The notes: generated by a model not told the origin, from the letters alone. DNA of 32,000 nt from Gemmata obscuriglobus (GCF_008065095.1 NZ_CP042911.1:7770001-7802000); one strand, 5' to 3'; shown: positions 1-32,000, numbered from the stretch's first letter. Translations and numbers: made by a program.

Positions 1-144
1 CGCGCCGAGCGTGATGATCCCGTACTGGCCCTGGTAGCTGGCCACGTCGATCAGGTTGCTCGCCTCGCCGGCCCGGTTGTGCGAGAGGAACAGGGCCACG
101 TACAGCGCCGCCACCAACCCCAGGACGCCCAGAAGGCGAGTCAT
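1..144 (-). CDS. Sugar ABC transporter permease, first 48 codons only (gene runs off the window start)
   Basis: The minus-strand ATG at 144..142 overlaps the ATPase stop (TAATG). The translation MTRLLGVLGLVAALYVALFLSHNRAGEASNLIDVASYQGQYGIITLGA is a hydrophobic TM1 plus the segment typical of RbsC/AraH-type permeases. It is third in the operon after the binding protein and ATPase. Confidence 0.6.
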   Translation of the reverse strand, partial: MTRLLGVLGLVAALYVALFLSHNRAGEASNLIDVASYQGQYGIITLGA

Positions 145-1655
145 TACGCGGTCCCCCCGGTCGCGAGTCGCATCACCGCTTCTTCGGTCACCCGCGGGCC
201 GAGCAGTTCGCCGGCCACGCGGCCCTCGTGCATCACCACCACGCGGTCGGACATGCCGAGCAGCTCTTCCATGTCGCTGGTGATCATCCACACCGCGACG
301 CCCCGGCCCGCCAGCTCGTCGATGAGGGCGTAGATCTCGGCCTTCGCGCCAACGTCCACGCCGCGGGTCGGCTCGTCGAGGATCAGCACCCGCGGCCCGC
401 GCGCGAGCCACTTCCCGTACACCACTTTCTGCTGGTTCCCGCCGGACAGGAGCCCGACCGGCTGGGCCGCGCGGGGCGTCTTCACCCGGAGCCGGTCGAT
501 CCAGGTGCGGTGTAGCTCGGCCTCGGCGCGGCGGTTCACCCCGAGCGGCGAGCCGAGCCGGTCCAGGTTCGGGAGGCTCAGGTTGAAGCCCACGCCCTCG
601 GCCAGCACCAGCCCGTGCAGCCGGCGGTCCTCGGGCACCAGCAGCACGCCGCTCGCGATCGCGTCCCGCGGCGAGCCGATGCGCGCCGGTTCGCCGTTAA
701 GGAGCAGCTCGCCCGCGGTGAGCTGTCGGACGCCGAAGACCGCCTCCGACAGCTCGGTGCGGCCCGCGCCCACGAGCCCGGCCATGCCCAGGATCTCGCC
801 GGCCCGGACCTCGAAGCTCGCGGGCGTGGCCGGGCCGTTCCGGTACCGCACGCCGCGGACGCTCAGCACCGGCGCGCCCCCGGCCCCGGTGCGGTGCGTT
901 TTCGGGTAGAACTGCTTCAGGTCGCGGCCCACCATCAGCCGCACCAGGTTGTCGTGCGTGATCTCGCCCCGCGCGAGTTCGCCCGCGTTCTGCCCGTCGC
1001 GCAGCACAACGGCCCGGTCCGCGACCCGCCTCACCTCCGCGAGCCGGTGCGAGATGTACAGGACCGACACGCCGGCCGCCTTCAGCGCGTCGATGACCCG
1101 GTAGAGCTGCTCGGTTTCCTTCTGCGTGAGGCTCGACGTGGGCTCGTCCATGATGAGGACGCGGACGTCGGTGCCGAGCGCGCGGGCGATCTCGACGAGC
1201 TGCTTCTCGCCGGGCGGCAGGCTCTCGACGCGGGCCTGGGCGCGGTTCGCGGGGAGCCCCACGCGGTCGAGCAGCCCCGCGGCGCGGGCCGTCATGGCGG
1301 CCCGGTCGAGCACCCGGAGCGCGCCGCCCCGGGTGACCTCGCGGCCGAGGAACAGGTTGTCGACGACCGTGAGGTTCTCCGCCAGGTTCAGCTCCTGGTG
1401 GATCAGGCTCACCCCGGCCGCGATCGCGTCGGCCGGCCCGCGGAACTGGACCGGCCGGCCGTCGAGCTGCACCGCGCCCGCGTCCGGGGTGTACACGCCC
1501 GCGACGATCTTCATGAGCGTCGACTTGCCGGCGCCGTTCTCGCCCACGACGGCCAGCACCTCGCCCGGCGCGAGGGTGAGCGACACCCCGCCGAGCGCCA
1601 GCACGCCGGGGAACTGCTTGCGCGCGTTGGTGACCTGGAGCCGAGGGTGGGACAT
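144..1655 (-). CDS. Sugar (ribose/galactoside-type) ABC transporter ATP-binding protein with two fused ABC domains
   Basis: 503-aa ORF. Walker A motifs GENGAGKST and GLVGAGRTE, signature LSGGNQQK, Walker B LILDEPT and LIMDEPT. This is the RbsA/MglA-like duplicated architecture. Confidence 0.95.
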   Translation of the reverse strand: MSHPRLQVTNARKQFPGVLALGGVSLTLAPGEVLAVVGENGAGKSTLMKIVAGVYTPDAGAVQLDGRPVQFRGPADAIAAGVSLIHQELNLAENLTVVDNLFLGREVTRGGALRVLDRAAMTARAAGLLDRVGLPANRAQARVESLPPGEKQLVEIARALGTDVRVLIMDEPTSSLTQKETEQLYRVIDALKAAGVSVLYISHRLAEVRRVADRAVVLRDGQNAGELARGEITHDNLVRLMVGRDLKQFYPKTHRTGAGGAPVLSVRGVRYRNGPATPASFEVRAGEILGMAGLVGAGRTELSEAVFGVRQLTAGELLLNGEPARIGSPRDAIASGVLLVPEDRRLHGLVLAEGVGFNLSLPNLDRLGSPLGVNRRAEAELHRTWIDRLRVKTPRAAQPVGLLSGGNQQKVVYGKWLARGPRVLILDEPTRGVDVGAKAEIYALIDELAGRGVAVWMITSDMEELLGMSDRVVVMHEGRVAGELLGPRVTEEAVMRLATGGTA

Positions 1656-1676
1656 GGGGGAGGGAGCTCAGGGCCG

Positions 1677-1728
1677 GGCGCGCGACGGTTCGCCCGGCCC
1701 GGGCCGGCCGGGCGAACCGTCGCGCGCC
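1677..1728 (-). repeat. Intercistronic GC-rich palindrome (23-bp perfect arms, 6-nt loop)
   Basis: GGCGCGCGACGGTTCGCCCGGCC at 1677..1699 is the exact reverse complement of 1706..1728. It lies between the binding-protein stop (1742) and the ATPase start (1655). Confidence 0.6.
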
Positions 1729-1741
1729 GTGTGTCTGTGGG

Positions 1742-2803
1742 TCACTTCTTCTGGGCGGCGCCGATCTTGGCCCGCAGGTCCGCCTGGAACTTCGCCGCCT
1801 CGACCGCCTCGCCGCCGAGCGCCGGGTCCGGCTTGCCGTCCTTCGTCACGACCCGGTACGGGATGGGCTTCACGTCAAAGTTCTTGGTCGCCAGCGCCTT
1901 CACGGACTCGTAACCGTAGGCGAACGGGTCCTGCACCACGGTGGCCTCGATCTCGCCGGCCTCGATGCCCCGGAGCGTGTCCCACTTCTCGTCGAAGCCG
2001 ACGATCTTGATCTCCTTCGTCATCGACCGGGCCTTCGCCTCGTTCAGGATGGCCGGCGGGTTGTACGCGTACAGCCCGACCATGCACAGGTCCGACAGCC
2101 CCTTCACGCGGGCCAGCACCGCGCCGGCGGTCTTCTGGGCGTTGTCCGGGCCGCCGTCCTCCTTCGGCGCGCGGTCCACGAGGTGGTACTTGCCGTACGT
2201 GCGCACGTCGAGGTCGGGCTTCTGGGGGTGGGTACCGTCGGCCCCCTTCGCGTCCTTCTCACCCGCCAGCTCGTCGAGCACGCCCTGCGTGCGGGCCTGG
2301 GCGTTGGCCGATTTGGTGTCGCCGATGAACATCGCGACGGTGCCCCCCTGGGGCAGGGTCTTCTTCACGATCCGGCCGACGGCCTTACCGGCCTCGTAGT
2401 TGTCGACCCCGACGTAGCACTTGCGCCCGGTCTTGTCGGCGTCGTTGTCCATCGTGACCAGCGGGGTCTTCTGGGCGATGCGGGTGAGGTCCTCGGTCTG
2501 CCCCTTCGGGTTGATCACGCTCACCACGATCCCGTCCAGCCCCTGCTTGGCCCACGACTCGACAATCTCCATCTGGGCCTTCGCGTCGAACGCCTGTTCC
2601 GGCTGGCGGAACAGGAGGTCCACGTTGAACTCGGCCGCCGCTTTCCGCGCGCCGGCGTCGCAGATGTCCCAGAACTCGTCGGTGCAGTTGGTGACGACAC
2701 CGATCTTGGCCTTGCCGGCCCCGTCTTTCTTGCCGCACGCGGGCACGCAGGCCAGAACCGCGGCCAGCGCGGCGATCACCGAAACGCGAAGGACGATCGA
2801 CAC
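1742..2803 (-). CDS. Sugar ABC transporter substrate-binding lipoprotein (periplasmic binding protein type 1)
   Basis: 353-aa ORF with a GTG start. Signal peptide with Cys (LACVPACGKK). The body (IGVVTN..DEFW, GLDGIVVSVINP, VGVDNYEAGKAVG) resembles RbsB-like sugar binding proteins. It is directly upstream of the ABC ATPase. Confidence 0.9.
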   Translation of the reverse strand: MSIVLRVSVIAALAAVLACVPACGKKDGAGKAKIGVVTNCTDEFWDICDAGARKAAAEFNVDLLFRQPEQAFDAKAQMEIVESWAKQGLDGIVVSVINPKGQTEDLTRIAQKTPLVTMDNDADKTGRKCYVGVDNYEAGKAVGRIVKKTLPQGGTVAMFIGDTKSANAQARTQGVLDELAGEKDAKGADGTHPQKPDLDVRTYGKYHLVDRAPKEDGGPDNAQKTAGAVLARVKGLSDLCMVGLYAYNPPAILNEAKARSMTKEIKIVGFDEKWDTLRGIEAGEIEATVVQDPFAYGYESVKALATKNFDVKPIPYRVVTKDGKPDPALGGEAVEAAKFQADLRAKIGAAQKK

Positions 2804-2903
2804 GGTTGCACCCAGTTCGAGGGAGAAGCGGGAATTCGTAAAGGGTGTTTACAAACTACCGGGCGTGACCAAAGAGGCAAGCGCGAAGGCACGAAGAAGG
2901 GCG

Positions 2904-3419
2904 CTAACGGTTGATCCGGTAGGGCTCGCCTTCCCCCTTGATCAGATCCGGCGGGTGAACGGTGCCGCCGCCCGCGACGTAGGCGAACAGCTCCGCAACT
3001 TCGTCCCCGCGCATGTGGTAGCCGCGCAGCTCGTCGAGTGTGACCCACCGCGCGCCGAGCGACTCGTCGTCGGGGCGGGACTTGGGCGGGGTGTCGTCGG
3101 CGGGTTCGGCGAGGTAGACGACGCGCATCCGCGCCCCGGTGGGGAGCGGGGTGTGCTCGACGCGGACGACCCCGGTGAGGCGGATCGGGATGCCGCCTTC
3201 TTCGAACGTTTCGCGCACCGCCGCTGCCGCGAACGACTCGCCCTCTTCGACCCGCCCCGCCGGCAGGTACCACGGCTGCCCCGGCTTGTTCTCCTGCACG
3301 ATCAGGAACTGATCGCCCTTGCGCACCACCACGAGGGCGAAGCACCAGGTCGGGATCGGCGCGCGCGGCATGTCAGGCTCCTGTGCGCCGCCCGGGAGGT
3401 GCGTGGGGCCGGGCGGCAT
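2904..3419 (-). CDS. Nudix hydrolase
   Basis: Canonical Nudix box GRVEEGESFAAAAVRETFEEGGI (GX5EX7REUXEEXGU). The start is uncertain; an alternative ATG at 3371 gives MPRAPIPTW. Confidence 0.85.
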   Translation of the reverse strand: MPPGPTHLPGGAQEPDMPRAPIPTWCFALVVVRKGDQFLIVQENKPGQPWYLPAGRVEEGESFAAAAVRETFEEGGIPIRLTGVVRVEHTPLPTGARMRVVYLAEPADDTPPKSRPDDESLGARWVTLDELRGYHMRGDEVAELFAYVAGGGTVHPPDLIKGEGEPYRINR

Positions 3420-3425
3420 TGCACG

Positions 3426-3683
3426 CTAGCAGCGGTTGCGCCGAGCAACAAGGGCAAGGCCACCGCGGGGCGTGTCAATCGTCGGCACGTGCAGAGGTCC
3501 GCCCCCTCGGAAGACCCCGTGCAACCGCCCCGTGTCAGTGCTGGTGTTGAGCTGATGCGTCCAGACCGGCACGCCGCCGCGCTCAGAATTGCGGCTCGTC
3601 AGGTATCGAAGGAAGCGGGCTTTGGCATCGGGTAGGAAGGTGACGGTGCCGACGCCCGGTCGCGCGCCCGCGACGTTGCTCAC
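3426..3683 (-). CDS. Possible small ORF (85 aa) coupled to the upstream gene; very uncertain
   Basis: GTG at 3683..3681 overlaps the TGA of the 3680..4333 gene (GTGA). Third codon positions are G/C-rich, but the same register on the opposite strand looks equally coding-like, as expected in high-G+C DNA. No recognisable motif. Confidence 0.2.
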   Translation of the reverse strand: MSNVAGARPGVGTVTFLPDAKARFLRYLTSRNSERGGVPVWTHQLNTSTDTGRLHGVFRGGGPLHVPTIDTPRGGLALVARRNRC

Positions 3684-4333
3684 CGCTGTTCCGGTTCGAG
3701 CAGTTCTGTGGCGGTCGGCGTGACCCGATTCAGCGGCAGTGCGTAGTACGGGGTGCGGCCGAGCCGAGAGAACCCCATGCGCCGGTAGTACCGCCGCAGT
3801 CGCACGGTCGCGGCCCGCCGCTCCTCGTCGGTCGCGTACGGCGTGAGCCACCGGGGCGGCACCCGGAGCGACCCGGCCGCATCGTGCCGGAGCGGAGAGA
3901 TGTCGCTGACCGCCAGCCCGCACCCGCTCCCGATGAGGTCTACCAATTTGCGGACGGCCAGGAGCCCGAGCTTCAGCTTCCGCCACTTCGGTGACAGTAC
4001 GACGTAGTCGAGCACCAGCAGGTCGGGTTCGGCGGCATCGAACCGGGCCATCACCTCCTCGCGGAAGTGGTAGCGTTCCGGTTCGTACAGGAGGGCGTGC
4101 AGGTAATTCAGTTCGCCACTGTGGCTGTCGCACACGTCGAACAGCGACTCGCCCGCGTTGTGGGCCAGGGCGGCGTGGACCCGCATCGCGGCCACGCGAC
4201 CAACTTTTGTGACGGCCCCGGTTTCGTCGTCCACGCAGGTGATGACGCCCGCGTACTCGGACACGAAATCGCTCGGCTCGCCGTCCGGGTGTAAGCTGGC
4301 GCCGGTCCGTAACTCGATGTTGAAGCTGGCCAT
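3680..4333 (-). CDS. Hypothetical protein, possibly GNAT-like acetyltransferase fold
   Basis: 217-aa ORF with an ATG start and strong G/C third-position bias. VVLSPKWRKLKLGLLAVRKLVDLIG resembles the GNAT beta4-alpha3 acetyl-CoA motif (R/Q-x-x-G-x-G/A), and RRYYRRMGFSRLG resembles the GNAT C-terminal helix. The fold call is motif-level only. Confidence 0.6.
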   Translation of the reverse strand: MASFNIELRTGASLHPDGEPSDFVSEYAGVITCVDDETGAVTKVGRVAAMRVHAALAHNAGESLFDVCDSHSGELNYLHALLYEPERYHFREEVMARFDAAEPDLLVLDYVVLSPKWRKLKLGLLAVRKLVDLIGSGCGLAVSDISPLRHDAAGSLRVPPRWLTPYATDEERRAATVRLRRYYRRMGFSRLGRTPYYALPLNRVTPTATELLEPEQR

Positions 4334-5043
4334 ATACTCGACTTATGGCACGCCGGCAGCGGAGCCAACTTGTGGAGGGTGTCGGGCCACGTGAGTACGT
4401 CACCGGGCGCGTAAAAAAGAACTGGCAGCGGAACGGGCGCCGCTTCGTTTCGGCCCATACGGGACTCGTGTTCACAAAGACGGATTTTGACAGGATTGAC
4501 AGGGCTCACCAGATGAAGAGTGATCGATTTGAAATTTTTTATCATGTAAATTCCGTCGAAACGTTTGCGCCACGCGCCCGCTCCCTGGGCGGCCATGCGA
4601 TGCCACCCAGGGCTCATTCTGTCGCAGACAGTACTGGTGATTGAGTTCTGTCAGTCGCTAGTGCGAGCAGCGGGCGTTGTTGGTGTCGCCGCGCCGCACC
4701 GCTCACGACTTCTCGGCCGACTCTCCGGACCGTGTTCTCTACCGCGCCATTGCCACCCAACAGGGCGCGCCGAAACACATTCCCAGCGGCTTCGCTTGGC
4801 GGATCAGTTATTAGTCCTGTTTTGGGGATGATCGTAAAAGTTGGCACTCTGTCGATAGTTATCGCCTGTCGCGCACCACTGTACTGCGTCGGTGCACGCG
4901 GCGACGGGCAGGCTCGTGCGGGCGGCTTGGCCTTTTTGGTCAAGCAAGTGACTCGACCCCGACGGGCCGCATCGACAATTTGGTGAACAGGGGGATTGAC
5001 ACGCGGATGTGACTCGGACACACTCTCATTATCAGTTGGCGCC

Positions 5044-5220
5044 CCCTCTCAAGGAGTGCGGAACCGACTGTCAGGCCGACCACTCTCTCACCGGCCTGAA
5101 AACATCACCGCCCGGATTTGTGACAGCCTCTCCCCTCTGTCACAGGTCCGGGTGGTGTGTTTTGTTCGATAACGGTTCGGTCAGCAGCACGCCTCTCCCA
5201 CCGTCCTGCTGACCGAACCG
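5044..5220 (+). ncRNA. Candidate structured small RNA: three hairpins with CU-rich loops (unverified)
   Basis: Hairpin 1: 5071..5078/5092..5099. Hairpin 2: 5111..5126/5137..5152 (16 bp, two G-U pairs valid only on the plus strand), followed by TGGTGTGTTTTGTT. Hairpin 3: 5173..5187/5206..5220. The loops are ACCACUCUCUCAC, CCUCUCCCCU and CACGCCUCUCCCACCGUC. No credible ORF overlaps. Confidence 0.25.
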
Positions 5221-5404
5221 CTTCGATGATATAGACTAAGGCATACCTCGCGCCAATCACCTGCGTTCGAGCAAAAAATGTCGCAAGTTGTTATTTTCAA
5301 AGGGTTTTCACTCGTCTCGTATGCTCACTCACAACGGTGAACACTTCCGGTAGTGCCTGCGGTGCGCGCAGCTCTTCCGGTTGCTGCACACGAACGCCGC
5401 ACGT

Positions 5405-5689
5405 TCACGCCGCACCATCTTGAACCGTACTCGGCCGCTGGAGGAGCGTTCCGCGGACGATGCGACCGCCACTCAAATGCACTTCGATCTCCACAGCCTC
5501 CTGGCTGCTGTCATTCTCGAAAGCCCGTTGCCGCCATCCCGGCACCTTGGCGTCGAGATGCGTCCGCAGTGCATTCAGCACGACACGGGTGGGCGCGTTC
5601 GGTGGTAGCGGGTGCTCGTCGGTCCAACGGATAAAGGCGAGCACGCTCTCGGCCACTTCTTCCATCAGCCACAACTCCCTCCGGTTCAC
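5405..5689 (-). CDS. Hypothetical small protein (86-94 aa)
   Basis: ORF with a GTG start at 5689 or ATG at 5665 (MEEVAESVLAFIRW...). Moderate G/C third-position bias and a non-repetitive sequence. It is isolated in a gene-poor region and no motif was recognised. Confidence 0.35.
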   Translation of the reverse strand: MNRRELWLMEEVAESVLAFIRWTDEHPLPPNAPTRVVLNALRTHLDAKVPGWRQRAFENDSSQEAVEIEVHLSGGRIVRGTLLQRPSTVQDGAA

Positions 5690-6324
5690 GTTGCTCAGTG
5701 AGTTTAGAGCAGTTGGCCAGATAATTGGGTGCGATTATTCGGATTATTCAACCGAGATGTCCGCGAACCTATCGCTCTCGTGCCGTGAGATCGGCACCAC
5801 AGAAGGCCCCGAGGGGTGCGGGCATGCCTTAGTCGAGCGTCGGCAACAACAGGTGGCGGCCCCGAGGTGCTTATTCGCCGCTGGACGAACCGAAGGTTGA
5901 GATCACGGGTTGCGGGTCGTCGTGTGGCTGGCCCAAGGAATGTTGAACTTCGAGAACTTCCGCCTCCGCGTCTTGGATCGGCTCGACGGGAGAGGATCGG
6001 GCGATATCAAAAATTACTGAGCATTAGAAGATATAATGAAAGCGATCGCTCACTTCGCGGCGGGTGAATTGTTCTCGTTTCGCAGTGTCGGTCGGCTCAC
6101 GCCGTTGTATGACGGAAATTGTTTTTGGGCTTGCAGTTGTGATCCGTTGGGCGGTTTCGGCCGCTGTGCGTTTGGTGTGTTCGTATCGGGCCAAAGTTGC
6201 ACGCGGGCTGCGGTCCAGAAGTTCGGGGCTAAATATCTGTGAGGCAGTACCGAATACCGTTGCGTGCTGACCGTCACCGCGGTCACAATAAAAAAACGGG
6301 TTGAAGGTCGCCGGAGGCGGTTCC

Positions 6325-7194
6325 ATGAGAGACGATTACGATCGCGACCGCGAAGAACGCCGCGCCCGACGCCGGATGCGCCGCCGTGAAGACGGTTACG
6401 ATACCTATCGTCCGGTTAGTACGCTCGGCGTCGTCTCGTTCGTGGGCGGGCTTCTGGCGCTTATCGTGAGCCTGATCCCGTGCTTCGGGGTGGTTGCCAT
6501 CCCCGCTGCCCTGGTGGCCTTGTTTCTGGCCGTCCTGTCACTCATTGTGGCACGTCAGTCGGGGCAGGCGACGGGGTACCCGGTCGCGGCGACCGCGGTC
6601 AGTGGCTCTTCGCTGATCATTTCGCTCCTCTGGTTTGCGATGCTCGGCACAGTGTTCAGTGAGAAGCGCGCCGTATCCCATCGCCCGGCTCCGCAGGTTG
6701 AAGGTCGCCCGGTTCCGGTCCCTGTCCCGGTGCCGGCGCGCAAGGTGCAACCGGAGCAGAAGGCGCCCGCTGAGCAGAAGCCGCCGGTTGATCCGAAGGC
6801 CGCAGACGAGGCGTTTGAGAAGAAGTTGCTCGAAGACATTGCGAAGGACCGGATCAAGGAGATCATCCGCAACGGCCCTGGCATTGCGGTCTCCGCCACG
6901 AATCTTGAAGACGAGTTCGACACGAACCCGGTTGCCGCCGACGTGCAGTACAAGGACAAGGTGCTTGCCGTGTCCGGGAAGGTGGTCCGCGTTGTTCGCG
7001 ACGAGCCCCGCGGGCTTTACGCCCTCGAACTCGCGACCGGTAACGCGACCAAAACCGTGAGCTGTGAGTTCGTCGCGAAGACCAAGGACGCGCTCGCGTC
7101 GTGCAAGCGCGGGGACGAAGTGAAGGTGCGCGGCCTGTGTGCCGGGCGCGTGAACGAGTTCGTGAAACTGACCGATTGCGTCATCGCGAAGTGA
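6325..7194 (+). CDS. Membrane protein with charged N-terminus, TM helices, Pro-rich linker and C-terminal OB-fold (tRNA_anti-like) domain
   Basis: ATG at 6325 is preceded by GGAGG at 6314..6318. Hydrophobic helices (LGVVSFVGGLLALIVSLIPCFGVVAIPAALVALFLAVLSLIV; SSLIISLLWFAMLGTVF). The C-terminal segment ATNLEDEFDTNPVAADVQYKDKVLAVSGKVVRV...VKLTDCVI matches the tRNA_anti-like OB-fold pattern. Confidence 0.85.
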   Translation: MRDDYDRDREERRARRRMRRREDGYDTYRPVSTLGVVSFVGGLLALIVSLIPCFGVVAIPAALVALFLAVLSLIVARQSGQATGYPVAATAVSGSSLIISLLWFAMLGTVFSEKRAVSHRPAPQVEGRPVPVPVPVPARKVQPEQKAPAEQKPPVDPKAADEAFEKKLLEDIAKDRIKEIIRNGPGIAVSATNLEDEFDTNPVAADVQYKDKVLAVSGKVVRVVRDEPRGLYALELATGNATKTVSCEFVAKTKDALASCKRGDEVKVRGLCAGRVNEFVKLTDCVIAK

Positions 7195-7211
7195 GTGTCT
7201 GGATCGCGATC

Positions 7212-7242
7212 GGGCCGGAGGGCGCATGTCGCCCTCCGGCCC
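7212..7242 (+). terminator. Hairpin terminator candidate downstream of the 6325..7194 gene
   Basis: GGGCCGGAGGGCG / CGCCCTCCGGCCC form a 13-bp perfect stem with a 5-nt loop. It starts 18 nt after the stop codon and is followed by GCTCTCTTGCGCTCTT. Confidence 0.6.
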
Positions 7243-7420
7243 GCTCTCTTGCGCTCTTCAGTTGGCCCGCGTTGCGCGGCGCATCGGGGTTGCGGTCGTC
7301 CTTCCCTTTAAACTGGCTCATCTTACTGTTGCGACTGAACCTGAGCGGTGCGGCGGGGGGCTTTCCGTAGCCGCACGCGCCCGAACGAGTCGAGTCGTTT
7401 CCGGTTAGTTATACCGCTGT

Positions 7421-7441
7421 GCGCCACCCGCCTGCTGACGC
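7421..7441. repeat. Solo copy of a 21-mer shared with the nested palindrome at 18285..18305
   Basis: GCGCCACCCGCCTGCTGACGC is identical at 7421..7441 and 18285..18305. 17 nt of its reverse complement recur at 18338..18354. Confidence 0.8.
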
Positions 7442-7723
7442 TGGCGAGTGTGACCTCGGCGTACTCGGGTTTTCCAGCCGATCACCGCTGCCGCGCGAAC
7501 TTGAAACTACTGGAGTCCATTTTGCGTAGTCTTGATGAGGTCGGGTGCGGGGGCAGACGTACCGGTCTACCCGCTGGCACACGGGTGGCGTTGGCTACAC
7601 CAAACTCGAAATCACCGGCTCCGGGGTTCCGGCCTTCCGTGTGATCCGCCCGCGAGCGGTTGCAACATCGTGCCGGGTGCCTTCGATGGGGTTATCGCTT
7701 CGGGTCAATAGTCCGATCGTCGA

Positions 7724-7807
7724 AAGTCGTAAAGTCGCAAATTCAGTGATAATAGTGGTTCGTGACTTTGCGACTTGCGGACCAGACGACTTGTGACTCG
7801 AAGTCGT
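7724..7807. repeat. Cluster of five AAGTCG/CGACTT hexamers forming two hairpins
   Basis: AAGTCG at 7724, 7732 and 7801. CGACTT at 7771 and 7787. The pairings are 7732..7741 with 7767..7776 (10 bp) and 7786..7792 with 7801..7807 (7 bp). Confidence 0.6.
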
Positions 7808-7905
7808 TCGTTTGATGCCCCAGGCGCCCGCCCGCGAAGCGAGCGGGCCACACGAAAGGTCCGAATCTGCTGAACTGTCGTTTCCGACAGGTATCCAGCG
7901 CAGCA

Positions 7906-7947
7906 AGGCGGACGAACGCTCGGCTCACGCCAAGTGTTCGTCCGCCT
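7906..7947 (-). terminator. Hairpin downstream of the lipoprotein gene (possible terminator)
   Basis: AGGCGGACGAAC at 7906..7917 pairs with GTTCGTCCGCCT at 7936..7947 (12-bp perfect stem, 18-nt loop). It lies about 60 nt after the stop of the 8010..8573 gene. There is no clear U-tract. Confidence 0.4.
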
Positions 7948-8009
7948 CGTTCTGGTGCTGCCGGAACGTCAGCACCCGTTCGTTCGGCCCGGTGCCGACC
8001 GGTGGCGGC

Positions 8010-8573
8010 TCAATACCGGGTCAGGTCCTGCGTGATCTGCTTCTGGGTCGCCGGGTCTGACCCGACGTACAGGTGCAGGTGGTCCTTATCGATGTAGATG
8101 ACCTGGACCCGCTGCTTCTTCCGGTAAGTCGGGAACGGGTAGTCGGACTGCACCAGTTCGGTGTAGTACACCACGCACTCCCAGTGGCAGTGGTGCAGTT
8201 GTGCCTGGCCGACCAGCGGGAAGAAGCGGGGCGGGTCGATCTTGTCCACGAGCCGGTTCGTGACGATCACAATGTCGTCGCGGAACGTTTCGAACACGCC
8301 CGGCACGCCGCGCGGCACTCGCGGCATGGCGCGGAGCACCTCCTGGTCGCTCGGCGCGTCCTCGCAGATCGGCGGCGGGAACCCCTCGCGGACCGGCGGC
8401 ATGATCGGAACCCGGCCGTCGTTCTGGTGGTTGAACTTCTGGTCCATCCGCTCCGCGACCCACGGTTGAACCGGGATCGGGGTGAGGAACCCGAGCGTGA
8501 AGGGGTTGCAACCGGACGCGCCCGCAAGGACGCCGACCGCCAGAACCCAGAGTTTCCGCCGAATCCAAGACAT
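8010..8573 (-). CDS. Hypothetical lipoprotein
   Basis: 187-aa ORF with an ATG start. Signal peptide with lipobox (VLAGASGC). The sequence is non-repetitive and third positions are G/C-rich. Confidence 0.8.
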   Translation of the reverse strand: MSWIRRKLWVLAVGVLAGASGCNPFTLGFLTPIPVQPWVAERMDQKFNHQNDGRVPIMPPVREGFPPPICEDAPSDQEVLRAMPRVPRGVPGVFETFRDDIVIVTNRLVDKIDPPRFFPLVGQAQLHHCHWECVVYYTELVQSDYPFPTYRKKQRVQVIYIDKDHLHLYVGSDPATQKQITQDLTRY

Positions 8574-9510
8574 ACTTCGCCCCCCGTGGCTTGACGGTTC
8601 AACAGTCCGTAGCGGATGTATCGGACACGCCGGGCGGAGAGTTTAGTCAGAAGTTGTGAGTTTGCCAGTTGCCCAGTTTGGGTGCTGGGCAAAGTCGTGT
8701 GCGAGGAGGGACCGCCGGACGCCTTTGACAGATTTCAAGGGCGTGATGTCAATTTGCCGGAAAATATCGCAAATGTAAGATTTTCCAGGAAGCCGAAGAC
8801 GTGTAGCCTAAGCACGCGGCCGAGGCTGGTTGTAACGTTTGAAAACGAGCCGCGACCGCCAGGAAGCGGGTGACGTATCCCGCTCCCTGGCAGTCGCGGC
8901 TCGTCAAAACGCGCAATGCAACCACGGCCGCCTGCTTAGCAGGTGGTGATCGTTTTTTTCACTATCAACCATTGAAATTATTGCCTTCTCTGGCAATGCG
9001 CCGAGATACTTCTTAAAGCTGCCGGCTCGTATTTCGGCGCACACCTGAACGCTGGTGGTGCCCTGCGAGCATTGCACTTGCGATTTCCCGGTCAGATTTG
9101 ACAGGTGAGACTGCGGTTTTCCAGGCGATTCTGACTCCGTGCAATACTCGCAGGGCACTACCTAAACGCTGCAACAGGGGTAATATCGCCGACAGCAAGT
9201 TGGGTGGGCATCTTGTAGTGCACGGGCGATCACTTAGTTCAAAGTGGTCAACGTGTTGCTGAGCCGCAAGGCGGAGCGAGTTGACCGCAGCGGCAATTGG
9301 CGTCACAGTGGCGAAGGGCAGAGTTTCACTAGGCATAAAATAAAGCAACTTGAACACGCGACTGCGAAACAGTGGAATTTGTAGACAGTCGGATCACAAA
9401 CCGCCTATCGCTGGCAGGCAGTTGCGATAACTTGAATCCTGACTATTGTGACACTACGCTAAACTGATTCAGGACTTGTGGCGAGTGTCAATTGCGACTG
9501 TCCACGCAAC

Positions 9511-10374
9511 CTAATCGCTGACGATTTCCCCACCTTGTGGTGTGACCATTCCCCAGTATACGTTGGGGCTAGTTGCTGGCCGGAGGAGACGCACACTGCC
9601 ATCCGCGAATGCTGTCAAAATGCCAGCGTCGAACGTGGCTTGCGGGATACGACTGTCGCAATCCGCAATGCTTAGTGGACGGGTTTGGAACGTGAGGCTG
9701 GCAACAGAAGGTGATGTTGTGTTCGTGACTAGATCGGTTACAGGAGTAACATCGTTGAAGAAAGCGTCTGCAAAAGTAGGCCGTCGTCGCCCACTACTGC
9801 ATGATTGCAGCAGTATCATTTTTCCATCTTCGTATCTGTAACAGCTATACTTTGGCATCTGCCAGTCTGCGTAGAATTTGCCGCAAGTTGCATACCTTTC
9901 CGCAATTGCCATAGTTGACGACGCCCCGTCTGTCAGATTATTGCACGTTAATCCGCTGCGGAATAATAGGGCATTGAGCGAGAAGCTGACATTACCGCCC
10001 ATTGAGTTGGGCGGGAATCCTTGCCAAGTAGGGTCATAAGGATTTCTTAAGATGGGTGGCCCATCTGGCTGGTGGAGCCAACCTTCGGCACCCTGTTCCA
10101 CATATGGAAGCAACTGATAAAACGCTGCGGCATTGTCGCGGCTACCCTCCCCATCCGCAGCGGGAAATTTATCGTTGTGCGCGGTGGCGTAATTGGCAGT
10201 GGCAATTGAAAACTGTCGGAGTTGATTGCTGATTTTCATCCGTGCCGCTGCCGTGCGAACCTTCTGCACCGCTGGGAGCAGCAGTCCGATGAGGATCGCG
10301 GCGATCGCAACCACGACGAGCAACTCCAGAAGCGTGAACCCCGTGCGGCAAGCTGATTTGAATTGCTTTATCAC
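9511..10374 (-). CDS. DUF1559 family protein with type II secretion/prepilin-like N-terminal helix
   Basis: [35 protein letters not shown] is the prepilin-type methylation/helix motif typical of planctomycete DUF1559 proteins. C-terminal motif [10 protein letters not shown]. The probable GTG start at 10374 is preceded by AGGAAC. The longer tracked ORF (to 10512) has no signal-like N-terminus. Confidence 0.85.
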
Positions 10375-10501
10375 GGATTTTCCGTTCCTGACAAGAAAGG
10401 AGTGATTGTGAAGACTGGTTTGTACCAGGGCAATCCGAGCCGTGCCCGGTTGCTCTTTATTGCAGAGCAACCGGGCATGGCGAGGCCGGTTGTGCCGCAA
10501 C

Positions 10502-10951
10502 TTAGGGCACAACTGCTGTGGCTGAAGTTGCTTCTGCGATCACTAGCGGAGGCGTACCGTTGTCAACCACTTTAACTTTAAAAAGCACTGTGTCACCCGT
10601 GGTTAATCCACCGGATGTTATAGTCAAATTTCCGTTTGCCCCGCCGGGGATTGGGTCGATCGCGGTCCCCCCAATCACCGTCGGGGGAACGCCGAGAGCG
10701 TTGACTTTGTAGATGGTGACCTCGAGCTTCTGTGCGTTGGTGCAGTTAGTCCACGTCACCTTGTATTCGAGAATCCCCTTTGCGGCTGGGTTGCCGACCC
10801 CAGCCGGATTCTTGTTGAAATCGATTTTGGGCCCGGGAGCAGCAGCAGCAGCGGCAACGTCGGCAGGTTCAGCGACAATCACCAGCGACAAGACACCGAC
10901 TAAACCGAGAGTAAAGACCAGTAAGCGAGCCAAGGATGCTCGATCCAGCAT
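10502..10951 (-). CDS. Small secreted or membrane-anchored hypothetical protein (beta-rich)
   Basis: ATG at 10951 is preceded by GGGGG. N-terminal hydrophobic helix ([20 protein letters not shown]), an Ala run, then alternating beta-strand-like sequence ([25 protein letters not shown]). Its composition is A+T-richer than the housekeeping genes. Confidence 0.6.
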
Positions 10952-11285
10952 GACATAACCCCCTAGTAAACCTGAGCGTAACAAGCCCAAGTATGGTGAT
11001 GATCATAAATGCTACACCAATCCAAGTCAATAAAAAAAATCCCTACACGTAAGATGGGCTGGCTTCAGGCCATTCACGGTGGTCGCTATTGGCTGAAGTC
11101 TTTTAGCTTGAATATCTTCCGCCATTCTAGCGGATAGGTGGCCATTGCCAGTTGTTGCCAAATCGTGAGTGACAGTGCATTGTCACTCGCGATTCGCTTG
11201 AAAATCCCATGGTCGCGAATCTCATAATCTCCTCATCGACCGTGAATGGCCTGATGAGCTGGCTTGGAACCCTGGAGTCCTGCAC

Positions 11286-11864
11286 ATGGTTTTTTTAAAC
11301 CGCATCTACACGAAGTCCGGCGACGCGGGCGAAACGGGCCTCGGCGACGGCTCTCGCGTTCCAAAGGACGCGGCACGTGTTGTGGCTTACGGCGAGGTGG
11401 ACGAACTCAACGCGGTACTCGGTCTGGTCACCGCGAACTGCCCGGAGTGCCCCGAACGCGCCCTCATCCGGACGATCCAAAACGACCTGTTCGATGTGGG
11501 TGCGGACCTGTGCGTGCCGCAACCGGAGAGCGAAGGGGGCAACCAGGGCCTGCGAATCGTTCCGGCACAGTACGAGCGGTTGGAGAAGGCGATCGACCGC
11601 TTGAACGAACCGCTGGAACCGCTCCGGAGTTTCATCCTGCCCGGCGGCACGCCGGCGGCGGTCTGGCTGCACCTGGCGCGCACCGTGTGCCGCCGGGCCG
11701 AGCGCACGGTGGTCACGCTCACGCACACCGAAAAGGTCAACCCGCACGCGCTCATCTACCTGAACCGGCTGAGCGATTTGCTGTTCGTGCTCGGTCGCGT
11801 CGCTAACGACAACGGCAAAGGCGACGTACTCTGGGTGCCCGGCGCGAGCCGCGAGGGGGAGTAA
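11286..11864 (+). CDS. pduO: ATP:cob(I)alamin adenosyltransferase, PduO type
   Basis: The N-terminus IYTKSGDAGETGL and YGEVDELNAVLG, plus LPGG...LHLARTVCRRAER, are hallmark PduO/MMAB-family motifs. 192 aa. Confidence 0.93.
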   Translation: MVFLNRIYTKSGDAGETGLGDGSRVPKDAARVVAYGEVDELNAVLGLVTANCPECPERALIRTIQNDLFDVGADLCVPQPESEGGNQGLRIVPAQYERLEKAIDRLNEPLEPLRSFILPGGTPAAVWLHLARTVCRRAERTVVTLTHTEKVNPHALIYLNRLSDLLFVLGRVANDNGKGDVLWVPGASREGE

Positions 11865-12096
11865 AAGGCCGAAGAGGATTGGCCACAAAGAAGCACAAAA
11901 GGGAACCAAAGAGGATTGGCCGCAAAGAAGCACAAAAAGCACAAAAGGAAGCAGAAGACCAAGACAGCAGAGTGGGTTCAAACAAACTCTATTGTCTTGG
12001 CTTTGGTTCCCTTTTGTGCTTTTTGTGCTTCTTTGTGGCCAATCCTTTTCTGCCTGTTTTGTGCTTCTTTGCGGCCATTCGTCTTCGGCCTTTTAC
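11861..12096. repeat. 236-bp composite palindromic element containing four copies of a 24-bp unit
   Basis: Terminal inverted repeat GTAAAAGGCCGAAGA at 11861..11875 pairs with 12082..12096. The unit GATTGGCC(A/G)CAAAGAAGCACAAAA occurs at 11877..11900 and 11914..11937 (plus) and at 12021..12044 and 12057..12080 (minus). Further pairings are 11901..11911/12001..12011 and 11959..11966/11993..12000. Confidence 0.85.
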
Positions 12097-12506
12097 TTAC
12101 GGCTCGGGTCGCCGTAGTGGCACGCGCTGCACGATTTCGTCAGGCTCGTGAACGCGTCCGTCGCGGCCTTCTTGTTCTTCGCGCTGGCGGCCTTGCTCAA
12201 TGCGGCGGCGCCGGCAATGTACTTGTCGGGCGACGTGTACCCGAGGTCCGTCTTCTTGAACGACTCGCCCATCGTAACGAACGCCTTTGCGTCTTTCACC
12301 ACCCGCTCCCAGTCCGGCGACTCGCAGCCCAACTCCTGGAGCGTAAGGGCGTGGGGGGATTTCGCTCCGACGTGCGTCTCCTTCATCAACTTCGCGATGT
12401 CTTTATTCGTCAGCTTGGTTTCCGCCTTCGTCGGCTCGCCTGAAATGCTCACGGTGGTCAGTAGTGCTGAGCCGGCCAGGGCCAGCGCGAACACGGTTCG
12501 CTTCAT
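12093..12506 (-). CDS. Cytochrome c'-like (class II c-type cytochrome) with signal peptide
   Basis: ATG at 12506 is preceded by GGAG. Signal peptide MKRTVFALALAGSALLTTVS. About 137 aa with helical-looking sequence and a single heme motif near the C-terminus (CSACH), the class II cytochrome c layout. Confidence 0.72.
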   Translation of the reverse strand: MKRTVFALALAGSALLTTVSISGEPTKAETKLTNKDIAKLMKETHVGAKSPHALTLQELGCESPDWERVVKDAKAFVTMGESFKKTDLGYTSPDKYIAGAAALSKAASAKNKKAATDAFTSLTKSCSACHYGDPSRK

Positions 12507-12541
12507 GAATGTGGCTCCGTAATGGGTTCGGGAGTAAGGGC

Positions 12542-13882
12542 CTACTTGTTCACAGCGGGTTGAATCAGGTCTGCGGGCGCGAACTCGTCCGGCTGAACGC
12601 GGTCCTTCGAGGCGAAGAACCCAGCCGACGTTCGTTGCGTGGTTCCGACGACGTGCCACAAATTCTTATCAGTCGCATCACGAACGAAGATCCGCGATTC
12701 GTCGCCGGACGAGGCGGACAGAACGTCGAGCAGTGGTTGGTTGTCGGTCGCGACCGGCGCCAGTTTGACGCTCGCGCCGTAGGCCGCCACCCGGGGGCCG
12801 TCTGCGTTGAAAGACGCCGAGTCCACGAAGTGAAACGCGTCGTCGGATTTACCCTCCAGCATTTGCCGCCACAACTCCGACTTGACCCGCGCCACCAGCA
12901 CCGGCTGGCGGCGGAAGAACTCGGGAACGGTCTCGGGCCGGTCGGTCACAACGGTGATGTCGCGGGCCGGGTTCCGCAGCACGAACCGGCTTGGCTTCCT
13001 CACAGCCCCCGCGTCGGGCGTTTGCGGTGCGCGGGCTTCCGCCGGTCTGTCAGTAGCGACCTCTGGCGTTGGTTGCTCGTACTCGTTCCACGCCCACACG
13101 GCCGCCGCACCGACGCTGGTGACCCCGATCATTGCGAACAGCTGCACGGCCGCGCCCCGTAACTTGTTCGCGAACGTAGCTCGCACGACTTCGGCCGCCA
13201 GCCGCTCTGCGGCCGGTGAGGGGTGCCGGAGTCGCGCGGCGACGGTCGGCCCGGAAGCCGACGCACCGGCGTCGGACCCGAGCGCCGTTACGAGGCCCGC
13301 GGCGGGGAGCGCGAGCCCGCGGCGCGTGAGCCGGTCGGCCAGAATCGCGCGTCCGCGGGCCAACCGGCTCGCGACCGTGCCCTCCGACCACCCCAACCGC
13401 CCGGCGGCCTCGGTTCGGGTGTGTCCCTCCAGGTCGCACGCGATCACCGCGGCCCGATACACGGCCGGCAGTTCGCTGAGCGCCGCGTCCAGCGCCTCGC
13501 GGAGGTCGCCGCTCGCGGCCTCTCGCTCGGGCACTTCAACCGTGAGGCTCTGCGTCCCGCGCCGGGCGCGGGCGTCGCGGCTACGGCGGGCCACGTTCAC
13601 CGCGACCCCGTGCAAGAAGTTCCCGAGCCGGCTCCGCGGGCGCACCGCGTCCGCCTTGCGGAGCAGCACCAGCCACACCGCCTGGAACGCGTCGTCCGCG
13701 TCGGCACTGTTGCCGAGCGCCCGTCGGCACACACCCGTCACCATCGGGCCGTGCCGGCGCACGATCGCCGCGAACGCGTCGTCCGCGCGGCTCGTGAGAA
13801 ACTCGGTGAGGAGGCACTCGTCGCTCGCTTCGTCCGCTCCCGGTTGGAGTCGGGAGCGGACGCGGTGGATCAGTGAACGCAT
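12542..13882 (-). CDS. ECF (sigma-70 family) sigma factor with ~250-aa C-terminal extension containing a TM helix
   Basis: ATG at 13882. Region 2 (FAAIVRRHGPMVTGVCRRALGNSADADDAFQAVWLVLL) and region 4 (LPAVYRAAVIACDLEGHTRTEAAGRLGWSEGTVASRLARGRAILADRL). These are followed by TRRGLALPAAGL, a hydrophobic helix (AAVQLFAMIGVTSVGAAAVWAW) and a ~170-aa unrecognised domain. Confidence 0.85.
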   Translation of the reverse strand: MRSLIHRVRSRLQPGADEASDECLLTEFLTSRADDAFAAIVRRHGPMVTGVCRRALGNSADADDAFQAVWLVLLRKADAVRPRSRLGNFLHGVAVNVARRSRDARARRGTQSLTVEVPEREAASGDLREALDAALSELPAVYRAAVIACDLEGHTRTEAAGRLGWSEGTVASRLARGRAILADRLTRRGLALPAAGLVTALGSDAGASASGPTVAARLRHPSPAAERLAAEVVRATFANKLRGAAVQLFAMIGVTSVGAAAVWAWNEYEQPTPEVATDRPAEARAPQTPDAGAVRKPSRFVLRNPARDITVVTDRPETVPEFFRRQPVLVARVKSELWRQMLEGKSDDAFHFVDSASFNADGPRVAAYGASVKLAPVATDNQPLLDVLSASSGDESRIFVRDATDKNLWHVVGTTQRTSAGFFASKDRVQPDEFAPADLIQPAVNK

Positions 13883-14060
13883 CGGTTCTGGCCCGTCATG
13901 GCCCCGCGGTGGCCGCCCGCGGTTCTGCCATTCTTTCCCACGGGTCGAACGAATTGATCCCGAGAAATGTGCGAAACGAAAAACGCCCCGGGTGCCGCCG
14001 AGCGGCGGCGCGTCCGCGACGGGAGTGATGGTGTAACGTGACCGGAATCGGAAGGTTGGG

Positions 14061-14089
14061 CAAAAGCCCTCCGGTGCTGCACGGAGGGC
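14061..14089 (-). terminator. Rho-independent terminator after the 14133..15428 gene
   Basis: On the minus strand, GCCCTCCG-GTGCAGCA-CGGAGGGC is followed by TTTTG (plus-strand stem arms at 14066..14073 and 14082..14089). It lies 44 nt after the stop codon. Confidence 0.6.
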
Positions 14090-14132
14090 GTCCCCGGCGA
14101 AGCATGCCAGGGTTGCTGCGGCATCAGATCGG

Positions 14133-15428
14133 CTAAGGTGCGATCCAGGCGCGGTTGATGAGAATCGTGCCGTCACGCGACCCGGCATACTCGCCCTTGA
14201 TGGTCACCGGGGAGCCCGGCTTGAACCGATCGCTCTGCGACTTGGTGTGGAACGACAGAGCGGCCCGGATCTTACCCTTGCCGCCGCCCTTTTTGCCGGG
14301 GCCGGTCACGATCAGTATCGACTCGTTCTCCACCCTTTCCACGAACGCGCCGGTGATCGTGATCGCCTTCTCGTTGTACTTCTCGTCGGTCGCGCCCGCG
14401 GCGCGAGCGTAATCGTTCAGCAGCGCGGACGCGGGAACCGTCGGGTTCGGGTCCAGGCCGGCACCCTCGAAAGTGGCGTCGGTCACGTTTACATACAGAT
14501 CAGCGACATTTCCCACGCATTTGCCCTTCACCTTGACCGTTTGCCCGCGGGACGCGCTAAAGAATCTGTTCGTGTCGTCCTTTCGCATTTGAACGCGCAC
14601 GCTCATGCCGATGAACTGTCCCGGCGGTGGTGGGAGCCCGTCCAGAGACACGATCGCCTCGTCCTTGATGCCTTCGGTGATGTCGCTGAGCTTGCCCTCA
14701 ACGATGAGGGTCCTGTTCGTGTACTTCTCGCGGGCGGCGGTGGCGTCGGCTTTAAACTCGCGCACCAGTTCCTCGGCCGTAATGCTGATCGGTGGCCTGT
14801 TGGCGTTTTTTTCGGCCTGATCGGCCTTGTTTTTCAGATCGTTTGCGACCTCCTGAACCCGGTCGCCGGCCTTTTGCAGGACGTAATAGACGCCGAACGA
14901 CACGCCGCTGCAGCACAAGATTAACGAGCCGAATACGATGGCGAGAATGAGGGGCAGTTTGGACCGACCCTTTTTGCCAGCGGGCCGTTCTCCGTCATCG
15001 TCGTAGTCGTCGTCGCGTCGGCGCTTCTTCCTCACCGGGCGGTCGTCGTAGTCGTCGTCGGGGCTCTTGCGCTTGCTCCTTTTTGCGACCGGTTCGTCGT
15101 TCCGGTCGTCGCCGCGGTCCCGGCGTGCGGGCCTCTCGCCCCGTTCGTCGCCCCGCGTGCGGCTATCGGTCCGGGGCTCGGCTGGCCTCTCGCCCTTCGG
15201 CTCCTCCGTTTCGTTGACGACCTCGAACGGGTTCTGCGCCGCCTTCGGTTCTTGGGGCACCGGTGGGAGCGGCGAGGGTAATGCCGGCTTCGATGCAGAA
15301 GGGGCCGCGGCAGACGCAGTGCCCGGGATCACGCCCCCGCATTTGGGGCACCTGACCGCGCGGCCGGCGTACTCGTCCTTCACCGACAGCGCCGCCGAAC
15401 ACGACGGGCACACCAAACGGATCGGCAT
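14133..15428 (-). CDS. Zinc-ribbon membrane protein with two C-terminal OB-fold (tRNA_anti-like) domains
   Basis: ATG at 15428 is preceded by AGGAGA. N-terminal zinc ribbon CPSC...CPKC, then an Arg/Asp-rich low-complexity region. TM helix LPLILAIVFGSLILCCSGVSFGVYYVL. Two repeats of the tRNA_anti-like pattern (TAEELVREFKADATAAREKYTNRTLIVEGKL...; ASALLNDYARAAGATDEKYNEKAITITGAF...). Confidence 0.85.
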   Translation of the reverse strand: MPIRLVCPSCSAALSVKDEYAGRAVRCPKCGGVIPGTASAAAPSASKPALPSPLPPVPQEPKAAQNPFEVVNETEEPKGERPAEPRTDSRTRGDERGERPARRDRGDDRNDEPVAKRSKRKSPDDDYDDRPVRKKRRRDDDYDDDGERPAGKKGRSKLPLILAIVFGSLILCCSGVSFGVYYVLQKAGDRVQEVANDLKNKADQAEKNANRPPISITAEELVREFKADATAAREKYTNRTLIVEGKLSDITEGIKDEAIVSLDGLPPPPGQFIGMSVRVQMRKDDTNRFFSASRGQTVKVKGKCVGNVADLYVNVTDATFEGAGLDPNPTVPASALLNDYARAAGATDEKYNEKAITITGAFVERVENESILIVTGPGKKGGGKGKIRAALSFHTKSQSDRFKPGSPVTIKGEYAGSRDGTILINRAWIAP

Positions 15429-15517
15429 CGGGCTCTCCTGATTGAAACGGTCGGCCGCGCGGCCGGGCGCGGCGCCGGTGAGGTCGAGTGTATGCCCCGG
15501 TTCGACCGCGGCGCAAT

Positions 15518-15545
15518 GAAAAAGCCCGGCCGATCGGCCGGGCTA
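15518..15545 (-). terminator. Rho-independent terminator after ilvB
   Basis: On the minus strand, AGCCCGGCC-GATC-GGCCGGGCT is followed by TTTTT (plus-strand 15519..15544). It lies about 30 nt after the ilvB stop. Confidence 0.7.
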
Positions 15546-15573
15546 ACGAATCGTTAATCTGACCGGCGGTCCG

Positions 15574-17346
15574 TTATTCCTTGATGATGTCCTTGACGGT
15601 CGAGCCGGCCGGGATCATCGGCAGCACGTGCTCCTGGTGCGGCACGTGGACGTTCAGCAGGAACGGCCCCGGGGCCTCGATCATCTCGATCAGCGCGGCG
15701 TCCAGGTCGGCCTTGTCGATGACGCTCTTGGCCGTCACGCCGAAGCCCTCGGCGATCTTGCAGAAGTCGGGGTACGGGGCGTGGTCCTCGCCGGCGCCGA
15801 GGTACGTGTGCCCGCGGTTCGAGCCGAAGAACCGGTCCTCCCACTGCATCACCATGCCCAGGTGCTGGTTGTTGAGCAGCAGCACCTTCGCCGGGATCTT
15901 TTCGGCGTAGGCGGTGGCGAGCTCCTGCACGTTCATCAGGAAGCTGCCGTCGCCGTCGATGTCGATGACGAGGTTGTTCGGGAACGCCACCTTCGCGCCC
16001 AGCGCGCTGGGGAGCCCGAACCCCATCGTGCCGAGGCCGCCGCTGGTGATCCACTTCCGGGGCTTGTTGAAGTGGAAGAACTGCGCGGCCCACATCTGGT
16101 GCTGGCCCACGCCGGTGGTGATGATCGTGTCGTCGAGCTGGTTCCGGTCGCGCAGGATCTCCCAGAGCCGCTTGATCGCGTACTGCGGGATGATGAAGTT
16201 GTCCGGCTCGGCGAACTTGAGCGGCTCGGCGTCGCGCCACGCGTCCACCTGGCGCCACCAGTCGGTGTACCGGCCGCCGGCGGTGAGGTCGGCGTTCTTC
16301 TCCTCCTTCAGCAGCGCGTTCAGCCCGTGCAGCGCGTGCTTCAGGTCGCTGTGGACCGGGACGTGCGCGAACTTGTTCTTGTGGATCTCCGACTTGTCGA
16401 TGTCGACGTGGACGATCTTGCCGTGCTTGGCGAACTCGGCGAGCTTGCCGGTCACGCGGTCGTCGAACCGCACCCCGAAGGCCAGCAGCAGGTCGGCGTC
16501 GTTGATCGCGTAGTTCGAGTACACGGTGCCGTGCATCCCGAGCATCTGGAGGCACAGGTAGTGGTCGGCGGGGAAGTTCCCCAGCCCGTGGACCGTGAGG
16601 CCCACCGGCGCGCCCACCAGCTCCGCGAACTCCTTGAGCTCGGCCGCGGCGTCGCTGTGGGTCACCCCGCCGCCCGCGTAGATGAACGGCTTCTTGCTGG
16701 CGCGGATGGCGGCGATGACCGGCTCGAGCTCGGCCCGCGGCGCCTTCCGCACCGGGCGGTAGCCGGGCAGGTCCATCGCGACGTCCCAGTCGGGGACGAC
16801 CGACTTGGTCTGCACGTCCTTGCACACGTCGATCAGCACCGGGCCGGGGCGGCCGGTGGTGGCGATGTGGAACGCCTCCTTCATCACCCGCGTGATGTCC
16901 TCGGTGCGGGTGAGCAGGTAGTGGTGCTTGGTGATCCCGCGGCAGATCTCGACCATCGGCGTTTCCTGGAACGCGTCGTTGCCGAGGACGTTGGTGCTCA
17001 CCTGCCCGGTGATGAAGATGGCCGGGATGCTGTCCATCTTCGCGTCGGCGATGCACGTCACGAAGTTCGTGGCGCCGGGGCCGCTGGTGGACACGCACAC
17101 GCTGGCCTTGCCGGTGGTGCGGCAGTACCCGTGGGCCATGAACCCGCCGCCCTGCTCGTGCCGCGGCAGGATGGTGCGGAGCTTGCCCTGGACCCGGGTG
17201 AGGGCCTGGTGGATGGGCATGCTGGCGCCGCCCGGGTACGCGAAGACCGTATCGACCCCGTGCCGGATGAGGGCCTGAACGAGGATGTCGGCCCCGCTCA
17301 TCGGGGTGGCGGTCGGGGTCGCGCTGGTGGTCCCGTGGTCGGCCAT
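15574..17346 (-). CDS. ilvB: Acetolactate synthase (acetohydroxyacid synthase) large subunit, biosynthetic type
   Basis: 590-aa [35 protein letters not shown] at the N-terminus, a ThDP-binding region ([16 protein letters not shown] ... [16 protein letters not shown]), and full-length collinearity with the IlvB/IlvI family. Confidence 0.95.
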
Positions 17347-17400
17347 TGTTAGGTCGCTCGGTAAATGGAGAGGGACAAAGTCTCTCGATGTCGAGATAAT

Positions 17401-17428
17401 AGTATACCAATCCGCGGCGCGGTGGGAA
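17401..17428 (-). promoter_or_regulatory. Sigma-70-like promoter candidate for ilvB
   Basis: The minus strand reads TTCCCA-16 nt-TATACT (plus-strand 17423..17428 and 17401..17406). It sits in a conspicuously A+T-rich patch about 55 nt upstream of the ilvB ATG. Planctomycete promoter rules are poorly known. Confidence 0.3.
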
Positions 17429-17487
17429 CCGGGAACGTGTGAAGACGGGAAGGAAGGCGCCCCACGCGACCGGCCGAGCCCCCGGCG

Positions 17488-17691
17488 TCACCCGGCGGCG
17501 GGCCGGAGTTCGATCGCGTCGGCGGGGCACACCAGCTCGCACAGCGAGCACGAGACGCAGTCCCGGGGGCGGGGCAGCCACGGCCGCGGGCCGGCCATCG
17601 CGAGGCACCCCACCGGGCACACCGCCACACAATCGCCGCACCCAATGCAGCGCGCGTCGAGCAGCACCGGCAGTTCGCCGAGCGGGTTCAC
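17488..17691 (-). CDS. 2x[4Fe-4S] ferredoxin-like protein (67 aa)
   Basis: Two CxxCxxCxxxCP motifs (CIGCGDCVAVCP and CVSCSLCELVCP). The GTG start overlaps the stop of the upstream gene (GTGA). Confidence 0.85.
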   Translation of the reverse strand: MNPLGELPVLLDARCIGCGDCVAVCPVGCLAMAGPRPWLPRPRDCVSCSLCELVCPADAIELRPAAG

Positions 17692-18212
17692 TCGTTCACG
17701 TCCTCCTCGTCGGCCAGGTCGATCACCTCTTCCTCCGGCTCCGGCTTCTTGCGGCGCGGTTTGAGCCTTGCCGGTTCGCCCGGTTGCGGCGCGGGCGGGG
17801 CGGCAGTCCCGGCGCGGCGGCCCGCGGCGGCCATCAGCCCGCTCACCACGTCCTCAAAAACCGGGCGGGTGAGCGGCGGGAACAGCGCGTACCGCGCCCC
17901 GAGGTCGAACAGCGCCGCCGTCCACGCCACCCGGTCCGCGTCGTTGAACTTCACGTCGCTCACCACGACCACCGGTACGTCCGGGAGCCGCGCCGACACG
18001 TCGGAAACGAGCGCCAGGGCAGCCGCGGTCGCGGCGTCGTCGCCCGGGTCGAGTTGGACCACCAGGACCGACGGCCGGCGGTCGCGCACGAGCGCCGCCG
18101 CGGCGTCGGCCCGCGCGGCGCGCACGAGCCACGCGCTCTCGGCGGTGAACTCGGCCAGCATCCGCGCGATCCACCCGTCGGTTTCGACGATCACCAGTTG
18201 CGGGGCGCGCAC
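17688..18212 (-). CDS. Receiver-like (CheY-fold) protein with degenerate active site and a charged C-terminal tail
   Basis: GTG start preceded by GGGAGG. The pattern LVIVETDG ... PSVLVVQLDPGDD ... VPVVVVSD ... GARYALFPP follows the beta1/beta3/beta4/beta5 receiver layout. However, the first acidic pair is ET(D) and the conserved Lys before Pro is replaced (LFPP). Confidence 0.65.
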   Translation of the reverse strand: MRAPQLVIVETDGWIARMLAEFTAESAWLVRAARADAAAALVRDRRPSVLVVQLDPGDDAATAAALALVSDVSARLPDVPVVVVSDVKFNDADRVAWTAALFDLGARYALFPPLTRPVFEDVVSGLMAAAGRRAGTAAPPAPQPGEPARLKPRRKKPEPEEEVIDLADEEDVNE

Positions 18213-18248
18213 GCCGTACCTCCCCCCAGGTCCACGCGAGAGCGATTC

Positions 18249-18400
18249 ATACCAAATCCGGTTGAAGAGTAACGGTGGTTGGGAGCGCCACCCGCCTGCT
18301 GACGCAGGCGGTTCGACAAGCGGCGGTCGAACCGCCTGCGTCAGCAGGCGGGTGCAACCTACACTCTGCCGAGCGGTTGCTCTTCAACTGGATTTGGTAT
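18249..18400. repeat. 152-bp nested palindromic element (outer 25-nt arms, inner 29-nt perfect arms, sub-hairpin in each arm)
   Basis: Outer arms 18249..18273/18376..18400 are 23/25 complementary, and both mismatches are G-U on the plus strand. Inner arms 18289..18317/18326..18354 are perfect. Each inner arm contains CCGCCTGC-TGAC-GCAGGCGG (for example 18292..18311). Confidence 0.85.
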
Positions 18401-19824
18401 CAGTCCCCGCCCTCGGGCTTCCGCGGTTTGGGCGGCTGTGGCGGGATCGGGATGCCCAGCGCGTCGAGCCGGCGCCACAACTTCGCCCGGAACACCCCGA
18501 GCAGTTCCGCCGTCTCCGTCTGGTGGTTGTTGGCCTTCTTCAGCGCGAGCTGAATGAGCTTCTTTTCGACCGCCGCGAGGATCTCGTCCAGGTTGAGCGA
18601 TTTCGGCGGGTGCGTGCGCGCGATCCCGACCTTCACCCGCAGTTCGTGCGGCAGGTGCTCGCGCAGCACCGGTCCGCTCTCGGCGCTCCGGGCGGCCTCG
18701 TGGAGGGTGCCCGCCAGCTCGCGCAGGTTCACGGGCCAGGAGTGCTCCCGCAGCACCGCGAGTGCGGCCGGGTCGAGGGGGCGTCCCAGCAGGCGCGCCG
18801 CCAGGCGCGGGAGGTCCCCCAGGCGCTCGCGGAGCGGCGGCACGCGCACCTCAAACGCCGACAGAGCCGTCTGAAACATCGGGACGAGCGCCCCGCCGCT
18901 CATCACGCCGTCGCCGGCGGTTCTTTCGGAGCCACAAATCAGGCGGGCCGCCGGGGTGTCGGTGAAATGGTCCGCGAGTCGCTGTTGCAGGTCGCGCGGG
19001 AGCGCCGCCGGCTCCTTCAAATACAGGGTGCCGACGCGGTCCGCCCCGGCCAGCCCGCCGTGCCCGAAGAGCAGGCTCTCGACGAGGTACGGCTGAAGGC
19101 CCGCGCAGTCGATCCCCACGAACGCGCGGTCGCGGTTCGCGCTCGCGTGGTGGATCACGCGGGCCGTCGTTTCCTTGCCGCTGCCGGGCTCCCCGACGAT
19201 CCACACCGGTGCGGCTACGCTTGCCGCGAGTCGGGCCTGCGACACCAGCCGGCCCGCGGCGGGCGTTTCGCCGGCCAGCAGGTCGAACCCGAAGTGCGCG
19301 GCCCGGCGGTCGCGCAGCGCCGAGACGGCCGCGGGCACCTTCTTGGCCGCGGCCGGCACCGGCTCACCGACCACCGTCACGAACCCGACGATTCCGAACG
19401 TCTCTTTCCCGCGTTTCGCGTCCGCCGCGTCCCCGGGCGGTTCGGCGCCGGGCGCGAGCGGGGCGAACGTGACGTCCCACCACGGCGGCCCGTTCCGCCC
19501 CGGCGGTGCGGGCCGGCGGGCGCGGTCGTGGCGCCCCGCGAGCGCTTCCGGCGTCGGCGCGAGCGCCGCGGCGAGTGGCGTGCTGTGCCGCCGCTGGGAG
19601 CACACCATCCCGAGCGCTTCTTTCAGCGTCACGCCGGCGAGCCGCTCCCACGCGGGGTTCGCGTACCGCAACCGTTTGCCTTTTCCCAGCACGAACACGG
19701 GGGTCGCGGAGTGGTGGAAGAACGCGCGCCACCCGAACCCGCCGCTGCCGCGCGGGCGCCCCTTTCCGGACGGCGGATTCGGCACACCGGACATTCGCGC
19801 GGACCTGCTGGCTGTGGGCGCCAC
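18400..19824 (-). CDS. PAS domain / sigma-54-activator-like AAA+ (degenerate) / Fis-type HTH transcriptional regulator
   Basis: Walker A GEPGSGKE. ESLLFGHGGLAGA sits where ESELFGHEKGAFTGA is expected, so GAFTGA is lost. LYLKEP sits where LFLDEI is expected. WPVNLREL replaces WPGNVREL. C-terminal HTH NHQTETAELLGVFRAKLWRRL. N-terminal PAS-like ATPVFVLGKGKRLRYANPAWERLAG. The start is GTG at 19824 or ATG at 19794. Confidence 0.85.
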   Translation of the reverse strand: MAPTASRSARMSGVPNPPSGKGRPRGSGGFGWRAFFHHSATPVFVLGKGKRLRYANPAWERLAGVTLKEALGMVCSQRRHSTPLAAALAPTPEALAGRHDRARRPAPPGRNGPPWWDVTFAPLAPGAEPPGDAADAKRGKETFGIVGFVTVVGEPVPAAAKKVPAAVSALRDRRAAHFGFDLLAGETPAAGRLVSQARLAASVAAPVWIVGEPGSGKETTARVIHHASANRDRAFVGIDCAGLQPYLVESLLFGHGGLAGADRVGTLYLKEPAALPRDLQQRLADHFTDTPAARLICGSERTAGDGVMSGGALVPMFQTALSAFEVRVPPLRERLGDLPRLAARLLGRPLDPAALAVLREHSWPVNLRELAGTLHEAARSAESGPVLREHLPHELRVKVGIARTHPPKSLNLDEILAAVEKKLIQLALKKANNHQTETAELLGVFRAKLWRRLDALGIPIPPQPPKPRKPEGGD

Positions 19825-19906
19825 CCACCGGCGTCAGCCGACGGGTGCCACCTGGGCGTGTTCCGAGCCGGCGATTGACCCCATCACGGCTATTGCCAAT
19901 TCGATG

Positions 19907-20599
<693 letters not shown>

Positions 20600-20670
20600 G
20601 TTCGTTCCTGCGGAGGGGTGGAAGCGGGCGCGTGGTTGGGCGCAGGAGCATCGTAGCGACCCGCGTGCCG

Positions 20671-21387
20671 TCACGCCACCGGGTCGTCCGGAAGTGGGTG
20701 CCAGTACGCGGGGACGGGGGCTTCGATCACCAGTTCCTGCTTGGTGAATGGGTGCTCGAAGGTGAGCCGGCGGGCGTGGAGGGCGATCACGCGGTCGCGC
20801 GGCAGTTCCGCGGGCGGGCCGAACGGGCGCACGCTGCCGTAGAGCGAATCCCCGATCACCGGATGCCCGCGCCACGCGGACTGCACGCGGAGCTGGTGCA
20901 TCCGCCCCGTAAGCGGGTGCAACTCGATGCGCGTGTGCGCGGCGAACCGCTCCAGCACGCGGAACTCGAGCGTCGCGAGCTTCGCGCCCGGCTCGCCCTC
21001 GTGGCCGCGCGCGGCGCGGGCCTCGTTCTCGACCTTGCGGATGTAATCGTCCCACACGCCGGCGTCCGGCTCGACGACCCCTTCTACGAGCGCCCAATAC
21101 ACCTTACGCACACTCCGGTGTTCGAACTGCGAGTGGACCCGTTGGGCCGCCTTGGTGTTGCGCGCGAAGCACACGACCCCGCTGACGGGCCGGTCGAGCC
21201 GGTGCGGGACGCCGAGGTAGACGCCCGCGGGCTTGGCGTACTTGTCCTTGATGTACGCGCGCACCCGCTCTTCGAGGTTCGGCACCCCGGGCGGCGCCTG
21301 CGTGAGCAGCGGCGCGGGTTTGTTCACGACGACGAGGTGGTGGTCTTCGTATAAGACGGCGAGCGGCAGTGCGGCGGAGTCGTTCAT
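20671..21387 (-). CDS. RluA-family pseudouridine synthase (no S4 domain)
   Basis: LYEDHHLVVVNKPAPLL and the catalytic motif HRLDRPVSGVV. 238 aa with an ATG start. Confidence 0.9.
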   Translation of the reverse strand: MNDSAALPLAVLYEDHHLVVVNKPAPLLTQAPPGVPNLEERVRAYIKDKYAKPAGVYLGVPHRLDRPVSGVVCFARNTKAAQRVHSQFEHRSVRKVYWALVEGVVEPDAGVWDDYIRKVENEARAARGHEGEPGAKLATLEFRVLERFAAHTRIELHPLTGRMHQLRVQSAWRGHPVIGDSLYGSVRPFGPPAELPRDRVIALHARRLTFEHPFTKQELVIEAPVPAYWHPLPDDPVA

Positions 21388-21494
21388 GGTGCCTGAAGGC
21401 GAGCGGGGGGCGTGAGCCCCCCGAGTGGTTCAACAAACGGTTGCGCGGGTCAGTTCTCACCGCGGCTTGGTGACGCCGGCGCTGTGTCTGCTTC

Positions 21495-21562
21495 TTGTGG
21501 CACAGGCATTCCTGTCTGTGCGGCGCGAGAACGCCGCACAGACAGGAATGCCTGTGCCACAA
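21495..21562. repeat. Perfect palindrome with 31-nt arms and a 6-nt loop
   Basis: TTGTGGCACAGGCATTCCTGTCTGTGCGGCG at 21495..21525 is the exact reverse complement of 21532..21562. It is intergenic between the protease stop (21617) and the rluA-like start (21387). Confidence 0.9.
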
Positions 21563-21616
21563 AGACAACAACCAAAACAGAGACCAACAACCGGACCGTG
21601 AATCGGGCGAACACCG

Positions 21617-23053
21617 CTATCCCAGCACCCGTTCCGGAAGTCGCCGGGCCGGGGCCGGCGCGGTGCCCACCCCGCGGAGCTTGTTCCGCAGCACCTCGAG
21701 CGCCTTGTTCAGCGGCTGATCCGTGTACGGCTTGCTGTCGTCCACGATCGGCTTGCCGTCGATGCCCTTGGGGTTCGGCGCGGCCGGCGGCTTCGGGCCG
21801 ACCACGTCCGGCTTACCCGCCACCCACTGGCGCTTCAACTGCTCGACCTCCGCGCGGAGCTTGTCCTCCTTCGTGGTCGGGACCTCGATGTCGGGCCTCA
21901 CCCCCCACTGGTCCGGGGCGTCCTTCGAGGCGCGAATGCGGTCGATGTTGGCCCCGCTCGGGCGCCAGTACGTTTCCGTCGTGAGCTTCACCGCGCTGGG
22001 CGGGTCGCCGGGCAGCCGCAGCAGTTTCTGAACGCTCCCCTTACCGAAGCTGCGCTCGCCGATGACGACGGCCCGCTTGTTGTCCTGGAGCGCCGCGGCC
22101 ACGATCTCGCTGGCGCTCGCGCTGCCGTCGTTCACCAGCACCGCGATGGGCTTCTGTTCCGCCGGCAGGAACATGGTCCCGTCCTTTTTCGCCTCGAACG
22201 TGCGCTCCTTGCTGCGCCGGTCGCGCGTCGAGACGATCTTCCCCTCGGTGAGGAACAGATCGGACACCGAAACGGCCTCGCTTAGCAGCCCGCCCGGGTT
22301 CTCGCGCAGGTCCAGGACGATCGCCTTCCCGCCGTCGCGCTCGATCTCCTCGACGGCCGCTTTGATCTCTTTCGTGGTCAGCTCGCTGAACCCGCTGACG
22401 CGGATGTAGCCGATCCCGCCCGGTTTGTCCGCGAACCACTCCCACTTTTGCGGATCGTCGGCCCGACGCCGGACACCTGAAACCGGGTGCTGCGCCACCT
22501 GGGCGCGTTTCAGCGTGACCTGCTGTTCGGCCGGGTTGCGGCCGGCGCGGCGGGTGGTCAGGGTGACGCTCGTGTCGGGCTCGCCGGTGATGAGCTTGCG
22601 CGCGTCCGGGACCGTGATCCCCTCCGTGGACTTGTCCCCGACCTTCACGATCAGGTCGTCGGCGATGATCCCGGCGTCGTAGGCCGGCGTCCCGGGCATC
22701 GGGTGATCGACCTTGAGGAACTTCGTCTCCGGGTCGATCGTGAGGACGATGCCCACGCCCCCGAAGCTCCCCTGCGCGTCGGTCTCGAACCGCTTGAGGT
22801 GTTCGGCGTTGAGGTACTCGGAGTGCGGGTCCAGTTTCCGCAGCCCGCCGTTAATCATGTCCTCGACGAACTGCTGCCGCTCGTCGTCGCTGAGTTCGCG
22901 GTAGAAGTTCGCGTCCACCTCCGCGATGACGTCCACGACCTGCCGAACGAGTCGGTAGTCCTTGTCCGGCGCCGGGGCGCTGTAGCTGATCGCCAGGCCC
23001 AGCGCGATGATCGCGGGCACCGCGACGAGCCAGGCGAGGTTGCGAAGCGGCAT
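21617..23053 (-). CDS. ctpA: Carboxy-terminal processing protease (peptidase S41) with PDZ domain
   Basis: N-terminal TM anchor, PDZ region (GGVGIVL...GTPAYDAGI..DDLIVKV), and S41 core (IGYIRVSGFSE, IVLDLRENPGGLL, SASASEIVAAALQD, GERSFGKGSVQ). Confidence 0.93.
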   Translation of the reverse strand: MPLRNLAWLVAVPAIIALGLAISYSAPAPDKDYRLVRQVVDVIAEVDANFYRELSDDERQQFVEDMINGGLRKLDPHSEYLNAEHLKRFETDAQGSFGGVGIVLTIDPETKFLKVDHPMPGTPAYDAGIIADDLIVKVGDKSTEGITVPDARKLITGEPDTSVTLTTRRAGRNPAEQQVTLKRAQVAQHPVSGVRRRADDPQKWEWFADKPGGIGYIRVSGFSELTTKEIKAAVEEIERDGGKAIVLDLRENPGGLLSEAVSVSDLFLTEGKIVSTRDRRSKERTFEAKKDGTMFLPAEQKPIAVLVNDGSASASEIVAAALQDNKRAVVIGERSFGKGSVQKLLRLPGDPPSAVKLTTETYWRPSGANIDRIRASKDAPDQWGVRPDIEVPTTKEDKLRAEVEQLKRQWVAGKPDVVGPKPPAAPNPKGIDGKPIVDDSKPYTDQPLNKALEVLRNKLRGVGTAPAPARRLPERVLG

Positions 23054-23389
23054 TCGCTCTCCTTCGGAGAGGGGCGGAAGTCAGGGGCGGAAATCGGGAC
23101 CCGGCGTCAGGAGACGGTTCGGCGCCCGTTCCCGGCTACTGTCATTGTGGCACAGGCGCCGGCAACCGGCCCGGGGCTCAGGATAGCAGTCCCGCGGTGT
23201 TCCGGTTCTCGACTCCTCCGATTGCACGGATTATACACTTCGTTCGTGTTGCGCGGGAGTTGAACCTTCGCAACCGACCTGGTTGTAAAGATTACCGCCA
23301 GTCGATTTGTCCTCCCCTCTTGCGCCAGTTATCCTCGCGATAAGGGCTTCGTAAAGCCCGCAACTTACCGCGGCCGCGAGGGACCGACT

Positions 23390-24610
23390 ATGTACAGCGT
23401 TGTGATGATGACCGCCCTCACGGCCGCGCCGGACGCGCCGGGGTTCAACGGCTACTTCCGCGACCTGTTTTTCGGAAACAGTTGTAACGGGTGTAACGGC
23501 TGCTCCGGTGGGGTGCGGTACAGTTGCTACGGCGGCGGGTGCTCCGGGTCGGTGGCGTACCCCGCGTCGTGCAGCGGGTGCTGCGGGTCGTCGTGCAACG
23601 GCGGCCACGTGTTCGGGCTGGGAATCGGCGACCGCGTCCGCAGCTTCTTCGAGCGCGACACGCGCACCGGGTGCTGCGGATCGCACAGTTACGGGTGCTG
23701 CGGGTCGCACAGCTACGGCTGCTCCGGTTCGAGTTACTCGTGCTCCGGGTACTCGTGCAGCGGGTCGGCGTACTCGTGCTTCGGCGGCCCGGCGATCTCG
23801 TACACGCCGATCGTGACCGGCGGGCTGTCGTGCCAGGGCGGGCTGGTCTACCCCGCGCCGCCGTCGTTCGATCAGTTCCCGCCGACGCCAGCGCAGCCGA
23901 ACATTCCGTACGCCGAACCGCGCCCGGCGGAAGCAACGGGCTTGAGCCCCGCCGCGCACACGGCTCCTTCGGCGACCGTCGCCAACGGTCAAGCGGCTCG
24001 CGCCACGGTGGTGGTGCGCCTTCCCGTCGACGCGCGCCTCTCGGCGGAGGGGCGGGAACTCACCCTCGTGGGCACCGAGCGCCGGTTCGTTTCTCCCGAA
24101 CTCCCGCGGGACCAGGAGTTCGTGTACCGGTTCACCGCGCAGTACGAGCGCGGCGGCAAAATCGTCAGTGTCACCGAGAAGGTTGTGGTGCGGGCCGGCG
24201 CGACCGTGTCCGTCGAGTTCACGGACCTGACCGCCCGCCCGGCCGGTACGACTCCGGGCACCACGACTGCGAACGGGACCGCCGCGCCGACCACGCCGGT
24301 GACGGAGCCGACGAAGGCCGAACCGCCCGTCCGCGACACCCCCGCCGCGCCGACCGGTCCGGCGAGCGACCGCGCGACCATCACGGTGAAGCTGCCCGCG
24401 GGCGCGACCCTTTACGTTGACGACAAGAAGAGCCCGTCGAAGGACGCGGTGCGCCAGTTCGCCACCCCGCCGCTGCCCGCGAACCGCGAGTTCGCGTACC
24501 TGCTCAAGGCAGAAATCATGCGCGACGGGCGGCCCGAGACGCTGAGCCAGAAGGTGCCGTTCCGCGCCGGCGAGCGCGTGACCGTGGACTTCACCGGGCT
24601 CAGCAAGTAG
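23390..24610 (+). CDS. Planctomycete TIGR03000-repeat protein with Cys/Gly/Ser-rich N-terminal region
   Basis: MYSVVMMTAL N-terminus, then Cys-rich repeats (GCCGSHSYGCCGSHSYGCSGSSYSCSG). Two copies of the TIGR03000-like module follow (ATVVVRLPVDARLSAEG...FVSPELPRDQEFVYRFTAQYERGGK...VRAGATVSVEF and ATITVKLPAGATLYVDD...FATPPLPANREFAYLLKAEIMRDGR...FRAGERVTVDF). Confidence 0.85.
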   Translation: MYSVVMMTALTAAPDAPGFNGYFRDLFFGNSCNGCNGCSGGVRYSCYGGGCSGSVAYPASCSGCCGSSCNGGHVFGLGIGDRVRSFFERDTRTGCCGSHSYGCCGSHSYGCSGSSYSCSGYSCSGSAYSCFGGPAISYTPIVTGGLSCQGGLVYPAPPSFDQFPPTPAQPNIPYAEPRPAEATGLSPAAHTAPSATVANGQAARATVVVRLPVDARLSAEGRELTLVGTERRFVSPELPRDQEFVYRFTAQYERGGKIVSVTEKVVVRAGATVSVEFTDLTARPAGTTPGTTTANGTAAPTTPVTEPTKAEPPVRDTPAAPTGPASDRATITVKLPAGATLYVDDKKSPSKDAVRQFATPPLPANREFAYLLKAEIMRDGRPETLSQKVPFRAGERVTVDFTGLSK

Positions 24611-24645
24611 GGCCGGGGGAGAGTTGCGGTTTAAGAGGGTGTGGT

Positions 24646-24695
24646 GCGCGAGCGGGGGCGGGTGTGCCAATTGGTACCCCCGCCCCCGCTCGCGC
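24646..24695. terminator. GC-rich palindrome between convergent genes (bidirectional terminator candidate)
   Basis: GCGCGAGCGGGGGCGGG at 24646..24662 pairs perfectly with 24679..24695. The 16-nt spacer is itself near-palindromic (GTGCCAATTGGTAC). Confidence 0.55.
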
Positions 24696-24741
24696 GGGGG
24701 GCAAAGAGATCACCCATCGAAAGCACGTGACTACTTTGGCG

Positions 24742-25434
24742 TTAGTAGCTCAAATTGGATGCGAATAATACCCGACCGTTGTCGTTTGCGAACAGCCGAA
24801 GGTCACCATCTTGGGAAATCACGAACACCAAAGCTTGTGGAACGCGACGGCACAGGGCGTAGGCAGATTTGTGGCGTTCTCCGAACGATTTCAGCAATAT
24901 TGCGGCCGGCACATCGGTTTTGCTTGCGAGGTCGTGGCAGTCGCCAAGAACGCCTTCTGCATTCTTTTCGATAGAGCCGCCAAAGCCACGAAGCACTAAT
25001 CGTCGGTCGAGCACTACACACCCATCTGCGGCTGCGAGGTGGCCAACAGAAGACAGCCGACGGCGCCATCTGTGCGCGGTCACTCGCTTCAGTTCTACCG
25101 CATCCAAGTGGTCTGTGTTCGGGCCCCGAGCTGACGACCAGAGCACACTGAGTGAAGCCCATAAGTCGCGCAACTCCTCGCCGAGATCGACAGGAGCAAT
25201 CGGACTTGCAATTTTCAGTGGCGCGGACCCGGGGTCGGGCAAAATAGCAAACGCACCCCCATGCCCGAGTGCAATTGCCTCGCGTAGGATCAACGATAAT
25301 GCGATGAATATGTCTTTATGTATATTCGGAGTTGATAAGTGTGCGTTTTCTTGCAAAATTGCATCTAGCTTATCGTAATCTTCGATTATCGACTTGCAAT
25401 CAGGTACACTATATGGCAATTCGTAAGCGTTCAC
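24742..25434 (-). pseudogene. C-terminal fragment (DisA_N/diadenylate-cyclase-like domain) of a gene split by IS66 insertion
   Basis: The apparent start GTG AAC GCT TAC lies inside the IS terminal repeat. After the duplicated GAATTGCC the frame continues the upstream fragment. Ordered motifs GHGGAFAIL, AADGCVVLD, FGERHKSA and VFVISQDGDLRLF parallel the DisA_N motifs (G-ALIV, DGA, RHR, VS..G). The composition is A+T-richer. Confidence 0.75.
25415..25422. repeat. Target-site duplication copy 1 (GGCAATTC)
   Basis: This 8-mer directly abuts the IS end at 25423 and is identical to 26999..27006. Confidence 0.85.
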
Positions 25435-26998
25435 GGGTGATGCGGCAGTGTATCAACAGTTGGCGAGTAGCGGATTCACAACGTTCTGTTGTTGAGCTTC
25501 AGCTGGAACGAGCGTCGGTGCCTTCGCGCCGGTCCGGTGTGCGGTGACGGCGTCGATGAGGAACGCCAAGACGTTGCGCTTCTGGCGGCGGCACGAGGCG
25601 ATCACCGTGAGGATTCGTTCCACGAACCGGCTCCCGCGTTCGCTGTCGGTCCCGAAGCTGGTTTTGCGCCAGCACACGGCGTGACGCACCTCACGCTCGG
25701 CCGCGTTGTTGGTCGGTTCCACGCCGACGACACGCGCGAACGTCCACAACGACGCCTCGACCGACAACAGTTCCGCGCAGGTCGTGGCGGTCTTGGCGCA
25801 GCCGCACGCCGCCCCGTTCCGCAGGTGCGTGCCGACCTGACGACGCAACGCGGGGATGTAGGTCGAGCGACATGTGGACCGCGCGAGGGTTCCGTCCCGC
25901 ACCCGATACCAGTTCTCGAACAGGGCGTCCGAACACGCCAACAGAGCCGCGCCGATCGCCTGTCCGGAACCGCCCCGGTCGATCATCGCCTGGAAATCGC
26001 GTCGCAGGTGCGCCCAGCAGAGTTGACGCTTGTACTTGTCGAGGTGCGTGTACACCGGATACCGGTCCGTCGTATGCACGGCCGTGGACCCGGCACGCAG
26101 GTCATCAAAGGCGGCCCGGCCCCGGGTCCGGCGGATCAGGAACGCCACCACGAACGTGGTCACGGCGGCCCACAGCCAGGCCCGCTGACGCCCCTGCTTC
26201 CAACCGGTCTCGTCCACGTTGGCCGGGTGCCCGCGGGTGTACACCAGGGCCTGTTCGGCCACCGGCTTCAGCGCCTCGGCGGTTCGGTGCTGGAGCTTGC
26301 ACACCATGGCCGGGCTCAGGGGCAGGCCGAACAGATCGTCGAACAGTTGGCTCGTGCCCCGCTTGCCCAGACGGCACGAGCCGGTGAGAAGCGCGGCCAC
26401 CGCCTGCGCCCGGGGGCCGTATCCGGTGCGCGCCTCCGACGGCACCGCGGGCACCGTGGTCGTGCCGCAGTGGGGGCACCGGAGCCGGTGGCACCGATAC
26501 TCGGTCACGTGGGGTTTGATAACGGGCAACTCGTGGACCTGATGAATGGCCGGAGCCGGATCGTCCCCGGCCAGCGACCGCGAGCAGTCCCGGCACACGG
26601 ACGGCTTGAGGGTCCGGATCTCATCGGGTGGCAGGAGCGTGCGCTCGGCTTTGGGATGCCCCGGTTGCCCGCCCCGACGCTTCCCCGAAGGGGCCTTGGG
26701 CGGGGCCAGTTTCACCTGCGGAGGATCGGACGAGGGCGGCTTCGACGAGTTGGTGGAGCTCTGGTTGAGTCGGGCCTTGAGTTCGGCGACCTCGGCCACC
26801 AGAGCAGTGATCGTGGCCTCCAAGGCGCGAATATACGCCACCACCGCCGGTGGTAAGTTATCGGGCAGTTCCGGCGGTTGAGGAACAGGCGTCATGACGT
26901 CTGCTCGATTACGGAACATGCCCGCTTGTGGCAACCGCGTATCCAAACGGGCTAAAATGACGGGCAAAAGCGGGTGGCGCACCCCCATGAACGCTTAC
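25423..26998 (-). mobile_element. IS66-family insertion sequence, single-ORF (ISBst12-like) type, 1576 bp
   Basis: Both termini read GTAAGCGTTCA inward (11/11 identical, then a degenerate GGG-rich repeat). It is flanked by an 8-bp direct repeat and encodes one IS66 TnpC-like transposase. Its G+C is higher than that of the gene it interrupts. Confidence 0.9.
25453..26895 (-). CDS. IS66-family transposase (TnpC-like)
   Basis: ATG at 26895. N-terminal coiled-coil LEATITALVAEVAELKARLNQSSTNSSKPPSSDPP (the IS66 hallmark NSSKPPSSD). Zinc-finger-like CRDC...CPHCG, then the DDE region with DETGW. About 480 aa. Confidence 0.9.
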   Translation of the reverse strand: MTPVPQPPELPDNLPPAVVAYIRALEATITALVAEVAELKARLNQSSTNSSKPPSSDPPQVKLAPPKAPSGKRRGGQPGHPKAERTLLPPDEIRTLKPSVCRDCSRSLAGDDPAPAIHQVHELPVIKPHVTEYRCHRLRCPHCGTTTVPAVPSEARTGYGPRAQAVAALLTGSCRLGKRGTSQLFDDLFGLPLSPAMVCKLQHRTAEALKPVAEQALVYTRGHPANVDETGWKQGRQRAWLWAAVTTFVVAFLIRRTRGRAAFDDLRAGSTAVHTTDRYPVYTHLDKYKRQLCWAHLRRDFQAMIDRGGSGQAIGAALLACSDALFENWYRVRDGTLARSTCRSTYIPALRRQVGTHLRNGAACGCAKTATTCAELLSVEASLWTFARVVGVEPTNNAAEREVRHAVCWRKTSFGTDSERGSRFVERILTVIASCRRQKRNVLAFLIDAVTAHRTGAKAPTLVPAEAQQQNVVNPLLANC

Positions 26999-27765
26999 GG
27001 CAATTCTTTAAACTTATTAACGCATTCGCGAGAAAATTCTGCGAGCCATCGTCCTACAGGTTCAACACTAAAAAACGGGGTGTGCGTAACGAACTGGTCT
27101 GCGTGCAATGCGAAGGATGCTCTGCCCTCGGAAACGCGGAGATGGCCGGGGCCAACAATTTCAATCAAAAGAGCAGAAGAGGGGCTCCACAGGCTTGGCA
27201 TATCGAGCACGCCGCGATCACGGCCTTCCCGGTCCAGAAGAGCCAAACCTGTTACTTGTAGCGTCCCGTTTTCTTCCGTGACAGTGATAGCACCGTCAGG
27301 TTTGATTAGCAACGGCGCGAGTTTGATGAGTGGTTTGTAGTCTGTGAGGGGTATAGGTTCAGTGAATCGGTAGCTATGGTGCTTTTGGTCCTCCTCAGCG
27401 AGGTGCGTCCTGATGAAAGGATCGGCCAATATCCGTAGCGCAAGAGCAGAAATGGAATTTGGTGGTAGCCAAGATTCTGCCTTCACAACCACTCGGGCGC
27501 GTATCGATCTCCCCTCGTCCGTACGAAAGCTCGCGCGGTATGCTAGGGTAAGTAAGAGCCCAAGGTTTTCGTTATTGATCGCAGCCAAGGTCGTCAAAGA
27601 ACGGCCGCGCACCTTGCGCTCTGCACGGATGAACTCACGGAACTCGATTAAGAGTTGGGTAAGTCCCTTCACGCCTTCAGCTTCTTGAACGCGCGGTTGC
27701 CAAGAAATTATCCCTTCGTTACCTTCGGCTTCGGAATCGAAGATGATAACTTGGGGGAGCATCAT
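26995..27765 (-). pseudogene. N-terminal fragment (unrecognised ~255-aa domain) of the gene split by IS66 insertion
   Basis: ATG ATG start at 27765. The ORF ends ...KFKELP at a TAA built from the IS terminal GTAAGCG (CCG|TAA). It is in frame with 24742..25422 once the IS and one duplication copy are removed. The composition is A+T-richer. Confidence 0.75.
26999..27006. repeat. Target-site duplication copy 2 (GGCAATTC)
   Basis: This 8-mer directly abuts the IS end at 26998 and is identical to 25415..25422. Confidence 0.85.
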
Positions 27766-27801
27766 CGGATGCCTCGATGCTGGCTAAGGCAGGCGCCCGG
27801 G

Positions 27802-27837
27802 GCGTGTGCGAGGGACAACGTTGTCCCTCGCGCACGC
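27802..27837 (-). terminator. 18-bp-arm palindrome downstream of putA (terminator candidate)
   Basis: GCGTGTGCGAGGGACAAC|GTTGTCCCTCGCGCACGC. One T-G position is a G-U pair on the plus strand and an A-C mismatch on the minus strand. It lies 39 nt after the putA stop and 37 nt before the start of the disrupted gene. Confidence 0.5.
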
Positions 27838-27875
27838 ATCGAACTCGCACGGAGAAGTTTGGAGCGGCGCTTCAA

Positions 27876-30800
27876 TCACTCCCCCGCGGCGGTCTCCGGG
27901 GCGAACCCGCGGCGCATCTGGTTCTCGGTGATGGTCCGCGGCAGCACGAACTGCAACAGGTAGTCCGGGCCGCCGGCCTTCGAGCCGATCCCGCTCAGTT
28001 TGAACCCGCCGAACGGCTGGCGGTCCACCAGCGCACCCGTGCACTTGCGGTTGATGTACAGGTTCCCGACCCGGAACTTGCGCTTCACCTTCTCCAGGTG
28101 GCTCGGGCTGCGGCTGTAGCACCCGCCCGTCAGCGCGTACTTCGTGCCGTTCGCGATCCGCAGCGCGTCGTCCAGGTCCCTCGCCCGGAGCACCGACAGC
28201 ACCGGCCCGAAGATCTCCTCCTGCGCGACGCCGGCCGTTTCGGGCACGTCCGCGAAGATCGTCGGCGGGACGAAGTAGCCCTGCTCGGCGAGCGCGCCGA
28301 GGTCGGTCTGGTGGGCCAGACGCGACTCACGCTTTCCGGCTTCAATGAACTTCAGGATGCGGTCCCGGGCTTCGGCGTCGATGACCGGCCCCAGCGAGCA
28401 GCCCGGATCGTCCGCGGCCTTCACCGCGAGGCTCTTGGTCGCCTCGACGAGCCGGTTCAAGAACTGGTCGTAGATCCCGTCCAGCACGATCGCCCGCGAC
28501 CCGGCCGAGCACTTCTGCCCGCCGTACCCGAACGCCGAATCGACCACGCCCTTCACGGCCTCGTCGAGGTCGGCGTCGGAATCCACGATGACGGCGTTCT
28601 TGCCGCCCATCTCCGCGATCACCTTCTTCACGAAGTTCTGGCCGCCGGGCGTCTTCGACGCCTGCTCGTTGATGAGCAGCGCGACCTTCAGCGACCCCGT
28701 GAAGGCGATGAGGGCCACGTCCGGGTGCTGAACGAGCGGCGGGCCGATGACATCGCCGTCGCCGGGGAGGAAGTTCACGACGCCCGGGGGCGCCCCGGCG
28801 GCCTGGAGGCACTCCATCAGCTTCGCGCCGATGATGCCGGACTGCTCCGCGGGCTTGAGGACGACCGTGTTGCCCGCCACCAGCGCCGCCGTCGCCATCC
28901 CCGCCAGGATCGCGAGCGGGAAGTTCCACGGCGCGATCACCACCGCCACGCCGCGGGGCTCGTAGAAGTAGCGGTTGTCTTCGCCGGGCACGTCGCGCGC
29001 CTGCGGCGCGCCGAGCTTTTCCATCTCAACCGCGTAATACTCGCAGAAGTCGATCGCCTCGGCGACATCGGCGTCGGACTCGCGCCACGGCTTGCCGGTC
29101 TCGAGCACGATCCACGCGGACAGCTCGAAGCGCCGCTTGCGGAACTGCTCCGCGAGCCGGCGCAGCAGCCCGGTGCGCTCGGCGAGGGGCGTGTCGCGCC
29201 ACCCGTCGAACGCCGCGAGGCACGACGCCACCGCCCGGTTCGCCTGGTCCACGGTCGCCATCCCGACCTTGCCGAGCACCTCGGACTTGCGCGACGGGTT
29301 CTCGCGGGCCAGAACGGCCCCGACGGGCTGCGGCTTGTTGTCGATGACGATCGGGTACGTGCGCCCGAGTTCCTTGCGCACCTGATCGAGCGCCGCGCTC
29401 ATGGCGGTGCGGCTCGCCGCGACGGAGAAGTCCGTGAGCGGCTCATTCTTGAATGCGGAACGCGGGGCCTGCGAACCGTGTGCCTCAACAACCGCGTGCC
29501 CGGCGCTGCCCATGTCGTGTGTCCCGTTGGTGTCCTTCGGTTCCGCGTTCCGCGTTCCGCGTTCCGCATTGGATGCGGGGTTCGTCAGCAACAACTCTTC
29601 GGCCAGCCCTTCGGCGAAGCCCTGCCGCAGGAACGAGTCGTTCGAGGAGTTTTCGAGCAGCCGGCGCACGAGGTACGCCATCCCGGGGAGCAGTTGCCCG
29701 TAGGGGGTGTAGATGCGCACCCGGTGGCCGAGCGACTGGATCGCCTCCTTGATCGGGTCGGCCATCCCGTAGAGCATCTGGAACTCGTACCGCCGCGGGG
29801 GCACGCCGAGCTTCTCCGCCACCGCCAGGGCGTGCGAGATGCTGCGGATGTTGTGCGACCCGAACGCGGGCACCAGCCACTCCACGTTCGCCAGCAGGAA
29901 CTCCGTGAGCTTCTCGAAGTTCGCGTCCGACTGCCACTTTTTCGTGAAGACCGGAACCGGCCAGTGGTTCTGCGCCGCGACCACGGTTTCGTAGTCCCAG
30001 TACGCCCCCTTCACCAGCCGGATCCAGACCGGGCACTTGCGAACGTCCCGCGCCCACGCGAGCAGCGCGTGGAGGTCCGCCTCGGTGTCCGTCAGGTACG
30101 CCTGGATCGCGATGCCGACGTGCGGCCAGTCGCGGAACTCGGGCTCGGTCAGGATGTCGCGGAAGATCTGGAGCGTCACGTCCTTGAAGCTGTGCTGCTC
30201 CATGTCGAAGTTGACGAACGCGCCCGTCTGCTTCGCGAGGCTCAAAATGGGCCGCAGCCGCCGGCACACGGCGCGGGACGTGCCCGCGGGGTCGATCGGG
30301 TCGAACTGGCTGAACAGCGCCGAGAGCTTCACCGACACGTTCACCCGCGGGATCGGGCCGCGGTCGTCGCGGTCGATCGTCGGCTCCTCGGGCCAGTCGT
30401 TCACCTCGCGGGTGAGCCCGGCGAGCAGGTCTAGGTACTGCTTCTGGACGTGGTCCGCCTCGACCTCCGTGATCGTGGCCTCGCCGAGCAGGTCGATGGT
30501 GAACGCGAGCCGCCGGGTGCGCATCTGGTGGACCGCGGCGACGGCCTCCTGCACGTTGGACCCGGCGATGAACTTGCGGGCCATCTGCTCCGCGCCCTTC
30601 TGCGACGCGAACGCCAACCCCTGACCCAGAATCCCCCTATCGGGAATCAGCTTCGTGCCCAATCGCACCCACCACGGCAGCTCGTCCTTGGCCTCGTTGA
30701 GGTACTCGCGGAGGTGCCGGGCCACCTCCTTCGGCTCCTTGAGGTACGGGAGCGTGTCCACGAACCGGAAGAGCTGCACCTTGAGCGCCGGGTCGTGCAT

Positions 30801-30932
30801 CCCCAGGCCCATGAGCTTGTCTTCGACCCACGCGCGGGTGAACAGCACCGGCCCCTGCCGGTTCAGCCGGGCGAAGATCTCGCGCCCGTACTCTTTGGTT
30901 CGCTCATCGAGGCTCGTAACCGTAGACGACAT
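27876..30932 (-). CDS. putA: Bifunctional proline dehydrogenase / L-glutamate gamma-semialdehyde dehydrogenase (PutA, no DNA-binding domain)
   Basis: 1018-aa ORF. The N-terminal PRODH half includes KVQLFRFVDTLPYL and the beta8-alpha8 barrel region. The C-terminal half is aldehyde dehydrogenase (FTGS, EMGGKNA, GQKCSA, EEIFGPVL). Confidence 0.95.
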   Translation of the reverse strand: MSSTVTSLDERTKEYGREIFARLNRQGPVLFTRAWVEDKLMGLGMHDPALKVQLFRFVDTLPYLKEPKEVARHLREYLNEAKDELPWWVRLGTKLIPDRGILGQGLAFASQKGAEQMARKFIAGSNVQEAVAAVHQMRTRRLAFTIDLLGEATITEVEADHVQKQYLDLLAGLTREVNDWPEEPTIDRDDRGPIPRVNVSVKLSALFSQFDPIDPAGTSRAVCRRLRPILSLAKQTGAFVNFDMEQHSFKDVTLQIFRDILTEPEFRDWPHVGIAIQAYLTDTEADLHALLAWARDVRKCPVWIRLVKGAYWDYETVVAAQNHWPVPVFTKKWQSDANFEKLTEFLLANVEWLVPAFGSHNIRSISHALAVAEKLGVPPRRYEFQMLYGMADPIKEAIQSLGHRVRIYTPYGQLLPGMAYLVRRLLENSSNDSFLRQGFAEGLAEELLLTNPASNAERGTRNAEPKDTNGTHDMGSAGHAVVEAHGSQAPRSAFKNEPLTDFSVAASRTAMSAALDQVRKELGRTYPIVIDNKPQPVGAVLARENPSRKSEVLGKVGMATVDQANRAVASCLAAFDGWRDTPLAERTGLLRRLAEQFRKRRFELSAWIVLETGKPWRESDADVAEAIDFCEYYAVEMEKLGAPQARDVPGEDNRYFYEPRGVAVVIAPWNFPLAILAGMATAALVAGNTVVLKPAEQSGIIGAKLMECLQAAGAPPGVVNFLPGDGDVIGPPLVQHPDVALIAFTGSLKVALLINEQASKTPGGQNFVKKVIAEMGGKNAVIVDSDADLDEAVKGVVDSAFGYGGQKCSAGSRAIVLDGIYDQFLNRLVEATKSLAVKAADDPGCSLGPVIDAEARDRILKFIEAGKRESRLAHQTDLGALAEQGYFVPPTIFADVPETAGVAQEEIFGPVLSVLRARDLDDALRIANGTKYALTGGCYSRSPSHLEKVKRKFRVGNLYINRKCTGALVDRQPFGGFKLSGIGSKAGGPDYLLQFVLPRTITENQMRRGFAPETAAGE
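29540..29567. repeat. Four perfect tandem copies of heptamer GTTCCGC inside putA
   Basis: Copies at 29540..29546, 29547..29553, 29554..29560 and 29561..29567. The minus strand reads GCGGAAC x4 and encodes NAERGTRNAEP in the linker between the PRODH and dehydrogenase halves. Confidence 0.9.
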
Positions 30933-31025
30933 GGTGACTCACTCTCGGGCACCGGCGCGGCTCGCCAACTTGGATCAAATAAGGTACGATTCACCGGACC
31001 TCCCGCTCACCCGTTCGGTGCCCCA

Positions 31026-31883
31026 ATGGTGATCGACAAGATCGGCAAGTTCACCGTACTCAACACGCTCGGCAGCGGTGCCCACAGCAGCATTTTACAA
31101 ATCCGCCGGGCGGACGATGACCGCGAGTACGCGCTCAAGCTCGTCGACATCGGCGGGAAGGAGGACCTGAAGTACCTGGACCAGGCGAAACACGAGTTCC
31201 GCGTGGGGCAGATGCTCAATCATCCCAATCTAGTGAAGGTGTACGCCCTCGAAACCGAGGGCGGGTGGTTCTCCGGCCCGAAAAAGGCCAAGCTCCTGAT
31301 CGAATACGTTCCGGGGCGGACGATGGACCGCCTGCCCCTGCTCAAAATGGCGAAACTGCTGCGCGTGCTGGAGCGGATCGCGGACGGGCTCACCCACATG
31401 CACAAACAGGGCGTGTGCCACGCCGACATGAAGCCGAACAACCTCATGTACGACCGCGGCACCCGGGTGAAGGTGCTCGACTACGGGCTGGCGTGGGTGC
31501 GGGGCGAGAGCAAGGACCGGGTTCAGGGCACGCCCGAGTACATCGCGCCCGAAACGGTGGAGCACAAGCTCGTCAACGAGCGCACGGACATTTACAACTT
31601 CGGCGCGACGATGTACCGGCTCGCGACGCTGCAGCTCCCGCCGTCGTGGTTCGCCGGGGACGGCATGCTGCCGATGACCAAGAAGCTGTTCAAGGAGCAG
31701 CTCAAGCCGGTGCGGGCCGCGAACCCGTTGGTCCCGGAGGGGCTGGCCGACCTGATCCACCAGTGCCTCCAGCCGAACGCGACCAAGCGCCCGGAGCGCA
31801 TGAGCCACGTGCAGGGCACGCTCGACCAGCTCGCCGACGAGGCCGCCGCCAAGCTCGACGACCCGGGCGTACTGGAGGAATAA
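31026..31883 (+). CDS. Ser/Thr protein kinase, catalytic domain only (285 aa)
   Basis: ATG at 31026. Gly-rich loop LGSGAHSS, YALKL lysine, catalytic loop HADMKPNNLM, DYG (the DFG equivalent) and GTPEYIAPE. The upstream part of the tracked ORF is antisense to putA and is rejected. Confidence 0.88.
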   Translation: MVIDKIGKFTVLNTLGSGAHSSILQIRRADDDREYALKLVDIGGKEDLKYLDQAKHEFRVGQMLNHPNLVKVYALETEGGWFSGPKKAKLLIEYVPGRTMDRLPLLKMAKLLRVLERIADGLTHMHKQGVCHADMKPNNLMYDRGTRVKVLDYGLAWVRGESKDRVQGTPEYIAPETVEHKLVNERTDIYNFGATMYRLATLQLPPSWFAGDGMLPMTKKLFKEQLKPVRAANPLVPEGLADLIHQCLQPNATKRPERMSHVQGTLDQLADEAAAKLDDPGVLEE

Positions 31884-31975
31884 GGCAAAAGTGAGAAGGC
31901 AAAAGTCAAAATCGGACCGGTGAACCGACTCGCTGCTGTGCCCGTTTTGCCTTTCGCCTTTTCACTTTTGCTTTT
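31882..31975. repeat. Imperfect purine-rich/pyrimidine-rich long hairpin directly after the kinase stop
   Basis: AAGGCAAAAGTGAGAAGGCAAAAGTCAAAA (from 31882) pairs with TTTTGCCTTTCGCCTTTTCACTTTTGCTTT (to 31975) at about 28 of 35 positions. A T-run follows. The window end may truncate the context. Confidence 0.55.
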
Positions 31976-32000
31976 TTGATGATGAAAGAGCACTACATCC

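Follow-up and report, generated by a model that had tools for sequence, protein, structure and literature searches.

A DACNV gene of Gemmata obscuriglobus with a diadenylate-cyclase-like domain, probably acquired horizontally, is split by the IS66-family element ISGob4

Two minus-strand open reading frames in the type strain of Gemmata obscuriglobus, entered in public annotation as two unrelated genes, are the halves of one 479-aa gene that has been cut by the insertion sequence ISGob4. The gene is a new, inactivated member of the known but uncharacterised DACNV-DAC family, in which an N-terminal DACNV domain is joined to a C-terminal domain resembling diadenylate cyclases (DACs). Our preferred reading, to which we assign a probability of about 0.85, is that a single DACNV-DAC gene was acquired horizontally and recently disrupted by a resident IS. 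The analysis covers a 32,000-nt stretch of the genome (here, the window), and coordinates refer to it.

The present ORFs lie at 26995..27765 (256 aa) and 24742..25434 (230 aa). Excising the IS and one copy of its target-site duplication in a reconstruction gives a 1440-nt ORF of 479 aa that reads across the junction ...NKFKELPYSVPDCKS... and consists of two parts:

27007..27765, minus strand: original gene codons 1-253, the N-terminal DACNV-containing part (ORF list and reconstruction)
24742..25422, minus strand: original gene codons 254-479 plus stop (ORF list and reconstruction)

The truncated N-fragment CDS (26995..27765; WP_148087953.1, RefSeq 'putative sensor domain DACNV-containing protein') ends in a TAA supplied by the IS. 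The annotated C-fragment CDS (24742..25434; WP_148087952.1, 'hypothetical protein') takes its start from a GTG that belongs to the IS inverted repeat and lies 16 nt past the transposase stop. An earlier reading of this DNA, made from the sequence alone (the sequence-only reading), had proposed the in-frame repair to 479 aa, the origin of this stop and start in IS terminal sequence, and one gene rather than two; all three are borne out. With 96 database proteins aligning collinearly over the junction, the evidence for a split gene goes far beyond chance. The full-length homologues are 430-490 aa long and cover 100% of the repaired protein, the best of the 96 matches at 55% identity. In AlphaFold models the break falls in the loop between the two domains (aa 254-259), which joins helix 235-253 to helix 260-278, and both domains are left whole.

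The interrupting element and the duplication at its ends comprise the following features:

25423..26998, minus strand: ISGob4, IS66-family, single ORF (inverted repeats and transposase match; 1576 bp, 67% G+C)
25453..26988, minus strand: transposase ORF of ISGob4 (511 aa from the first ATG)
26999..27006, minus strand: target-site duplication, N-fragment side, GAATTGCC, abutting the IS end
25415..25422, minus strand: target-site duplication, C-fragment side, GAATTGCC, abutting the IS end

ISGob4 has the same orientation as the gene it interrupts. Its ends, GTAAGCGTTCA and TGAACGCTTAC, carry terminal inverted repeats at 26988-26998 and 25423-25433 that agree at 11 of 11 positions, or at 14 of 15 when extended. 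The transposase scores 297.8 bits against NF033517 'IS66 family transposase' (cutoff 180) and matches PF03050 (E=1.3e-29), DUF6444 and zf-IS66 in Pfam. NCBI names it 'IS66-like element ISGob4 family transposase' and lists several accessions of it per genome, and the element is present in multiple copies in G. obscuriglobus. Public annotations place the transposase start later, giving 480 or 448 aa. The equivalog match, inverted repeats starting GTAAGCG and the 8-bp duplication are held in common with the IS66 family; classical IS66 elements, however, have accessory ORFs tnpA and tnpB, and both of these components of the three-ORF type are absent from the 1576 bp of ISGob4, which holds one ORF. 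It belongs to the single-ORF IS66 subgroup. The 32-kb window contains two copies of the 8-mer GAATTGCC (minus strand; GGCAATTC on the plus strand) and no others, at the two junctions where it had been noticed before, and the IS66 element itself had been correctly placed. The insertion is recent, because the target duplication is identical at 8 of 8 positions, the inverted repeats are intact and both halves are free of other lesions.

The N-terminal domain had been called unknown, and here the sequence-only reading was mistaken: the domain matches Pfam PF21751, 'probable sensor domain DACNV', as the RefSeq name already says.

27244..27570, minus strand: PF21751 DACNV match, aa 66-174 (hmmscan E=5.8e-10, 39.7 bits, cutoff 27)

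DACNV is reportedly among the N-terminal domain families defined by Galperin in 2023 (J Bacteriol). The domain is soluble and about 250 aa long; modelled alone with AlphaFold it has a pLDDT of 89.6, and a structure search gave a weak match to a DAC-like fold. Its DACNV region contains the family-invariant residues S79 and E84 and the near-invariant G85, R86 and E164.

The C-terminal half contains the following features, the motifs being read from the split gene sequence:

24745..25317, minus strand: predicted DAC-fold domain, aa 289-479 (AlphaFold, Foldseek, hhalign)
25249-25263, minus strand: HGGAF motif
25018-25026, minus strand: DGC motif
24868-24876, minus strand: RHK motif
24802-24816, minus strand: SQDGD motif

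As modelled, the C-terminal half has a DAC fold, and a DAC-like nature is supported by this predicted fold, the ordered motifs and weak but consistent sequence matches to DACs. The AlphaFold model of the protein with the DAC domain has a pLDDT of 91.6 and a pTM of 0.90. In a Foldseek search of the PDB, the top 21 matches were all CdaA, DisA or DacM, 20 of them with a probability of 0.97-1.00. These DAC matches span 183-194 aligned columns (322 in one low-probability match) with E values from 8.6e-4, and TM scores normalised to the target are about 0.5 for CdaA and DacM and 0.22-0.44 for DisA. The Pfam DAC model PF02457 (DAC/DisA_N) gave 16.5 bits, below its cutoff of 27, with E=0.0066 and only profile positions 80-116 matched; sub-threshold PF02457 matches were also found for 17 of 18 family members (best E 5.9e-6). 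When a family profile was searched against the PDB, DACs made up 14 of the 15 best matches, aligned on GTRHR...VVSE, and hhalign against a CdaA profile of real sequences returned a probability of 79-81% and an E value of about 1e-5. The latter pairs DGC with DGA, RHK with RHR and VISQ with VVSE, in a greedy alignment whose local confidence at DGC/DGA is low. Against solved CdaA chains, GERHKSA...VFVISQDGD lines up with GTRHRAA...FVVSEETG. The Pfam search and structural comparison suggested with the sequence-only reading have both been made, and its DAC-like C-terminal half with four ordered, unusually widely spaced motifs holds up despite the sub-threshold PF02457 score.

Compared with CdaA/DacA, DisA and CdaM (PF02457), the split protein has the same predicted fold and the same order of four motifs, with HGGAF in place of the canonical IGALI, DGC of DGA, G(T/E)RH(R/K) of GTRHR and ISQDGD of VSEETG. 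It departs from canonical DACs in its sub-threshold PF02457 match, in about 35 extra residues between motifs 1 and 2, modelled by AlphaFold as a helical hairpin (aa 333-386) between HGGAF and DGC, and in about 18 between motifs 2 and 3. It has neither the transmembrane helices of CdaA nor the HhH DNA-binding domain of DisA, and carries the 250-aa soluble N-terminal domain instead.

The wider family shows how the unusual motifs are to be read. A family profile search identified 1062 representative clusters at E<=1e-30, mostly of 400-480 aa and matched end to end, with profile positions 1-434 of 435 aligned in most of the top 150 representatives. Across 73 full-length homologous sequences, the split protein included, S79, E84, G308, D386, G387, R436, S456, Q457, D458 and G459 are invariant (73/73), H437 is present in 72, and the order HGGAF / DGC / RH(R/K) / SQDGD is invariant or nearly so. 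DGC and RHK had been pointed out as differing from the canonical DGA and RHR, and they do differ, but they are no sign of decay here: the third residue of DGC is C in 72 of the 73 sequences, which makes DGC the family rule, and at position 438, 23 sequences have K and 37 have R, so that RHK is a normal family variant. The GERHK form of the RHR motif is common to the closest relatives. With the PF21751 family the split protein shares an above-threshold match, the collinear 430-490-aa architecture and all family-invariant residues. Unlike other DACNV members, the gene is cut by ISGob4, annotated as two CDSs, and situated in a low-G+C islet of a high-G+C planctomycete.

The C-terminal domain might instead be a pseudoenzyme or nucleotide receptor of DAC ancestry, and the protein would then bind a nucleotide or put the fold to some other use. 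Such a domain might well score below the Pfam DAC threshold and show, family-wide, a fixed non-canonical DGC and HGGAF together with large insertions. Non-catalytic DAC derivatives also exist, such as DACNH, a related N-terminal domain of other DACs that is reported to be a DAC relative whose catalytic residues have been lost (10.64898/2026.08.10.743972, citing Galperin 2023). However, the positions aligned with catalytic or substrate-binding residues of CdaA all keep chemical equivalents, namely D386, G387, R436, H437, S456 and D458, whose invariance (H437 excepted, once) describes a conserved rather than a degenerate active-site signature, and C for A in DGA is a conservative substitution. 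We consider a pseudoenzyme improbable and lean towards the intact protein having been a putative active cyclase; for a predicted product that is specifically c-di-AMP, we put the odds a little under even.

The gene occupies a segment that is specific to G. obscuriglobus and that contains two palindromes:

24614..27875, no strand: G. obscuriglobus-specific segment (islet), from BLASTN against Gemmata algarum JC717
24646..24695, no strand: G+C-rich perfect palindrome (17-bp perfect arms; dG -58 kcal/mol, z -5.3)
27802..27837, no strand: G+C-rich palindrome (fold z -3.1)

The islet is bounded by the stop codons of two convergent genes, which encode a TIGR03000-domain protein (stop at 24610) and a bifunctional PutA-type proline dehydrogenase/P5C dehydrogenase (putA, stop at 27876); the split gene runs from its start at 27765 to its stop at 24742. 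The islet measures 3262 bp; without the IS and one of the two duplicate copies it comes to 1678 bp at 54% G+C. The repaired gene has 52.5% G+C, against 67-68% in the flanks and 67% in the IS, and the GC3 of the split gene is 0.53, where the four host genes around it all have 0.90-0.94. Both palindromes are unique in the window. The first, between the convergent stops of the TIGR03000 gene and the DAC gene, is probably a bidirectional terminator hairpin. The second lies between the start of the DAC gene and the putA stop and probably serves as terminator of putA. The A+T-richer islet, its position between putA and the TIGR03000 gene and the two bracketing palindromes had all been recognised by the sequence-only reading, and the comparison of composition with the flanks that it had proposed agrees with it.

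The two convergent flanking genes recur in Gemmata algarum (92-98% identical by BLASTN), with only 214 bp between them. Homology with strain JC717 stops at window position 24613 and restarts at 27876, and the 214-bp spacer, unrelated to the islet sequence, is an empty site. Two MAGs, one of Urbifossiella and one of Fimbriiglobus, likewise lack the DACNV-DAC gene 3' of putA; a third Gemmataceae MAG (L007) gives no information, since its sequence stops at the 3' end of putA. Because of the empty site in G. algarum and the foreign GC3, the gene appears to have been acquired horizontally, as had been supposed. Presence and absence in two species alone give no direction of change, and the gene might instead be ancestral at the putA-TIGR03000 site and have been deleted in G. 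algarum and other relatives. That history would have to accommodate the GC3 gap to all four host neighbours, a best database homologue at only 55% identity, found on metagenome contigs that are unrelated, and the absence downstream of putA in the two MAGs, and we regard it as extremely unlikely.

Under the preferred reading, horizontal gain followed by recent disruption, a foreign DACNV-DAC gene would have entered the gap between putA and the TIGR03000 gene, which converge, and ISGob4 would later have hit the linker that joins the two domains, behind codon 256. In the intact protein, two DAC domains would pair head to head, each binding NTP-metal via D386/G387, R436/H437 and S456/D458, with DGC standing for DGA, R436/H437 for the RHR-type motif and SQDGD for VSEETG. 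The product of the pair would be a cyclic dinucleotide, either c-di-AMP or a variant, with the N-terminal domain gating the cyclase in response to a ligand or partner. The signal may be read by unlinked receptors, since no partner gene is conserved.

The gene in G. obscuriglobus is non-functional as a regulated enzyme: the N domain stops at an IS-borne stop codon and the DAC domain has no start of its own. Alternatively, the IS could have uncoupled the DAC from its regulatory domain, leaving the 230-aa C fragment as an unregulated 'minimal' DAC, expressed from the IS-end GTG by read-through of the co-oriented transposase transcript. The shared orientation of IS and gene, the in-frame GTG 16 nt past the transposase stop, a break in loop aa 254-259 that spares both domains, the annotation of the C fragment as a CDS by PGAP and the activity of stand-alone minimal DACs in other systems are all compatible with this. 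A neutral insertion would give the same pattern, however, and an unregulated cyclase is likelier to be toxic than useful. Our scan found no recognisable ribosome-binding site or promoter, and the gene body has just two promoter-like matches, both of them weak and neither placed to drive the C-fragment GTG. We judge such uncoupling very unlikely.

Support for a defence role of the DACNV-DAC gene is anecdotal. The intact gene could have been an anti-phage module, in which the N-terminal domain senses infection, the DAC makes a nucleotide alarm that arrests the cell via an unlinked effector or host c-di-AMP targets, and loss by IS insertion is the usual turnover of defence genes. Its G+C about 15 points under that of the host (40 at GC3) and its single-gene islet at a variable junction would suit such a module. 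Precedent comes from two preprints of August 2026 on other DAC proteins that act in defence, namely minimal PanS and CdaG/DS-2C with its DACNG-DACNH-DAC architecture, and DAC defence genes average about 10% lower G+C than their host (10.64898/2026.08.10.743927, 10.64898/2026.08.10.743972).

Defence-type neighbours occur in 3 of 7 loci of close homologues with long contigs, an anecdotal sample. P0003 adjoins a TIR protein (PADLOC PDC-S66 / SAVED-TIR / ThsB-like) as well as an integrase of phage type and an excisionase-type HTH; P0021 follows 25 bp after a helicase-kinase, a NERD-kinase (PglW-like) and a DpdF-like helicase (E=2e-89), all in its own orientation; and P0044 is near a PDC-S37/Hhe-type helicase-nuclease (E=8e-172). 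In contrast, the loci of P0007 and P0025 resemble housekeeping contexts. No neighbour family, effectors included, recurs across 43 homologue groups, and any given Pfam family appears in at most 3 of 111 neighbour ORFs, which represent 36 of the 43 groups (metagenome-only loci of more distant members, many on short contigs). The sole recurrent PADLOC matches in these 111 ORFs are generic Ser/Thr kinases (3 ORFs), the split protein matches no PADLOC model, and an IMG/VR search returned no relative. DACNV is unmentioned in both defence preprints, and a literature search found no relevant paper. The defence role raised by the sequence-only reading is thus matched by a few close relatives and not by a conserved partner in the wider sample. 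Its observation that no effector gene adjoins the split gene holds throughout the 32-kb window. We consider an anti-phage module unlikely, if less so than the other alternatives.

The known defence systems differ from this gene in further ways. CdaG/DS-2C proteins (DACNG-DACNH-DAC, about 550-575 aa, tied to CBASS-type operons) resemble the split protein in a large N-terminal region, a divergent C-terminal DAC and G+C below that of the host, but the split protein has no DACNG or DACNH match at E<=10, and no CD-NTase or 2TM-beta effector lies next to the gene here or in its homologues. PanS/PanE (PanDA / Panoptoo), a minimal-DAC system of decoy-signalling defence, offers a DAC domain outside osmotic and cell-wall homeostasis and on mobile DNA, as here; yet PanS is about 150 aa, constitutive and always accompanied by a 2TM-beta effector, none of which is true of the split gene. 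An adjacent 2TM-beta / Cap15-like effector or CD-NTase was found neither in the window nor recurrently in the 43 groups.

A bolder view, which we consider a long shot, is that DACNV-DAC proteins form an unrecognised class of stand-alone nucleotide-signalling enzymes with a degenerate DAC-like N-terminal domain. If so, more than 1000 clusters (at 50% identity) would be signalling enzymes of this unrecognised kind. The N-terminal domain of about 250 aa would pair with or mask the catalytic DAC as an intramolecular pseudo-dimer, and the remodelled HGGAF/DGC site would make a non-canonical product, much as the asymmetric PanS site makes cUA. The family would then be a one-gene sensor of infection or stress, and the Gemmata copy an example lately gained and lately silenced.

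The sequence-only reading had proposed that an IS66 insertion splits one gene of about 479 codons, and the fragments, the flanking octamer pair and the in-frame repair were all reproduced from the window sequence. Three entries of the ORF list make up the interrupted locus:

24742..25434, minus strand, C fragment, 230 aa
25453..26988, minus strand, transposase ORF between both fragments, 511 aa
26995..27765, minus strand, N fragment, 256 aa

The octamer GAATTGCC (minus strand) occurs at only two sites in the window, 25415-25422 and 26999-27006. The element between these copies is 1576 bp long, starts with GTAAGCGTTCA, ends with TGAACGCTTAC, and has an inverted repeat that matches at 11/11 positions; elsewhere the window holds no exact copy of the terminus and one match with a single mismatch, at 14409-14419. 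The transposase ORF scores 297.8 bits against NF033517 (cutoff, 180), which assigns it to the IS66 family, and matches PF03050, DUF6444, and zf-IS66 in Pfam. Removal of the element and one octamer copy restores a 1440-nt ORF of 479 aa without further lesion. As had been read from the sequence, the TAA of the N fragment and the GTG of the C fragment are both supplied by the IS, which is co-oriented with the gene and landed in an interdomain loop (aa 254-259 of the repaired protein). Because the octamer duplication is perfect and both halves are undamaged, these features indicate that the insertion is recent.

Exact-sequence look-up placed both fragments in public records. The N fragment is WP_148087953.1, a "putative sensor domain DACNV-containing protein" (GobsT_65810), and the C fragment is WP_148087952.1, a RefSeq "hypothetical protein" called from the GTG within the IS end. 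These two entries are really one IS-disrupted pseudogene, not two genes. The transposase is recorded as "IS66-like element ISGob4 family transposase" under several accessions per assembly, so ISGob4 is a multicopy element. The same insertion is present in the 2008 draft, and assemblies from short reads are broken at the ends of the IS; of the 2008 draft and the read-level Logan assemblies, each of which carries the IS or is broken there, none yielded an uninterrupted G. obscuriglobus allele. Separately, the draft contig ABGO01000233.1 (L169) matches the window at 100% identity between 32000 and 24686 and departs from it at the latter position, in the middle of a palindrome (24646-24695); L169:12248-12889 encodes an HTH_Tnp_1 (IS3-type) ORF. 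This divergence probably reflects misassembly of the draft at that palindrome, with a structural variant as a possible alternative.

The N-terminal domain, previously described as unknown, proved to have a name: aa 66-174 of the repaired protein match PF21751, "Probable sensor domain DACNV," above the Pfam cutoff (39.7 bits; cutoff, 27). No PADLOC or NCBIfam model matched the repaired protein. A database search returned 96 relatives with a top identity of 55%, mostly 430 to 490 aa long and with 100% query coverage, and these full-length proteins prove the single-gene architecture. A family profile built from 73 of them retrieved 3924 clusters at an E value of ≤1e-3, and 1062 at ≤1e-30, from 1.84 billion representative clusters, so the family is large; named sources of the relatives include Planctomycetaceae, Thermoguttaceae, Phycisphaerae, Terriglobia, and Nostoc. 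By PF21751 score, collinear architecture, and invariant residues alike, the gene belongs to the catalogued DACNV family. The name is said to come from Galperin's 2023 article in J Bacteriol; a full-text literature search for "DACNV" gave irrelevant matches only. A few members, exemplified by P0217 and P0092 (Nostoc and relatives) and by P0214, carry additional N-terminal regions: pentapeptide repeats (E = 4e-50) precede DACNV-DAC in cyanobacterial proteins, and an 810-aa member has an NHL/PknD-like beta-propeller there. These add-ons are consistent with extra sensor or interaction domains.

Modeled alone, the N-terminal 256 aa reached an AlphaFold pLDDT of 89.6 (model maa2e95f1a28f; window 26998-27765). 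Foldseek found no firm match to this domain among solved structures in the PDB, and a BFVD search was empty. The top PDB match, a weak one, was to M. tuberculosis DisA in its DAC domain (E = 0.13; probability, 0.77; 161 columns). An internal DAC duplication had no support at the sequence level, with hhalign giving a probability of 0.3% for the N-half against the C-half profile and 0.6% for the N-half against a CdaA profile. Another DAC-associated N-terminal domain, DACNH, is described as a distant, catalytically dead DAC relative (preprint 10.64898/2026.08.10.743972). By analogy DACNV might be a further such relative, a suggestion to which the profile comparisons lend no support. Neither of two homologues used singly as PDB queries matched a DAC, and a pyruvate-kinase match that these searches returned in the DACNV region was dismissed as nonsignificant (E of about 1.2).

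The C-terminal half had been read as DisA_N-like. Its fold and motifs agree with that reading; the Pfam sequence threshold does not, as PF02457 matches aa 429-466 at 16.5 bits (cutoff, 27), and 17 of 18 family members tested also match below threshold. The AlphaFold2 model built on the family alignment has a pLDDT of 91.6 and a pTM of 0.90. Its first 21 Foldseek matches in the PDB are all diadenylate cyclases, namely CdaA of S. pneumoniae and L. monocytogenes, DisA of M. tuberculosis and M. smegmatis, and Mycoplasma DacM, with probabilities of 0.97 to 1.00 in 20 of the 21 over about 185 to 194 columns. When the C-terminal-domain profile was searched against PDB sequences, 14 of the 15 top matches were DACs, all aligned on GTRHRxA...VVSE. 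Real CdaA sequences for comparison were retrieved with a CdaA-like probe of 108 aa, which served for retrieval only. Against the resulting CdaA profile, hhalign gave a probability of 79 to 81% (E of about 1e-5) and paired the family's DGC with DGA, G(E/T)RH(K/R)SA with GTRHRAA, and VFVISQ with IVVSE. Across the 73 sequences, D386, G387, R436, S456, Q457, D458, and G459 are invariant, and H307, G309, F311, C388, H437, S439, and A440 come close to invariance; at position 438, 37 sequences have R and 23 have K. The DGC and RHK motifs do differ from the canonical DGA and RHR, as had been pointed out, but since both are common through the family they are family norms rather than decay of the Gemmata copy. 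The longer spacing between motifs relative to DisA was borne out: motifs 1 and 2 are set apart by a helical hairpin (aa 333-386), and the stretch from motif 2 to motif 3 has about 18 extra residues. Taken together, membership of the DAC superfamily is supported, and the RefSeq "hypothetical" half is a diadenylate-cyclase-fold domain.

Horizontal acquisition, which had already been suggested, gained a sister-species empty site, reached through an exact-sequence cluster look-up. Gemmata algarum JC717 has the gene order of the window (S41 peptidase, TIGR03000 protein on the plus strand, putA on the minus strand, Ser/Thr kinase), with 92% and 98% nucleotide identity in the two flanking genes. Homology ends exactly at the flanking stop codons (window 24613 and 27876), and the TIGR03000 gene is separated from putA by 214 unrelated bp in G. 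algarum versus 3262 bp in G. obscuriglobus (1678 bp without the IS). The repaired gene also stands apart from its neighbors in GC3.

Table. GC3 of the repaired gene, the IS, and flanking genes
Repaired DACNV-DAC gene: 0.53
putA: 0.94
S41 peptidase: 0.93
TIGR03000 protein: 0.90
Ser/Thr kinase: 0.91
ISGob4 transposase: 0.82

In a genome-contig scan with the PutA C terminus, putA relatives of 80 to 91% identity were followed downstream by other genes or a contig end, with no clean empty site among the Gemmataceae contigs matched. The DACNV-DAC gene is absent downstream of putA in three other Gemmataceae MAGs, one of whose contigs ends there; two of the three keep the kinase-putA side, and the Urbifossiella MAG does not. 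The G. algarum spacer, the GC3 gap, and these MAGs support a history in which the gene was probably acquired in the G. obscuriglobus lineage and later hit by a resident IS. The flanks of the inserted segment hold no direct repeats of at least 8 bp, no integrase, and no tRNA. The two G+C-rich palindromes noted around the gene are real; they lie within the lineage-specific segment, each just 3' of a host stop codon, and we infer that both are terminator hairpins. The G. algarum spacer (L167:7234-7447) is unrelated to either and has nested palindromes of its own, with GCACAGGGCTTCCGCCCTGTGC twice, the inverted pair GTCCGGCGACCCCTCCGGGG and CCCCGGAGGGGCCGGCGGAC far apart, and a central A/T-flanked hairpin, an arrangement resembling that of a REP/MITE-like element or of a compound bidirectional terminator. 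In the closest putA relative among species-representative genomes (L007, MAG Planctomycetia JAKEEV010000358.1; 84 to 91% amino acid identity), the contig end (4117-4119) coincides exactly with the putA 3' end, and this junction may also be repeat bearing or variable.

DisA and CdaA structures and DAC enzymology suggest how the intact protein would work. Two DAC domains would pair face to face, with a metal held by D386 and D458 and the phosphates by R436/H437 and S456; the product would be a cyclic dinucleotide, and the N-terminal domain would gate its synthesis. DAC domains with a remodeled site make cUA (2026 preprint, 10.64898/2026.08.10.743927), and the DACNV-DAC product, by analogy, need not be c-di-AMP. 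The present copy is a pseudogene, as the proposed inactivation by the IS implied: the N domain is terminated by an IS stop codon, and the DAC domain has no start of its own. The GTG and first four codons of the C fragment lie within the ISGob4 inverted repeat, 16 nt past the transposase stop on the same strand. Judged from this layout, the DAC domain would be translatable only from the IS-end GTG; expression of the C fragment is possible, and read-through from the transposase, yielding an unregulated DAC domain, is conceivable.

The 86 homologue loci fall into 43 groups at 70% identity. Across these groups there is no conserved partner gene, and the only neighbor cluster in more than two groups consists of Ser/Thr kinases. 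Among 111 neighbor ORFs from 36 of the groups (metagenome-only loci), each Pfam family appears at most three times, and PADLOC reports those kinases only. IMG/VR holds no relatives of the protein. Of the seven nearest homologues on long contigs, three do adjoin defence-type genes, with matches confirmed by PADLOC. The surroundings of homologue P0003 (50% identical; L001:668-8058, MAG Planctomycetaceae PNLP01000028.1) resemble an integrative element, with a phage-type integrase, a TIR-domain protein (PADLOC PDC-S66/SAVED-TIR/ThsB-like), an excisionase-type HTH_17 protein, and an AAA_25 protein. Homologue P0021 (L004:154-8392, JGI metagenome contig Ga0498931_0001340) lies 25 bp 3' of three co-oriented, overlapping genes, encoding a DEAD/MZB helicase-Ser/Thr kinase fusion, a PglW-like NERD-kinase, and a RecQ/DpdF-like helicase (PADLOC DpdF, E = 2e-89); the four look like one operon, which could encode a defence system that employs this DACNV-DAC cyclase. 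In the third context, a PDC-S37/Hhe helicase-nuclease sits beside the homologue. Two other loci of the seven are housekeeping-like, however, and with no partner conserved across the 43 groups we therefore keep a defence role of the intact gene as a live rival, on balance unlikely, rather than as the lead. The Gemmata protein is not of the PanS-type minimal DAC and, unlike CdaG/DS-2C, has neither DACNG nor DACNH and no effector or CD-NTase neighbor, in line with the earlier remark that no effector gene is adjacent.

Our lead reading remains that of a DACNV-DAC gene gained and then lost to an IS. DAC domains have recently been reported in anti-phage defence and with products other than c-di-AMP (10.64898/2026.08.10.743927, 10.64898/2026.08.10.743972), which makes an intact member of this large, conserved family, topical since those 2026 preprints, a reasonable target for enzymology; the Gemmata copy, being broken, contributes little more. 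The advance is modest: one gene accounts for both RefSeq coding sequences, the half listed as "hypothetical" is a DAC domain, and the gene is a recent import whose empty site is preserved. The locus is a clean, datable case in which a planctomycete gains a nucleotide-signalling gene and an IS then inactivates it, while a sister species keeps the empty site.
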